Source: a virus (taxonomy: Duplodnaviria; Caudoviricetes). Taken from it: 64,000 bases of DNA. Both the position numbers and the translations under genes were made by a program. The stretch is from positions 1 to 64,000 of IMG/VR virus record IMGVR_UViG_3300020047_004811. One strand, 5' to 3'. Each line of letters starts with the position of its first letter. The first letter of the stretch is position 1. Below, piece by piece: positions 1 to 64,000 of this stretch. Below the pieces are notes generated by a model. That model was not told the DNA's origin. It saw nothing but the letters and a program-made list of their open reading frames with translations, and ran no database searches.

Positions 1-343
1 AATAATCTTTTGAATTAAGTTTCCCTTATCATTACAGCTACTTACTATGTACCTAATATTGTTAGCATCCTAATAATATCACGTAGTTGTAATTAAACTA
101 TTGATATATCTAGGTTTCATTTAATTCCAATAGGTTACTATACATAGGGTTGGCATGATACTTGCTTTTCGTGCGTGTTCTTATTTTCTTTTGAGTGGGG
201 TTCACCTAATATCAATGGGTTAGCTATCTATCCCTATAGATTCAGCTAGTTATAATCTTATGATTAAAGTTGTTTCCTATTGATATTCCATTAATCGTTG
301 TGTTTACAGTGGGTTATCCTATGTGCTATGTAGTTGATTTTAT

Positions 344-373
344 TAGATATTCGTTGTATGCGCTTGTTATCAT
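344..373 (+). promoter_or_regulatory. sigma70-like promoter upstream of the early ncRNA region
   Basis: TAGATA(344-349)-N18-TATCAT(368-373) with extended -10 TG. Confidence 0.45.
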
Positions 374-404
374 TGAGTTTGGTCGGTTTTGATATTCTTG
401 TTTC

Positions 405-540
405 AAGGCGGAACACTCGAAAGAGATTGACGCTAGGTTACTTGTTCGATCTTTAGATTAAACTTGTAACCACCACTTGACGGTAAACGTGGTTGTGGTA
501 AGATGGTTGTAACAAGGCAAACAATAAAGTTTGCTTTAAC
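405..540 (+). ncRNA. candidate structured leader RNA
   Basis: CTC-GAAA-GAG hairpin 416-425, GGTTAC/GTAACC helix 436-441/466-471, further hairpins to 540; no long ORF. Confidence 0.35.
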
Positions 541-596
541 TGGAGAAACTAGAATGATTACTTTCGTTGTTATCTTAATGATTCTATGTTTTTTGT

Positions 597-878
597 GTGA
601 CTAGAATGACAGAGAAAGAACGTGCTTACCAGCGTAAACTTGAGGCGAGACTTATAGCCGAGCGTAACGCTGAAAAGTCTAAGAACGTGGTCAAAGCTGG
701 AAACATGCCTTCTCAATGGGGACGTGTTGTCCAAAACGAGCAAAGACTTATAGATAACGGTCACTACATGAAGACAAGTGAGGGGGCGAGACTTGACTAC
801 CTTCGTGAAGAGTACCGGAAACGTAAAAAATTGAATAATGGCGAAAAAACCATTGTGCGAGTGACAAAGAAAGGGTAG
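597..878 (+). CDS. basic hypothetical protein (93 aa)
   Basis: ORF track; K/R-rich; ends just before hammerhead 1. Confidence 0.6.
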   Translation: MTRMTEKERAYQRKLEARLIAERNAEKSKNVVKAGNMPSQWGRVVQNEQRLIDNGHYMKTSEGARLDYLREEYRKRKKLNNGEKTIVRVTKKG

Positions 879-887
879 AATATCAAA

Positions 888-950
888 AGGCGAAACATGG
901 GCGATAACTTCAATCATGTCTCGGGGTTAAACTCCGACTGACGAGCCTAA
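888..950 (+). ncRNA. hammerhead ribozyme HH1 (type II)
   Basis: AGGC-GAAA(892-895); stem III ACATG/CATGT; GUC(918-920); stem I TCGGGGT-TAA-ACTCCGA; CTGACGA(938-944)-GCCT; predicted cleavage after C920. Confidence 0.9.
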
Positions 951-1352
951 AGCATTGATTTGGCTGAATTAATCCGAATTATGCGATAGAATGAAACGGT
1001 TTTCTCAGAAAAAATATGCGAGCCGTAGTGCCGTGGGGGCAAATAGCACCCGATCGTAGAGGGCAAATAGTCCGGTATCATAGTGGTGGGGTTTTTACCG
1101 TAAGGTTGAAACTTACAATTAAGTGAACCGGCTGAACGTCCTTAAACCTAGCGTCCGTGCGAAACACGACTAGCTGTGAGGTCTACGATATTCACCTGAA
1201 AAACCCGCTATAAGCCGGTATATCATGGGCTGGAACATACGAAAATGGTATTGTTCCATAGGTCAGACTCTAACTCGGGAGAGAAGGGGAATGATAAGGG
1301 AAACTTAATTCAAAAGATTATTTACAGCCCCTAGGCTATATGCTTGGGGGCT
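951..1352 (+). ncRNA. large unclassified structured RNA between HH1 and HH2
   Basis: No ORF in the track; many helices: GGGCAAATAG x2 (1037,1061), GTAAG/CTTAC 1100-1116, ACCGGCT/AGCCGGT 1127-1133/1213-1219, GGGTTTTT/AAAAACCC 1089-1096/1199-1206, TGGAACA/TGTTCCA 1231-1258. Confidence 0.7.
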
Positions 1353-1356
1353 TTCC
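1326..1356 (+). terminator. 11-bp hairpin with short U tract (possible weak terminator or 3' stabiliser)
   Basis: AGCCCCTAGGC-TATAT-GCTTGGGGGCT followed by TTCCT. Confidence 0.5.
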
Positions 1357-1403
1357 TATTAGGGTGTGCGCCCTAACTGATGAGATCAAAAGATCGAAAG
1401 GAA
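1353..1403 (+). ncRNA. hammerhead ribozyme HH2 (type III)
   Basis: TTCCT-A (CUA triplet, cleavage after A1358); stem I TTAGGG-TGTGCG-CCCTAA; CTGATGA(1377-1383); stem II GATC-AAAA-GATC; GAAA-GGAA. Confidence 0.92.
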
Positions 1404-1407
1404 TCCT

Positions 1408-1599
1408 ATGAAATGGTTATTTAAAATTCAAGATAATGGTAAGGGTTTTAGAGCCTATTGGTTCTTTAATAAGTTTAAGATTTCATTTAATTCATATAAA
1501 GATTTTATGTTTACTAAAGGCAATTCAAGTATTTGGATTGATATTCCTTATGTAGAGATTAAAATTAAGCGAAATTACAAGGGTCACTTTATCTCTTAA
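1408..1599 (+). CDS. hypothetical protein
   Basis: ORF track; SD AAGGA overlaps the 3' strand of HH2 stem III. Confidence 0.65.
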   Translation: MKWLFKIQDNGKGFRAYWFFNKFKISFNSYKDFMFTKGNSSIWIDIPYVEIKIKRNYKGHFIS

Positions 1600-1701
1600 C
1601 GCCGAGGGAAATCATTCCCTTGCTTTATCATATCAATAGCTTACCCCATGACACATCAAAATCGCTAGGAATCTAGTGAACTATTTTCTTTTAGGAGAGG
1701 T

Positions 1702-2783
1702 ATGAAAGTATTCTACGGACTAATCAAGGGTACTCTATGGTATGTATCTGAAACTATGCCCGAAAAGGCATCATATATTGTTATTCATGCAGAAACTATA
1801 CAAGATGCAGAGATCAAACTGTTTGCTATAACTAACGAACATAACCCTAGGATTTATCTATGAAATTTAGATATGTATTGTTCCTAGCATTCTTTATGAC
1901 TACACTAGTGAGTGTACTAGCCGCAGCTAGAATGCCTAGTAAACAAACAATCGAGAAAGCTCTTAAGGCTGCGCCTTATTTCAGGAGATAGTTATATGAT
2001 ACCTGATACACTTAAGCAGGGTATGGTGTTTGAAAAAAATACAAGAGAAATAACAATCCTATTAATTAACGGAGATACAGCAACAATTAAAGATAGTTAC
2101 ATGTCACAGCCTTATGATTTTGATTTATCATCCTTACATCAAGGGCTTATTCATGCTAACTTCACACTTAAACTTAAGCCTTTAGATAAGGCTATGAAAG
2201 AATTAGATAAACAATTCTGCACACATAAGAATATTCGTCGGGATATGTATTTCTCGGCAGCAGTATACCTTACTTGTAAGGATTGTGGTAAGCCAATGAA
2301 TTGATTTTAGTCTCGGTCGCCGACTCTCAAAACAAAGTGCAAGGAGTGTTCTATGGCTAAGAACCGCAAGAAAATATTCCCAAAACCTCCAGTTCGCTAT
2401 CATTCCAAGCTCGCAAAAGAGCTAGGCAAATACTCAAACAAAACGGACGTAAGGGCTAATCTTATTGGTATATATTATCAGCCAATTAAAAATCAAGCCC
2501 CAGAACTTACTCAAAAACAAGAGACTCAACTCGAAAAGTTACGTGCTAACATAGCAAAGAGGGACGTATGAATGCAGTAAAAATTGTTCCACAAGTTAAG
2601 CCTTTAACTAAAGAAGAAATCCTAGCTAGACTTCATGTATTGGAAGTTAAAGCTGATGTATATTCCCGAAATGATTGGGAAGCATACAATACTCTCCTAG
2701 CTGAAATCAAAGATTTAGATATGAAGTTACTAGATATATATACAACCGAAAACATCACATGGCTTAACAAACAAAAAGCCTAA
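1702..2783 (+). other. run of five small hypothetical ORFs (1702-1863, 1860-1991, 1996-2304, 2353-2571, 2568-2783)
   Basis: SD motifs and ATGA overlaps; the first two were read manually (below track cutoff). Confidence 0.6.
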
Positions 2784-2793
2784 AAAGGAATCC

Positions 2794-3351
2794 ATGCGCT
2801 CAATTATTCTAGTATTTGTATTTCTCTGTCTAGCTGGTGGATGCGGTCGTCGTCCGGGTAAGGTAGGACTAACAGGTGCGCCCGGTACTAACGGTACTGA
2901 TGGATTGTCACTCGTTGTTAATGTGGTCGAGCTAACTACTGAAGATAGCATTGCTTGCAAACTCACTAACATCTATCAAGACACTAATAGAGACGGACTA
3001 TACTCAACCGGAGACACATACAATAATGGATTTCTAGTATGTGATGGTGCTGTGGGGGCACAAGGTGAGCAAGGTGTAGCTGGTGAGCAAGGCGAGACTG
3101 GAGAAGACGGAACTGACGGTACAAATGGAACTAATGGGTTGAACGCTGATACTACATATAGCATTGTATCAATTGTAGACCCTTGTGGTGACACTCCCGG
3201 TGTATACGATGAGGTCATCCTTAAACTTGGCAATGGTACATATATATCAAGCTTCTCAGATAATGTGCAGGGTTATAACACAAGGCTTGGGATACTTACT
3301 CACGGAACTTTTATGACTACTGACGGAACTAGCTGCGTATTTACAATCTAA
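2794..3351 (+). CDS. collagen-like repeat lipoprotein
   Basis: Hydrophobic signal with lipobox LAGGC; two Gly-X-Y tracts; Cys-containing C-terminal domain. Confidence 0.75.
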   Translation: MRSIILVFVFLCLAGGCGRRPGKVGLTGAPGTNGTDGLSLVVNVVELTTEDSIACKLTNIYQDTNRDGLYSTGDTYNNGFLVCDGAVGAQGEQGVAGEQGETGEDGTDGTNGTNGLNADTTYSIVSIVDPCGDTPGVYDEVILKLGNGTYISSFSDNVQGYNTRLGILTHGTFMTTDGTSCVFTI

Positions 3352-3403
3352 TAACCGGAGTCCTATACTGGGCGGTGTTGTCGACCACTAATCATGCGGA
3401 CAA

Positions 3404-3483
3404 AGGCGAAACATGGGCAGTAATAGAGAGATAACTCTCATGAACCCCATGTCTGTACATTATATGTACACTGATGAGCCTAA
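3404..3483 (+). ncRNA. hammerhead ribozyme HH3 (type II) with bulged-G module in stem III
   Basis: AGGC-GAAA; stem III ACATGGG/CCCATGT; GUC(3451-3453); stem I TGTACA-TTATA-TGTACA; CTGATGA(3471-3477)-GCCTAA. Confidence 0.92.
3419..3447 (+). repeat. 29-nt RNA module, copy 1 (AGUA/GAA bulged-G motif plus GAGAG/CUCUC hairpin)
   Basis: 28/29 identical to 6273-6301. Confidence 0.85.
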
Positions 3484-3496
3484 CATAAGGATATAT

Positions 3497-3718
3497 ATGT
3501 ATCTAAGACTAGCTTTTCTAGCTGCTTTAATTACTATAACTATGTCTAATCATGTTCCCGATTTATTGCCTTCCCCGACTAAAAACATAGCATTGGTAAA
3601 ATACAATGATGTTGTATATCAATGTCAAGAAATAGTAGCTACTAAGTGTGGGTATTCATTACACTGTACTGATATGTTTATTCATTGCGCTAACGATATA
3701 GTAATCGAACGCATTTAG
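3497..3718 (+). CDS. small membrane/secreted hypothetical protein
   Basis: Start reassigned to ATG3497 (SD AAGGA, downstream of HH3); hydrophobic N-terminus. Confidence 0.6.
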   Translation: MYLRLAFLAALITITMSNHVPDLLPSPTKNIALVKYNDVVYQCQEIVATKCGYSLHCTDMFIHCANDIVIERI

Positions 3719-3734
3719 TCCTGCTCGCCAAAAT
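3715..3734 (+). repeat. 20-nt intergenic motif, copy 1
   Basis: TTAGTCCTGCTCGCCAAAAT vs TTAGTCTTGCCCGCCAAAAT at 5913-5932. Confidence 0.7.
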
Positions 3735-3749
3735 ATAAATCGAGGTTGT

Positions 3750-4131
3750 ATGAGTCCGTGGAAAATAATCGACAATAGTTTTTTCCATCTAATCTATAAT
3801 TCCAAACAAGCGCATTTTAAATTCCTGTGGGCTGAGAAAATTTATTCCATAAACTTTTATACAGCGAGGTTAGTAAATGATACAATGCCCCATCATAAAG
3901 GAATCTACTATAACTGGAGTGACAAGCAACTCCAAACCCTCTCACTCAAAGAAAGAATTGCCGAGCTTAGCCGAAGAAATATTGAGCGCAAAAGAAGCCG
4001 AGCTTGATCTAATGTGGGATAAAATTCAAGAATTAAAACATACTGATAAATTTGCGGCGCAAGTCCTATATGAACGGTACAAAAGATTGGTAGGTGAAAT
4101 CCCCCCTCCAACGCCGTCTGACATTGCATAA
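3750..4131 (+). pseudogene. hypothetical protein split over two overlapping frames (3750-4007 and 3877-4131)
   Basis: Removing one A from the A4 run at 3990-3993 joins the two frames into one coiled-coil-like ORF. Confidence 0.35.
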
Positions 4132-4198
4132 GCCGTATTGTACTGGATGATAGATGCCCGGTACATCACGCCGATACAAGGAAACTTGTAACTCTAAA

Positions 4199-4332
4199 AG
4201 GCGAAATAGGTTTGCTCCCTATGACTAGGCAGGCGATAGCTTCCCGAAGGTAGGAGTAAATAAGTAGAGTTTGTCAAGTAAAAACCAAACCTCTCACCTA
4301 TCTGTGCGTTATTCGTACACTGATGAGCCTAA
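4199..4332 (+). ncRNA. hammerhead ribozyme HH4 (type II) with ~85-nt insert in stem III
   Basis: AGGC-GAAA(4203-4206); stem III ATAGGT/ACCTAT; AUC(4300-4302); stem I TGTGCG-TTATT-CGTACA; CTGATGA(4320-4326)-GCCTAA. Confidence 0.88.
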
Positions 4333-4341
4333 AGGAAACAC

Positions 4342-4602
4342 ATGAAAAAAATTAATCCTGACATCTTTCCAGCCAATGCTGCGGGCTATGATTTACATGG
4401 CGACTTGAACTATCCTACTTTCATGAAAGAACTAATGCTACGCCCTATAAAGGAAATGGATTACTATAAAGGTAAAGTTACTATATGTATCCCTCATTTC
4501 GATGAGGCTTTCTATGAGAGAATCAGTAAGTATGGTATTAAGAAAGTAAATTGGCACGGCACAGTAAGAGTTATGTCTAAAGATTTAATAGACTATGAAT
4601 AA
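4342..4602 (+). CDS. hypothetical protein
   Basis: ORF track; SD directly after HH4. Confidence 0.65.
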   Translation: MKKINPDIFPANAAGYDLHGDLNYPTFMKELMLRPIKEMDYYKGKVTICIPHFDEAFYERISKYGIKKVNWHGTVRVMSKDLIDYE

Positions 4603-4617
4603 AACAAAGGAGATTCC

Positions 4618-5901
4618 ATGTCTAAAGTAATTGCAACTGATCTCAAACCTAAAGATTTCGTAGATATAGATGCTCCTGCTATTCGAGGCTGGTGTAATGC
4701 GGCTAAGCTTAGTGGAATGATTTCTACCATTCAAGATTATAGTATAAGTGGCGTGATGCATAAATGGGTAACTCTCGTTACAGAAAAGGGTTTTCAAGCA
4801 GCATACCTACCTCTAACTCAAGAAGTAACTAAACAAGTTATGTCAGAGAAAGAGTTGGAAACTCGGGTTATCAAAACTAATATGAGATTCTTACCTAGAA
4901 CTATTCATGGGCAAGGCTCTGACCCTGAAATGTTTGTAGTGAATAAGGATGGCATTGTTATTCCATCATTTGATTTCCTACCTTCTCACAAACAAGTAAC
5001 AGTTAATCAACCATTCTGGGATGGCTTCCAAGCTGAGTTTAATATCCCCGGAGTGTCATGTCTCGACCAAACTATTGGACACTTACAAGCTGGATTATTT
5101 AATCTATATCGTGCGGCTATCAAACATAATAAAGATGCAGCCTTAACCATTAAACCAACGCTTGAAATTCCTCCTCATATGTTAACAGAGGGTAAGGATG
5201 AGCATGTTCAGTTTGGTTGTATGCCTAGTAAGAACGTATATGGTATGAAAGGAATCCAAGCTGATGGTAAGGACGTACTTGTCCGATCGGCTGGCGGACA
5301 TATTCACCTACAGCTAGACAACAAACAAAAGAAAAAAATTGAAGACTATGTTATAGCACTCGATGCAATTCTGGGAGTTGCTTGTGTATCTATGTTCGGT
5401 AATATAGATGACCCTATCCGTCGCCAATACTACGGACTAGCGGGTGAGTATCGTACTCCTAAACATGGTATGGAATACAGAACATTATCTAATGCGTGGA
5501 TGTGTCACCCGACTATTGCTTATGTAGTATTCGAGCTTGCTCGTAAGGTTTGTACGCTAGTAGACAAAGACTTATTCAAGCATTGGCAATTCGATAAGGA
5601 TGAGGTTATTTCTTGTATCAATGAATGTAATATTCCACTAGCTATTGAAATCCTACGTAGGAATGAAGAAATGTTTAGAGATATACTATATTCATTCTGT
5701 TATAGAGATGATAAGAATGTAGATGTTCTATACAATACTTTCTTAGCCGGAGCTGAGGTATTGATCGGCGACCCTAACGATCTAGTATTCAATTGGAATC
5801 TAAATGGGCAAAGAGATTGGTCTACATCATCTTCTCGTATCCACTATATGAAAGAGCGCAATCCAAACTATAATAAGGTCGCTAAGTTAGACCTTAAATA
5901 A
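4618..5901 (+). CDS. phiEco32-like COOH-NH2 ligase type 2
   Basis: Motifs GSDPEMF, DGFQAEFN, FGCMP, RSAGGHIH, YGLAGEYR, EYRTLSNAW. Confidence 0.85.
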   Translation: MSKVIATDLKPKDFVDIDAPAIRGWCNAAKLSGMISTIQDYSISGVMHKWVTLVTEKGFQAAYLPLTQEVTKQVMSEKELETRVIKTNMRFLPRTIHGQGSDPEMFVVNKDGIVIPSFDFLPSHKQVTVNQPFWDGFQAEFNIPGVSCLDQTIGHLQAGLFNLYRAAIKHNKDAALTIKPTLEIPPHMLTEGKDEHVQFGCMPSKNVYGMKGIQADGKDVLVRSAGGHIHLQLDNKQKKKIEDYVIALDAILGVACVSMFGNIDDPIRRQYYGLAGEYRTPKHGMEYRTLSNAWMCHPTIAYVVFELARKVCTLVDKDLFKHWQFDKDEVISCINECNIPLAIEILRRNEEMFRDILYSFCYRDDKNVDVLYNTFLAGAEVLIGDPNDLVFNWNLNGQRDWSTSSSRIHYMKERNPNYNKVAKLDLK

Positions 5902-5912
5902 CAAAGACAATT

Positions 5913-5947
5913 TTAGTCTTGCCCGCCAAAATCGGCTGGCTTAATTT
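5913..5947 (+). promoter_or_regulatory. 20-nt motif copy 2 overlapping a sigma70-like promoter
   Basis: TTGCCC(5919-5924)-N17-TAATTT(5942-5947). Confidence 0.45.
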
Positions 5948-5976
5948 TATGCCCATTTTATGGGCGAGGAGTATCT

Positions 5977-6264
5977 ATGTCACAGGTAAAAACTGCTTCA
6001 GGTCAATCAGAAATCAAACGTCTTGAGGAACAACTAAAAGCACTCAAGGCACAAATTCCTTCAGTTCAAAACAAGGAAATGAAGATCACATCTAAGATCG
6101 GAGAGAAGGGGACTGTAAACTTCTACGGTCTTCGTAAGTTTCCTATCTGCTTGTTTGCTTCGGAAGTTGCTAAACTTACTAAGCTCTTTAACTCCCCTGA
6201 GTTTCAAGAGTTTGTCAAGTCTAATGCTGAATCTCTCGCTAGAAAAGAAGTTAAAGCTGAATAA
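5977..6264 (+). CDS. hypothetical protein
   Basis: ORF track; SD GAGGAG. Confidence 0.7.
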   Translation: MSQVKTASGQSEIKRLEEQLKALKAQIPSVQNKEMKITSKIGEKGTVNFYGLRKFPICLFASEVAKLTKLFNSPEFQEFVKSNAESLARKEVKAE

Positions 6265-6267
6265 TTG

Positions 6268-6303
6268 TAGGTAGTAATAGAGAGGTAACTCTCATGAACC
6301 CTA
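6268..6303 (+). repeat. 29-nt RNA module, copy 2, closed by TAGG/CCTA
   Basis: AGTAATAGAGAGGTAACTCTCATGAACCC; the flanking helix differs from copy 1 but still pairs. Confidence 0.85.
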
Positions 6304-6457
6304 AAAGGCGAAGACAGTCTAGCCAAACTTTGTTAAAGGTTAAAGAATCGGCGTGGTGCTGATTCGCTGTTTAGTTCTTTCGATTTATAAATTACTCTTG
6401 GTATAGTGAACGGATAATGGGGATAGGATGCCGTATAGAGCCTCCCCGGCTATAACA

Positions 6458-6547
6458 AGGCGAAACGGCGAGGCTGGTGAGGCACCTCATAATCAAGGTT
6501 CAATTCCTTGAGCCGTTTAGTATTTATGATACTACTGATGAGCCTAA
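6458..6547 (+). ncRNA. hammerhead ribozyme HH5 (type II) with tRNA-like insert in stem III
   Basis: AGGC-GAAA; stem III ACGGC/GCCGT; GUU(6515-6517); stem I TAGTAT-TTATG-ATACTA; CTGATGA(6535-6541)-GCCTAA. Confidence 0.88.
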
Positions 6548-6563
6548 CAAAAAAGGAATTACT

Positions 6564-6779
6564 ATGCTATCTATTCGATCAAACCGTCGTCAAATTAAAG
6601 CAATCCGAGCTAATCGTATTGAGTCAAAGCTTCCCTCACCTAAGGCAAGCCGTAAACTTAATTCATTCCCTACTTATACCAGTCGCAAGCCAACAAACAA
6701 AGAGTTAGGATTGAATAAAGCAGGGAAACCATTAGCAAGAATGTCTAGGAAACTTAGGAAAGAAATAGGATTGACATGA
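6564..6779 (+). CDS. highly basic small protein
   Basis: Start reassigned to ATG6564 (SD AAGGA after HH5); R/K-rich. Confidence 0.65.
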   Translation: MLSIRSNRRQIKAIRANRIESKLPSPKASRKLNSFPTYTSRKPTNKELGLNKAGKPLARMSRKLRKEIGLT

Positions 6780-7442
6780 CACCAGTAGATACATACATGA
6801 AGCAACGTCATATCCCCAAACAATGGGATGACTTTAAACCCAAACATTACAAGTTAACTCCTCGATTTGTAATAGATACTGAAGATGAGGTTCAAGAGCC
6901 GGATGAAGTTTGTCCGTGCTGCGAAGATCGTAATAGCTCTAAGTCTGAAGCTAAGAAAGTCTTAGTCTTGTCGGGCGATAAATAGGGAAACTTTATGCAC
7001 TCACATTATCACGTTGGATGTGTATATAAACGTGGCTCGGAATTTATCTATGTCACAGAAAAAAGACCTAGACATTCTATTGGATGCGGAGAGCATTATG
7101 TGTGGCGGGTTATAGATATTAAAACTGGAAGGCTAGGTAAGGAAGGTACTGGGTTTGGCGGGGTGATATGCGAACCTATAAACTGTGAGATACAAATTAA
7201 AATCAAATTCAAAGAGGAGTCGCATGTCCAAATCGAATCCTAGAGAAACTTGTCGATATAAGTATTGTCAAACTTTGTATTCATTACATAGAATCACTAA
7301 AGGTTCTAATCTTTCTTATGAAAAATCAGATAGTAAATGGCCTGATCTAGTATTGCGTAATAAGAAAGGTAAAAGAATAGCTACCGTTATGACTTATGGG
7401 CCTTTTGGTGGTATCAATCATGACCTTAGATATGGGGAGTAA
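6776..7442 (+). other. three small hypothetical ORFs (6776-6985, 6995-7243, 7224-7442)
   Basis: ORF track; coupled starts and stops. Confidence 0.55.
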
Positions 7443-7445
7443 GCT

Positions 7446-7616
7446 ATGGATATATTTGGACAATGGATTAATGGTAGTGCCGACTGGCATTTCCTTCATC
7501 AAAGAAGAAAAGATAATAGAGTAAGGTTCAATCATTGGACAGATGATGACTGGGATTTACGATCTGAAATAACAAAACACAAATCAGTTAAATTTAAATT
7601 AACTTTGTTATACTAA
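7446..7616 (+). CDS. FxLxL micro-protein family member
   Basis: Manual translation MDIFGQW...VKFKLTLLY (56 aa). Confidence 0.65.
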   Translation: MDIFGQWINGSADWHFLHQRRKDNRVRFNHWTDDDWDLRSEITKHKSVKFKLTLLY

Positions 7617-7644
7617 GCCAACACAAAATAGGGAGGTAGGCTTT

Positions 7645-9117
7645 ATGTCTCTAAATCTTGCAATCGGACAAAATGTAAGAATCAGTTCTGATGTTATTAA
7701 AGAAGGTGCTAAGGATGATGATCTCTTAGGAGAACTAGGTGTCCCCGGATTATTCCGACATCTAACATTCGAGATTCTCAAGCTCGAAAATGATGCTACT
7801 CGTGGGGCGATTGCTATCTGTCGCATAACTAATCCTGAGATACTGAAGACTGTAATTCCGGGGGTTAAGGAAGTCAAATATGAAGGGGAGTTAACGCTTC
7901 TTGCATCTGAACTTGTCTTAGCTAATACCAAAGTCACTCTCGATTATGTTATTGAAACAGCTAAGTCTAAGGATCAGATGATTAAGGAATTGTTTGTTAT
8001 TCGTAAGGCTCTTGAAGCCCGAGGTTTAGACAAACGAAACAAAGAGATGCGAGCTAACTGGAAGGAAATTCAAATCCTTCGAGGTGAGGTTCAAGGTGCT
8101 ATGCCAGCTATTGCAGGGGATGTTACTGTATATCTCCCTAGACAGCGGGTTCGGTTTACGCTTAAACCTAATGAAGTTCCCGGCTCTGACGAAGAATCAA
8201 TTAAGAAGTTCAAGCAACTACTAACCAATAAACTGAGGGGAATAAGATCACAACGTAAGACTAAAACTCTTGAGACTAAAGTCGTATTCGGTATGATGAG
8301 TGTTCAAAAGAGTGGCGGTGTTTATCTTCAAGAACGATCCCTTCTAACAGCATACGAGGAGATGATGAAGACAACATTAGAAACAGACAAAAAACCTATT
8401 GATCCCAAGGCTAATTACGTTGGGATTGAAATTGAGTTTATCTACAGCGGTAAGTATGAGATTCTCAAGAACCTTTTGATTGCCGCTAAACTTCATAAAC
8501 ATATCACATTGAAAGGTGATGGCTCACTTCGTTCTTGTCATAACTACGCAGGAGCTGGACTAGAAATGAACATTCTCTGTAAGACTACAGAGGTTGAAGA
8601 TGTCATGAAGCGACTTGACTCTGTGTTTGCTAACCCAGAGATCGACGGCTATACCAATCGTTCATGCGGACTTCACGTTCATGTGGATGCCCGTAACCGA
8701 GACGTTAAGCTTATGTATAAGAACTTCGTTAGGGTTCAATCAATCCTTCGAGGCTCTCAACCTGTAGGTCGTATTAAGAATACTCACTGTCGTGCAAACA
8801 CAACAGATAAACTAGAAGACCTACAGTCTGGTGGTTCTGGTGGCGGGGGTAATAGATATTGGGTTGTTAACGGTATGTCCTATGACAAGCATAAGTCTAT
8901 AGAGATTCGTATCCATGAAGGTACTGTAAACTGTGAAGACATATATAACTGGGTTGCTTTCCTCGATGCAGTTGCATCACATAAGAAAGAGATTCCTAAG
9001 AATGAACTCAAGTTTGCTGAAGACCTCGTAGCTAAGTATGACATTGACATTCCAGTTAATGCCGTCGACTACGTTGACCGCCGCATTGAACGATTTAATT
9101 CATTATCAATTGCTTAA
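7645..9117 (+). CDS. putative amidoligase (Amidoligase_2-like) with N-terminal extension
   Basis: GIEIEF, DGSL, SCGLHVHVD, RYWVVN, SIEIRIHEGT motifs. Confidence 0.85.
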   Translation: MSLNLAIGQNVRISSDVIKEGAKDDDLLGELGVPGLFRHLTFEILKLENDATRGAIAICRITNPEILKTVIPGVKEVKYEGELTLLASELVLANTKVTLDYVIETAKSKDQMIKELFVIRKALEARGLDKRNKEMRANWKEIQILRGEVQGAMPAIAGDVTVYLPRQRVRFTLKPNEVPGSDEESIKKFKQLLTNKLRGIRSQRKTKTLETKVVFGMMSVQKSGGVYLQERSLLTAYEEMMKTTLETDKKPIDPKANYVGIEIEFIYSGKYEILKNLLIAAKLHKHITLKGDGSLRSCHNYAGAGLEMNILCKTTEVEDVMKRLDSVFANPEIDGYTNRSCGLHVHVDARNRDVKLMYKNFVRVQSILRGSQPVGRIKNTHCRANTTDKLEDLQSGGSGGGGNRYWVVNGMSYDKHKSIEIRIHEGTVNCEDIYNWVAFLDAVASHKKEIPKNELKFAEDLVAKYDIDIPVNAVDYVDRRIERFNSLSIA

Positions 9118-9130
9118 AGGGAGCAAATAA

Positions 9131-10408
9131 ATGTGTAAACTACTAATCATGACCGGGATTACGGAAGGTCGTGTCGCTGAGGAATTTATTCAGCGCATGG
9201 CTATCCCTATGTCTAGGACAAATGCCCATGGTATTGGGTACTCAGCCGTCGCTTCTGACGGTGAGCTATTCTCTGAACGATGGTTGAATAACGAACAGTT
9301 CTTTAGTACAAAAGATGTTATGACTCCAAAGATTGCTAAAACTCTTGAAGCTTATGCAAATCGTTTGCCAGCCGGGGCACTTGATCTTAATTACTCACGG
9401 TTTGGCAAGCTAAACTTTGAAGATGTTCGGACAATTACAATGCATACTCGCTTCGCTACATGTGGTCGAGAGTTTGCTAACACCCATCCATTTATCTATG
9501 AAGATACTTCACTCATTCACAATGGTACAATTCGTAACGCATTCACTTCACATTACTCAACAGGTCTTGATGTAAACAAGATTAGTACATGTGATTCCGA
9601 GGCGGCTTTACAAACGTACCTCTCACAAGGGGTTAACCTTGATACTACGAAAGCTAAGGCATGGCTTGACATGCTGTCTGGTAGCTGGGCTTTTGGTATT
9701 CTTTCACGTAACGCAGCGAATAATCGTGTGCTTGATGTGGTTAGAGGAATGTCTACACTCTACTATATGGAAGTTGATGGACTCGGCAAAATCTTCACGA
9801 CTGATGACGATGATGCGAAAACAGTTATAAAAGATATGAAGCTCACCTTCACTAAAGAACCGGGGCTTGTCAAGATGGATGAGATGTATCGTTACGATGC
9901 AACTACCGGAGAATACTTGGAGAGTGTGGATATCAAACCAGTATACAAGTCGTATGGGAGTGATTACTCAAAGACAAGTGGGAGGACGACTACCGCCGGT
10001 ACTGGGGCGGGGACTACTACGACTAGCAACTCCCAATCAAACAAGACTAGTCGATTCAACGTCAAGAAACCCGGAGAAGCTCTCATGGCTCTGGTTGATG
10101 CTCTTAGGGATGACCCTAATTTCATGGCTAGTATGCCGGATATTTTTACCGTCAATTCTACCAAAGAGAATCTCAACATTGACTTTAGAAAAGTTACAAA
10201 GAACTGTGGCGATCCATCCTATCCTCTCCTCGATCGACTGGACATTTTTGATATGGTGTATGATCGTCAGTATGTTGCTATGTATGAGAAGCTATCTACT
10301 GAGGTAAGAGAGTTCGTCCGTCAAACAGATGCTCGGGAAGGATTCAAGTCAGCTCGTAAGCTTATCGAGTCATTAGATAAGAAGTCACATCTTAGTATTG
10401 TGGGGTAA
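9131..10408 (+). CDS. class II (Ntn) glutamine amidotransferase
   Basis: N-terminal MC, HGIG, HTRFAT, NTHPF, HNGTI, CDSE. Confidence 0.88.
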   Translation: MCKLLIMTGITEGRVAEEFIQRMAIPMSRTNAHGIGYSAVASDGELFSERWLNNEQFFSTKDVMTPKIAKTLEAYANRLPAGALDLNYSRFGKLNFEDVRTITMHTRFATCGREFANTHPFIYEDTSLIHNGTIRNAFTSHYSTGLDVNKISTCDSEAALQTYLSQGVNLDTTKAKAWLDMLSGSWAFGILSRNAANNRVLDVVRGMSTLYYMEVDGLGKIFTTDDDDAKTVIKDMKLTFTKEPGLVKMDEMYRYDATTGEYLESVDIKPVYKSYGSDYSKTSGRTTTAGTGAGTTTTSNSQSNKTSRFNVKKPGEALMALVDALRDDPNFMASMPDIFTVNSTKENLNIDFRKVTKNCGDPSYPLLDRLDIFDMVYDRQYVAMYEKLSTEVREFVRQTDAREGFKSARKLIESLDKKSHLSIVG

Positions 10409-10411
10409 TCT

Positions 10412-10579
10412 ATGAGATTCCGCCAGCTTAAAGCAAGACCTAGAGTTCCTTATTGTTTCATATACTGGAACGATCCTGAGGATAATCACAATGGGATAGA
10501 TGTTCAGGGATATGACGGGGGTTGGATGTGGACTGAGGGTGGAAATAAGCTAAGCTTCAAACTTGAGTTAATCTATTGA
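10412..10579 (+). CDS. FxLxL micro-protein family member
   Basis: Manual translation MRFRQL...LSFKLELIY (55 aa). Confidence 0.75.
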   Translation: MRFRQLKARPRVPYCFIYWNDPEDNHNGIDVQGYDGGWMWTEGGNKLSFKLELIY

Positions 10580-10586
10580 GGTATGT

Positions 10587-10769
10587 ATGATTTTACTTCA
10601 ACGAACTAATCAAGTTGGGATAGTAGAGAATCAACTATATTTTGGATTCCTTATTCCAGAAGAAGACGAAGTACAAACCTTACAAGAAACCCCAATTGGA
10701 TATAGACCATACGATCTAGATAATACTAGACGATGGTGGAGAAACTTTAGACTGGAGCTTATACTATGA
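10587..10769 (+). CDS. FxLxL micro-protein family member
   Basis: MILLQR...RNFRLELIL. Confidence 0.75.
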   Translation: MILLQRTNQVGIVENQLYFGFLIPEEDEVQTLQETPIGYRPYDLDNTRRWWRNFRLELIL

Positions 10770-10948
10770 TTATTCGTCAGCTTAATAATAGTGAGCGCAA
10801 TAATGGAGAGAGTCTATCTCCCTATGATTTTGTTATCAGCGGCGAATATACTAAAAGACAAGGTTACCTACATAATCGTCGTGGTAATGGCTGGCAATTC
10901 AACTATGACACACCACATACTAAATTTATACTGGAGCTTGTCTTATGA
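10766..10948 (+). CDS. FxLxL micro-protein family member
   Basis: MIIRQL...TKFILELVL. Confidence 0.75.
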   Translation: MIIRQLNNSERNNGESLSPYDFVISGEYTKRQGYLHNRRGNGWQFNYDTPHTKFILELVL

Positions 10949-11124
10949 CTATTAGAATACGTCAAGTATTACAGAAACCCAACCCTGATAATAAGAGCTT
11001 TAGTTTACAATTTATTAGGTGGCTGGGTGGGGATGATAGATGGGGGTTAACAAAGAAAGGTGGAGCTTGGAGTTTCAACACTGAAGGTGAAAAGAGTTCA
11101 TTCAAACTGGAGCTTATTAAATGA
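10945..11124 (+). CDS. FxLxL micro-protein family member
   Basis: Manual translation MTIRIRQV...SSFKLELIK (59 aa). Confidence 0.75.
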   Translation: MTIRIRQVLQKPNPDNKSFSLQFIRWLGGDDRWGLTKKGGAWSFNTEGEKSSFKLELIK

Positions 11125-11903
11125 AAACAATGATTGCATATTCAAATCGTTCCTGTGTCACTGGGAAACAAATTCGTGAAGCAATGCGAGCTAAGCGTAA
11201 GCGTACAAGCCGCCGGGCTAAGTGTGATCTATTCATTCGTTGGGGTACAACAGAAGAGTTCCCTAATGTAAGATATAAGAAAGAACTAAACTCGTTAGAA
11301 GCTGTGGTGCGCACAGCAAATAAACTAACGATGCTACAAACCCTACTCAATTCCGGTATAGCTACCCTAGACTTTAGTAGTGACCCTACAATGCTCGACT
11401 CGTTCAGAGATCGGGAGGGTAACGTCTATATCCGGAATAGATTAGGTGTTGTAAGATATGGAAATGACTTTAACCCAGACCGAGACTTATATTACAGTCG
11501 TCCGGTTCGATTTAAACGTCGGGAATACCGAGTCCATGTAGTTAATGGTCGAATCTTGGGAGCATATGAGAAAGTGCCGTTAGTCTCGGCGACCGCAGAA
11601 AATCAAAGTCCTACGGCAGCAGAAAATAGACCTAAGCTTTATAAATCAGACACCTGTAAATTCATTAGGTGCGATCTTCAAGCCGAGGGATGTCGTGTCA
11701 ACGCCGCCGCCCAAGAACTTTGTATAGCCGCCGTTAGATCGTTAGGGCTGGACGTAGGTGGGGTAGACTTAATCCGAGATAAGAACGGAGTCTTTACTGT
11801 TGTCGAAGTTAATAGCGCACCAGGGTTGAATGATCTAAACATCGAGAGATTTGTTCAAGCTATCAGGGAGTTCTATAATGAAGATAGTGTGGTCACAGCT
11901 TAA
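11121..11903 (+). CDS. ATP-grasp amide ligase (RimK/phiEco32-like)
   Basis: REYRVHV, LGLDVGGVDLI, VVEVNSAPGL. Confidence 0.85.
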   Translation: MKTMIAYSNRSCVTGKQIREAMRAKRKRTSRRAKCDLFIRWGTTEEFPNVRYKKELNSLEAVVRTANKLTMLQTLLNSGIATLDFSSDPTMLDSFRDREGNVYIRNRLGVVRYGNDFNPDRDLYYSRPVRFKRREYRVHVVNGRILGAYEKVPLVSATAENQSPTAAENRPKLYKSDTCKFIRCDLQAEGCRVNAAAQELCIAAVRSLGLDVGGVDLIRDKNGVFTVVEVNSAPGLNDLNIERFVQAIREFYNEDSVVTA

Positions 11904-12015
11904 CGATCATGAGATTAACCACGACGATAAGGACACATATAAGTTTATTGAACACGATGAATACTACGACGAAGAGTGGTTTATGTCATTCCGACTAGAG
12001 TTTATAATGGAGTAG
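11878..12015 (+). CDS. FxLxL micro-protein family member
   Basis: Manual translation MKIVWSQL...MSFRLEFIME (45 aa). Confidence 0.7.
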   Translation: MKIVWSQLNDHEINHDDKDTYKFIEHDEYYDEEWFMSFRLEFIME

Positions 12016-12017
12016 CT

Positions 12018-12191
12018 ATGATTATCTCTCAGGTTAGTAAAAAATATTTGCAGCAGAATAGAAGAGTATATACTTTTATACTATATAAAGATAGAGATAC
12101 TTACGGTAAAAGCATACACTCAGATGATTGGTCTAGAATAACAAATAGAACCCCACAATACTACTCCTTCACACTGGAGCTAGTAAGATGA
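12018..12191 (+). CDS. FxLxL micro-protein family member
   Basis: MIISQV...YSFTLELVR; start reassigned to 12018. Confidence 0.7.
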   Translation: MIISQVSKKYLQQNRRVYTFILYKDRDTYGKSIHSDDWSRITNRTPQYYSFTLELVR

Positions 12192-12346
12192 AAACTATAT
12201 CATTCTTACAATTTAATAACCGTAGGAATTATCTTATGCACTCTGATGTATATAGATTCTATCAGATTAGAACCAAAACCGAATTAGGAGGGTATCTACT
12301 AAGCCCATGGTATCAATCCTTTAAACTATCGGTGATATATGAATAG
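12188..12346 (+). CDS. FxLxL micro-protein family member
   Basis: Manual translation MKTISFLQF...QSFKLSVIYE (52 aa). Confidence 0.7.
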   Translation: MKTISFLQFNNRRNYLMHSDVYRFYQIRTKTELGGYLLSPWYQSFKLSVIYE

Positions 12347-12482
12347 GATGTGGGTTCAGTATGGTTGCGCTATGAATCATGATTCTTTCCAGCTTAGATC
12401 GTTTCCAAACGAGCCTTACTTTCCAACTGGTATTGCTAGAGTATACTATACATCATTCTGTTTGAGGTTAATTTATGAATAA
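12339..12482 (+). CDS. FxLxL micro-protein family member
   Basis: Manual translation MNRMWVQY...TSFCLRLIYE (47 aa). Confidence 0.7.
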   Translation: MNRMWVQYGCAMNHDSFQLRSFPNEPYFPTGIARVYYTSFCLRLIYE

Positions 12483-12609
12483 ATACTATGTTCAATATGG
12501 TCGGGCGAGATATAAAGGAAATATGTTTAGGTTCTATAGTACATCTAATAGTAGTATGGGATTTAACCCTAAAGTTACATTCCAATTGAGTTTAGTATAT
12601 GAAGAATAG
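12475..12609 (+). CDS. FxLxL micro-protein family member
   Basis: Manual translation MNKYYVQY...VTFQLSLVYEE (44 aa). Confidence 0.7.
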   Translation: MNKYYVQYGRARYKGNMFRFYSTSNSSMGFNPKVTFQLSLVYEE

Positions 12610-12751
12610 AATGTGGGTTCAGTATAACTTTGATGATTGGTGTCCGGGCAGTGAAAAGGGTAAGTTCCATATGTTCCAAAATGAACCACATTTTCCAACC
12701 AAGTCCAATTTAGAATACTACGGGACATTCGTTCTAAGACTATACTACTAG
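12599..12751 (+). CDS. FxLxL micro-protein family member
   Basis: Manual translation MKNRMWVQY...GTFVLRLYY (50 aa); close paralog of 12339-12482. Confidence 0.7.
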   Translation: MKNRMWVQYNFDDWCPGSEKGKFHMFQNEPHFPTKSNLEYYGTFVLRLYY

Positions 12752-12758
12752 GAGTTAT

Positions 12759-13022
12759 ATGCAATTCATACAATTAGCAGTAAGTCCTGGGGCTGGTATT
12801 CCTGATTCAGATGGTTATTGTTTTGGTCAATTACAACCAGAATCATATAGAGATGGAACTCTCAAATATAAATTCAGATATCACCCTAAGAGTAATGGAA
12901 ATTTGGGTGGATGGAAATGTAACTTGGCTCACAAAACAAGTTTCAAACTAACCCTAACCTTCGAGGAATCATATGGATTACGGAACCCTGATCCTACTCA
13001 TAGTAACTCATATCCTTTTTGA
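12759..13022 (+). CDS. FxLxL micro-protein family member
   Basis: MQFIQL...TSFKLTLTFEE plus tail. Confidence 0.65.
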   Translation: MQFIQLAVSPGAGIPDSDGYCFGQLQPESYRDGTLKYKFRYHPKSNGNLGGWKCNLAHKTSFKLTLTFEESYGLRNPDPTHSNSYPF

Positions 13023-13380
13023 CTTTGTCCTCCAGTCTAGGGATGTCGCCACTAATAAGTCCTCTAATATCAAGTACCTAATCCCACACCTAGTTATACT
13101 AGGATTCGGATTAATGATTTTCACTAAACTCTCTGGACGATACTCTCCAAACCAAGCTATATTATTTGTATGCTGGAACGTAATACTACACGGAGTCATT
13201 GACTGGAATATTTGGAGGGTGTATAAGAGATTGGTATTGTGGCGAACCAAAGGGCAAGCCGACTATGACTACAAGTTCTACGAGGATGGTATGTTCTATG
13301 ACTTCATAGCATACGACCAAGGGTTACACGCACTGTGTTATCTAGGACTTGACTGGACTGTAAGGAGTTTCGTGGTATGA
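12973..13380 (+). CDS. DUF3307-like membrane protein
   Basis: THILFDFVLQS, HGVIDW, DQGLH; several TM helices. Confidence 0.75.
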   Translation: MDYGTLILLIVTHILFDFVLQSRDVATNKSSNIKYLIPHLVILGFGLMIFTKLSGRYSPNQAILFVCWNVILHGVIDWNIWRVYKRLVLWRTKGQADYDYKFYEDGMFYDFIAYDQGLHALCYLGLDWTVRSFVV

Positions 13381-13607
13381 AAAAAGAAGAATGGCATATT
13401 GTTCAACTTGGGGATAATCGACAATGTACTGTCAATGGGGTTCCTGGCTGGCATTATTGTGTCGGTTTTCAAAATCAACACATTCGTTCTGGTAGCAAAC
13501 ACAGGTACACTTGCGCATTAAACGGAGCCCTTGCCTACGGATCACTTAATACTTGGCAAGTTCACCCAGAACATCGAACTAATTTCTCCCTAACTATAAC
13601 CTTCTAG
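13377..13607 (+). CDS. FxLxL micro-protein family member
   Basis: WHIVQL...TNFSLTITF. Confidence 0.6.
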   Translation: MKKEEWHIVQLGDNRQCTVNGVPGWHYCVGFQNQHIRSGSKHRYTCALNGALAYGSLNTWQVHPEHRTNFSLTITF

Positions 13608-13792
13608 GAGGCTATATAATACTATTCATAATACTAATGGTTCTTCTAACCTGTAAACTTCTAACCCCGAGTGTCGCTGGAAATGTATTTCTCCTAGTGA
13701 CCTTGACAATACTAGAGTATATGCTTATAGTATTAGGTATGTTTGTCACTCCAGCGTTTGTATTCTATCTATACTTTTATAAGAGGTGAGCC

Positions 13793-14005
13793 ATGTATTG
13801 CTTTGCCCAAGTAGATCGGTACGATGAGGAAGATGATGATCCTTATACAGGGTTAATTTCTGATCGAGATAAGTTAACATATAAAGATCGCAATCGGATT
13901 GTATCTAACGATGTTTATCCTTTCAAAGAATTTACTAAGTTAGTTAAATCTGATTCAAAGAAAACCACAGATAGAAGTTACAGATTCTATTTAATATTGG
14001 AGTAG
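13793..14005 (+). CDS. FxLxL micro-protein family member
   Basis: MYCFAQV...YRFYLILE. Confidence 0.6.
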   Translation: MYCFAQVDRYDEEDDDPYTGLISDRDKLTYKDRNRIVSNDVYPFKEFTKLVKSDSKKTTDRSYRFYLILE

Positions 14006-14007
14006 CA

Positions 14008-14160
14008 ATGTCTATACAGTATCTACAGTGGAGTCAAGAATATTCAAAACAATTTCCAGAACTTAATTCAATATATAAGATCGGAACGATTAGTAACCCT
14101 GGTCCTCATGCTCCCCATCCTTGGCTAACAAATTTTCGACTTATCTTAATTAAGGATTAA
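14008..14160 (+). CDS. FxLxL micro-protein family member
   Basis: Manual translation MSIQYLQW...TNFRLILIKD (50 aa). Confidence 0.7.
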   Translation: MSIQYLQWSQEYSKQFPELNSIYKIGTISNPGPHAPHPWLTNFRLILIKD

Positions 14161-14162
14161 TC

Positions 14163-14294
14163 ATGTATATTACAACATGGTGTCAGTTTGTTTCCACAAA
14201 CAAAGTAACGCCACTACGACTTGTTCCTGTTTATCATACGATAACTCAGGGACATCCACAAGTTAACACATTTCGCCTAACTCTAACATACTAG
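14163..14294 (+). CDS. FxLxL micro-protein family member
   Basis: Manual translation MYITTWCQF...NTFRLTLTY (43 aa). Confidence 0.7.
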   Translation: MYITTWCQFVSTNKVTPLRLVPVYHTITQGHPQVNTFRLTLTY

Positions 14295-14301
14295 GAACAC
14301 A

Positions 14302-14553
14302 ATGGACAAGCGAGACAAGGTTGCACAAGTCTTGCTCCAACTTAAAGATCAAGCCGACGAACTCCTAGACAGCGATGCGACTTCTGAAATGACTGCCGAG
14401 GAGATTGTAGTATTAGCAACTGAGTTAGTGACTTCTAGCCCAGTGACTACAATAGAATACGGACAACCCATAGCCTCGGTCGATAGATCACAAGTTACAT
14501 TCATGCTAGACGAAGAGTTCGAGTTTCCTTTATATGGAGAAGACGATGATTAG
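14302..14553 (+). CDS. acidic hypothetical protein
   Basis: ORF track; D/E-rich. Confidence 0.6.
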   Translation: MDKRDKVAQVLLQLKDQADELLDSDATSEMTAEEIVVLATELVTSSPVTTIEYGQPIASVDRSQVTFMLDEEFEFPLYGEDDD

Positions 14554-14743
14554 ATATATAAATCAGTTCTCTGGACTAAAAGATACAGATATAGATAGTA
14601 ATATCTTTATGATACATGTTACAGTGAATGGCGCAGACTTTATTAAATATGGTCCGCATACCACCCATTACCCAAGACAAGACTATGAGTTCTTCATTAC
14701 TAAATACAGTAAGAAATTTAAACTAGAGTTAATCTATGACTAG
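14546..14743 (+). CDS. FxLxL micro-protein family member
   Basis: MIRYINQF...KKFKLELIYD. Confidence 0.75.
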   Translation: MIRYINQFSGLKDTDIDSNIFMIHVTVNGADFIKYGPHTTHYPRQDYEFFITKYSKKFKLELIYD

Positions 14744-14981
14744 AATTAAATACATGTCTCAGTATGGTTTGCTATGGACTGACTGGTTTACAGTCGGGCC
14801 AAATATAATTATCCGTGGAGTTATAGATACTACTAACTTTAGATACGAAATCAGAGAGTTTGATTCTAGTATTGTAATGGATGGAACTGGTGACAGTCTT
14901 AGACACTGTAAGGAATTAATCCGACAAGGATTGATAGACTCTGGAGTTAAATTTGACGGAGAGATTAGGAGGCGGTCATGA
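14736..14981 (+). CDS. hypothetical protein
   Basis: ORF track; start overlaps previous stop. Confidence 0.65.
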   Translation: MTRIKYMSQYGLLWTDWFTVGPNIIIRGVIDTTNFRYEIREFDSSIVMDGTGDSLRHCKELIRQGLIDSGVKFDGEIRRRS

Positions 14982-15181
14982 AGTTCTTTCAGTATAGTAG
15001 ATCATCTATATCTTCTGGTGGATGGGATGGCTGCATTGGGCCTTATGTCATAAGTATGTGTGTTGGTAATAAGAGATCGTTTAAGGTTAATAACGTAGTA
15101 GGTACTAGAACTCATAATGAGAGTTGGGAGTACATAGGCAATCCTTGGCGCACGTCATTCAAGCTTGAGCTTATCTATTAG
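14978..15181 (+). CDS. FxLxL micro-protein family member
   Basis: MKFFQY...TSFKLELIY. Confidence 0.75.
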   Translation: MKFFQYSRSSISSGGWDGCIGPYVISMCVGNKRSFKVNNVVGTRTHNESWEYIGNPWRTSFKLELIY

Positions 15182-15324
15182 ACCTATCCTTAAGTAAATC
15201 TTCCAGATATATATGTTTTACTATGCAGGCTTCAAACTCATTCCTAGTTGTTACATGTAGTCCGAGAGGTTGTCAACAACTATTTTCAATTAAATTCAAT
15301 ATACTAATAATTACTAGAGGTTAC

Positions 15325-15531
15325 ATGAACAAGATATACTTCCAGTTTTCCGACGACTCGTCTGACGAGAACCTAGAGTTTATGTACTTAAATCCTATAA
15401 GTGTATATTACGAAAGGGTTGACATGCACAATCCCCCAGGAGAAGCCAGTACCTACGAGGACGAACAAGAACTAAAAGATAACTTCGATGGTCAACTAAA
15501 CTCATTCCGACTGGAGTTAGTATATGAATAG
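15325..15531 (+). CDS. FxLxL micro-protein family member
   Basis: MNKIYFQF...NSFRLELVYE; start reassigned to 15325. Confidence 0.75.
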   Translation: MNKIYFQFSDDSSDENLEFMYLNPISVYYERVDMHNPPGEASTYEDEQELKDNFDGQLNSFRLELVYE

Positions 15532-15700
15532 TTTTTATGTATTCCAGTGGAGAGAAGGAAGTATGTGTACAACTCTAAAAGACGGAACTTACAAATATAA
15601 AGATGATAATGGGCGAACCTGCGAATATTTACACCTTGGGATAGCAAACATCAATACTGAATATACAAGGTTCAAACTTGAGTTAATCTATGACTCTTAA
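15524..15700 (+). CDS. FxLxL micro-protein family member
   Basis: Manual translation MNSFYVFQW...TRFKLELIYDS (58 aa). Confidence 0.75.
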   Translation: MNSFYVFQWREGSMCTTLKDGTYKYKDDNGRTCEYLHLGIANINTEYTRFKLELIYDS

Positions 15701-16271
15701 AAACTTATACTCAGTATACTACAACGACTCAACTCTAGATCAAGAAACTATAGACTTCATTAAAACTTGGCATTACTCCAAGTCAGCTCGCTCCCTTCAA
15801 CAAAAACATGTATTCAAACTTGTAGATAAAACTACAGATAGACTTATCGGGGTTGCTATCTACGGCAACCCTATGTCTAGGCATCACAAGGATATCCTAG
15901 AGTTGCGTAGGCTGTGCTTGATTGACGACACCCCACGTAATACTGAGAGCTGGTTTATCTCCCGAACCCTTAAATGGCTCGGGGCTAACACTGACTATAC
16001 TTCAGTAATATCCTTTGCTGATCCTAATCACGGACACGCTGGCACTATTTACAAAGCCAGTAACTTCGAGTACACTGGACTTGAGGACAACGGAAATCCT
16101 AGGGTTGTTCAGTATGGTGATAAGCAATATCACATACGACAATACTATCAAAAGAAGGGTGGGGATTACTCGCCCGATGCTTTGAAACTACAAGCCGCAG
16201 TTAAGTCAGGGGAAGCTGAGATTATAAAACAAGAACGCAAACATAGATATATGTATTACTTGAGGAGCTGA
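15690..16271 (+). CDS. mom: Mom-like GNAT DNA adenine-modification enzyme
   Basis: WHYS, GVAIYG.P, ELRRL, NTESWFIS, ISFADP..GH.GTIYKASNF.YTG. Confidence 0.8.
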   Translation: MTLKNLYSVYYNDSTLDQETIDFIKTWHYSKSARSLQQKHVFKLVDKTTDRLIGVAIYGNPMSRHHKDILELRRLCLIDDTPRNTESWFISRTLKWLGANTDYTSVISFADPNHGHAGTIYKASNFEYTGLEDNGNPRVVQYGDKQYHIRQYYQKKGGDYSPDALKLQAAVKSGEAEIIKQERKHRYMYYLRS

Positions 16272-16273
16272 GT

Positions 16274-19200
16274 ATGATGTTACCAGTATATAATTTCTAC
16301 TGTGGTGACTGCCATAAGAAAACAAAGGCTGTCTTATTCTTCAGGACATGGTGTCCATGTGGAGAGTCCAGTGTTATGGCAACCGCCCGCTGGATAGAAT
16401 ATGAAGGGATGGCGATTGACCAAGAAACATGGGAGAAAATGGATGAAGTACCTAACACTTTTATTGGGCCTATTAATCTTAAGCTCTTGCTCGAACACAA
16501 GTGAACCTAAAGTTAAGTACTTCCGACCTGAGCTTGGACTAATCGGAGGTATTGTATGTCGAGCAATCGACCCTTATAAAAATACATTAAAGGAGTGTAG
16601 CTATGGTAAAGACGGAGACGAGAGATTTGAAGTCATCAATGCAACAAACATCGTCATATACTAAGCTAACTTGGCGACAACAGATAGTATTCTATATACT
16701 GATGTGGTTCTAGTATATGGATAATTTAGATTGGCTAGATAAACTTATCGAACAATTAAAAGAATTGGAGACTACAGATTATGGACAAGCGTGCAATATT
16801 AATCCTCACATGTCTAGTAACAGCGATTGGGACTATGATATGGATTACGGACTACCTAGTAGTTGGGATGGAGAATACAAAGCAAGCAGTAAAAGAAAGC
16901 ATGAATTTTCACCCGTACTTCTAGTATTTACAACCGTATACAATTGCATACATTGTAAGCGTAAGAAAGAAGATTGTAAATACACATACTGCGAACACGA
17001 GGATAACCCTCCTGAGTATGACATCGGTGGCTGGGGCTAATATGTATACATATATAGTATATTATGATATTCAAAACGATGACAAAACATGGTCATATAA
17101 CAAAACATACACTTGTAAATTTAGTTATAAAGGGATGCATGACAGAGCTTCAAGGGAACTTGAATCTTATATAGGATCATTCAATAGCTTTAGAATTAAT
17201 AAAATTGTATGTGACTAGAGAGGACAAATGAACACACTAGGTAACACAGTAGGCTCTCGTATTAATTTCTTCGACGGACTGGAAAATCAAACAGTTGCCA
17301 CATTCAATGACTTGTTCCCAGAGTGTCCGATCAGGGATAAGTGCCCAGCATTACTAGTTAGTATTGGTAGCCCGACAGCTAATAACTGCCGAACCCTGAC
17401 GGTAGGAACTGAGACGATGAACCATAAGATGTATAGCGATATCCTCTATACTCTAGATCGAGATGAGTATAGACTAGATGAGAGAGATATGGAGCTTGAA
17501 AGTATCAATGGAGTTACTCTATGAAGTTTAGGTTGAACTTGGTATATGAGAATGGAAAAGAATTACAAGCCATCCAAGATAAAAAAATATACCACACTTT
17601 ACAAGGTCTTGGAGAAGCAACAGGCGATATCTCAATACATACAAGGGAGAGTCCTGCGCATAGATGGGAAAGGCTATACCCTCAACAAATGAGAGCTGTA
17701 TTTAGTGGGGACTGGATTATTAACCCTATGAACTATCAAACATTAACCAACATAAGCATCGAACCTAGCAATTCAACTATCACCCAATCGTGGAGTAGAC
17801 AACCATCAACTCCAACTGGTATAACCGGAGAAGCTCTGCGTGAATTAGATCGCCAAGAGGGAATTAGAGTTAGAGAAACATTAGCTATTAATGAACAACA
17901 ACGTAGGGAAGCTCAACGAGAAGCCGAGCGTCGCAGACTTGATGAAGAACAGAGTAGACCTAGCTTCCTTAGAAGCATCAATCCATTCACATAATAAACT
18001 TGACAACCTATAGGAGGACATGATATGAAGAAAGTAGAACGTGTTGTCTATGATCGTGGAGATCATATAGAAGTTACTAAGGGATATAATAAAGGTATGG
18101 TTGGTATAGTTGTCCGACATGATTTGGATGACCAAGAGGTTTATATAACTCTAGCCAATCAAGCTATCCAACCTAAACGAAGGTATTCCTGGGACGATGA
18201 TGACGAAGAGGAAGATACAAGTGATTGCTTCACCGAGAACTCAATTAAGTTCATCACTAAAACCGACTACGAGGTTGGGATTAAACGGAATAACTTAATC
18301 CGAATCGACGGTCTAGTAGAACCTATTCAGTTCAAGGGTGGGAATTTTATCATCGGCGGTAACCCTATCACTAAAGCTAACGCTAAGAAACTATCAGAGT
18401 TTATTACTAAGCACGCTAAAACAAAGGCTAAGAAAAAATGATCTATATTTTATACGTATATCTTTCTTCTGGCTATAGCGGAGTAGCATTTCCACCGATG
18501 CAGTTTATGTCTAAGGCATCTTGTGAATTTACTAAGACATCTTTAGATAGTTTTTATGAGCCGTATCTACCTAAGATTATTTGTATTGGAGTTAAACAAT
18601 GATTAAAAAAGAACTTATTGCCCACGTATCAACCCTTGAGGAAGGGGAATTTACCAAGATCAATGCGATCGACGGTGAACCCGGTTACTTCCTACTAAGC
18701 CTTGGACAACAACGGATTGTAGTTAATGGTGCTGAACTTATGGAAGCCATGTCATCCATCGACTACTACGCTGCTATGTTCAAACAAGAAGCTACGATGA
18801 AAGCTAATCGTTCAGCATCTCCTCCTAAGGCTGTAGTATTGGCAACACCGACCACATCTAAACGAGGGAAAAAGAATACCGAGGAAGAGGGAACTCTAGT
18901 TCTTGACCCAGTCATGAGGCTAGGACCTACTGACTCAGAGCTAGCATTGGAACGTCAAACACAACATATGAAGGGTGAGACCCTTGTATTAACAGAGAAG
19001 AAATAATGGAACTTTTAAAACAACACCACTTCAAATTTTTCCTTGCAGGGATTACTCTTGGAGTAACAATGTTAATACTGGGTCCAACATTATCAGGATT
19101 ATTGACTGGAGGTTTAGGTATTATTTCTACGGTGTTGGCCTTAATTGGTATTGAGTCTACATAAATAAAAACTCTTGGAAAATGAATGACATACAACTTT

Positions 19201-19410
19201 CTCCTTGCAATTGTCCTAGGTTTTGTGCTAAGATTCTTAGGTACGGTTGGAGTTCGGCGAGCTATAATGAAAGCTCCGCTGGATGAAGACCTAAACAAGA
19301 TGATTAGCTTCCATGTTTCATGTATTTCCTATATGATAGGGACTGTCTTAAAATATGCCGGAGCAACTCTTCTTTTTGCCTACACAATCAAAGAATATTG
19401 TCTAACCTAG
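16274..19410 (+). other. run of hypothetical ORFs (16274-16504, lipoprotein 16443-16664, 16717-17040, 17228-17524, 17521-17994, 18025-18441, 18599-19006, 19186-19410)
   Basis: ORF track, SD motifs; lipobox LSSC in 16443-16664. Confidence 0.6.
16671..16700 (+). promoter_or_regulatory. sigma70-like promoter
   Basis: TTGGCG-N18-TATACT, upstream of 16717. Confidence 0.5.
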
Positions 19411-19417
19411 GGGAATA

Positions 19418-21268
19418 ATGAACAAGTCGAATCGTCTGTTGAGTGAAATTGTAGCTTATCGTACATATGCTAAGTATTTAGCACCACTTAATCGACGAGA
19501 GACGTTGACAGAGACGATTAATCGTAACATGATTATGCATCTTGACAAGTTTCCTAAGCTTAGTCGAGATATTATCAAGGCATACAAGCAAGTCCATGAC
19601 TTGAAGGTCATGCCATCTATGCGTTCCCTCCAATTTGGAGGAGAAGCAATCACGAGGAACAATGTTCGCCTATTTAACTGCGCCTTTTCGCATATTTCAT
19701 ATGTGCGTGTATTTGCTGAAGCTCTTTACTTGCTGCTTAGCGGTACTGGCTTTGGATTTTCTGTACAATATAGGCACATATCTCAACTTCCTGCTCTCCG
19801 TAGTCCAAAAGAAGAAGGAAAATACGTTGTCCACGATTCGATCGAAGGATGGGCAGAAGCCTTAAATAGATTAATGGAAGCATACTTCTACGGGGGTATC
19901 CGTCCACAGTTCGACTTTAGTCTTGTTCGCCCAAAAGGGTCATACCTTGTAACTACTGGTGCTAAAGCTCCGGGTCCTGAGCCTCTGCGTCTAATGCTTC
20001 AAAAAGTCGAGGCAATGCTCAAAGTAGCAATAGGACGTAAGCTCACAGACTTGGAGTGTCACGACATTATTTGTCTAGTTGCAGACTGTGTTCTAGCTGG
20101 TGGTATTCGTAGAGCAGCCCTCATTAGTCTCTTCGACCGAGATTCTAAAGCAATGTTAACTTCCAAACATGGAAACTGGTGGGAAAGATATCCACATCGA
20201 GCCCGTGCTAACAATTCTGCCGTGCTCCCTAGGGGTGAGGTAGGAAAAGATGAGTTTTTCTATGTATATGACATGTGTATTGCCTCAAATGCAGGCGAAC
20301 CCGGATTCTTCTGGACTAATGACCTAGACTGGGGGACAAACCCATGTGCTGAGATCGCATTGCAGAGTAATCAGTTCTGTAACCTCACAACCACAAATCT
20401 AACAGGGATTAAGAATGACAAAGACTTTGAAAACCGAATCTACGCAGCGGCGTTCCTTGGAACTCTCCAAGCAAGCTATACTGACTTCCCGTACCTTAGT
20501 GAGAGATGGAAAAAAGTTACTGAAGAAGAAGCGCTTATCGGCTGCAGCTTTACAGGAATTGCTGACTCAGCTTCTCTCACAGGATCGAGTCTTGCAAACG
20601 CTGCAAACCAAGTTCTCCAGATCAATGAAAAGTACGCAAGAAAACTCGGGATTAATCCTGCAGCTCGCACGACAGCAATTAAGCCTGAAGGGACTGCGTC
20701 TTGTGTGCTTGGATCGTCTAGTGGGATTCATGCAAGACACGACCAGTTCTACCTACGAAGAGTAAGGATGAACCGCGACGATGAACTAGCCAAGTACCTA
20801 ATGCGAGTGTGTCCTGAGCTTGTAGAAGCTGACCTATTCTCCCAAACCGGAGTAGTAGTTACTATCCCACAAGAGTCGCCTGAAGGAGCTGTGCTTAGAA
20901 ACAACGAGTCAGCTATTGAACTATTCGATAGAGTGAAGCTGTACTACAATAACTGGATTGTACCGGGGCATAGGTCGGGAGTGAACACACACAACGTAAG
21001 CTGTACGATTAACTACAAGCCCCATGAAGTTGAGGAGCTTAGACAGAAGCTATGGGATGATAGAACCGAGTATGCCGCGGTAAGCTTATTACCTGCCGAC
21101 GATTCAGTTTACTCACAGGCTCCGTTCGAGGGATGTGATCAGGCTACGTTTGAGAAGTATGATGCTATGGTTCAAGAGATTGACCTAGGTAAGGTACTAG
21201 AGATGGAAGATAATACTAACAGAGCAGAGGTTTTAGCGTGCCATGGAGGCACCTGTGAAATCACATAG
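19418..21268 (+). CDS. nrdJ: class II (B12-dependent) ribonucleotide reductase
   Basis: TNPCAEI, FCNL, TTAIKPEGTAS, C-terminal CHGGTCEI. Confidence 0.92.
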   Translation: MNKSNRLLSEIVAYRTYAKYLAPLNRRETLTETINRNMIMHLDKFPKLSRDIIKAYKQVHDLKVMPSMRSLQFGGEAITRNNVRLFNCAFSHISYVRVFAEALYLLLSGTGFGFSVQYRHISQLPALRSPKEEGKYVVHDSIEGWAEALNRLMEAYFYGGIRPQFDFSLVRPKGSYLVTTGAKAPGPEPLRLMLQKVEAMLKVAIGRKLTDLECHDIICLVADCVLAGGIRRAALISLFDRDSKAMLTSKHGNWWERYPHRARANNSAVLPRGEVGKDEFFYVYDMCIASNAGEPGFFWTNDLDWGTNPCAEIALQSNQFCNLTTTNLTGIKNDKDFENRIYAAAFLGTLQASYTDFPYLSERWKKVTEEEALIGCSFTGIADSASLTGSSLANAANQVLQINEKYARKLGINPAARTTAIKPEGTASCVLGSSSGIHARHDQFYLRRVRMNRDDELAKYLMRVCPELVEADLFSQTGVVVTIPQESPEGAVLRNNESAIELFDRVKLYYNNWIVPGHRSGVNTHNVSCTINYKPHEVEELRQKLWDDRTEYAAVSLLPADDSVYSQAPFEGCDQATFEKYDAMVQEIDLGKVLEMEDNTNRAEVLACHGGTCEIT

Positions 21269-21286
21269 TTAGCTAATTCACAGATA

Positions 21287-21295
21287 TTAACAACT
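21287..21295 (+). promoter_or_regulatory. TTAACAACT putative late promoter
   Basis: Same 9-mer upstream of five endonucleases and one virion gene. Confidence 0.65.
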
Positions 21296-21329
21296 AGGTA
21301 TAGTAGTATGTGAAATACCTAGGAGTATT

Positions 21330-21881
21330 ATGAAACTTAAAGATTTAACTGGACAAAAATTTAATAGCCTGACAGTAATTAAAAGAGCAGACTCAAGTAG
21401 ACAAGGATCATCCACTTGGGTTTGTCAATGTGTTTGCGGAAAAGAAATTGTTGCTAGTTCAGATCATTTAACTAGGAAGTCTCAACCTATTAAATCCTGT
21501 GGTTGCCAAAGGTTTAAAAGAGGAAATCAACATAAACAATGGAATGGATTTGAAGGAATCTCTGGTGGATGGTGGGCTAACCATATTCTTAGAGAAAGAA
21601 GTCAGGTGGCTAGACCTAAAGTTCCAGTAATTATTACTAAAGAATATGCTTGGGAATTATTTTTAAAGCAAGATAAAAAATGTGCTTTAAGTGGAATAGA
21701 AATTACTATAGCCGGAGATCATAAAATTAATACAGCATCTATAGACCGTATTGATTCTAGTAAAGGTTACGAAGAAGGAAACATTCAATGGGTTCACAAA
21801 CATATTAACTTTATGAAAAGAACCTATAGCCAAGAATATTTTATTGAGATGTGTAAAAAAGTAGCGGAGAATAACAAATGA
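21330..21881 (+). CDS. free-standing HNH-type homing endonuclease
   Basis: LTGQKF..LTV, WVCQCVCG, KSCGC, SIDRIDSSKGYEEGNIQWV. Confidence 0.8.
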   Translation: MKLKDLTGQKFNSLTVIKRADSSRQGSSTWVCQCVCGKEIVASSDHLTRKSQPIKSCGCQRFKRGNQHKQWNGFEGISGGWWANHILRERSQVARPKVPVIITKEYAWELFLKQDKKCALSGIEITIAGDHKINTASIDRIDSSKGYEEGNIQWVHKHINFMKRTYSQEYFIEMCKKVAENNK

Positions 21882-22041
21882 AAGAGATTACAAAAAAAGA
21901 AGCTTTTAAATTAATTGCAGATGGTAAGCAAGTATTTAATATTAATACGGGGGTTTGGTATTATTATATTTATGGTACATCAACAGTTCCGGTATTCCCA
22001 GTTTGGGTAAAAGAATTACCAGAGGATGGCTGGAGGGGTTT

Positions 22042-22740
22042 GTGAAATCACTTAGAATAACTTGTATTAGCGACACCCACAATCAGCTCCACGACATTCC
22101 CCTACCCGGCGGAGACCTACTTCTCCATGCTGGCGATGCTACGATGGTGGGTAACAAGAAAGAACTTAAGAAGTTCGTAGAGACCCTAGCCCAAGCTCCT
22201 TATACTCATAAAGTATGGATAGCAGGCAACCACGACTGGGGAATGGAATACGATCAAGCTGCATATGAAGCTTGGTGTGGAAGACGTATGCGAGAAACTA
22301 GGGTTCTATCTGAGACTCGCAGCTACATCCTAGAGTTATGCTCTCACTACAACATCACATATCTAAATAACTCTGGAGTAGAGATAGAAGGCTTGAAGAT
22401 TTGGGGTAGCCCGGACCAACCAGCTTTCTGTGGCTGGGCTTTTAATAGAAGCTTGAAGTTCCTAGATGAGCATTGGAAGACAGTGCCCGACGACACTAAC
22501 ATACTAATAACACATTGTCCTGCATATGGTATTCTAGATACATTACAAAACGGAGACATGGTTGGGGATGTAGCATTGTTGAAGAAAATAAATATACTCC
22601 CGAACCTTAAGCTACATGTTTGCGGCCACATCCATCCTTCATATGGTACTCTTCAGATAGGAAATACTACACATGTTAACGCTAGTATTTTAGATGATAG
22701 TTATAGGATTGCACACAAACCAATTACCTTGGAGATATAA
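22042..22740 (+). CDS. calcineurin-like metallophosphoesterase
   Basis: SDTHN, HAGD, AGNHD, THCP, CGHIH; GTG start with SD GGAGG. Confidence 0.88.
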   Translation: MKSLRITCISDTHNQLHDIPLPGGDLLLHAGDATMVGNKKELKKFVETLAQAPYTHKVWIAGNHDWGMEYDQAAYEAWCGRRMRETRVLSETRSYILELCSHYNITYLNNSGVEIEGLKIWGSPDQPAFCGWAFNRSLKFLDEHWKTVPDDTNILITHCPAYGILDTLQNGDMVGDVALLKKINILPNLKLHVCGHIHPSYGTLQIGNTTHVNASILDDSYRIAHKPITLEI

Positions 22741-23341
22741 TGAAAGTTTACCCCGGCGTTGAAGATACAAAGAACGCAAGAGTCCTAGCTAAAAAGCTCG
22801 GGCTGAATAAGATTAAAACTAAGGACACATACAAACTATACAAGACTGGAGCTAAGGTTGAAGCCCCGTTCCCATATACTGATATATTCTGTGAGCGAGG
22901 AAATGTATATGTAGCAGCCAAAGATTCATTTATCTGGATTATTATAGCCAACGGAGCAGGACGATGGTATAAGACTAGTCCAGTTGTATCTTGTACAAAA
23001 ATCCTCGGCGGCTATAAACTTGAAACTGTAAATAGTTTCTATGAGATCAGGGATGCAAGTTATAAAACCACAGTGGAAGAAGCAGACAGGATTAAAGACG
23101 AACGAGATGAAGAGTTCCTAGGTATGTTTGATAGGAATAAATAATGATTCTAACTGTTAAGATCACATACTTAGATGGAACCGTAGACTTCAAAGAATGT
23201 CGGGACCTATCTGAGATTCCGCTTGACAACGTATCCACTATCCGTGTTATAAGGGAAGAAGATGAAATTAATCATGCTAATGTTAATTGCGAGCGCCTCG
23301 GTATATGCACAAAAAATCCCAACAGATCAGTCGATAAATGA
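22740..23341 (+). other. two hypothetical ORFs (22740-23144, 23144-23341)
   Basis: ORF track, coupled. Confidence 0.5.
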
Positions 23342-23585
23342 AGAAGGTAGGCGTATATATATTGGGACTTGTGTTAGGTGCCACTCTCTCGACCCACGTA
23401 AACAAGGATCAATTGGTCCAGACTTATTTAGCACGCCGAGAGACGTTTTTAGAACGAAAGTGCCGAAGGGAGTTTATCCACTCGGGTATCGGGCAAAAAG
23501 AAATACGAAAATTATGCCGAAGTTTTCTGACCTAGAAAGAAAAGTAGATTGGATATATCAATACATCCAAACCTTTAAAAATTAA
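23262..23585 (+). CDS. monoheme c-type cytochrome
   Basis: Signal peptide; CVRCH haem motif; GPDL; distal IMPKF Met. Confidence 0.8.
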   Translation: MKLIMLMLIASASVYAQKIPTDQSINEEGRRIYIGTCVRCHSLDPRKQGSIGPDLFSTPRDVFRTKVPKGVYPLGYRAKRNTKIMPKFSDLERKVDWIYQYIQTFKN

Positions 23586-23590
23586 CAACT
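23582..23590 (+). promoter_or_regulatory. TTAACAACT putative late promoter
   Basis: 6 nt before ATG23597; no SD. Confidence 0.65.
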
Positions 23591-23596
23591 TATAGT

Positions 23597-24238
23597 ATGA
23601 AGATTTGTAAAAATGGTCACGAAAGAGAAGATGGTATTCGTTGTTTAGTGTGTCATAGAGAAGCAGCAAACCGACGGTACCATTTGAAGAAAGAAGAAGT
23701 GGCGGAATATTCAAAAGTATATAGAGTTAAAAATAAAGAATACCTTTGTTCATATAAGAAAGAATGGAGAAGATCAAACAAAAAACATCTTGATAATTAT
23801 CAAAAATTAAATAAGGAAAAAAGAAGAGAAACTCAACGTCTTTATGAAAAGAAAAATAAAGAGTCTATTAAGAAAAAGAAACGAATTTATGTTAAAGAAA
23901 AACATAAAACCGATCCTGTTTTTAAATTAAGAAGAAATCTAAGAACAAGACTTGGTGGGATTTTAAAAAATAAAAGAAAAGTTGGATCGGCGGTTAAGGA
24001 CTTGGGCTGCACAGGAGAAGAACTAAAACTATATCTAGAAACTTTATTTGAACCGGGGATGTCTTGGAAAAACTACGGAAACAAAGAGGGACAATGGTCT
24101 ATAGATCATATAATTCCCTTAAGTAAAGTAGACCTAACCAACCGAGAAGAATTTCTAAAAGTTTGCCACTATACAAATCTTCAACCAATGTGGCACATAG
24201 ATAATATAAAGAAAAGCAATAAATACGAAGAAACTTGA
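23597..24238 (+). CDS. HNH homing endonuclease
   Basis: LGCT.EEL..YLE, WSIDHIIPLS, CHYTNLQPMW..DN..KSN. Confidence 0.85.
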   Translation: MKICKNGHEREDGIRCLVCHREAANRRYHLKKEEVAEYSKVYRVKNKEYLCSYKKEWRRSNKKHLDNYQKLNKEKRRETQRLYEKKNKESIKKKKRIYVKEKHKTDPVFKLRRNLRTRLGGILKNKRKVGSAVKDLGCTGEELKLYLETLFEPGMSWKNYGNKEGQWSIDHIIPLSKVDLTNREEFLKVCHYTNLQPMWHIDNIKKSNKYEET

Positions 24239-24264
24239 CAAACACTGTGGACTTCATATATAAC
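24235..24264 (+). promoter_or_regulatory. sigma70-like promoter
   Basis: TTGACA-N18-TATAAC. Confidence 0.65.
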
Positions 24265-24287
24265 TATATACAGAGTACAAAAAAGTA

Positions 24288-24402
24288 AAGTGGGACTCGG
24301 GGGTTCGATTCCCTAAGCGCTAAGATGGTTCAGAGAACTAATTGAAAGCTGAGTAAGTCGGGAGTAGGAGCAAGTAATTACTGTAATCCCTCCCGGTTCA
24401 GT
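24288..24402 (+). ncRNA. structured leader with T-loop hairpin
   Basis: GGGG-TTCGATT-CCCT 24300-24314; long helix GCTGAG..TCGGGAG / CTCCCGG-TTCAGT 24348-24402. Confidence 0.45.
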
Positions 24403-24412
24403 GAAAGGATAT

Positions 24413-24784
24413 ATGACAAGAATAAACGTCGTTAGAGTTGAGGAACTTAGCCGAGAGCATCTGATTGCTGAGTATCGTGAAATCATGCGCTTGCCCGGTA
24501 ATCTTAAGGCTTGGCTCAACCGTAAATCAAAACCACCTAGCTTCGATGAGATTCCAACAGAGTACAAACTAGGCACTGGACATGTTAAGTTCTTCTTCAA
24601 TAAGTTTTTGTTTCTACAAATACGTTTTGAGAATCTTGTGGATGAAATGCTAAGTCGTGGATATAACCCAAGATTTACAGACTCCACTATCTTTGTGGTT
24701 GACAAACTCTACTACAACGACTATACTCCTACTGAGACTGCGATTGAAATCAACCGAGCAAGAATTAAGGAAAGTACTAAATGA
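24413..24784 (+). CDS. denV: pyrimidine-dimer DNA glycosylase (T4 endonuclease V-like)
   Basis: MTRIN, HLIAEYREI, YKLGTGHVKFF. Confidence 0.9.
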   Translation: MTRINVVRVEELSREHLIAEYREIMRLPGNLKAWLNRKSKPPSFDEIPTEYKLGTGHVKFFFNKFLFLQIRFENLVDEMLSRGYNPRFTDSTIFVVDKLYYNDYTPTETAIEINRARIKESTK

Positions 24785-26645
24785 ATTTATATCTTTTAAC
24801 TCAAAATGTAAATAATAATTATGATACATATGATTCTTGTGTTGTAGCAGCTCCTTCTGAAGATGAAGCTAGACTAATTAATCCTAATTATGGTGGATTT
24901 AAACCTGATACATACTCAACGTGGGCATACCACCCAGAACAAGTTAAAGTTCAACATATTGGAATTGCTAATTCTGGTACTGTAGCCGGGATAATTCTTT
25001 CAAGTTTTAATGCGGGGTAAAATGAAACTAGCATATTGTCATAATCGAGAACTAGAGATGGTTGTTAAAAAAACAAGTACTTATGATTCAGAACTTCAGT
25101 ATGGGGATATTGTTATCTCACCACGCGGAGGATCAACCGTAGCAATGGAATCAATTCCCTCTTGGCTTCTAGATCAGCTCCAACAAGGTGATACCATTGT
25201 TCGTAAGGTTGGGATTGCCCGATGCTCTACCGATGATAACTATTGCAGAAAGATCGGCCGACAACTCGCTGAGTCTAGGCTCAAACAAGTCATGCTAACA
25301 GCGGTTAACATTGTTAAGATTGGAACTGAGTATACCGTAGTATTCTTCGAGGATGAAGTCGGGAACCTATTCGAGATTAAGAAGTCGGGTGACCCTTATT
25401 GTGCGAGACTTATCAGGATGTTAGATGATTAATGAAATAGCGTTTAGATTATTTCAATTGCTTATAATTAGTTGCATTCTAATAGTAATTTTGGGAATAC
25501 CATATATGATATATTCAGAAACTAATTTTAGAAATAGTTGTACAAAGCAAAACGGGTCCTATAAATCAGGAAGACCAAGTCTCTGTATTTCTAAAGATGG
25601 TAGAATATTAGGAACATTATGAATAGATACATTGATAAACTAGGACGTTGGCATGTTAAACCTGTCTCCGAATCTAACCCCTTCCCAACAAACAATGCCT
25701 ACATCTATAGCTTCTACGCTAGGATGGTTGGACTCCCAGTTCAGTTCTCGGAAGAAGTAACAGCAGACCTAGTAAATCTAGACCTAAAGCCTATCTCTAG
25801 GCACCCGGGAATCAAGCCCCCGACTACCCCACCGATTTCACATGACGAGTATGTAGGACTTGCTGGGCTAGATATAATGGCTGCTCAAGACATTACATTC
25901 TTCGGAGAGAGCAATTATTGGCAGATTTGTGACGTGATCGTGGACGGTAAGGCATACGTACCTACCCCATGGAGAAAGCTTGTTATAGACGATGTTATGG
26001 CTGCATATGAGGAGTTGGCTAATGACCCTGAACCTAACCCTAGAAAAGCTAGTGTTAAATATCCAGTATTATATCCATTCGCTTTCTGGCATAGACCTGA
26101 GCAGCAATACTTCTATTATAGATGTGCTGATAGGCCACCGGGCGCTTTTAGGACTCTGTATTTTATCATCGCTACAATTGTTTCTATCAAGAAAAATGAT
26201 CCGAGAAATGTTATGCTTGGATTCAAATTCCTGAAGTTGGAACAACTGAAACTTAACTTCATCGAGAAAGCTCTTTACAAACTATACGAGAAGAAAGTAA
26301 ACTTCAAACAGAACTGTAGGAATTATTTCCCAGAAGACCACCCAATATTAGAGAGAGTATTAAATGAATACAGAAACTAAACTAATTAAAGCCGAGAACT
26401 CAGCTCTCATAGATGGATTTCTATCTATTCCTTGTTCATGTCTAGATAATCACACAGAACACATAAAAGCACATAGCGAGCTTCTAAAAGATCGGAACAT
26501 GTTTGGGCTTAAACCCCCGACTATAGTAGAACGTATTCTATATTTCTTTAAATTAAAAGAAAAACCAGAGTTAACTCAATATCAAGTAGATGCAGTTTTA
26601 AATCATATTCAAGAACATATAGAGTTACTCAAGAGTAATCAATGA
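24781..26645 (+). other. run of hypothetical ORFs (24781-25020, 25010-25432, 25425-25622, 25619-26380, 26364-26645)
   Basis: ORF track, overlapping starts and stops. Confidence 0.6.
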
Positions 26646-27016
26646 AATTAATTATAGCTGGGTCTAGAACTATAACAATGTCAAATGACTTTATTCATTC
26701 AATAGTCGAACATATTTGTTATAAGTTCTCAGAGTTGGAGATTATTTCAGGAACTGCTAAAGGAATCGACACTGTTGCAATTGAATATGCTGAGGAGTTC
26801 GGTTGGGCATTAAAGAAGTTCCCTGCCGATTGGGATAAATTCGGTAAGGCTGCTGGGCATATCCGAAATAAGCAGATGGCAGAAGAAGGTGACGCTCTAC
26901 TCCTGATATGGACAGGAGATAAAGAAACTAGCCCCGGTTCATATAGTATGAAACAGGCAATGTTATTTAAGAAAAAACCAGTATATGAAGTAATACTAAA
27001 GAAGCACAATGTATGA
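26642..27016 (+). CDS. SLOG/YspA-like (DUF2493) protein
   Basis: MKLIIAGSR, IISGTAKGID, ADWDKFGKAAGHIRNKQMA. Confidence 0.8.
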   Translation: MKLIIAGSRTITMSNDFIHSIVEHICYKFSELEIISGTAKGIDTVAIEYAEEFGWALKKFPADWDKFGKAAGHIRNKQMAEEGDALLLIWTGDKETSPGSYSMKQAMLFKKKPVYEVILKKHNV

Positions 27017-27303
27017 AGATGCCATTTGGAAAACATAAAGGATTAGAGCTAGAAGAATTAGCTGAAGACTATCCAGATTATGTGGTATGGTTGGCTGAAA
27101 AATGCGATCTACATGGAGACTTGTTTTATTTCATTGGGGAACATTACGAAGCTTGTAAAATTAAAGCTCGTAATAATAGAAGAAGAAATTACCTATGGTC
27201 ATATGAAGATATTGCAAATATGGAAGCTGAGTGGGGAGCAGATTATGGAGATTACGGTTATGATGACGGAATACCAATGTGCATTCCAAACTTCGATTAC
27301 TAA
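27013..27303 (+). CDS. DUF3820-like small protein
   Basis: MPFGKHKG..L.EL...P.YV.WL. Confidence 0.65.
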   Translation: MKMPFGKHKGLELEELAEDYPDYVVWLAEKCDLHGDLFYFIGEHYEACKIKARNNRRRNYLWSYEDIANMEAEWGADYGDYGYDDGIPMCIPNFDY

Positions 27304-27419
27304 TGAACGATCGTAACGGAAAATGGTCAACCTCTACCTGTCTAGTATGTGGATTCCTAGGATTCTCCGTAGGTTTCCTAGCCTGTCATAAACTATACAA
27401 GGGCATGGAAGAAAAAGAC

Positions 27420-27449
27420 TTGACAAGCCCGCCGACTCAGATATATACT
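27420..27449 (+). promoter_or_regulatory. sigma70-like promoter
   Basis: TTGACA-N18-TATACT. Confidence 0.7.
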
Positions 27450-27642
27450 TCGTTCGTGAGGAAATTATGGAACTAATTCATGCTATTGCGTTACTCTGTC
27501 AATTGAATAATGGGGATGCCTTTATGTCCACAACTAGGATACTTCAGCTAGAGTGCCATCAATATTATGTCCATTGCGTTGCAGTAAATCGAACCAAGAT
27601 TCATACTCTAGACGCACTAGAAAAGTGTATATTGGAGAAGAA

Positions 27643-28086
27643 GTGACCTTAGATGAGTTAGATGTTCTATTTACTAAACTAGAGGAACATAAACAATATT
27701 CTTCGGATTCTGAGACTATGGTGGCCGCTGCGCTATATCCTCCTACCGACTTTCAGTATATTAGAAAGGCTAACACGTTTGTACTTGGAGCCTCTGGACT
27801 ACCAAGTGTTCGTCCAGATAAATACGAGTATATAATCCATGCTGAACAAAACGTAGTAATAACTGCGGCAAAATACGGACATAAGACAAATGGGAAAATA
27901 ATGCTTTGCACACTTTCTCCATGCCAAGCTTGTATCCGAACTATGTTTCAAGCTGGGATTAAGGAAGTTTACTACAAAGAAATATACAGAAATCATAATA
28001 TATCAATGTTAGATATAGAAGTTACAGAAACAAAGATTGGGCCGTATACGAAAATGGTCTTGAGTAATTATGAGTCACAAACATAG
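27643..28086 (+). CDS. dCMP deaminase family protein
   Basis: HAEQN, SPCQAC, AGIKEVYY; GTG start. Confidence 0.88.
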   Translation: MTLDELDVLFTKLEEHKQYSSDSETMVAAALYPPTDFQYIRKANTFVLGASGLPSVRPDKYEYIIHAEQNVVITAAKYGHKTNGKIMLCTLSPCQACIRTMFQAGIKEVYYKEIYRNHNISMLDIEVTETKIGPYTKMVLSNYESQT

Positions 28087-28738
28087 AAAATCTATTCACT
28101 TTACATCTGACTGGCACATTGGGCATTTCAACTCTATCAAGTTTGATGATCGTCCTTTCAAGGACCTAGATCATATGCACAGAGTTCTTGTGAATAACTA
28201 CAACGCTCAAGTCCCAGAAGACGGGCTATGTTATTTCCTTGGAGATATAGGTCTAAGTAGTAGCGAGACGCTAAAGAAAGTTTTAGCCGAGCTTAATGGG
28301 ACCAAGGTTCTAGTATTAGGGAATCACGATAAGAAGTTCAATGCTATGTATGAAATCGGGTTTGATGTTGTACTTCACGGTGCAACTATCTATATCGCAG
28401 GTGAACGTGTAACTATGACTCACTGTCCTCTGCGTGGTGTATTCCGAGAGAATACTGAACATATGCGAAGTGCCTATTCAGACCGAGATAAAGCGGAAGG
28501 TATTCCTAAGTATGAGAACTGGCACGGAGAACACAAGCACGGACCATACTCATGTACTGACGAAGGACAGTTCCATTTACATGGACACATCCATTCAGGT
28601 CCAGCTAATGATAAGCTTCGAGTAGACGGTCGACAGTTAGATGTGGGTGCTCCGGCAAATAAGTATCGTCCTGTATCAATATCAGAAGTTGAATCTTGGA
28701 TAGCTAAAACTAAATTAGGCTTGACAACCCATGACTAA
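28070..28738 (+). CDS. calcineurin-like metallophosphoesterase
   Basis: TSDWHIGH, LGD, LGNHD, HCP, HGHIH. Confidence 0.88.
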   Translation: MSHKHRKSIHFTSDWHIGHFNSIKFDDRPFKDLDHMHRVLVNNYNAQVPEDGLCYFLGDIGLSSSETLKKVLAELNGTKVLVLGNHDKKFNAMYEIGFDVVLHGATIYIAGERVTMTHCPLRGVFRENTEHMRSAYSDRDKAEGIPKYENWHGEHKHGPYSCTDEGQFHLHGHIHSGPANDKLRVDGRQLDVGAPANKYRPVSISEVESWIAKTKLGLTTHD

Positions 28739-28750
28739 ATCATTTAAGAT
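28721..28750 (+). promoter_or_regulatory. sigma70-like promoter
   Basis: TTGACA-N18-TAAGAT. Confidence 0.55.
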
Positions 28751-28842
28751 CAAACTAGGAAAGGTAAAGACAAGGAAACCTGTCCATAAGAAGCCTAACA
28801 CAATAATGAAGTCTAAAAAAGACTATAAGAGGAAGCCAAAAC

Positions 28843-29109
28843 ATGGCAGTATACGGTGCCCAATTTCAGAAGAATAAGAAAACAATAGCCGCGCTTAATT
28901 TTCAAAAGTATGGCAACTTTACCTGTGAGATTTGTAAGAAGTCCCCACTCCTCCCCGGCGAAGGAAATCGCTCAGATAGAAATAAAGAAGCCTCTGGAAC
29001 ACTTCTAACTGTGGATCATATCCAACCCCTAGGGAAGGGGGGGAAGAATGGATTGTATAATCTACAAGTTTGTTGTAATAAATGCAATAGAGCTAAGGGA
29101 TGTAAGTGA
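28843..29109 (+). CDS. small HNH endonuclease
   Basis: CEIC, TVDHIQP..KGG, NLQVCCNKCNRAKG. Confidence 0.88.
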   Translation: MAVYGAQFQKNKKTIAALNFQKYGNFTCEICKKSPLLPGEGNRSDRNKEASGTLLTVDHIQPLGKGGKNGLYNLQVCCNKCNRAKGCK

Positions 29110-29373
29110 AATTATACGGAGTATTTGAAGTTTATGACCCGGGAGCTGGGGAGTATAGCGAGCAATTAATTTCATTGCATTATAATAAAAAGAATGCAGA
29201 AGACAAAGCAACTGAATTCTTAATTATAGAAGAAGAAAACCATTTAGCGAGCTGTAACCGTTTAGAGAAGGCAGGTTATAAAAGACCTGATTATCCTAAT
29301 TATTTTGAATTCTACGGAGATGGCGGAGGAAAGTGGGGATCACATTCGTGGAAAGTAAGGGAACTTGAAATTG

Positions 29374-29709
29374 ATGAGTAAAAATCTACTTCTTATATTT
29401 ATAATGTTATTACCATTAAAAGGATATACTGTGACATTTGAAGAAATCACCGCCGCAGATAAAGCTGTTATTCGATTTACCGCAACATGGTGCGGACCAT
29501 GCAAGTCTTTCGCTCCAATCTTCGATGAAGTCGCGGCAGAGCATCCAGAGGTTAAGACCTTTGTTGTAGATGCTGACGAGAATCCAGAGATTCTCCAGAG
29601 ATTTGGAGTGAGGGGAATACCTACGGTATTTAGAATTGAATCTGGTTCTGTGAAATTACAGCGATCCGGAGTGCTCCCGAAGCCCGAGCTTGAAAAATTC
29701 TTTGAATGA
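29374..29709 (+). CDS. thioredoxin with hydrophobic N-terminal leader
   Basis: WCGPCK, GIPT; N-terminus LLLIFIMLLPL. Confidence 0.88.
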   Translation: MSKNLLLIFIMLLPLKGYTVTFEEITAADKAVIRFTATWCGPCKSFAPIFDEVAAEHPEVKTFVVDADENPEILQRFGVRGIPTVFRIESGSVKLQRSGVLPKPELEKFFE

Positions 29710-29883
29710 AATACCACGCAACACCTAACTCATTCTATATTACAATCGACAAGATTCGATATAGTACTAACTTGTATATGAAATGCAATATATCGTATTA
29801 CTATAAATGTAACAATATGTTGTTCCACAAAGAGAGAAGCGTAAAGATATATAAAGAAAAGGCTAGACATTGGGAGAACTGGA

Positions 29884-30957
29884 ATGAGTAATCCAATAGT
29901 TCTTTCACATTCGGCTCGTGGCAAGTATGACTTATGTCCAAAGTTATATCAGCTCCATTATATAGAAAAGATTAGACCGCCGGATAATAACTCGACTCTT
30001 AGATTTGGTGGGTCGATTGATAAGGCCGCAGAGATATATCTAAAAACTAAAGACAGAGAAGCTTGTAAACTAGCATTTGAAGAAGAATGGGGAAAATATA
30101 GCGATGATCCAACGATTGAGTTTGCTAAGCATGATTTTGATATTGAGCTTGTCCAACAATTCCATTACGAACCTATTATCGAAACTACATCATTTAAGAA
30201 CCTATCCGATTTTATCTCGGTCTACAAAGATCAAGAAGTCATAAAGAACGATGTAGAAAAAGTAGCTTGGGCTAAGCTAAACTGGCTCTCCCTTCAAACT
30301 AAGGGTAGACTCATGATATCTGCCCTGATGGATTGGGTGGATGAAAACGTAGAGGAAGTTTTAGATACTCAAGGAAAGATCGAACTAGAAGATGGGGATG
30401 GGAATAAGGTCACGGGACTTGCAGACTTTGTAATTAAAATATACGGATACGATAAACCTATTCTAGTAGACTTGAAAACCTCGATCATATATTATCAACG
30501 AGGCTCGGTTAAAGAATCTGAGCAGCTCGCGCTCTATTATTTCTATCTAAAACAAACCAAGTTCCCAGATATGGAACGAGCGGCATTCCTAGTGCTGAGC
30601 AAACAGATCAAGAAGAATCGTACTAAGACTTGTTTGAAGTGTGGACATGTAACGACCGGGAGAGAACAAACTTGTGCTGAGGGTGGCAAAGGAAAAAGTA
30701 GATGTGGTGGTGAGTTTTCTATTGACATCTATCCAGAGGCTGTGTTACAGTACATCCACGATGAGATTCCAGAGGAATTCATCCAGTCTACGATTGAGAA
30801 ATTTAATATATCAGTTGCAGCAATCCACGCTGGGAAATTTGAACCATGTTGGACTAGTTGTGATAATATGTATGGTCGTAGATGTCCATACTACGACTAT
30901 TGTAGGACAGGATCGATGGTCGGGTTGATTAAGAAGGAGAAAAAAGAAGATGTTTAA
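29884..30957 (+). CDS. PD-(D/E)XK Cas4/RecB-like exonuclease
   Basis: LSHS, CPK, FGG.ID, GLADFV, LVDLKTS, QLALY, terminal C-x6-CPYYDYC. Confidence 0.82.
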   Translation: MSNPIVLSHSARGKYDLCPKLYQLHYIEKIRPPDNNSTLRFGGSIDKAAEIYLKTKDREACKLAFEEEWGKYSDDPTIEFAKHDFDIELVQQFHYEPIIETTSFKNLSDFISVYKDQEVIKNDVEKVAWAKLNWLSLQTKGRLMISALMDWVDENVEEVLDTQGKIELEDGDGNKVTGLADFVIKIYGYDKPILVDLKTSIIYYQRGSVKESEQLALYYFYLKQTKFPDMERAAFLVLSKQIKKNRTKTCLKCGHVTTGREQTCAEGGKGKSRCGGEFSIDIYPEAVLQYIHDEIPEEFIQSTIEKFNISVAAIHAGKFEPCWTSCDNMYGRRCPYYDYCRTGSMVGLIKKEKKEDV

Positions 30958-31428
30958 AAAACTTAAAGCAACAACTGTTAATAGTTTCATTGGTAAATCA
31001 TTTTTCTACGCTGACAATCAAACAGGCATTGGCTGGACAAGTAAAATAGATTCTATTTCTAGTAATCCACTATCAGATTCATATACCCTAGAATTGTCAT
31101 GTGGAACTTTAGTAAAAATGAATAGACTTGATTTATATAAATGTAAAGAATTATCAGAATTAACAAACTTGGAGAAATAATGGCTAAGAAGATTACCCCA
31201 GCGACAACCTCAGATGCTTTCGAGGCTGAGCTTAAAAGCGAGCCTCAAATATTTGATACAGTAACTATTGGCATTGCTAAGACAGCCACAGGATATAGCA
31301 TCCTAAAGGTTTCCGTAGACTCTAAAGGTCTGGAAGCCGGGGAAGTAGTAGTTCTAGATACTGCGGAAGGTAAAGCCGAGGCTAATGAAAAGTTTAAGAT
31401 TAACGTAGTTAAACAGGGGATTCTATAA
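30950..31428 (+). other. two hypothetical ORFs (30950-31180, 31180-31428)
   Basis: ORF track. Confidence 0.55.
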
Positions 31429-32006
31429 TGAACGGATATATAAGCGTAGATATCGAGACTACCGGAATTGCTGACGAATCTCATATCCTACAGATTTCAG
31501 CAGTATATGACGACCTCAAATCCCCTATCTCCGAGCTTCTAACATTCGATGTTGCAGTTAAGTATGATGTAATGACTCATTGTGAACCCTATGCAATGGG
31601 CATGAACGCTAAGCTTCTAGAAAAGCTTATGAATAAAGACTACGGTTTGAACCCAAGATTTGCTGCGGTTTCTTTTATTAGTTTTCTAAATAAGGTTCAT
31701 GAAAAAATTGGACACGAAGACGAAAAAGGCCGCCCGACTAAATTAGTTTTCGCTGGAAAAAACGTAGCTAGTTTCGATATCCCAAAAATTCGTAGATTCC
31801 TGCCAAATAATGAACAGGCTGCGTTCGATAAAATCATTCACTACAAAACTCTGGACGTAGGTAGTTTATATTACGACGTTTTCAAAGATAATGTGTCGCT
31901 CTCCAAAATTAATGAGTTGACAAACAGACCTCCGGTAAGCCATAATGCTTTAGATGATGCATTCGATGTAGTATACGCAGTAAGACATAAGTTGGGAATC
32001 AAGTAG
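31428..32006 (+). CDS. DEDDh 3'-5' exonuclease
   Basis: SVDIETTG, AGKNVASFD, HNALDDAFD. Confidence 0.85.
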   Translation: MNGYISVDIETTGIADESHILQISAVYDDLKSPISELLTFDVAVKYDVMTHCEPYAMGMNAKLLEKLMNKDYGLNPRFAAVSFISFLNKVHEKIGHEDEKGRPTKLVFAGKNVASFDIPKIRRFLPNNEQAAFDKIIHYKTLDVGSLYYDVFKDNVSLSKINELTNRPPVSHNALDDAFDVVYAVRHKLGIK

Positions 32007-32172
32007 TGAATTCTTGGGATTTAGAATGCTTGAGTTGTGGTGCGCACTGGATGCAAATTTGCTCCTGCACCAAAGAACAAATAACTGAAGCTGAGAATAA
32101 GTTTTTAAGAATGCAGGAACAGGTTAATGAAATGGAAACAATGACATTAGAAGAATTATTAAGGAGAATTAA

Positions 32173-32772
32173 ATGAATAGATCAGAAACAATTGGCAAAA
32201 TTGCCACAGCTCTCGTTAAGGCTCAAAGTGAGATGGGTAATGCCGTAAAAGGCTCAGCTAATCCATTCTTCAAATCTAAGTTCGCAGACCTGAACTCAGT
32301 ACGAGAAGCTTGTATTGGACCACTCAATGCTCAGGGTGTATCAGTTCTACAGCCTACATCAGTTCTTGACGGTAAGCTTTACGTAGAAACGCTCCTATTG
32401 CACGAATCTGGGGAATATATCTCAGGCTTGTATGAGGTAGTGGTCGGCAAGCAAAACGATCCACAGGCGCTAGGAGCAGCTATTAGCTATAGCCGTAGAT
32501 ATGGTCTACAGTCTATGGTAAATATCGGTGCGGAGGATGACGATGCTGAGTCGGCGATGGGTCGGAATACAAAGACTGTTGTAAAAACAAACACTAATAC
32601 CAAAGTAGATGGGACAGTAGAAAAAACTCAGGTTTTGTCAGACGGAACTACTGGCACCACAGTTGTAACAACAGACAGCCGCGACCTTCAAGTTAAGAAA
32701 GGTGGGTTCGGAGTTAAGAAAACAGTAGAAACTACAGTAGTAGCTAGTGGTTCAGAAGATGGATGGTCATAA
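32173..32772 (+). CDS. erf: ERF-family ssDNA annealing protein
   Basis: NPFFKSKFADL, LLHESGEY, QALGAAISYSRRYGL, EDDDA. Confidence 0.9.
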   Translation: MNRSETIGKIATALVKAQSEMGNAVKGSANPFFKSKFADLNSVREACIGPLNAQGVSVLQPTSVLDGKLYVETLLLHESGEYISGLYEVVVGKQNDPQALGAAISYSRRYGLQSMVNIGAEDDDAESAMGRNTKTVVKTNTNTKVDGTVEKTQVLSDGTTGTTVVTTDSRDLQVKKGGFGVKKTVETTVVASGSEDGWS

Positions 32773-32773
32773 T

Positions 32774-34254
32774 ATGAAATACTCAATCCTCGGGCTATTA
32801 CTATTAACTAGCTGCGGTTATATTAATCGAGAAGTTCAGAGTCTTACAGGAAGACCAAGCTCTGTTTGTCATAATGGAATTTCGTATCTACAATTCGCAT
32901 CTGGCGTTTCAGTAGAGTATGAAACCATAGTTCTAATCGAAGGAACCGAGCAATTAACTAATCCATCAATTAAAAAGTGTAAATAATAAGGGAGCAATAT
33001 GTCAGAAGAAACCGTAGTTACAGAACCACAAACAGAAGAAAGCTTGAAGTTTGATCCTAAAGAAGTAGAGGCTCAGCTTGTCAAGATCGCACAGGAACGT
33101 GCAGAAGACCCAGCAGAGACAGCCGCAACTTGTTATAGAACATACCTACCGTTCTATAAAATTATGAGTAAGAATAAAAAGCTTAGCACCCGCGCATTGC
33201 GTAGGATTCTAGATTTCTTGATTCTATATCCACTAGAGTCAGATAAAGCAAACGCCACTTCAAAAGAAGAAAGAGAGATGATGGAGCTTTGCAATACTCT
33301 GATTCAGGCTAAGTTTGTTCTAATTCTAGATACATACAATAACCACGCTCAGGAACTATACGACGCAGCGAACTCTCCTCTAACTGAGGAAGAGGCGAAC
33401 CAAGTAATTGCAGACCTAAAAGCAGGTGGGGCTAGTGATGAAGATATCGCAGCTATTCACAAACCAGTTGACAACCATAATGTTGAAACTGTAGTATCAG
33501 CTCAAGGAGAATAACATGAGAGAATATTTCGTAGTGATGATTAAAGAAGGAAGCACAGAGAATCTCAAACTTCTAACAGAGAAGTTAAATGCAGGATTCT
33601 ATATTGACAATAGATATGACGTTGGTCGTAGTTTAATGATCACTCTTCGTAAAGATGCAAGTGAGAACGAACTCAGAGGTACTTCGATAGCCTTAGATAG
33701 TATTTCAGTTGCCGGGGCCGCCAATTTTACATACGCAGGAACAATCCCATTTTAAGGAGAATAGTATGAAGAATAAAATTATTGCCGGACTTATTATAAT
33801 CACAGGGATGCTATTTACCGGAGCAGTAGTATTTAAAAGCTACCTTACAGATACAGACAGTAAACTATATGCTTTGGGAATGATTACAGGATTGTCTGCA
33901 GTTATGACCAAACTACTAATTAAGGAATAAATTATGGCTGGAAAATGGAATAGACAACAAATCGGTAAGATCACAAAAAAGACTCCAGATAAAGAACGAT
34001 TCCCAGAAAAAAGGGATGCCACTGGAAAAGTAATTGACCCCGGAGTAAGAGAATTCTCTTTCAAAGTTGATCAAGATATCACACTGAAGGCTGGCACCTA
34101 CCTTAATCTAGAGAATAAAGCATTTAAACTTAGGTCTCTAGAAGCTAACAAGGAAAAGATGTCAGAAGAGAATTACGAGAAAGCTCTGGAACGAATCAAC
34201 AAACATCCAGATTTTGTATTCTTCGAGGTTATTAAACTAGATAAAGAATCCTAG
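32774..34254 (+). other. run of hypothetical ORFs (lipoprotein 32774-32986, 32999-33514, 33516-33755, small membrane ORF ending 33930, 33934-34254)
   Basis: ORF track; lipobox LTSC in the first. Confidence 0.6.
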
Positions 34255-34343
34255 CCCTCCTCTAGGAACCTTTCCCTAACGGGATAAGCTTTGGTTAAAC
34301 AAGCCGCCACCTCCAGCGTAGACGTAATCACCGAGGTTGACAA

Positions 34344-34367
34344 GCCGGGAATAGACCGGCATTTTTT
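34344..34367 (+). terminator. intrinsic terminator
   Basis: GCCGG-GAATAGA-CCGGC followed by ATTTTTT. Confidence 0.75.
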
Positions 34368-34386
34368 ATAATAGGAATATAGAAAC

Positions 34387-34611
34387 ATGAAATCAACCGG
34401 CATTTATTACAATCCGCAACTTAATAAAATTATAGAAATTATTGGAACTTTCAATGTTAACATTTGTGGAGTAGACATTATTGTTTATGATGTTAATGAA
34501 ACTCAGAAAACTATATGGGTTGACCACGCTGAATATACTTATTGTCTAGGTCCTATTTTAGGATTGACAAATGAAGGACTAAAAGGTTACTATAAAATAG
34601 GGATTTTGTAA
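34387..34611 (+). CDS. hypothetical protein
   Basis: ORF track. Confidence 0.55.
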   Translation: MKSTGIYYNPQLNKIIEIIGTFNVNICGVDIIVYDVNETQKTIWVDHAEYTYCLGPILGLTNEGLKGYYKIGIL

Positions 34612-34612
34612 T

Positions 34613-36562
34613 ATGAAACAGGGGGATACATTGTACGTCAACGTTCGTCGAGGGCTTAATTCTAAGCCAATGCTGGTAAATATCAAAGAAGACATTAATA
34701 AGTTTATTACCAACCGAGATCAAGATTGGTATGTAAGTTTGTATAAATATACTGACGAACATCTACAAACACTAGAAGAAACTGGAACTCTAGCTGGGAT
34801 TAAAAATACTACAACAAACACACTATACTTCGACTTCGATTCCAAGGCTGATCTAGCCATTGCACAGAAAGATGCTATTGAAGTAGCAAATAGGCTTATT
34901 ACTCGCGGACTAGATGAAGATAATATCGGATGCTATTTTACTGGCGGAAAGGGTTTCAGCGTAGAGGTAGAGATCAATGATTACATTACTCCAGATAAGT
35001 TTAAAGCTATTACTGCTGATATTGCGGGTGACCTCGGCACTTTTGATACTGTCGTCAATGATCCTAATCGTATTGTCCGGCTGGCTAATACTAAGCATCA
35101 AAACTCTGGACTCTACAAAATCCCGCTCACACCAGAAGAACTAGTGTCGCTTAAAATAGACGAGATCAAGCTGCTCGCCAAGAATCCTAGACAGAATAGA
35201 ATGCTAAAGGTTGCGACATTGCCTAAGAATATGAAAGATATTGAAGTCCCAAAAGTTAAAACAGTAGAGCAAATGGCGAAGGACCTAACCTTCGATACAT
35301 CTACTATTGATATGAAAGCCCGCCCAAAAGGAATTGATGAGGTTAGATGGCTTCTGATTAATGGATTCTTCAGAATTGGAGAAGGGGAACGCCACTATGC
35401 CATGCTATGTCTAGCAGCGACTTATAAAAATCAGGGATATCCTAAAGAACATTGCGATGCTCTACTCAATGCAGTAGCTTTAACTCAAGCAAATCGAACT
35501 GGAGACGACATATTTCCAGATGATAAGATTGATCTAATCACAAAGCAAGTTTATGGACCGGGATGGCAGGGCGGTCAATTTACGACTCGCGACCCTAATA
35601 ACTGGCTAGCAAAATATGCTAAGAAGATGGGGATCAATGTAAAAGAAGACGAGGGTCCTGCAACCCTTGATGGTATTAGCGCGGGATTCACCCACTATAT
35701 CATGAATATTGAGAAGAATACTGTAAAGACTGGAATTGACGAGCTTGACAAAGCTATGCCTATTACAGTAGGATCAAACATTGGAGTTGTAGCTGCAGCC
35801 GGAGCTGGTAAAACAGCAATGGCGCTAAAAATGTTGAGATATAACTCAGAACAAGGAATTCCTACGGTATTTGCTTCATTGGATATGCACCGTAATAGGC
35901 TTTTTGAGAAAGTTGTGTACAATGTGACGGGTCTTAGCCGAGAAGACGTATACGCCCGATTTAAAGCTGGTAAAGGCAAGGAACTTACAGACCTAGTGAA
36001 GAAACATTACGGGAATGTGTGGTTCTATGATCGATCTAGCGCGACCGTCGAGGATATTCGTAACTATGTAGTAGATGTAGAGGCTAGAACTGGACAAAAG
36101 ATTAAGATGGTCATGTTTGACTACTTCGAGCGGATTAGTTCTGACGTTTCAGACGACACGGCAAGCTCAAAAAAGGTAGCCGGACAGATTCAGGACATGA
36201 TTAACGATCTAGATGTAGCTGCAGTCACGTTAGTTCAGCCAAACAAGTTCTCCCTTGGTGGAGGACCAGACACAGAGATCAAATCATATACTGCAATCAA
36301 GGGAAGTTCGTTCCTTTACCAGAGTTTTAGGGGGATTGTTAGTCTTAGTCGCCCATTTTATACGCCAGACACGGCAGAACTTGACAAATATATGGTAATC
36401 AACGTACTGAAAAACGATTTGGGTGCTCAAGCTAGGTTTGAAATGGGTTGGCATGGTAAAACTGGTGAGATTTATACCCTCGAAGACCATGAAAGAGCAG
36501 AGCTTAAAGAACTTATGAAGCTTAAGAATGCAACGAAAGAAAAATCTGACGGGTGGGAATGA
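34613..36562 (+). CDS. AEP primase-DnaB-like helicase fusion
   Basis: LYFDFD, FTGGKGF, RIVRLANTKH (AEP); AGAGKT Walker A, ASLDM, MFDYFE (SF4 helicase). Confidence 0.88.
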   Translation: MKQGDTLYVNVRRGLNSKPMLVNIKEDINKFITNRDQDWYVSLYKYTDEHLQTLEETGTLAGIKNTTTNTLYFDFDSKADLAIAQKDAIEVANRLITRGLDEDNIGCYFTGGKGFSVEVEINDYITPDKFKAITADIAGDLGTFDTVVNDPNRIVRLANTKHQNSGLYKIPLTPEELVSLKIDEIKLLAKNPRQNRMLKVATLPKNMKDIEVPKVKTVEQMAKDLTFDTSTIDMKARPKGIDEVRWLLINGFFRIGEGERHYAMLCLAATYKNQGYPKEHCDALLNAVALTQANRTGDDIFPDDKIDLITKQVYGPGWQGGQFTTRDPNNWLAKYAKKMGINVKEDEGPATLDGISAGFTHYIMNIEKNTVKTGIDELDKAMPITVGSNIGVVAAAGAGKTAMALKMLRYNSEQGIPTVFASLDMHRNRLFEKVVYNVTGLSREDVYARFKAGKGKELTDLVKKHYGNVWFYDRSSATVEDIRNYVVDVEARTGQKIKMVMFDYFERISSDVSDDTASSKKVAGQIQDMINDLDVAAVTLVQPNKFSLGGGPDTEIKSYTAIKGSSFLYQSFRGIVSLSRPFYTPDTAELDKYMVINVLKNDLGAQARFEMGWHGKTGEIYTLEDHERAELKELMKLKNATKEKSDGWE

Positions 36563-36864
36563 AAACAATACAAGAAATCAAGCTAGAAGCCCGGCGTAAA
36601 GCCGACCTCAAGCAGCTACATGAATTCAACGAGCTAGTTAAATGGCTAGAAGATGCCGTTATCCCGAAATATCTAGAAAAAGGTCACACTGGTTGTAGTA
36701 TATTTGGTTGGGATAGAAACATAGAAAAGCACTATGACAAGCTAAAGCCAGTGTTAGAGTCCGCTGGCTAGAAAGTAAACAAGATACCGTATCAAGAAGA
36801 CGTAGGACCATTCCTTCGTCCTATGTATATAACAAGATATAATATTAATATATCATGGGAGTAG
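36559..36864 (+). pseudogene. hypothetical ORF with in-frame TAG at 36769-36771
   Basis: Frame stays open for 30 more codons (KVNKIPY...ISWE) after the amber. Confidence 0.35.
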
Positions 36865-37010
36865 AGTAATGTGTAAGCGAAGTCCCGAAGAAGAGGAAAG
36901 AATTATAAATGAAATCCTAGAAGATATGGGATTAGAAAAATACAAGATATCTACATCTAAGCGCGGCACAAATATAATGTGGGTAAAAGAGAAGAAAGAG
37001 GTTAAAGATA

Positions 37011-38138
37011 ATGAGCCTAGTAAAAGAGATTAAAGTTAAAGAGTTAGAACTTAAAGAACTCAAATCTAAGAAGCAAGCTATTGATAAAATTAAAGCTTCA
37101 GATTCAATTATTTGTCACGGCTATCAAAAAGGTCGAGGTTGTGGTAAGAAAATTAAGGTTAAAGATATTGACTTAATCCAGACTCACTGGTATACTCCTC
37201 CATACGGTTGCACTGGCGGTGACTACTATAATCTAGGAGAGTCAAACTTTATCTGCCCTAAATGCAAAACAAGGAATCGTCCTTGTTGGAATAAAGAATT
37301 TAATTTAGCAGATATGGATTTTAGACAAGTTAAAGGTAAGTTTAAATCGGTTACAGATGAGTATGAATAATGATTTATATCTTAGCGCTTGTTTTTATGG
37401 GTAAAAATATTAATATGGACCTTACATTCAATAACTTAAAAGATTGTGAAATAAAAGCAAAAGAATTTATGGAAGATAACTATCAATCTAAATTTATATG
37501 TATTAAAAAATGAAATATTTATTAATTTTAGGATTAATAGTTGGTTGTGGTAAATTTAATAGAAAAGATTATGCTTGTTTAAAAGAGTCTCCAACAAAAA
37601 TTAGGTATCAAGTTTGGGATAATGGGCTAACTAAGTACAAAGTTTTGCATTGGGAAGGTCTATTTTACTTAAATGCCAACATTACGGACTTTGATAATTT
37701 ATACATAAGATGTCATTAATAGCCCCCATGGGTGTCTCTGACTACCATGAAGGACAAATTCCACATCAATTCTAGAACAAGGTGTGGCGGAGGTAGGGAC
37801 GAAAATATTCCTTTTAGTGATTGGTGGTCCTTTAAATTAAGCCGACACTCCAATGGCGTCACATGCCTAAACGCTCTGAACCCCGGCTCGACTGGGTAGT
37901 AGGAGTATAGATTTGAAGTTGTGAGGTGGCGGCTCGCTTTATTTAAGGAGAGTATATGAAAAAACCAACACTTGAAGAAGCTATAATAATTATTCAAAAA
38001 TCACCTGAAGGTTTTGCTAAAGAGTTCTTTAGAATACATCCTCAAACATTTATCGACCTTATTCCAGACAACCTACAACTAAATAAAAAGCCACTCAGCA
38101 AATCCCAGAAACACAAAAAGCGCAAACAAAAGCCTTGA
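37011..38138 (+). other. hypothetical ORFs (Zn-finger-like 37011-37370, lipoprotein 37510-37719, 37956-38138)
   Basis: ORF track; CxxC motif; lipobox IVGC. Confidence 0.55.
37720..37940. ncRNA. GC-rich structured intergenic segment
   Basis: Higher GC than flanks; hairpins CATGG/CCATG, CCACA/TGTGG, CCCGG/CTGGG; no credible + ORF. Confidence 0.3.
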
Positions 38139-38164
38139 CAATCCCACCCTCGTACCAGTATAGT
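38135..38164 (+). promoter_or_regulatory. sigma70-like promoter driving the tRNA-like RNA
   Basis: TTGACA-N18-TATAGT. Confidence 0.7.
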
Positions 38165-38171
38165 ATTTATT

Positions 38172-38290
38172 GAGCCGGTCTATGGTAGATAGCGCCCGGA
38201 GCTAATACTCCCAAGGCCTAGTTGGTTCGATTCCGACAAGGAACATGGTCTAGACTGTGGAGAGGGTTTCAAGTCCCTCCCGGCTTCCCT
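38172..38290 (+). ncRNA. non-canonical tRNA-like RNA with two T-loops
   Basis: 7-bp acceptor GAGCCGG/CCGGCTT; D-like CTAT-GGTAG-ATAG; GGAG-CTAATA-CTCC; inner GTTGG-TTCGATT-CCGAC; T arm GAGGG-TTTCAAGT-CCCTC; no CCA. Confidence 0.65.
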
Positions 38291-38304
38291 AATAAAAGGA
38301 AAAC

Positions 38305-38451
38305 ATGAAGAAAACTAAAGGACCAAACCTAATCAAAGGTCCGAAACCAAACTTAAGGAAAAAACTTAAGGGAAAGATACAAGTGTCAGTTCGCAAGACT
38401 TGGTTCTCAGACGCTATGGATGAACTGGACAAATTGGACAAGAAACAGTAG
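38305..38451 (+). CDS. small basic hypothetical protein
   Basis: Manual translation MKKTKGPNL...LDKKQ; SD AAGGA. Confidence 0.5.
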   Translation: MKKTKGPNLIKGPKPNLRKKLKGKIQVSVRKTWFSDAMDELDKLDKKQ

Positions 38452-38464
38452 TTGGTCATAATAT

Positions 38465-38494
38465 TTAACAACTATAGTATATAAGGAGTTGTTA
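38465..38494 (+). promoter_or_regulatory. TTAACAACT putative late promoter plus RBS-occluding hairpin
   Basis: TAACAACT(38466-38473) pairs with AGTTGTTA(38487-38494), covering part of the SD and the A of ATG. Confidence 0.75.
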
Positions 38495-39114
38495 TGACCG
38501 AGATTGACATTACCCAAGAACCTAGATCAAAAAACTTTAAGGATAGAAGTGGAGAAATAGTATCTAAATTAAAGATAATTAAACTCCATAAAATTGTAAA
38601 AGTGCTGGAGTATAAAAAACCGGACGGGTCTCCCAGAACTAAAGTTTATTGGGAATGTCAATGTGATTGTGGTAATATTTGTATTAAGGGGAATGACGTT
38701 CTAAATAACCGAAAACGGAATTTCAGTTGCGGGTGTTTTAGAAAACAAAGAATTACTCAAACAAAATTAAAGCCTGAAAATCACAGAGAAAATATACTAG
38801 TCCAAACTATGGCTAGATATAGAATTGAAGCAAAAAATAGAAACTATTCTTTTAATTTATCTAAAGATGAATTTATTGATGTAATAAACAAACCATGTTT
38901 TTATTGTGCAACAGAAAACTCACAATTTGTAACACACCCGATCACGAAAGAAAAACATTGGTTTAGTGGAATAGATCGCATTGACAACCGCGCTGGATAT
39001 GAGTATAATAATATAGTCCCGTGTTGTAAGAAATGTAACACTAAGAAAAATAGTATAGACCCAGAAATGGTAGTCAAACTTTATAATTTGCTGAAAGAGA
39101 AAGGTATCATTTAA
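38494..39114 (+). CDS. free-standing HNH-type homing endonuclease
   Basis: WECQCDCGN, SCGC, PCFYC, GIDRIDNRAGYEYNNIVPCCKKCN..K. Confidence 0.82.
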   Translation: MTEIDITQEPRSKNFKDRSGEIVSKLKIIKLHKIVKVLEYKKPDGSPRTKVYWECQCDCGNICIKGNDVLNNRKRNFSCGCFRKQRITQTKLKPENHRENILVQTMARYRIEAKNRNYSFNLSKDEFIDVINKPCFYCATENSQFVTHPITKEKHWFSGIDRIDNRAGYEYNNIVPCCKKCNTKKNSIDPEMVVKLYNLLKEKGII

Positions 39115-41009
39115 TGTCCAAATTGATTTACGGGAAAAATGATTTAGAAAGAATCGTTTCGATTGAAATATCAGACGATACCGCTACCCTGTTTAGGGAA
39201 CTAGAAGATGGCACTTTAGATATCAAAAAAGTTCCTAATAAATTTTGGATTCTTGGTTCTAGACAATTCGATAAAAGTTGGATTAGACTAGAAGGAGAAC
39301 AACATTTTAAATGGGGTAAGCAATTTTCTAAATATTCCGATTGGGCAGAAACCAAAAAATCATTACCATTTCAAGAAATTTACACAGTTAGTAATCAGGT
39401 AGAAGCGTTTCAAATTAAAGACGGGTATACTTTATTTAAAGGAATGAAACACAACGAACCTAGTATTCTTTCTTTCGATATCGAGACAACCGGATTGGAC
39501 CATAATGCAGATTCAAAGGTTATTCTGATTTCTAATACTTTTAGAAAATTAGGAAAAATAACAAGAAAGTTATTTTGCTATAGTGATTATTCAAATTGTG
39601 CGAAAATGATCGACGACTGGGCTAGTTGGGTAAGAATGATGGACCCCAGCATTATGTGTTTTCATAATGGTTACGCTTACGATTTACCATATCTTAACTA
39701 CTGTCACGCTAAATATAGCGATGAGCCTATTATTCTCGGAAGATGTGACAAACCTATCTACTTCAGTAAATATGAATCTAAATATCGAGTTGATGGTAGC
39801 CGGGACCTTCATTATTTTAAATGTCAAATCTACGGACGAGAACTAGTCGATACAATGTTCCTATCCTATAAATATGATGCTGTAGAGAAGAAATACGAGT
39901 CATACGGTCTGAAAAAGATTATTGCTCAGGAAGGACTTGAGAAAGCCGGACGGACATTCTACGATGCATCGCTAATCAGAACAAACTATACAGACCCAGT
40001 TGAACTGGAAAAGATTAAACAATATGCGGAAGAAGATGGCGACGATGCTCTGGCTTTGTATGATCTTATGGTTGCTCCTACCTTTTATCTTACCCAATCA
40101 ATTCCTAAACCATTCCAGCTTGTTGTTGAGTCTGCCACCGGCTCTCAGATTAACTCTCTTCTTGTCCGTGCTTATTTACAAGATAAACACAGCGTCGCAA
40201 AAGCCGACAATCTAGATGAAGAAAAGGTTGAGGGGGGAATTTCCTTTGCAGTCCCGGGAATCTATAATAACGTATTCAAGATTGATATTAAGTCTTGTTA
40301 CCCATCTCAAATTCTAAGGTTCAAACTTTATGAAGAACGTAAAGACCCAAACGCATATTACTACAAACTCGTCGAGCACTTCACCCTCCAACGATTTGAG
40401 TACAAAAAACAAATGCTCGCAACCGGCGACAACTATTGGAAAAATCTGGACGCTATGGCTAAAATCTTTATTAATAGTAGCTACGGTGTGGCTAATACCA
40501 GCGGGCTTAACTATAACTCAGCCGCTATCGCCAGGAAAATTACCATTGAGTCTCGCGCTATTATTGACATGTCTCTTAGGTGGGCTTCTGGTAGTGGGTA
40601 TAGGACTTGGGCTACTAAATTTTATGATGCTATTGGAGAAAAAGAAGAAGACCGAGTCTACTTGTCGTTGCCGGAATCGCCGCTGGCAATAAAATATCAC
40701 CACGACTTCATAATCGCACCGTCAGATACAGATTCTATTTCGTTCTGTAAACCAGACATGGCTCCATTCAGCCCAGAAGAGATCAAAACTCTACTAGGAG
40801 AGATTAATGAGCAATCCCCTGACAAAGTCCTGTGGGAAGACGATGGCGTCTATAAAACGATTATAGCCCTTAAAGCTAAGAACTATGTTCTACTTAAAAA
40901 CAATGGAAAATTAACAACTAAAGGTAGTGCATTAAAGGGTGGAGTTAAGTGTCCAGCTCTTAAAAAATTCATGAAAGAGGTTGTTGATGTCTTGCTCGAA
41001 ACTGAATAG
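39114..41009 (+). CDS. polB: family B DNA polymerase, N-terminal fragment (exo, palm, fingers)
   Basis: SFDIETTG, HNGYAYDLPYL, DIKSCYPS, KIFINSSYG, SDTDSI, KNYVL, KG. Confidence 0.92.
   Translation: MSKLIYGKNDLERIVSIEISDDTATLFRELEDGTLDIKKVPNKFWILGSRQFDKSWIRLEGEQHFKWGKQFSKYSDWAETKKSLPFQEIYTVSNQVEAFQIKDGYTLFKGMKHNEPSILSFDIETTGLDHNADSKVILISNTFRKLGKITRKLFCYSDYSNCAKMIDDWASWVRMMDPSIMCFHNGYAYDLPYLNYCHAKYSDEPIILGRCDKPIYFSKYESKYRVDGSRDLHYFKCQIYGRELVDTMFLSYKYDAVEKKYESYGLKKIIAQEGLEKAGRTFYDASLIRTNYTDPVELEKIKQYAEEDGDDALALYDLMVAPTFYLTQSIPKPFQLVVESATGSQINSLLVRAYLQDKHSVAKADNLDEEKVEGGISFAVPGIYNNVFKIDIKSCYPSQILRFKLYEERKDPNAYYYKLVEHFTLQRFEYKKQMLATGDNYWKNLDAMAKIFINSSYGVANTSGLNYNSAAIARKITIESRAIIDMSLRWASGSGYRTWATKFYDAIGEKEEDRVYLSLPESPLAIKYHHDFIIAPSDTDSISFCKPDMAPFSPEEIKTLLGEINEQSPDKVLWEDDGVYKTIIALKAKNYVLLKNNGKLTTKGSALKGGVKCPALKKFMKEVVDVLLETE
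40911..40919 (+). promoter_or_regulatory. TTAACAACT putative late promoter inside the polB coding sequence
   Basis: About 70 nt upstream of the GIY-YIG start. Confidence 0.5.
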
Positions 41010-41766
41010 TTTTATAGTATATAAGGTTACTTCTCCAAGTGGTGGAATTTACATAGGAATTACATCTCAAGGATTAGAAAAAAGAAAACAAGATCATTTT
41101 TATGAGGCAAAAACTCATAAAACAAACAGAAAATTCCATAATGCTTTAAATAAGTATAAAGATAAATTAATCTGGGAAATAATCAAAACTCAATTAAGTA
41201 AAAAATTAGCTCAAAAATATGAAGAGTACTATATAAAAAAATATAACACTCAAAAATTGGGCTATAATATTACATCAGGAGGAGAATGTAATTTAGGTAG
41301 AGTAATGACTGAAGAACAAAAATCAGTTTTATCTAGAATATCTAAAAAACAATTTAAAGATCGCCCAGAACTAAGAAAAAATATGTCTGATATTCAAAAG
41401 AAAAGACTTTCTGATCCGAATGAGAATAAAAAGCATAGACAATTGATGAAAAAGACTCATGGAACCAAGGAAGCTCGACTTAGAAATTCTAGAATTCAAG
41501 GAGGAAAACCATTCAATGTCTATAATTTTATAACTAAAGAATTTGTCAAAACATATGAAATTATAACTGACGCTAATAATGAACTAGGTCTTCCAAATGG
41601 AAAAGTTTCATGGTGTCTATCAGGAAAGAGAAATCATTGTAAAACTTATATATTCAAATATATTGACGACCCAACAGTTGACGGTATAAAATACAATCAT
41701 ATCTGGGATAAAAAAATAAAGAGGATGCCAAATGGGACTAACAGAAAAAAAGAAAGAAAAGCTTAA
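40987..41766 (+). CDS. GIY-YIG (Seg-like) homing endonuclease with NUMOD-type C-terminal domains
   Basis: IVYKVTSPSGGIYIGIT..LEKRKQDH, E..YI..YNT..GYN; SD AGAGG. Confidence 0.88.
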   Translation: MSCSKLNSFIVYKVTSPSGGIYIGITSQGLEKRKQDHFYEAKTHKTNRKFHNALNKYKDKLIWEIIKTQLSKKLAQKYEEYYIKKYNTQKLGYNITSGGECNLGRVMTEEQKSVLSRISKKQFKDRPELRKNMSDIQKKRLSDPNENKKHRQLMKKTHGTKEARLRNSRIQGGKPFNVYNFITKEFVKTYEIITDANNELGLPNGKVSWCLSGKRNHCKTYIFKYIDDPTVDGIKYNHIWDKKIKRMPNGTNRKKERKA

Positions 41767-42139
41767 AGAATTATATGAGACATATGTTAATGAAATTATG
41801 ACTTTGCAAGATATCAAACCATGGTGTACAAGAAAAACATTATCTAGTACTATGCAGGAATCGGATCGAACTAATGAAACTAAAGTGATGACAGCACTAG
41901 AGGGTTCTGACTATAGAGAAGGTGACAGATTTTACACTTACTACAAAGAAGACGACTCTATAGGATTAGCTGAAAACTTCAATCACGACCACAATAGAAT
42001 GAGATTACTAAAGAATCTATACGACAGCAGTGCTATTTTTTCAACTGTAATCCCATCTAAAGAACTATTCCCAAACTATAGTTTAAAAAAGAACTATAAG
42101 ATTCTTCTTGACAAATACTCCCCATCTCCTGTAAGTTAA
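41732..42139 (+). CDS. probable polB C-terminal (thumb) fragment
   Basis: Position after the insertion; own SD GAGGA; CTRKTLS and YREGDRFYTYY resemble polB thumb segments. Confidence 0.65.
   Translation: MGLTEKKKEKLKELYETYVNEIMTLQDIKPWCTRKTLSSTMQESDRTNETKVMTALEGSDYREGDRFYTYYKEDDSIGLAENFNHDHNRMRLLKNLYDSSAIFSTVIPSKELFPNYSLKKNYKILLDKYSPSPVS
42108..42137 (+). promoter_or_regulatory. sigma70-like promoter
   Basis: TTGACA-N18-TAAGTT. Confidence 0.6.
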
Positions 42140-42143
42140 TCTT

Positions 42144-42208
42144 AGCCGGGGGGTAAGTCGGAAATCCCAGCAAGTGCACTGTATGGCTTTCGGTCTCCCG
42201 GCTCCCTA
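42144..42208 (+). ncRNA. small structured RNA or leader
   Basis: 10-bp closing helix AGCCGGGGGG/TCTCCCGGCT, inner AAGTC/GGCTT, two small hairpins; begins at predicted TSS. Confidence 0.55.
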
Positions 42209-42953
42209 TAAGGATTATATGCAAGAAAAACTATATTACACGATCTGCGGCTGTCTTCTAAGTTTAGCAAACATAGCTCTAATCGAGACTAGGTTTAATA
42301 TAGTAGGCTTGGGATTTGGTATTCTCGGGGCTATTCTTATTATCAAAGCCATATTAATCCGACCTAAAAAATAATATGAGTGATAAATATTTAAATCGTA
42401 AAAAGAAAATATTTGGAAGCAAAGGTTTTTGTTGTGAAATGGATTCTGGGCCTTATAATAAATACGTAAAGAATAATAAAGGTAATAAACGACTTAGGCG
42501 ACTTTTAAAACATTTAAATAGAATTGAACTAAAAGATCATGAAGATTAAAGAAGACTTTCAACAAATGACAGCATATGAACGACGAAAGTTACAAGTAGA
42601 CTTTCTGCGATTTATAGCAACGCTAGGGGCTCCATTTATGATTATCCTACTCGGACATCTAGCTAAAACAATCTTGGGGTGGTAATGAAGTATCTGCTAA
42701 TTTTTTTTCTTTCTTTTTCAGTTCAAGCTCAAAATCTTGGAGACATTGATCCGGACTACGACACAACCAAATACGATTACATGTATAAGAATAATAACGA
42801 AACTTATATCTGTGAAACTCTAACTAGAACTATGCACGGCGGCTACCTATTAATTGATTGTGAGCACACATTAAGTAGAAATAAAGTTCCTGAGATGATC
42901 CCAGATCACGACTCTATACTCACTCTAGTTCCAGATAATACAAAAGGTTAATC

Positions 42954-43937
42954 ATGGGTAAGCTTCGTCTCAAATCTAAAACTAAGCTCGCTGAAATGCC
43001 TCTTGACGCCGATCTTGGGGAATCCGATTTCTCAGCCCTTACAAATGATGGTGTATTTTGCCAGTTTGAATATATCGAAGACGAGGAAGAAATCGTCGGA
43101 GAAACTGCTCGCCCGGGTATATTCAGCATTGTCAAAACTATGTCAGGACTTGCGTTAGAAAAGACGTCTTTCACCGCCGACGATGTTCTTAAAGATTTTG
43201 TAAACACTAAAGAAGTTACAGATAAGATTGAACGATTCTTCAAAGCTATCCCTAAATATGAGAAATATGGTATATTCCCAAAGCGTGGAGCCCTTTTGTT
43301 CGGACCAGCAGGAACAGGCAAGACAACTATTATAGCCGAAACCTGTCGAAAACATCAAGCAGACGGAGACACGTTTACCCTACTCTGGCATACAGATAAG
43401 ATTGAAGCCGGGGATGTAAAAGACTTTATCAAGCATCTTCAGTATGAAGGCGTAAATAAAATGATCCTAGTTGCAGAAGATATCGGAGGAATTGAAATTG
43501 ACCAAGCCAAAATTCGATCTGAGTCGGCGTTACTCAGTCTACTCGACAACCAAGAACAAACCTTCAAGATTCCTACCTACATCCTTTCAACTACAAATTA
43601 CCCAGAAAACTTCATGGGAAATCTAACGAATCGTCCTAATCGGTTTGATGACAAAATTAGGGTTGGATATCCCAAAGGCTCTGCTAGACAAGAACTCCTA
43701 AAGTTCTACGATAAAGAGAATTTAGTTGACGAAGCTGCTCTTACTCTGGTAGGATCAAAAAAGTGCGACGAGTTTAGTCCAGCCCACTTACGGGAAGTGA
43801 TTATCCGAAGTGCAATATACGATCAAAAACCATCGGAAACGATCCGGGCTATGATTAAAGAGATTGAGGAATATTCCAGAGCCTTTGCTGAGAAGGGAAA
43901 TCAACGCGGCGGGCTTGTACAATTTGAGGATGATTAA
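42954..43937 (+). CDS. AAA+ ATPase
   Basis: LLFGPAGTGKT, VAEDI, TTNYPE, RPNRFD. Confidence 0.88.
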   Translation: MGKLRLKSKTKLAEMPLDADLGESDFSALTNDGVFCQFEYIEDEEEIVGETARPGIFSIVKTMSGLALEKTSFTADDVLKDFVNTKEVTDKIERFFKAIPKYEKYGIFPKRGALLFGPAGTGKTTIIAETCRKHQADGDTFTLLWHTDKIEAGDVKDFIKHLQYEGVNKMILVAEDIGGIEIDQAKIRSESALLSLLDNQEQTFKIPTYILSTTNYPENFMGNLTNRPNRFDDKIRVGYPKGSARQELLKFYDKENLVDEAALTLVGSKKCDEFSPAHLREVIIRSAIYDQKPSETIRAMIKEIEEYSRAFAEKGNQRGGLVQFEDD

Positions 43938-44621
43938 ATGAAAAGAAGTGAAGCTTTTATTGCACTTGAAAAAATGATAGATGACGCGCGAAATACTGAA
44001 GAAACATCAAGACAGATAGCAATTGATCTCATTGGCAAACTCGAAGAACTTGGAATGCAGCCACCGGCTATAAAAGAACCTTGTGAGACATTTGTCCTAC
44101 ATCAAGGTAGATATGTCAAAACTGAAGATAGCTTTATGTTTACACATAAATGGGATGAAGAATGACGCGTAGCGAAATGCTTTATATATTATCAAATTCT
44201 GTATACAAAAACGTCGTTGGAGATAGCCACGATTTTGATACGGTTTTGCATGATTTAGAAAAAGCTGGAATGCTTCCTCCTCGCAAACCAAACGGATGCT
44301 GTTTTGAAATGATTTCAGAAGACTATGAATGGGAGCCGGAAGATGTCGCTTCTGAAGAAGGCTCCAATGAGTAACGTCCGGAGTATGGTCAGCCGACGTA
44401 AAATTAAGGCCTTAGATAAAGACATCGCAGAACTTACAGAAGTAACAACTATACTTAAGACGGCCATGCAAGGCCTGAGTAAATATAATCACTATAGTAA
44501 TATTAGGAACCGAGTTAACGATATGTTTGTTTTCTATAATGAAATCAAAATGAACAAAAACAAGAAACTCGAAATTTTAGAAAGGCTAAAGAATGAGCAG
44601 AATCAAGAAATGGACGACTGA
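43938..44621 (+). other. three small hypothetical ORFs
   Basis: ORF track (43938-44165, 44162-44374, ORF ending 44621). Confidence 0.55.
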
Positions 44622-45540
44622 GGATATCGAGCGCCTTACCTCCCTAAAAATGGACGGGAAGACTTGGGCGGAGATTGCCACAGCAATGGGGCTACAAAGT
44701 GCAAATATGGCCCGTAAAGCGTTTTATCGATACAATAGAGATGATGCTAAGCCTAGAGGTCAAAAGACTGCCCCTAAGATTCTAATTCTAGATATAGAAA
44801 CAGCTCCAATGGAGGTATTTGCTTGGGGCTTATTCGACCAAAACATCGGACTAGAGATGGTCAAACAGCATACTACAGTGTTGTCTTGGTCGGCAAAGTG
44901 GCGGGGTGATGATAAGGTTATGTACCGCGATCTCCGTAACTCTAAGGATGTCCGGGACGATAAAGAACTCGTTCGAGTTATCAGGGATTTATTAGACGAC
45001 GCGGATATAATCCTAACACAAAACGGTAAAAAATTTGATGTAAAGAAACTCAATTACCGAATGCTTGTCCACGGAATTAAACCTCCTAGCTCATACCAAC
45101 ACATAGATACTCTTCGTATTGCTAAAAGTAAGTTTGGCTTTGATTCAAACAAACTAGCGCACATGACGGAACTGTTATGTAAAAAACATAAAAAGCTTAG
45201 CCATAAAAAGTTTCCCGGCTTTGAACTCTGGAAAGCCTGCTTGTCAGATAATCCAGAAGCTTGGAAAGAAATGCAAGAATATAATCAAGTGGATGTGCTC
45301 TCCCTAGAAGAACTATACTTCGATCATTTTGCAGCTTGGGATAATAGCCTAAATTTTGTAGCTTGGTCCGACGACTATAAATTCCGTTGTAACTGTGGAA
45401 ACGATAAGTTTAAACCTAGCGGATTCCATGTCACAAAACGATCTAAGTTCCAGAAACATACTTGTACAGTCTGTGGAAAAGAACATAGAGACTCAGAGAA
45501 TTTGTTTAGCAAAGAACGCAAAAAGGAACTCAAGGTATAA
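44593..45540 (+). CDS. HTH plus RNase H-like (YprB/DnaQ-type) exonuclease with C-terminal Zn ribbon
   Basis: N-terminal HTH; ILDIETAP, NGKKFD, YNQVDV; CNCG..CTVCG. Confidence 0.8.
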   Translation: MSRIKKWTTEDIERLTSLKMDGKTWAEIATAMGLQSANMARKAFYRYNRDDAKPRGQKTAPKILILDIETAPMEVFAWGLFDQNIGLEMVKQHTTVLSWSAKWRGDDKVMYRDLRNSKDVRDDKELVRVIRDLLDDADIILTQNGKKFDVKKLNYRMLVHGIKPPSSYQHIDTLRIAKSKFGFDSNKLAHMTELLCKKHKKLSHKKFPGFELWKACLSDNPEAWKEMQEYNQVDVLSLEELYFDHFAAWDNSLNFVAWSDDYKFRCNCGNDKFKPSGFHVTKRSKFQKHTCTVCGKEHRDSENLFSKERKKELKV

Positions 45541-45543
45541 TTC

Positions 45544-45876
45544 ATGGTTGTTACATTAAATATCAAAGGTCGTGACTGGAGCTTTCATCTCCTTACCGAC
45601 CGAAGATTTGACAAACTACACAATGAAGACGGGGCAGTTAGGGCGGCGGTAACTATGCCTAACCAGTATACTGCCCATTTTAAAAAATCAGACTGGTGTA
45701 TTAAGGACATCCGTCATGAGCTTGGACATGTTTTATATTCTATGACCTTAACGAGCACGAGTGACTTGACTCCAGATCAAGTAGAAGAAACTATGTGTGA
45801 AATTATAGCTGAGCACTCCCCAGAAATTATACTATGGGCAGACATGATCGCAGAAAAATTCTTCGGGAGAGAGTGA
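45544..45876 (+). CDS. small HExxH-containing protein
   Basis: IRHELGHVL. Confidence 0.55.
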   Translation: MVVTLNIKGRDWSFHLLTDRRFDKLHNEDGAVRAAVTMPNQYTAHFKKSDWCIKDIRHELGHVLYSMTLTSTSDLTPDQVEETMCEIIAEHSPEIILWADMIAEKFFGRE

Positions 45877-45962
45877 TGGAACCATGGCAAATAGTCCTGT
45901 ATATTGTTGGAGTCTTAGTTGTAGTTGGAATGATCGTGGAATATCTTTTTTCAGAATAATGC

Positions 45963-45991
45963 TTGACAAATTCACAGTTTTAGTATAATAT
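45963..45991 (+). promoter_or_regulatory. sigma70-like promoter
   Basis: TTGACA-N17-TAATAT. Confidence 0.6.
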
Positions 45992-46010
45992 GTTTTCTAT
46001 AGGAGAATCG

Positions 46011-46781
46011 ATGACGATAATTGCTCTGTCGGGTAAAGCTGGATGCGGAAAAGACACGTTCTCAGATGTATTAGTGGGTAGATATGGTTTCACTAAAGTT
46101 TCAATTGCTGACCCTCTCCGTAATTTGTGCGCTCGCGTCTTTCATGTTGATCCAACAATTTTTGTGGACAGAGATAAGAAAGATGCAGACATGCAAAGAA
46201 TCTACCTCGATTTTCACGACATTGACACAATTCGCTACATTGTAGAATCTGAATGGGGCTATGAAATTAAAGAAGACGCTAGGAATGCAATGGAAGAATT
46301 CCATGGAACCGAGCTTAATACTCCACGGGACATACTCAGATGTGTAGGGAACATGCTAAGAGAAGCTGTATATGAAAACATATGGATCGAATTGGCAGCC
46401 GCGAAGATTAAAGAATCTAAAGGTCGAATCGTAATCACAGACTGTAGGTTTGGTAATGAGCGAGACTTTTTTGGAAAGCTAGGGGCTATTCTAATCAGAA
46501 TTAAGCGGAATGACAATGGTGAGACTGCAGAGCATGAATTTAACTTAGGGGACGACGATGAATACGACGTTATCTTCACAAACGATTCCACTCTCCATGC
46601 ATATAAATCATCAATTGACATGTGGTTTAGCACAAAGGAAGCCGAGTTCGCTTACTATAAAGTTTGGAAATATGATGCTACAACTATCAGTGCAAATGTT
46701 TCCCTAACGTCAGAAATGCTAGATGAGGCTGGAGCTTTAGCCTATAATAGTTTCGGGAATACATATAAAGGAAAACTATGA
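46011..46781 (+). CDS. deoxynucleoside monophosphate kinase
   Basis: IALSGKAGCGKDT, SIADPLR, TPRDIL, VITDCRFGNE. Confidence 0.88.
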   Translation: MTIIALSGKAGCGKDTFSDVLVGRYGFTKVSIADPLRNLCARVFHVDPTIFVDRDKKDADMQRIYLDFHDIDTIRYIVESEWGYEIKEDARNAMEEFHGTELNTPRDILRCVGNMLREAVYENIWIELAAAKIKESKGRIVITDCRFGNERDFFGKLGAILIRIKRNDNGETAEHEFNLGDDDEYDVIFTNDSTLHAYKSSIDMWFSTKEAEFAYYKVWKYDATTISANVSLTSEMLDEAGALAYNSFGNTYKGKL

Positions 46782-47054
46782 GTAAAACATATTATGAGAT
46801 TCATGCAGACGGCGTGAAAGAAATTAGTCAAGAAGAAATGGATAAACTTATAGCTATGGGAGCAGACCTGATGGTTAATGATTGTCCGTTTTGTCCTATA
46901 GATAATCCTTGTAATCAACCACATTGTCCTTATACGAAAGAGAAAAAATAATGGCTGCGCTACTCCTACATCTAAAAGTCTCCCCACTAATAGCACTATC
47001 TCTAGGATTTACAGTAGACCTACTCATTGGCTATACCATTGCAATGTCACTAAA

Positions 47055-47097
47055 GAATATCCTATAATTTAACAACTTCTAGTATAGAAGGATATTC
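47055..47097 (+). promoter_or_regulatory. TTAACAACT (47069-47077) putative late promoter within an RBS-occluding hairpin
   Basis: GAATATCCT(47055-47063) pairs with AGGATATTC(47089-47097). Confidence 0.75.
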
Positions 47098-47098
47098 A

Positions 47099-47683
47099 AT
47101 GAAGAGAAAGACTGACAGTTTTGATATTTCCAAGGCAATTAGACACGAATCCTACACCAGCCCATCTGGCAATAAGCAAAAAGTTTATATATTCAATTGT
47201 TTAGACTGCAAGTGTGAATTTGGTAAAACTGCATACTATGCCAAAAATTGCACAGGGTACTGTAAGTTTTGCGCACCAAAATACACTCACAGTAAGGAAG
47301 TTATAGATTTTGAAGAAAAAGAATGTAATAAATGTAATTTTATTAAGAAAAAAGAAGAGTTTTCATTCACAGCAACTAAAAAACATAAAAAACAAACCTG
47401 TATACAATGTATTAATTTGCTTTCTAACTTTGGAATTACAAGTAAAGAATATACCGAAATGTTAGAATCTCAAAACGGAAAATGTGCAATTTGTAATAAT
47501 CCTGAATCGCACACCCACCAAAACGGAAAAATTTCAAATTTAGCGGTAGATCATTGTCATAAAACCGGCAAAATTAGAGGATTACTTTGCTCTAATTGTA
47601 ATATAGGTCTAGGAAATTTAAAAGATGACAAAAAAATACTAATTTCCGCAATTAATTATTTGGAGAAAAATAATGAAAGTTAA
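47099..47683 (+). CDS. endonuclease VII-like homing endonuclease
   Basis: QNGKCAIC, LAVDHCHKTGKIRGLLCSNCNIGLG. Confidence 0.88.
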   Translation: MKRKTDSFDISKAIRHESYTSPSGNKQKVYIFNCLDCKCEFGKTAYYAKNCTGYCKFCAPKYTHSKEVIDFEEKECNKCNFIKKKEEFSFTATKKHKKQTCIQCINLLSNFGITSKEYTEMLESQNGKCAICNNPESHTHQNGKISNLAVDHCHKTGKIRGLLCSNCNIGLGNLKDDKKILISAINYLEKNNES

Positions 47684-48098
47684 GATTAAAAAACTAAGCG
47701 AGAACTCTGTAATCCCCAAATATCAAACCGCCGGAGCAGCAGGCTTTGATTTTCACGCTATCGAAAAAGTATTTCTTATGCCTGGAGACTCAGCTATGGT
47801 AGGCACAGGACTCTCTGTAGAGCTTCCTGCAGGCTTTGAGCTACAGATTCGACCTAGATCAGGAATGTCTGCTAAAACCAAGATTAGAGTTAGTAATTCG
47901 CCGGGAACAATTGACGAAGATTTCAGAGGAGAAATAAAGATTTTACTTGACAACACGGGAGTTACTCCTTATACTGTCAATATTGGAGATAGAATTGCTC
48001 AAGGTGTATTGTCTCAAGTTCCTAGGGCAGAGTTTGTAGAAGGTGAGCTGACAGATACAGAGCGAGGTGCCGGTGGATTCGGATCAAGCGGAAGATAA
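47673..48098 (+). CDS. dut: trimeric dUTPase
   Basis: AGFD, RPRSG, NSPGTIDEDFRGE, RIAQG, RGAGGFGSSG. Confidence 0.95.
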   Translation: MKVKIKKLSENSVIPKYQTAGAAGFDFHAIEKVFLMPGDSAMVGTGLSVELPAGFELQIRPRSGMSAKTKIRVSNSPGTIDEDFRGEIKILLDNTGVTPYTVNIGDRIAQGVLSQVPRAEFVEGELTDTERGAGGFGSSGR

Positions 48099-48214
48099 AT
48101 GTGTAAACTATGCTACATATAAAATATATTGTAGTGGTTGCAAAAATTGTATGCCGGATTTATATAAAAACCTAGAAAATCTTATTCTATATGGTACTAA
48201 GCTAAAGGAAATAA

Positions 48215-49099
48215 ATGGCGCGACCGAGCGACAAGGAGTACAAGCTTCTTCAAAAGGTAAAAGACTTAGAACAACAAGTCGAAAAGTTAAACAAAGAAAA
48301 CGCACAACTAGAAAAGAGATTAAACAAGGAACCTAAGATAGAGAAAACAAAAGTCGTAAAACATCAGGGAGGCTGTCCATCGTGTCAAGCTCCGATTAAA
48401 GTTACTGACTTGCCGTTTGGAAAGCTTAGGATTTGTTCAGCGGCCTGTGGGTGGAAAATCGTAGATAAGGATAAAGTATGACACTAATTAAATTAACAAG
48501 TATCAAAGATAGAAAACTACTTATTGATATTAGAAGTATTGATTCTATACAAGACAACAAAGATTGTAGAGAAATAACACTACGCACAGCAACAAGTAGT
48601 CATTCATATTACGTAAAAGAAACAATCGACGAGATCGAAGCAATCCAAGCAGACCTTAGGTCTTTGAGATGCTTTCATTTCTCGCTTTTAGGATAAACAA
48701 TGATAAGTGATAATGAAACAATTGAAGATCACAACGAAGGTTGGAAGATAAGACGATCGCATCTAATCGACGAGCAGTATATCTATGAATTCTGGCATAA
48801 ACCACTAGATAAAGTACTACCTTTTGGTAGATATGTAAAGTATGTTCAAGAGGGTGATGATATTATAGTAATAGAAGATGGACCTTATCTGGGGGATAGA
48901 AATGATTAAATATTTTTTGACGATGTTCAGTGTAATAACAATAGTTTATTTAATAATTAGTGGGATTGGAACATTAACTAAACCGTTTATGGAATGGACT
49001 TTTCAATTTCCAACCATGATTGGTTGTTTTGTATGGTTATCTCCATTTATTATATTGATTTCATTAATACTAGCATATGTATTGAAAAAGAATGAATAA
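48215..49099 (+). other. four small hypothetical ORFs
   Basis: ORF track. Confidence 0.55.
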
Positions 49100-49530
49100 T
49101 GGAATTTGACGAAAATAAATCTGGCCGGGTAGTTGTAAAGAAAGCCCGGGGTAAACAAAATTTAAATACATTTATCAAAGGCCTATTGAGGCGTGGTACA
49201 TTCCATTGGCGAGCCAGAACTGAAGCAATGACTGCAGCTAGGGTTGAAAGAGGTCGTTACAAGTGTGCAACCTGTGGAGATTTGTTCGGACCTAAAGAAG
49301 TGGCACTAGATCATACTCTTCCAGTAGTTGATCCCAAGGTTGGATTCACAACTTGGGATGATTATATTAATCGTCTATTTTGTCCGGCTGAGGGATTTCA
49401 AGTATTGTGCCATGGATGCCACGATAACAAGACTCTAATCGAGGATGCCATGCGAGAACATTACAAGACAAAACCTGAGGGTATGCCAGATTTAACTGAA
49501 GATAAGAAATATACAAAGAATAAAAAATGA
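49099..49530 (+). CDS. HNH endonuclease
   Basis: YKCATCG, LDHTLPV, FQVLCHGCHDNKT. Confidence 0.82.
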   Translation: MEFDENKSGRVVVKKARGKQNLNTFIKGLLRRGTFHWRARTEAMTAARVERGRYKCATCGDLFGPKEVALDHTLPVVDPKVGFTTWDDYINRLFCPAEGFQVLCHGCHDNKTLIEDAMREHYKTKPEGMPDLTEDKKYTKNKK

Positions 49531-49881
49531 ATATAAAATCACTACATGATATTTTTGATTTAAAATTTCAAGATAAATATATTGATGTTGTATTGACTAA
49601 TGAACCTAGATTAAGTTTTTGCGATGCTAAGGATATTTTAAAAGTAGCCGGAGTCGATTTTCATACAAAAGAAAGCGAATTGGGTATATACGTAAAAGAT
49701 CGACATGGCATAACAACTAATACTATTTTTATAGATGGTTCGAATCCTGAACGATTTAGAGGAATGACTATTAGAAAACTTTACGTTGATATAAATTTAA
49801 AGAATCTAAAAGATGTAAAAACACAATTATATCCAATTGCTAAATATATTATAGAAAAAGATTGACAAATAGGAGTAACTT

Positions 49882-50467
49882 ATGCAAGAATTGATCGTAG
49901 CCTTAGTTGGAGCTGGACTTGGAGTAATCATCCTCCGTACATTCACTAACTGGAACGTAAACAAGAACCAGAAGAAGCTAGAGAACGTAGTAACTGAGAA
50001 TGATAAGAAGCAAGCCCACTTGGAAGGCGAACAGGCTCAGGAAGACAAAGAGACAAAGGAAAAGGTAGATGAAATCACTAAAGAACAAAATGACAAGCCT
50101 ACTGGTTCTGACCTTGCTTCTTGGTTCAATCGGCGTAAGTAATGCACAAGATTCTGTGTATCTTGAAAAGAGTCAGCCCGCACCCTATTCAGGTATACTT
50201 TTTACTGAGAAAAAGGCACAAGAGCTTAGGTCTGAGCTTTTGGAAAGCGATAAAACAAAGTTGCTACTTGAAACAGAAAAAAATCGAAGCGCGAGACTTC
50301 TTCAAATCGTTGACCTAAAAGACGAAGAAATTGAACTCTATAACAAACAAAACCAGCGACTCCTAAAGGCTAATAGCCAAGCAGATAATCTTCAGTATAT
50401 CTGGTTTGGACTTGGAGTTCTAGCTACTGGACTTGCGGTATATGGAGCCGGAGCTTTAGCACGATGA
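49882..50467 (+). other. pair of overlapping membrane/coiled-coil ORFs (49882-50142, 50069-50467), possibly spanin-like
   Basis: N-terminal TM plus coiled coil; signal peptide plus coiled coil plus C-terminal TM. Confidence 0.4.
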
Positions 50468-51722
50468 GAAAGCCAAACATTCTATTTAAGAAGAAGTCTA
50501 GTCTCAGCGGACGGCTTTTGACAGCCCCGACTTCCAGACACTATCCACAAATATATAATTCAAACTATGCAACTAAATATGAGTTCCAAAATGGAGCAGT
50601 AGATAAATATACAGTAGTTGTGGATAAAAAACGATGGGATGAAGGCTATCCCGGAGATATAGAGAGTGCGTAAACTCCCTTCTCAACTTACGGAACAAGA
50701 ACTGCTTGATCTTCTCAATTCTGAGGATATTCCAGAAACATCTGCTCAAATTTTCGATTATGAGGACGATATCGTGCCTTTTATGGGATTTTATAACATA
50801 ACCCCGGGTGAGAGCCATGTTTCAAAGCGGTTGATATACAAGCTGTATAAAACCTATTCTAAAGACCCCCTAGATCAACATATATTTAATATCAAGATGG
50901 GTGGGTTTCTTGGCTCCAGTAATTATAATTTCAAAATAAATGTAGATCAGTTCGCAATCTCCAAACATATTTATAAAGCCGAAAAGACTATAGAGAAAAC
51001 TAAGAGTCTAACATATCAGAAACACTTTAATTGGTTTACCTCCGAGGCTAAAATTGAGCGAGGGGCAACTTGGCTCGAAGGGTTTATCCTATTCTATATC
51101 TATAAAGACTTTTGTAAGCATCGCCGGGTTAATCCAAAACTTGGATATGTTAATTTCCATAAGTTTTTAAAACTACATTATCAATATCGTCGTGTTAAAG
51201 AGAACCGCAGTTTGTGGTTTCGCGTCGATTCAAATACAGCAAATACATATACAGAAGAGGAAAAAAATGTCATCAGAAACTCAAGGAAAGAAAAGAGGGG
51301 GAGTGAGGAAGGCAAGGAGTCTAAATCAGAAGAGGCCTCGCCGAAGTGATTTTGAATTCCCATCCCTAGAACCATCTGTCGCCTTACTATCTAGACAGGA
51401 AGAGGTTAACGATGTGGCTAGTTATGCCCACAAACTTAATACTGAAGAAAAAGCTTGGCTTAATCAGTTCATGAAAGAATACAACGAGGCTAGCACAAAA
51501 GATGCAGTATTTCATACCACAGCCGAAACTCGGAAGATATGTAATGATAAGAATAATGCTAGGAATCGCTGTGACTATACATTAGCGGCTGCAGCTAATA
51601 AACTAAATCTTGTAGAATCGGAATATGCTATGGAACGATTAATACATGGATTTGATCCAGACTTAGAGCCTGAAACGGATATTAGCGACGATTCAGAAGT
51701 TTCTGAAGACGATCTAGTTTAG
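50464..51722 (+). other. hypothetical ORFs (50464-50673, 50666-51349, 51267-51722)
   Basis: ORF track; last genes of the + strand block. Confidence 0.55.
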
Positions 51723-52500
51723 CAGGAGATTTTTTATAATCTTTTCTAGCTTTATCCTCAGCAAGCATCACGCCTTCTTCTTCTCTAGATTCTCCGACAT
51801 CCTCGGCTTCATTCAAGAAAGGAACGGCAGCACTCGCATCTTCTGGATTCATAAGCATAGCAGCCCCAGCGCCTAATAGAGGAAGTCCTTTAATAAGTCT
51901 AGGAAGATTAGCCTTAGCCGCTGTAGCGCCTCTTTTAAGCCCATGGTGACCCTTTAGGAGAGCTTCCTTGATCTCGTCTATGTCGGTACCTTTAATCTTA
52001 GCAAGCAAGTCTGCAGGTTTTTTAACTAGTCCAGATTCAGATATAAGGTCGGGGGCTATCTGTCTCAAACTTTTATTTACACTAGAACCACTGGTTAGGT
52101 CGTAAACATCCCCATAGTCTTTAGCTTTAAGGTCGCGAGAATGCAAACCTTCATGAGCTAAAGCAGACGTAATATTTTCAAGGGATTGATTTGGACTAAC
52201 TTTAATTAGGTCACGAGAAGGAGAATATAGTCCTCCAGCTCCGGGAATATCACCAAGTTCAATTTTAGATTTTACGTCTGGTAGAAATTGTTCACGGAGA
52301 CCTTCTAGAAAATCAGCGTCTGGAGTATTAGGAACTTTTCCCTTATACTGTTCAAGCATAAGTTTACCCAATGCTTTTTCTTCAAGATTTCTAGCTCGGA
52401 GTGTATCATTGGCATAGTTATCGGTACGACCAACCAGATCATCTAGTTTATACTCGTCGGATTGAATGCGCTTTAATAGCTCGTCTAGTTTATTATTCAT
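51682..52500 (-). CDS. HExxH zincin-like hypothetical protein
   Basis: GGLYSP..DLI.V, ALAHEGLHSRD. Confidence 0.55.
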   Translation of the reverse strand: MNNKLDELLKRIQSDEYKLDDLVGRTDNYANDTLRARNLEEKALGKLMLEQYKGKVPNTPDADFLEGLREQFLPDVKSKIELGDIPGAGGLYSPSRDLIKVSPNQSLENITSALAHEGLHSRDLKAKDYGDVYDLTSGSSVNKSLRQIAPDLISESGLVKKPADLLAKIKGTDIDEIKEALLKGHHGLKRGATAAKANLPRLIKGLPLLGAGAAMLMNPEDASAAVPFLNEAEDVGESREEEGVMLAEDKARKDYKKSPAKLDRLQKLLNRR

Positions 52501-52943
52501 TATAGGGATTCCCCATCTTTCTTATCTTCTTTGACTTCTTCTGTAGCTTTTTCAGCTTCCTTATCTATATCGTTGACACTTCCGAGTTTTTTAATAAGCA
52601 CAGTAAATACTGGATTACCATTAACTGCGTCTAAATTTTCAAGGATAGATTTAAGTTCTACAACAGAAATTAGCCCGGCGGCTATTTTAGATACAGGAAT
52701 AAACCCTTCAAGCATATAGGTTTCGACTAAAAAACCAAGTAGTATTGCGGATTCATATACAAAGCATTTGGTAATTGTTCTACGGAGAGCAGCAGACTTA
52801 ATCTTTTCCCCGCGTTTTCTAGCTGCCAACATTCCAGTAAATAGGTCAGCAAAGATAAGTAGCCCTGTAACTAAAATTAAGGCTTTAGCTGGAGCAAATA
52901 TAGCAACCGTAGATATTAATGTTGCAACTAACCAATCTTTCAT
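52500..52943 (-). CDS. holin (Phage_holin_4_1-like)
   Basis: ADLFTGMLAA, SAALRRTITK, ELKSILENL; TM helices. Confidence 0.75.
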   Translation of the reverse strand: MKDWLVATLISTVAIFAPAKALILVTGLLIFADLFTGMLAARKRGEKIKSAALRRTITKCFVYESAILLGFLVETYMLEGFIPVSKIAAGLISVVELKSILENLDAVNGNPVFTVLIKKLGSVNDIDKEAEKATEEVKEDKKDGESL

Positions 52944-52956
52944 TGTCCACGTTCCT

Positions 52957-54993
52957 TTATTCTTCTTTGTCCACATCTGGGAAATCCTCAGAGCTAATAA
53001 AAGCACGAGCATTTGGGTTCTGCATTATGGTAAATAATGCTGCGTTCTTTTTGGCTGTATCGCCGTTTTCTACTGCTTCTCTTAAAGCTTTTCCTACTTG
53101 TTGAAAATTTCCACTAGTCTCAAGTCTAGACGCGAGGTTTGAAATAGACTGAGCCGGGGCATTATAGACGACCTTAGCCATCTGCATTGTGCCTTTAACT
53201 AAAGGACCTTGTATTTTCTTTTCTAGATTTTTGGATAGTTTTCCAGCATAGTAAGCTCCAGAACTCGGGGCTTTACCAACAATCATTTCTTTAAAGTCAG
53301 GAACAATAGACCTAGACTCGGTGGTTTGACGAACCGACCCGCGCAACACAGAGTCATCTGAGGCATTAAGTAGATACTTACGGATTGAGTCTGAAGTCGG
53401 GAGCACAGAAGGTTTAGCAACCGGACTAGATAATTCCTTAGCCTCAAATCCTTGGAGAGCATCCATAAAGTTTGTAAATGCTGTGCGATATGGTTGTGAA
53501 GATTGTCCAGTTTTCTGGACGTTCTGAATCATATCTAAAAGTTTGTCATATACTTTTTCATCTTGTTTACGAAGCTGACCATAAAAAACTTGGGTGATAT
53601 CAGAAGGTTTAGCACCACTAACTAATTGTTCAAGAACTTGGCGAAATGACTCGAATCGTTGAGCAGCTTGTGCATATTCAGGGACAGCTTTTTTAAACGT
53701 ATCTGAGACAGCCTTACGATGTCTAAAAAGTTCATTAAGAGTTCCAACAGCAGCCGGGTCTTTATTTGTTGCAGCTTTAAATGTTCCAATTGCAGCATCT
53801 AGGTCGTCAATCACATTCTTGACTTCAGTTGGAGTGAGCTGAGGCATACCATTTAGTATTTTATCAAATGCTGCTGCTGATTTTCTAGTAGAACCCAAAT
53901 CTGGAATTATAGTAGTTAAATCGTTAACTCGTTTAGCTGCTTCTTGAATATCAGAGCTAATATCAATTAGAGCCCCGCGAGCTGTGGCTTTCTCAACACT
54001 CTGACCTAACTCTACACCAAGTGCAGTATCAGCCTCGTCTACAACATCGTGTAGACCAACCGCAGCTTTGGAATCTCTTTGAGAGAATTTCTGCCCGGCT
54101 ATATCCTGACCATGAGAGCGAGGGTGAATTCCAAGTTCTTGTCCATATTCTTTGTAGGCTTTAGCCATCTGTCTAAGTTTAGGATTTCCTTCGTCTGCAA
54201 AAGCTTCAGCAACTTTATCTGTAACCTTTCCAAGTTTTTCCCCAACTTTATCTTTCAAAATACCCGGAGCATCGGCAGCAACATTTAATCCAACCATCGC
54301 TGGCAGACCAAACGAGAGTCCAGTTCCAACATCCTCGGCAACCCCGGCTAAATCAGATTCTGGACCAATTATATCACTTTTAGAAGTCATTGCAGACTCT
54401 AATGCTAGAGCTGGAGAAGCTTGGGCAAACATTCCAGCACCGCGAGCTGCAGCATCACCAATGCGACTACCAGAAGTAGCTGTTCCTCTAAGGAGGGCAA
54501 GAGCAGCTTGCCCAGCGCCCTTATTTGAGGCAACCTGACCAAGCAACGCTTTAGGACCTTGTATTGCTGCAGGGTTTAAGCCTAAAGCTGTAGAAGAAAG
54601 GAGAGCACCACCGAGTTGACCACCAAATTCAGCATAAGGACTACGCTCTTTGGCTAGGTCCGAAGCCTGTTCTCCAGCTTCTTGATATTGTCTATAAACG
54701 TCGCCAAGGTCATTTCCTTGTATGTCAAAGCCTTGGGCTTCAAGTTGTTCGTCGATAGCACTAGGACCAAATCCAAGCTTTCCGGCCCCCTTTTCAAGGA
54801 GAGCAGCAAGTCCGCCACCAATCTCGTCTGCAGCTCCGAGGGTTGCACCCTGAGAAGCTCCAGTAAGGAAGTCTTGACCTGTTTCAAGGGCTGTATCCAT
54901 AGATGGGAGCATTGAGTCGACCTCTTGGTCTTCCCAATCATCCTGTCCCTGTTCTAAAGGGACATCTTCCCAGTCGTCTTTATTGTTTGCCAT
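52957..54993 (-). CDS. internal virion / ejection-type protein
   Basis: DDWEDV N-terminus, Gly/Ala-rich helical segments, operon context. Confidence 0.6.
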   Translation of the reverse strand: MANNKDDWEDVPLEQGQDDWEDQEVDSMLPSMDTALETGQDFLTGASQGATLGAADEIGGGLAALLEKGAGKLGFGPSAIDEQLEAQGFDIQGNDLGDVYRQYQEAGEQASDLAKERSPYAEFGGQLGGALLSSTALGLNPAAIQGPKALLGQVASNKGAGQAALALLRGTATSGSRIGDAAARGAGMFAQASPALALESAMTSKSDIIGPESDLAGVAEDVGTGLSFGLPAMVGLNVAADAPGILKDKVGEKLGKVTDKVAEAFADEGNPKLRQMAKAYKEYGQELGIHPRSHGQDIAGQKFSQRDSKAAVGLHDVVDEADTALGVELGQSVEKATARGALIDISSDIQEAAKRVNDLTTIIPDLGSTRKSAAAFDKILNGMPQLTPTEVKNVIDDLDAAIGTFKAATNKDPAAVGTLNELFRHRKAVSDTFKKAVPEYAQAAQRFESFRQVLEQLVSGAKPSDITQVFYGQLRKQDEKVYDKLLDMIQNVQKTGQSSQPYRTAFTNFMDALQGFEAKELSSPVAKPSVLPTSDSIRKYLLNASDDSVLRGSVRQTTESRSIVPDFKEMIVGKAPSSGAYYAGKLSKNLEKKIQGPLVKGTMQMAKVVYNAPAQSISNLASRLETSGNFQQVGKALREAVENGDTAKKNAALFTIMQNPNARAFISSEDFPDVDKEE

Positions 54994-56488
54994 CCACTAC
55001 CTCTTCCGAGCCATCTGAGTAAACAAGTTTAGTTTGGTTGCGAGACGCACTATATTGTTTCTTGACAACCTGTTTATCAGAGTTGTTATCTTTAGCAGGG
55101 CTAGCAGGTTGTTCAATACCCCTGACTTTATAGCCAGTTGCAGCGCGCTCATTAATTCGCTTTTCAAACTCATCTAGAATTGTTTTAGCTGTATTGTTTG
55201 TCATAGTCATTCTACCTAGAGTATCCTCTGGGATAAGACTTTGACGAACGAGCTGAACCTCAGCCGGACGAGCAACAGAATCAGGGTCTTGGAGCTTGGC
55301 AGTATCTACTGCAATCTCATCAAGCATACCTTGTAGTAATTCAGCCTGAGGACCAGTAGCCTCAACTGTCCCATATTTTTCTACTATGTCTCTAGCACGT
55401 TTAATGTTGTCACCAATTGTACGTTTACGGGCTTCAATTTCTTCCGTTGTGAGTTTGCGCTTATCTTCTCTTTTCTTTCTATCTTCCTCAGCTTTAAATT
55501 CACGGGCGGTAGTTTTTTCATCTGCTCTAAGGTCCCTAGAAAGAGCCGCAGCATCTCTGCGCGCATTTCCAGCTTCGATTGTAGCAAGAAGCGTGCCAAG
55601 ATTAACCCCGGCGTTTTTAAGAGACATAGCAGAAGCTGATTGCCCCGGCTTAAGAATGCCAACTTTCTGAGCAATACTAGTAACCATTTTAGATATTTCA
55701 GAGTTTGGATCACGCATCTTAGTCTCGTCGGACAATTCATCTTTAGCTTTATTAAAAGCTTGCTGATCTTTAGCCGCTCCGATCTTAGCCTTAGTTTGTT
55801 CTACGCTCTTATCGGCGTCTTGTCTAAGTTGATCTGAGCTACTATGGTTAGGATTAATCCTAGCTAGTCCTGCCCCAAGCAATTCAGAGCCCCGAACTAA
55901 CCTAGCTCCACTACGATCCCTATTAGCTTGTTGATTAGCAGCTTCAATCATCTTAACAAAGTCCATTTCTTGAGGAACCGGGGCCTCTGGGGCCAAATCT
56001 CCACCAGTAGGAACTCCCTTAAAGTTTGCTAACACTTGTGCAGGGACTGAAAGCTCAGGTTTCTTCTGATCTTGTTCATTAGCTTCAGCCTGAGCTAGGG
56101 CGTTATAATTATCTGGAAGGATAGGTTGCGCTTGTGGACCAGATTTAGGAGCAAAAGGCGGAATAGGGGGTTGTTCGTCTCCTCCCATCATACGCCGAGC
56201 CATTTCACCAAGAGTCAAGCCTCCGACAATCTTGCCGGGGTTTTCTTTAGCGAACTTTTTAATTGAATCTAAAGAAGACATAGGCTTTGGATCACTCAAA
56301 ACTGCATCTGGGATATCTTCAGCCGCCTCTTTAGCAAGCTTAGAAGTGCCTTTCCCAATAACTTCAGGGGCAACTTCGGTAGCCTCAGTAGAAACTCTTT
56401 TAGCCAAAGGGGCAGCTTCTTCAATAAGCTCTGGAGCTGTCTGGCTTCCAAAACTTAGAAGCTTTTTAAGCAATTCTGCCTTATTCAT
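54980..56488 (-). CDS. internal virion / ejection-type protein
   Basis: Helical coiled-coil composition; operon context. Confidence 0.55.
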   Translation of the reverse strand: MNKAELLKKLLSFGSQTAPELIEEAAPLAKRVSTEATEVAPEVIGKGTSKLAKEAAEDIPDAVLSDPKPMSSLDSIKKFAKENPGKIVGGLTLGEMARRMMGGDEQPPIPPFAPKSGPQAQPILPDNYNALAQAEANEQDQKKPELSVPAQVLANFKGVPTGGDLAPEAPVPQEMDFVKMIEAANQQANRDRSGARLVRGSELLGAGLARINPNHSSSDQLRQDADKSVEQTKAKIGAAKDQQAFNKAKDELSDETKMRDPNSEISKMVTSIAQKVGILKPGQSASAMSLKNAGVNLGTLLATIEAGNARRDAAALSRDLRADEKTTAREFKAEEDRKKREDKRKLTTEEIEARKRTIGDNIKRARDIVEKYGTVEATGPQAELLQGMLDEIAVDTAKLQDPDSVARPAEVQLVRQSLIPEDTLGRMTMTNNTAKTILDEFEKRINERAATGYKVRGIEQPASPAKDNNSDKQVVKKQYSASRNQTKLVYSDGSEEVVDGKQ

Positions 56489-56491
56489 ATA

Positions 56492-56917
56492 CTATTTTCC
56501 TAGGTATTTTTGTTTAATCTTTTGGATTGCAGCTTTACGAAGTTCTGTATCCATAGAAGGATCGCTAGCAGTTTCCTGAGCAACACTAGCATCCTCTGAC
56601 AGAGGTTGTCCAGCCTTGAGTTTTTTAAGCTGTTCCATAATTTCAGGATCAGACCCACCAAACTTAGGTTCTTCTAGTTTCATGCGATTAGAAACTGACT
56701 CTTTTTGTATATTAGGTTCTGTATTAATATCTTTAAGGTCGTCGACTTGATCATCAACCCCTTCAGGAAGCTCATACTCACCATCGTCAGCAGCTACTTT
56801 CATAGCATCTGCGTCTTCCGTGTCTTCGTCGGCAAGTTCCATTCCTTGCATAGTCTCTGGACGAGCAATAAGTTGTTGTAAGAGTTTTTTCATTCTTGGG
56901 TCGTCTAGAGTATTCAT
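56492..56917 (-). CDS. acidic hypothetical virion-operon protein
   Basis: ORF track. Confidence 0.6.
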   Translation of the reverse strand: MNTLDDPRMKKLLQQLIARPETMQGMELADEDTEDADAMKVAADDGEYELPEGVDDQVDDLKDINTEPNIQKESVSNRMKLEEPKFGGSDPEIMEQLKKLKAGQPLSEDASVAQETASDPSMDTELRKAAIQKIKQKYLGK

Positions 56918-56926
56918 ATATTCCTT

Positions 56927-58042
56927 TTAGAATTTCTTTTTAATTCGAGCGGATAGGCTATCCATCCATTTTTGTACATCTTCATCTGTATATTCAACGT
57001 CAGTTTTAAGGTTCTTGTCGGAGAACATAGCAGCCATTCCTGCCATAGAAGCCATTCCACCTCCGCCGCCCCCGCCAGACCCACCGGAACTAGTCATAGC
57101 ATTATAACCCTCGTCAGCAATTGAACCGACACCTTTACCCATATTAACTTGAGCTTGGGCTTTAGCATTTGCTGTATCTCCGTAATAATTAGCAAGCTTA
57201 CTTTGTTGACCAGTAATCCCACCAGCATATGCTAACTTATCAGAATACTGCTGCTGTTCCGCCGTTCTCTGTCTAAGAAGCTCGGCATTTTTCTGTTGTG
57301 TATTATAATCAGCAATTCTTTGTTGCTCAGCAAGATTAGCAGCTTGAGCTTGATTCACTGAACTAACATTACGTTGTTGTCTAGCAATTGTATTCTCAGC
57401 AAGGAATCTGTTACGTTCATCAATAGCCTTAGCTTTAGCTGAAGCATTATCAAAATCCTGAGTACGCACAGCCCCAGCCATATTTGCAGATTGACTGATA
57501 GCATCTAAAGCCCGTTGTTGAGCTTGAGCCATAAGAGTGTCTGAGCCAGCAGCGGCTTGATCTGCAGCACCTTGGGCTGACTGTAGTTGAGCCATAAGCT
57601 CCATACCAGACCCACCCATACCACGAGATTGCATTTGTTGTATGATTTGTTGACGCTTAGCTTCAGAATCACGTTGAACTTGGTTACGAACTTGATTAAG
57701 AGCCGCACGATCTTCGGCGGACAAACCAACCTTACCACGTTGCTGCATAGAAGAAAGAGCACCCATCTGTGCTTCTCTAAGTCCGGCATCTTCTTGAATT
57801 TGTCCCATTTGAGATTCAGCAACTGAGTCACTTAAATCTTGTTCAAGTTCTGGGGTATAAACTCCTTGACGAACAAGTTCTTGCATGATGATTTCGCGAG
57901 CATAGTCAGGCGGATACCCGATCTTCTGATACTCCTCAACCATCTGCTTCATCATCTTTTTCTGGTTAGAACGGTCCATCTTGGCTGCATTATTACCAAG
58001 AATACCACCGACTAAACCACCTAGAGATTCTCCGATAGCCAT
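56927..58042 (-). CDS. ejection/pilot-type protein with truncated S74 motif
   Basis: GGLVGG N-terminus, Q/A-rich helices, C-terminal FSDKNLKTDVEY. Confidence 0.6.
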   Translation of the reverse strand: MAIGESLGGLVGGILGNNAAKMDRSNQKKMMKQMVEEYQKIGYPPDYAREIIMQELVRQGVYTPELEQDLSDSVAESQMGQIQEDAGLREAQMGALSSMQQRGKVGLSAEDRAALNQVRNQVQRDSEAKRQQIIQQMQSRGMGGSGMELMAQLQSAQGAADQAAAGSDTLMAQAQQRALDAISQSANMAGAVRTQDFDNASAKAKAIDERNRFLAENTIARQQRNVSSVNQAQAANLAEQQRIADYNTQQKNAELLRQRTAEQQQYSDKLAYAGGITGQQSKLANYYGDTANAKAQAQVNMGKGVGSIADEGYNAMTSSGGSGGGGGGGMASMAGMAAMFSDKNLKTDVEYTDEDVQKWMDSLSARIKKKF

Positions 58043-58043
58043 A

Positions 58044-60551
58044 CTATTTCTTCCCTTCTATACGTTTAAGTCTTTCATTTAATGAAGCTAATGATGCAAG
58101 CATCTTAGGTTCAAGATTATCATAGTCCACGATCTTACCTTTAGGGGTATCATGTACTGATTCTTTTCCAAGCTTAGATTTTTCTAAGTCTTGAGCCATA
58201 ACCCCAAGCTCTCTATTTTTAGAGGCGCGAGGGTCATTCTTAACTTCTTCTTTATAATTATAAGAAGCAGGTTTAAGTCTGTCCATAAACTTCTGGACAT
58301 CTTTAGGATTATATTCGATGTCTTCTTTGAGGTCTTTATCTGAGAACATCTTCTTGATTTTCTTTTTAATACTTTTAGTAGAAACACCCTTAATACCTAA
58401 AGCGCCTCCGATATCTCCAATAGCTCTCTCTATATTCTTACCACCACCAAGTCCGTAAAAATTCTCACCTAGTGCACTAACATTGCCATGTAACAAATCA
58501 TTAAGTCCATTTTTTGTAAGATCACCGAAGTTACTAGTGTAGTCTGTTAAATGAGCTTGAGTTCCTGCTATAGCTTTATTCTCATTTTTACTTAGATAAT
58601 CTATAGCTTTAAGTAATTGTTGACCGGCTTCGGTATTTGCGATTGATTTTCCACCAACATTAAGCTTCAACAGTCCTTCCATTAAAGCGTTTTGAGCCTG
58701 TGCTCCAGCTCCAGCAGCATTAAGCACCCCACTACCAACAGCTTGCCCAGTTTGAGCGAAACTATCTCCTCCTGTCAAAACATCAGCTCCTACTTGAAGT
58801 CCCGGTCCTCCGAAAACTCCAGCAAGACCACCGGGGGTTAAATATGTATTTGCTAATACATTAGTGTAATCACCTAAAACACCCTGACCATACGCCATAG
58901 TTTGATTTAGATAACGGGCTTTTTCTGCTGCTAGTTTATCAGCATACTCTTTATCGGAAGCTGCTTTTTGATTCTCTGCTCTAGAAATATATTCTTCAAG
59001 CCCACCAATATCCAAGCCACCTTTCCCAGCTTGGAATCTACCACGACTATCTAAAAACTCAAGATCGGTTCCTGTTTTACCAGCAAGTCTGTCTAAAGCA
59101 TTAATTCGGGCAACATCTTCGTCAGATGCAACCCCAGTGCGACTTAAATTCTCAGCAGCTTTATTTGTAATTCTTTCATTAATTAGTTGATTGACATCTA
59201 AACCTAAATTCAATCCTCTTTGTAGAAGCCCGGTTTGATCTCCGGTTCCTAAAAGCATATTGATATCACCTTGATTTAAATATCCAGCATTCGCGGCTGA
59301 CTGGAGTGCAATACCAGCCCTAGTTAGCTTATCCATCCCAGCAAACTTTTCGTCTTGTCCAATTAGCATATCTTGTATGCTTTTGATATTCGTTTGTCTG
59401 GCAGTTTCAGCATTTTGTAATTCAGCAAGACGAGCATCAAGTCCGCCAGAAATAGGGGTTTTAGTTTGATCTATAATCCCACGAGTTTCTGCACCAAACT
59501 CATTAGCGCGATTAACATATTCAGTAGCCTTACTAGCGGCTTCTCTATTAGCTTGTTGAACACCCTCTACCGCTCCCCTAGTTTGTCTAGCAGCAGCTCC
59601 AATATTAGCAGTAGGGTCTTGCCCTAGAATCAGAGAATCTAAGTTTTTCTGTCCTTGGGTATAATCTCGTCCGCCAACAAATTGTCTAAGGAGTTCTTGA
59701 CGACCTCCGCTAGTTTTAGCAAGATTTCCGAGAGATTCAGCTTGCTGGGCTTGACTTAAAAGTGAGCCAGCTTCTCCAAGTTGATTAGGTCCAGTGTATG
59801 TACCAGTTCTAAATCTAGTAAAGTCTGAGATGTCTTGGTCAGTTGGGAGGTTAGCAGCAACAAGCTTAGCTCGCTCTGCCTTTTGAAAAGCATCTTGTTC
59901 TGCTTGTTTTTGTTTATCATATTGAGACTGTAGTTCAGTCCCGCGAGTATCAAATGTAGAGAAGTCAGTTCCAACTACAGGGTTCAATGCATCAGATTGA
60001 GATTTAAGTCCCTTGATTTGATTTTGAAGATTAGTAAACTCTTGATTCTTAATCTTTGCATCATAATACTCATTATGAGTACCAGTTCCTAATCCTAAAA
60101 AACCTTGTTGTAGCCTTGTTGTGTTGTATTCAGGAGTCTGATCTAGTTTTTGCTGAAGAGAACCGAGCTGAGTACCAAACTGAGCTTGCTGAGTCTTAGC
60201 CGCTTCGACTTCGGCCTGTTTAGCCGCTTTTTCTTGCTCTAATTTTTGCTTACTAGCATCATAGCCCTGCTGAAGTCCAGAGCTTGCTGCAAATTTTGAC
60301 ATGTCTGGCTGATAGTTAGACTCATCGAACTTACCAAGAACACTTTGACGCTGTTGCTTGGCTTCATCTGTATCTAAACGCTTTTTATTGGCTTCTTCTT
60401 CAAATTGTTGTTGAGCGGACTTAACTCCGGACTGAACATTCTGGACCTGCCCGGAAATACCACCAGATACAGCACCGCCCAGCTTACTACCACGGTTAGC
60501 TTGGAGGATGCGATTAATGTTTGTAAATCCAGTACCTTGCTTGATCGCCAT
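58044..60551 (-). CDS. ejection-type protein with C-terminal peptidase S74 chaperone domain
   Basis: FSDKDLKEDI..P.SYNYK..GVMAQDLE..VDY..L..L. Confidence 0.7.
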   Translation of the reverse strand: MAIKQGTGFTNINRILQANRGSKLGGAVSGGISGQVQNVQSGVKSAQQQFEEEANKKRLDTDEAKQQRQSVLGKFDESNYQPDMSKFAASSGLQQGYDASKQKLEQEKAAKQAEVEAAKTQQAQFGTQLGSLQQKLDQTPEYNTTRLQQGFLGLGTGTHNEYYDAKIKNQEFTNLQNQIKGLKSQSDALNPVVGTDFSTFDTRGTELQSQYDKQKQAEQDAFQKAERAKLVAANLPTDQDISDFTRFRTGTYTGPNQLGEAGSLLSQAQQAESLGNLAKTSGGRQELLRQFVGGRDYTQGQKNLDSLILGQDPTANIGAAARQTRGAVEGVQQANREAASKATEYVNRANEFGAETRGIIDQTKTPISGGLDARLAELQNAETARQTNIKSIQDMLIGQDEKFAGMDKLTRAGIALQSAANAGYLNQGDINMLLGTGDQTGLLQRGLNLGLDVNQLINERITNKAAENLSRTGVASDEDVARINALDRLAGKTGTDLEFLDSRGRFQAGKGGLDIGGLEEYISRAENQKAASDKEYADKLAAEKARYLNQTMAYGQGVLGDYTNVLANTYLTPGGLAGVFGGPGLQVGADVLTGGDSFAQTGQAVGSGVLNAAGAGAQAQNALMEGLLKLNVGGKSIANTEAGQQLLKAIDYLSKNENKAIAGTQAHLTDYTSNFGDLTKNGLNDLLHGNVSALGENFYGLGGGKNIERAIGDIGGALGIKGVSTKSIKKKIKKMFSDKDLKEDIEYNPKDVQKFMDRLKPASYNYKEEVKNDPRASKNRELGVMAQDLEKSKLGKESVHDTPKGKIVDYDNLEPKMLASLASLNERLKRIEGKK

Positions 60552-60575
60552 GTATTTTAAACCTCTTACCCCTAA

Positions 60576-60584
60576 AGTTGTTAA
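60576..60584 (-). promoter_or_regulatory. TTAACAACT putative late promoter
   Basis: AGTTGTTAA on +; about 25 nt upstream of the 60551 start, intergenic. Confidence 0.65.
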
Positions 60585-60593
60585 TTCTGCTTA

Positions 60594-61010
60594 TTAAACG
60601 TGCCAAATAATGATATTCAGTGTATATCGATTATTAGCCTGTAACCCAGTAACATGATTCACCAGAATTCCACCACTTATAGCACTATAACTTATAAATG
60701 GTGCTCCAGTTGGGTATAACGCGGTATTTGATTGATTGACAGCAGACACAACATTACACCCAAATACAGAGGTGGTCTTATTTGTTGTAATCGTTGTTAA
60801 ATCAGTAGGAAGGCCGTTAGAATCCACTATAATATCTATAGTTCGGACTGTACAATTTAGGTTATCTACTAGGCTAAGCCTACCGTTTAATGCGAAGTAA
60901 AGCTCATTAAATGAATCATTAATAGGCCCGGCGATCTGTTCAACAAACTTCCTCTCCTCTTTGGGATAATCGTTTGTCACAATACGTTTATAACTACTAA
61001 GTTTTGGCAT
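60594..61010 (-). CDS. virion-operon hypothetical protein
   Basis: ORF track. Confidence 0.6.
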   Translation of the reverse strand: MPKLSSYKRIVTNDYPKEERKFVEQIAGPINDSFNELYFALNGRLSLVDNLNCTVRTIDIIVDSNGLPTDLTTITTNKTTSVFGCNVVSAVNQSNTALYPTGAPFISYSAISGGILVNHVTGLQANNRYTLNIIIWHV

Positions 61011-61016
61011 ATATTC

Positions 61017-64000
61017 CTATCGGAAAGCTCTGATTGATAGCCCGGTTCTACCACTAACCGTTACCCCGTTAATTCTATAATCTTCACGAGCTGTATTATG
61101 GCTAAATTTGATTAGTATATATCTGCATTTTTGGCATTGCCTAGGAACAAAGGTTCTAAAAGGAGCCGAATTTCCCAGTCCGCCAAAAAACCCATCTCCA
61201 AACCCGTCCACATGTCCAAAAATCCCATTACCGTCCAAATTAAACTCTACATCTTTAAACTCAGGGAGTAGGTCAGTAGCGAAGGACATTGTCCCGCCAG
61301 TAAGAGTTCTCGTCTCGAACATAATAGTAGCTTCGGATAGATGCTTCAACATTAAAGGATCAGCGAACGTAATCGGAGAGTAAACAAACATACTCTCAAT
61401 GGCTTTATATACTGTAACCTCACCCACTAGATATTGCAGGGAAAGATTCAGGGTGACCTTCCGAGTCACACGATTAATATCTGTGATAATAGCTTCCTGT
61501 ATTGTATTATTATCAATCAATCTATAGTTATTAAAAGCAACACCCGGGTCATCATTTAATTTCTCAACAATCGCATTATAACATGCTTTTAAATCTTCAA
61601 AACTAGAATCCACAGTTTGCCAATTTCCTGCTGTCCCCATCTCCCTAACAGTAACGGGAATAGAGAATGTGTTAGCATCAATCACAGTAACAACGTAAGT
61701 TCCATTGATTGTAGGTTCAGAGTTAGAACTGTCGATAAGTACGACTCTTCCTGTCAATAAACCATGTGCTATGGATGTGATAACAGTAGCCGGGGCTTCT
61801 GAAATATCGGTGATTGTCCCAGACTGAGTATCGATTATTGCAGCATAATCCGTGTCTGAAACACCGAGATCGGAGTCTAATTTGTCAGCCAACGCTTCTA
61901 AAGAGGTACGTGGGTTGTCACCAGTTACCATTGTTAAGTCAGCAACATATGTATCGTCATCTACTTGGCTATCTAGATCAAGCTTGCGTAGAAGAGTATT
62001 AAACTCAAATGTTGTAATCGTCTGGTCCTGAACAAGCACATCCCCCACATCAAAATTAGTAACAGACGGGAGAATAATTGTATTCCCAATTACTTTATTA
62101 GTAGAGATTACAGAAGTAAACTCACGATCTGCGTAATCAAGTCGACTAAATGTTTTCCGTTCCTGCTCGATATAAGCAACGTCATTTGCTGCCAGATATA
62201 ATCTGTCATCTGCTGGACTTACAACTCCAGCTAAAGGCCCCATTGTATAGTTTGTCCAGCTCTCAGTAAGAGTGCTATATCTATAGCCAATCTGTGCAGT
62301 CTCGTCATTTTCAGCCGCAACCGTAAATACTATATACGAGTTGTCTGACTCATAGCCAATTCCCCAAGTTGCAGTCTTGAAATCTGGGAAGTTAGAGGAC
62401 TGAATACGGAGAATTATATTATCAATCTGACGAGAAATAATAGACGATCCGCCCTCAGATAAACTCTGAATACCTTGAGTTGTCCAAGAATAAATTACGT
62501 TATTAGCAACAGAAACTGAATCAGGAGCTAATGTAATAAAAGAGTTATCAAATAGTTCTAATTGGAATGGGGCTGACTCCCCAGAAATACGATATAACCC
62601 GTCTTCTTTAAATACAAAGAGGGAGTCGCGAAGGGGAACAATTCTAAGAATAGCTTTATCCTGAGCCCCAACATCGAAAAAATTCGAGATAGGCACAGCT
62701 TCTGGTTGTTGAAACTTAGAAAAATATACCCGGTTAGCCCGAGTTTCATTTTCTGAAAAAAGAGCTGAGGTTGCCCTAATAAATGAACCTTCAGTTCCGA
62801 CAACAGTGACTTGTTTATCTATTGAAAATGTAGTATCTGAGATTCTTGTAATTGTCCAGAGTCCGTCAACTACTGGCTGACTATCCGTGCTAGACATAAC
62901 TACTTGGTCGCCGGTTATCATCCCGTGGGCAGTTCCGGTTGTTATAACTGTAGGATTAGCCACGGATATATTGGTTATTGTTCCTTCTGGACCAATATCA
63001 GGGTTAAAAGAAGCCCCAGTTGTATCGTTATTTCCTAGTATATAGAATGGTTCCTCATCAGCTAAGTCTCGAGCTTCTAAAAGCATTTTGCCGGGGACAT
63101 CAAAAGCTGAAGAGAGGTAATACGCGTAAACATTACCCTCTGGATTTTTATTTATAATGCGAATAAAACTACGGGCTGTCTCATCTACAGCTCTGGCTGG
63201 TGAAACTAATGGAGAAAGAAGAACATCCAGTGCCCCAACTTGAGAAACTGTAGTATTTACATATCCGTTATCTGTGGGTGCTCCGGCATAACCATATGCA
63301 TTATTTGTAATATCTAGGTTTGTTCCATTATTCACAACTGTAAATTGTGTAGTTGGAATAGCCGCAGCGGTCAGAGTTGCAAGCTGTGTTTGAGTTTCAG
63401 CCCCAGTTATAGTGATCTCAATTCCAATTCCCGGAAGGACAGGCTCTGTTGAAGCACCGCGCTGATACCAGAAATAGTAAAGATTCTCATCGTTTGTTGT
63501 ATTGAGTGTGAAATAAGCAGAGGTTCCTGCCGCAGGCATACCAGCCCCGGCTGTAGTAATATCTACATTTACAATTTGCGGCTGAACTCGCTCGCCTTGT
63601 CCTGAATCTGTCTGGGAAACACTAAATCCTGAAGTTCCAGCAGTAACTGGGGCTACATAACCAACATCAACATTTGTTATAATAACTTTATTTGTTGCTC
63701 CGGTGATAATAAAATCATCTAGATATGTAGAAAGTTTGTCCCGAGTTTTAAGAGCCACGTTATTAGCAGAGTCGCCAGTTGTAATACTAACTTTAATTCC
63801 GTCGGCTGAGGTATATCCAGCAGGAATAGGATCAACAGTTGAACCGTTAGTTGAATACCAAATATAGTAACTATCTAGCGGAGAGGTCGCCGTGAAATAC
63901 GTTCCGTCGAGCGAATCAGCAACATCTGCAACTGTCGTGACTTCTGTAACTTCTTGTACACCAACAATAAAGCTATATGTACTAGAAGAGAAGCCGTTAG
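61017..64000 (-). CDS. tail tubular/nozzle-like structural protein (5' end outside the window)
   Basis: Frame is open from 63998; beta-propeller-like segments (RVYFSKFQQPE, LFVFKEDG), two FCCH-like inserts, C-terminal RYILIKFSH. Confidence 0.65.
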   Translation of the reverse strand, partial: NGFSSSTYSFIVGVQEVTEVTTVADVADSLDGTYFTATSPLDSYYIWYSTNGSTVDPIPAGYTSADGIKVSITTGDSANNVALKTRDKLSTYLDDFIITGATNKVIITNVDVGYVAPVTAGTSGFSVSQTDSGQGERVQPQIVNVDITTAGAGMPAAGTSAYFTLNTTNDENLYYFWYQRGASTEPVLPGIGIEITITGAETQTQLATLTAAAIPTTQFTVVNNGTNLDITNNAYGYAGAPTDNGYVNTTVSQVGALDVLLSPLVSPARAVDETARSFIRIINKNPEGNVYAYYLSSAFDVPGKMLLEARDLADEEPFYILGNNDTTGASFNPDIGPEGTITNISVANPTVITTGTAHGMITGDQVVMSSTDSQPVVDGLWTITRISDTTFSIDKQVTVVGTEGSFIRATSALFSENETRANRVYFSKFQQPEAVPISNFFDVGAQDKAILRIVPLRDSLFVFKEDGLYRISGESAPFQLELFDNSFITLAPDSVSVANNVIYSWTTQGIQSLSEGGSSIISRQIDNIILRIQSSNFPDFKTATWGIGYESDNSYIVFTVAAENDETAQIGYRYSTLTESWTNYTMGPLAGVVSPADDRLYLAANDVAYIEQERKTFSRLDYADREFTSVISTNKVIGNTIILPSVTNFDVGDVLVQDQTITTFEFNTLLRKLDLDSQVDDDTYVADLTMVTGDNPRTSLEALADKLDSDLGVSDTDYAAIIDTQSGTITDISEAPATVITSIAHGLLTGRVVLIDSSNSEPTINGTYVVTVIDANTFSIPVTVREMGTAGNWQTVDSSFEDLKACYNAIVEKLNDDPGVAFNNYRLIDNNTIQEAIITDINRVTRKVTLNLSLQYLVGEVTVYKAIESMFVYSPITFADPLMLKHLSEATIMFETRTLTGGTMSFATDLLPEFKDVEFNLDGNGIFGHVDGFGDGFFGGLGNSAPFRTFVPRQCQKCRYILIKFSHNTAREDYRINGVTVSGRTGLSIRAFR

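Follow-up and report, generated by a model that had tools for sequence, protein, structure and literature searches.

We found that the window, a stretch of 64,000 nucleotides from the 87,316-bp genome of an uncultured phage, holds a previously undescribed family of 20 micro-proteins (43-87 aa, 11 of them shorter than 60 aa), encoded by tightly packed + strand ORFs within positions 7446-15700 and all carrying the same two terminal blocks. The best explanation, to which we give a probability of about one half, is that they form a lineage-specific paralogous family of host-directed binders with variable loops. From their sequences, the members are probably small, aromatic-rich, cytoplasmic, all-beta phage proteins; their aromatic content is 12-24%, their pI values span 4.1-10.1, and their translations show no hydrophobic segment. 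The array is part of the early/replication arm, and the structural genes are on the other strand. All twenty ORFs with the end motifs described in the initial annotation are present on the + strand, interleaved with Amidoligase_2, class-II glutamine amidotransferase (GATase-II) and ATP-grasp genes and ending at a Mom homologue. The genes are as follows (SD, Shine-Dalgarno site):

4618..5901, + strand: phiEco32-type COOH-NH2 ligase type 2 (Pfam PF14395, E 9e-12)
7446..7616, + strand: family member, 56 aa (MDIFGQW...FKLTLLY), with a GGAG SD, adjoining Amidoligase_2 on its upstream side; leave-one-out E 0.0024
7645..9117, + strand: Amidoligase_2 (Pfam PF12224, E 9e-9)
9131..10408, + strand: class-II (Ntn, Cys2) glutamine amidotransferase (Pfam GATase_6, E 4e-8), its C-terminal half unassigned
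10412..10579, + strand: family member, 55 aa (MRFRQL...FKLELIY), beginning 3 nt past the GATase stop, 36% identical to its L026 positional orthologue; leave-one-out E 1.2e-6
10587..10769, + strand: family member, 60 aa (MILLQR...FRLELIL), terminal motifs only; leave-one-out E 1.9
10766..10948, + strand: family member, 60 aa (MIIRQL...FILELVL), ATGA overlap with the preceding gene; leave-one-out E 9e-8, relatives-only HMM E 6e-7
10945..11124, + strand: family member, 59 aa (MTIRIRQV...FKLELIK), overlapping the start of the ATP-grasp gene; leave-one-out E 2e-8, relatives-only HMM E 3e-6
11121..11903, + strand: RimK/R2K-type ATP-grasp ligase (Pfam RimK E 3e-7, R2K_3 E 6e-6)
11878..12015, + strand: family member, 45 aa (MKIVWSQL...FRLEFIME), its start overlapping the ATP-grasp end by 26 nt; leave-one-out E 8e-6
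12018..12191, + strand: family member, 57 aa (MIISQV...FTLELVR); leave-one-out E 2e-4
12188..12346, + strand: family member, 52 aa (MKTISFLQF...FKLSVIYE); leave-one-out E 0.001, BLASTP link to 14978 (E 2e-5)
12339..12482, + strand: family member, 47 aa (MNRMWVQY...FCLRLIYE), terminal motifs, link to 12599
12475..12609, + strand: family member, 44 aa (MNKYYVQY...FQLSLVYEE), terminal motifs only
12599..12751, + strand: family member, 50 aa (MKNRMWVQY...FVLRLYY), terminal motifs, BLASTP link to 12339
12759..13022, + strand: family member, 87 aa, with a 20-aa C-terminal extension ending ...THSNSYPF; leave-one-out E 0.004
12973..13380, + strand: DUF3307 membrane protein, kept in relatives (Pfam PF11750, E 7e-9)
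13377..13607, + strand: family member, 76 aa (MKKEEWHIVQL...FSLTITF), terminal motifs, BLASTP link to 12759
13793..14005, + strand: probable family member, weakest of the 20, 70 aa (MYCFAQV...YRFYLILE), motif-level only; leave-one-out E 6
14008..14160, + strand: family member, 50 aa (MSIQYLQW...FRLILIKD), motifs, weak BLASTP link to 14978
14163..14294, + strand: family member, 43 aa (MYITTWCQF...FRLTLTY), terminal motifs only
14534..14743, + strand: family member, 69 aa from 14534, terminal motifs; leave-one-out E 0.06
14978..15181, + strand: family member, 67 aa (MKFFQY...FKLELIY), orthologue of G001/L015 3200-3457 (35% identity over 66 aa, E 2e-6); leave-one-out E 1e-6
15325..15531, + strand: family member, 68 aa (MNKIYFQF...FRLELVYE), terminal motifs, own SD
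15524..15700, + strand: family member, 58 aa (MNSFYVFQW...FKLELIYDS), its final 11 nt overlapping the Mom start; leave-one-out E 0.0025
15690..16271, + strand: Mom-family DNA-modification protein at the array end (Pfam PF25680, E 2e-32), 69% identical to its G001 counterpart

A strict screen for the N-motif plus the C-motif among all 430 candidate ATG ORFs of 40-110 aa in the whole 87,316-bp genome returned 17 distinct ORFs, every one on the + strand and inside 7446-15700. The chance expectation, derived from motif frequencies on the - strand, is ~0.03 ORFs, and the - strand of the genome yielded none with both motifs. An HMM built from the 20 members found no additional member in the whole genome, and with an HMM built only from other phages' relatives nine window members rank above the first false match. 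Within this genome, both end motifs thus occur in this 8-kb stretch alone. Leave-one-out HMMs recovered 10 of the 20 members at E <= 0.004, were marginal for 14534 and 15325, which score about as well as the best non-family ORF does, and missed eight (10587, 12339, 12475, 12599, 13377, 13793, 14008 and 14163). The support for these eight comes from the short terminal motifs, complemented for some by BLASTP matches between members, for example 12339 with 12599 (44% identity over 48 aa, E 1e-10) and 12759 with 13377 (E 4e-6). Both 12339 and 12599 carry the NRMWVQY and F.NEP.FPT strings, as reported earlier, and judging by these similarities they are recent paralogues.

The genes of the array abut or overlap by 4-26 nt, and an SD core lies at -17 to -5 in 17 of the 20 member starts, compared with 12% of other ATGs in the region. 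Three starts were corrected, to 11878 (replacing TTG at 11851), 12018 (replacing GTG at 11976) and 15325 (replacing 15223), each with its own SD and the family N-terminus. The true start of the 14534 member is probably 14546, which gives a protein of 65 aa (MIRYINQF...FKLELIYD) with GGAG 7 nt upstream.

The members share an N-terminal block, h-h-x-Q-h, and a C-terminal block, F-x-L-x-[LF]-[IVT]. The regions between them had been described as unrelated, which is correct only in part: two further semi-conserved blocks, aromatic-x-F-h and G-x-W-x-[YF], are found in many members (alignment A6). The Gln of the N-terminal block is the sole invariant residue in alignments A4 and A6 (30 sequences each, jointly covering all seven sources); the alignments contain no conserved Ser, Thr, Lys or Asp position and no conservation of C-terminal residues. 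Residues with a purely structural function are seldom an invariant Gln, which suggests that this one has a particular part in chemistry or recognition; host-directed binding does not explain it.

The family is found with the same gene order in at least five related uncultured phages, with 8 members in G001/L015, 9 in L025, 2 in L026, 3 in L028, 3 in L022 and 16 in L019, so that, with the window included, the copies seen per contig range from 2 to 20, several of the relatives' contigs being short fragments. Positional orthologues are 25-54% identical, compared with 72-75% for the ATP-grasp and DUF3307 genes, and dN/dS is 0.39-0.40 for two members versus 0.05-0.08 for adjoining genes in the same genome pair. 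Together with the motif screen and the alignments, these comparisons bear out a true paralogous, protein-coding and fast-diverging family with conserved ends. Searches of Pfam, PHROGs, PADLOC, the PDB and 50,697 GenBank phages gave no match to the family, and among 1.84 billion representatives matches are confined to this phage clade. The micro-proteins likewise show no similarity to anti-defence and defence families. AlphaFold2 models of two members are strand-rich and of low confidence (pLDDT 60 and 66); in these models, too weak to settle strand pairing, there are four short strands, the C-terminal block is unpaired, and the pairing of the two terminal strands raised in the initial annotation is not seen. 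For two members the ESM Atlas gives models with pLDDT 0.38-0.42.

In the best explanation the 20 ORFs would be translated paralogues, their expression from the early/middle arm being translationally coupled from gene to gene. The fixed frame consists of four blocks (h-h-x-Q-h, aromatic-x-F-h, G-x-W-x-[YF] and F-x-L-E-[LF]-[IV]), the connecting loops vary fast in length and sequence, and local duplication and loss change the copy number. As host-directed binders, the paralogues would each display different loops on the same small scaffold. The set would most likely serve host take-over or counter-defence, and its reading as an anti-defence or effector library is plausible. The T-even internal proteins offer an analogy, being diverse proteins that counter defences and have nothing but an N-terminal targeting sequence in common (PMC3012670). 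The C-terminal block has a second, RNA-level job, its CTG-GAG codons serving as the SD of the next gene where cistrons overlap.

It is unlikely that the micro-proteins instead serve the neighbouring amide-bond module (COOH-NH2 ligase, Amidoligase_2, GATase-II and ATP-grasp) as substrates, carriers or tags, modified or ligated for example at the Gln, the motif Glu or the C-terminus. This module, of the phiEco32/LUZ24/RIO-1 type (PF14395, PF12224, GATase-II and RimK-like ATP-grasp), has micro-proteins interleaved in the window, and every module enzyme gene is followed by members here and in L025, L015 and L019. That the only invariant residue is a Gln also favours a substrate role, as does the chemistry of RimK-type ATP-grasp enzymes, which modify protein C-termini, and of R2K enzymes, which are predicted protein modifiers (PMC4431377). 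Published work treats the phage module as an operon whose enzymes would form gamma-glutamyl amide or unusual peptide bonds, its product and substrate both being unknown (PMC4819975). However, GAP52 and SE131 carry the four-enzyme module without any family member, having unrelated small ORFs at the same places; no member occurs in 204 kb of other loci, among them those of seven phages that are more distant but have a related ATP-grasp gene; and L019 has some members on the far side of Mom, where the module no longer extends. Half of the window members (10 of 20) lack the motif Glu, and neither the C-terminal residues nor any Ser, Thr, Lys or Asp is conserved. Moreover, the GATase-II profile aligns to GlmS 70-107, and the equivalents of Arg73, Asn98 and Gly99 are kept. 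In GlmS, Arg73 binds the alpha-carboxylate of free glutamine, and its retention thus makes a peptide-bound Gln an unlikely GATase substrate. The distribution of the module and the missing conserved side chains also disfavour the earlier suggestion of RiPP-like precursors. Several small precursor-like genes beside an ATP-grasp ligase do recall graspetides of the microviridin type, but the micro-proteins have neither conserved Thr/Ser-Asp/Glu or Lys-Asp/Glu core positions nor a leader/core layout, are conserved in a domain-like manner over their whole length, and adjoin an ATP-grasp enzyme that fits RimK/R2K models.

A conserved N-terminus with a diverse remainder is also the pattern of the T-even internal proteins (IPI, IPII, IPIII and the hyperplastic IP loci), a diverse defence-countering set of small proteins with only a conserved N-terminal targeting sequence in common (PMC3012670), and the N-terminal block of the L019 clade is far better conserved than the rest. 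We nevertheless consider it improbable that the micro-proteins are virion-internal injected proteins whose N-terminal block targets a variable cargo to the capsid or scaffold. The T-even proteins share just a leader of ~10 residues, which is cleaved off, and are packaged in the virion, whereas the micro-proteins also conserve the C-terminal and two internal blocks, which argues for a domain and not a leader alone. Their genes, 8-20 tandem copies in the fuller contigs, belong to the early/replication arm and run on the other strand from the structural genes; there is no sequence similarity to the T-even proteins, and no cleavage motif, such as a protease-like site after the N-terminal block, was found. 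Little weight can be given to the idea that the members swap their hydrophobic N- and C-terminal strands and so co-assemble into a beta structure, homo- or hetero-oligomeric, that would act structurally or by sequestration and not through individual binders. Each end is a strand of alternating hydrophobic residues, and the C-terminal block left unpaired in both monomer models has the highest mean confidence in the second, but those models are low-confidence, and a pI of 4 to 10 with widely differing loop lengths would ill suit a regular polymer. Close to refuted is the idea that the ORFs have no protein function and that their ends are a nucleic-acid junction cassette (SD plus start/stop) coupling ribosomes along the operon. 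The part of this idea that stands is the signal itself: the C-terminal "LE" codons CTG-GAG double as the SD (CTGGAG) of the next overlapping gene, the motif Glu being GAG in 20 of 26 cases (33% genome-wide) and the Leu before it CTG in 14 of 26 (5.5% genome-wide). Frequent Tyr-Glu/Asp endings arise because TATGA or ATGA overlaps the next start codon, and the short repeats at the junctions (20-37 nt) share 62-96% identity. A DNA signal alone does not account for synonymous variation in Phe (TTC 24, TTT 12), Leu (5 codons) and Gln (CAG 21, CAA 16), for a motif kept at 7446 and 13377 although the downstream gene's SD lies in the spacer, or for CTT-GAG kept in 14978, which is followed by 143 nt free of genes. 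The Glu is kept as GAA in six genes of relatives, several with a spaced next start or with the motif far from the end; moreover, internal blocks are conserved across phages and dN/dS is below 1.

Tails of an acidic stretch plus [IL]PF (DDIPF, DDSLPF and NDCLPF), resembling the C-terminal tip of bacterial SSB, end relatives' members that adjoin ATP-grasp or DUF3307 genes, in one positional orthologue per genome; DDDIPF is the conserved SSB-Ct hexapeptide (PMC5872125). Such a tail would point at a host replication/repair interaction hub. Unrelated small proteins after the ATP-grasp gene in GAP52 and SE131 end in DEDIPF and DDKIPF. Unlike SSB, the tailed micro-protein has no evident OB fold or ssDNA-binding domain. 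In the window, the positional orthologue of the DDIPF-tailed members is 12759..13022, whose tail is degenerate (SNSYPF, without acidic residues), an observation that runs against host-directed binding.

Mu Com is a zinc-finger translational activator, and unlike it the Mom-overlapping member lacks a Cys4 site and is part of a 20-copy family. As in Mu com-mom, a small ORF overlaps the mom-family start in the window, G001 and L019 and is probably translationally coupled to the mom-family gene.

Twenty small plus-strand ORFs of 43–87 aa, named here by their start coordinates, occupy positions 7446–15700 of the window, and once several starts had been revised the shared terminal motifs described in the initial annotation were found in all of them. 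Each begins with Met and a few mostly hydrophobic residues followed by h-x-Q-h (h, hydrophobic), and each carries a C-terminal [S/T/N]-F-x-L-x-[L/F]-[I/V/T], often with Tyr-Glu/Asp after it. The starts of 11878, 12018 and 15325 were moved to internal ATGs, each with its own Shine-Dalgarno (SD) site and family N-terminus, and the true start of 14534 is probably 14546. We conclude that these ORFs make up a genuine and new micro-protein family, specific to this lineage and expanded in tandem, in which fast-evolving loops are set in a fixed four-block frame. The window covers the first 64 kb of a phage record 87,316 bp long. The array lies on the plus-strand arm of the genome, together with early, nucleotide-metabolism and replication genes, including those for a class-II RNR, a primase-helicase and a DNA polymerase; the structural genes are on the minus-strand arm. 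A 185-aa ORF of the early region (2794–3351) matches the collagen triple-helix repeat (PF01391, E 7e-7).

Other genes in and around the array (window coordinates)
4618–5901: phiEco32-type COOH-NH2 ligase, shortly upstream of the array
7645–9117: Amidoligase_2, interleaved with family ORFs
9131–10408: class-II glutamine amidotransferase (GATase), interleaved with family ORFs
11121–11903: RimK/R2K-type ATP-grasp ligase, interleaved with family ORFs
12973–13380: DUF3307 membrane protein, interleaved with family ORFs
13637–13789: 50-aa two-helix membrane protein, non-family, after DUF3307; also seen in L025
14302–14553: acidic 83-aa protein, non-family; same place in G001, L019, L022 and L025
14736–14981: 81-aa protein, non-family; same place in G001 and L019
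15690–16271: Mom-family gene, its start overlapped by 11 nt by the last member

The array thus lies within and after the amide-ligase cluster and ends at the Mom-like gene, as originally described. Adjoining genes abut or overlap by 4–26 nt, and the single sizeable non-coding gap, of 143 nt (15182–15324), could hold a promoter or other regulatory element. The 83-aa, 81-aa and 50-aa proteins have no Pfam match. A family member is found immediately 5' of the Mom-family gene in three phages (member/Mom pairs: window 15524–15700/15690–16271; L015 3200–3457/3454–4038; L019 13001–13198/13198–13758). The two genes overlap, stop over start, in the window and G001 and abut in L019; this arrangement looks like translational coupling and resembles the com-mom gene pair of phage Mu.

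Relatives, all from uncultured phages, were sought in two ways. A degenerate DNA pattern for FKLELIY[DE] identified G001, a 75-kb IMG/VR contig; the other three of its four matches (L009, L010 and L011) were due to chance, L009 being antisense to a 667-aa gene. Additional viral and metagenome contigs were found by alignment of the ATP-grasp protein, and gene order is common to all of the contigs listed here.

Contigs carrying the family
G001/L015: 8 members; contig begins inside the GATase gene
L019 (= L020 = L027): 16 members; more distant clade
L022: 3 members; short contig
L025: 9 members; 8.8-kb contig
L026: 2 members; closest ATP-grasp, 75% identical
L028: 3 members; short contig

That the family exceeds chance is evident from a screen of all 430 candidate ATG ORFs of 40–110 aa in the whole genome, in which both end motifs were required: 17 distinct ORFs pass, all on the plus strand within 7446–15700, and none on the minus strand, whose motif frequencies predict ~0.03 passing ORFs. 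An HMM of the 20 found no additional member in the 87-kb genome. With an HMM built from the relatives only, nine window members score above every unrelated ORF, and five of the nine have E < 0.01. These sequence comparisons give the family a solid core and a fringe supported at motif level: leave-one-out HMMs recover 10 of the 20 members (E ≤ 0.004), two others (14534 and 15325) are borderline, with scores about equal to that of the best ORF outside the family, and support for the remaining eight consists of the short end motifs and pairwise links (12339–12599, 44% identity, E 1e-10; 12759–13377, E 4e-6).

Coding is indicated by GGAG, GAGG or AGGA at −17 to −5 of 17 of the 20 starts, compared with 12% of the region's 186 other ATGs, and by synonymous variation at the conserved residues (Phe, TTC 24 and TTT 12; Leu, five codons; Gln, CAG 21 and CAA 16). 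Between the close relatives L022 and G001, dN/dS is 0.39–0.40 for two members and 0.05–0.08 for the adjacent DUF3307 and acidic-protein genes. In two 30-sequence alignments, A4 and the better A6, the Gln is invariant and the Phe and Leu are nearly so. Two further blocks, aromatic-x-F-h and G-x-W-x-[YF], appear in A6 and the middles, initially considered unrelated, are therefore partly related; the rest is variable, with fast-evolving loops. In the L019 clade the N-terminal block stays sharp, while the C-terminal block is weaker and takes the form of a strand with alternating aromatic residues. Positional orthologues are 25–54% identical, against 72–75% for the ATP-grasp and DUF3307 proteins. 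At one slot (L022 1011–1190 and L015 2362–2541) identity is 48% although the neighbouring genes are 95–98% identical at the protein level, suggesting that this one member has been replaced or has changed very rapidly.

The codons of the C-terminal motif also carry a ribosome-binding signal. GAG encodes 20 of the motif's 26 Glu residues, compared with 33% of Glu codons genome-wide, and CTG encodes 14 of the 26 Leu residues that precede them, compared with 5.5% of Leu codons genome-wide; CTGGAG is 7–10 nt upstream of the next ATG, and the Tyr-Glu/Asp ending is encoded by the TATGA in which the gene overlaps that ATG. Three window members, 7446, 13377 and 14978, keep the motif without an overlapping downstream gene: the genes after 7446 and 13377 have their own SD in the spacer, and 143 nt without any gene follow 14978. 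The Glu is kept as GAG in 14978 and is Thr in the other two. GAA encodes it in six genes of the relatives, in several of which the next start is spaced from the stop or the motif is far from the gene end. Because the motif is kept without an overlapping gene, and with GAA for Glu in relatives, the C-terminal block is a protein motif bearing an embedded SD, more than a junction cassette, and the family clearly exemplifies how one set of codons can serve both as protein motif and as ribosome-binding site. The possibility raised in the initial annotation, that the motif arises from a DNA signal with no common fold, is borne out as far as an embedded SD; a pure nucleic-acid signal is hardly credible given where the motif persists.

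Our best reading, to which we assign a probability of about 0.5, is that the members are host-directed small binders expressed via translational coupling. Unexplained small genes are abundant in phage early regions, but one scaffold in 20 copies (~4% of the genome), kept clade-wide with changing copy number, is rare. If the members bind different targets, they would amount to a natural library, built on a small scaffold, with which to take over the host or counter its defences, and to a compact source of new inhibitors. Injected internal proteins are a very unlikely alternative. Internal proteins of the T4 type carry a capsid targeting sequence at the N-terminus and, after it, a prohead-protease site; the family has a conserved N-terminal block in A6, with no conserved acidic cleavage-type motif seen after it. 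Self-assembly into a strand-exchange oligomer is a slim prospect, and a homodimer prediction for member 10412 gave neither support nor counter-evidence. The pairing of N- and C-terminal strands envisaged at the outset does not appear in either of two AlphaFold2 runs with the family alignments, each of which modelled four short strands and left the C-terminal block unpaired, at confidences (pLDDT 60.3 and 65.6) that make the fold unusable and are too weak to exclude pairing; in the second run mean confidence is highest in the C-terminal block. VIA-align of the better model against 48,161 PDB chains returned nothing at Z ≥ 2. A β-clamp-binding motif, whose consensus we take to be of the QL[SD]LF type, with Gln followed by hydrophobics at +1, +3 and +4/+5, was rejected on A6, where only +1 is hydrophobic and +3 to +5 are polar and variable.

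That the members are a substrate or tag of the ligase module is unlikely. The PF14395 ligase, PF12224 amidoligase, class-II GATase and RimK-like ATP-grasp genes are side by side on one strand in the window, in an order identical in phages GAP52 and SE131, and make up a known phiEco32/LUZ24/RIO-1-type operon of unknown product (PMC4819975). The corresponding small ORFs of GAP52 and SE131 are unrelated to the family, and no member occurs in 204 kb of other loci, including loci from seven phages that are more distant but have a related ATP-grasp gene; the module therefore does not need the family. A graspetide-type RiPP precursor fails on this lack of co-occurrence with the ATP-grasp ligase, and the core residues of graspetides (Thr/Ser or Lys with Asp/Glu, forming ester or amide rings) are not conserved in A4 or A6. 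No Ser, Thr, Lys or Asp is conserved in the family. Of 36 copies of the motif overall, 26 have the Glu; among the 20 window members, 10 do. The GATase keeps Cys2 of its Ntn domain and its profile aligns to GlmS residues 70–107, with equivalents of Arg73, Asn98 and Gly99 kept; a CDSE motif further along probably corresponds to GlmS Asp123. Arg73 of GlmS binds the α-carboxylate of free glutamine, so its retention speaks against the family Gln as substrate. For these reasons we disfavour the RiPP-like precursors proposed initially, and the Gln-substrate reading with them. It is improbable that the members serve as a collection of small protein tags or carriers on which the module acts, through the invariant Gln near the N-terminus or through the C-terminal strand; if they did, the phage would encode a protein-conjugation system with a large choice of exchangeable tags, and the widespread phiEco32-type module would, in this lineage, have a substrate. 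The C-terminal half of the GATase (~190 aa) has no Pfam assignment.

The following searches gave no relative outside the clade. A HMMER profile search of 1.84 billion representatives gave 8 matches, all from this phage clade, and a homologous-protein search with alignment A1 returned the window's own proteins only. Among 50,697 GenBank phages there was no match to the region by megablast, nor to one member or the conserved 81-aa neighbour by tblastn. Nothing fell below E 0.1 for ten members against Pfam-A and PHROGs v4, thirty members had zero matches in PADLOC-DB, and ESM Atlas gave nothing usable for two members. The best match of profile A6 to PDB sequences (E 0.9; residues 1286–1331 of spike glycoprotein chain 9ea0_A) was treated as chance. 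Initial IMG/VR scans with the ATP-grasp and amidoligase yielded distant relatives or none, with no family members in those.

One member per related phage, adjoining the ATP-grasp or DUF3307 gene, has a C-terminal extension (L015 1589–1774, L025 7541–7741, L028 947–1189 and L019 9820–10029), the endings being FDDIPF, SDDIPF, DDDSLPF and NDCLPF. DDDIPF is the SSB C-terminal tip motif (PMC5872125), and acidic residues followed by a terminal [IL]-P-F are found in the L015, L025 and L028 members. Their positional orthologue in the window, 12759–13022, has a homologous extension but ends SNSYPF without acidic residues and was rejected as an SSB-tip mimic. Directly after the ATP-grasp gene of GAP52 (L017 10038–10283) and SE131 (L018 10115–10372), both Grimontviridae, are unrelated proteins of 81–85 aa that end in DEDIPF and DDKIPF, respectively. 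An SSB-tail-like peptide may thus recur alongside the phage amidoligase module, and its position suggests where the module's target might be looked for. The window genome's only other ORF ending in PF, a 79-aa ORF in the replication arm (33516–33755), terminates in YAGTIPF.
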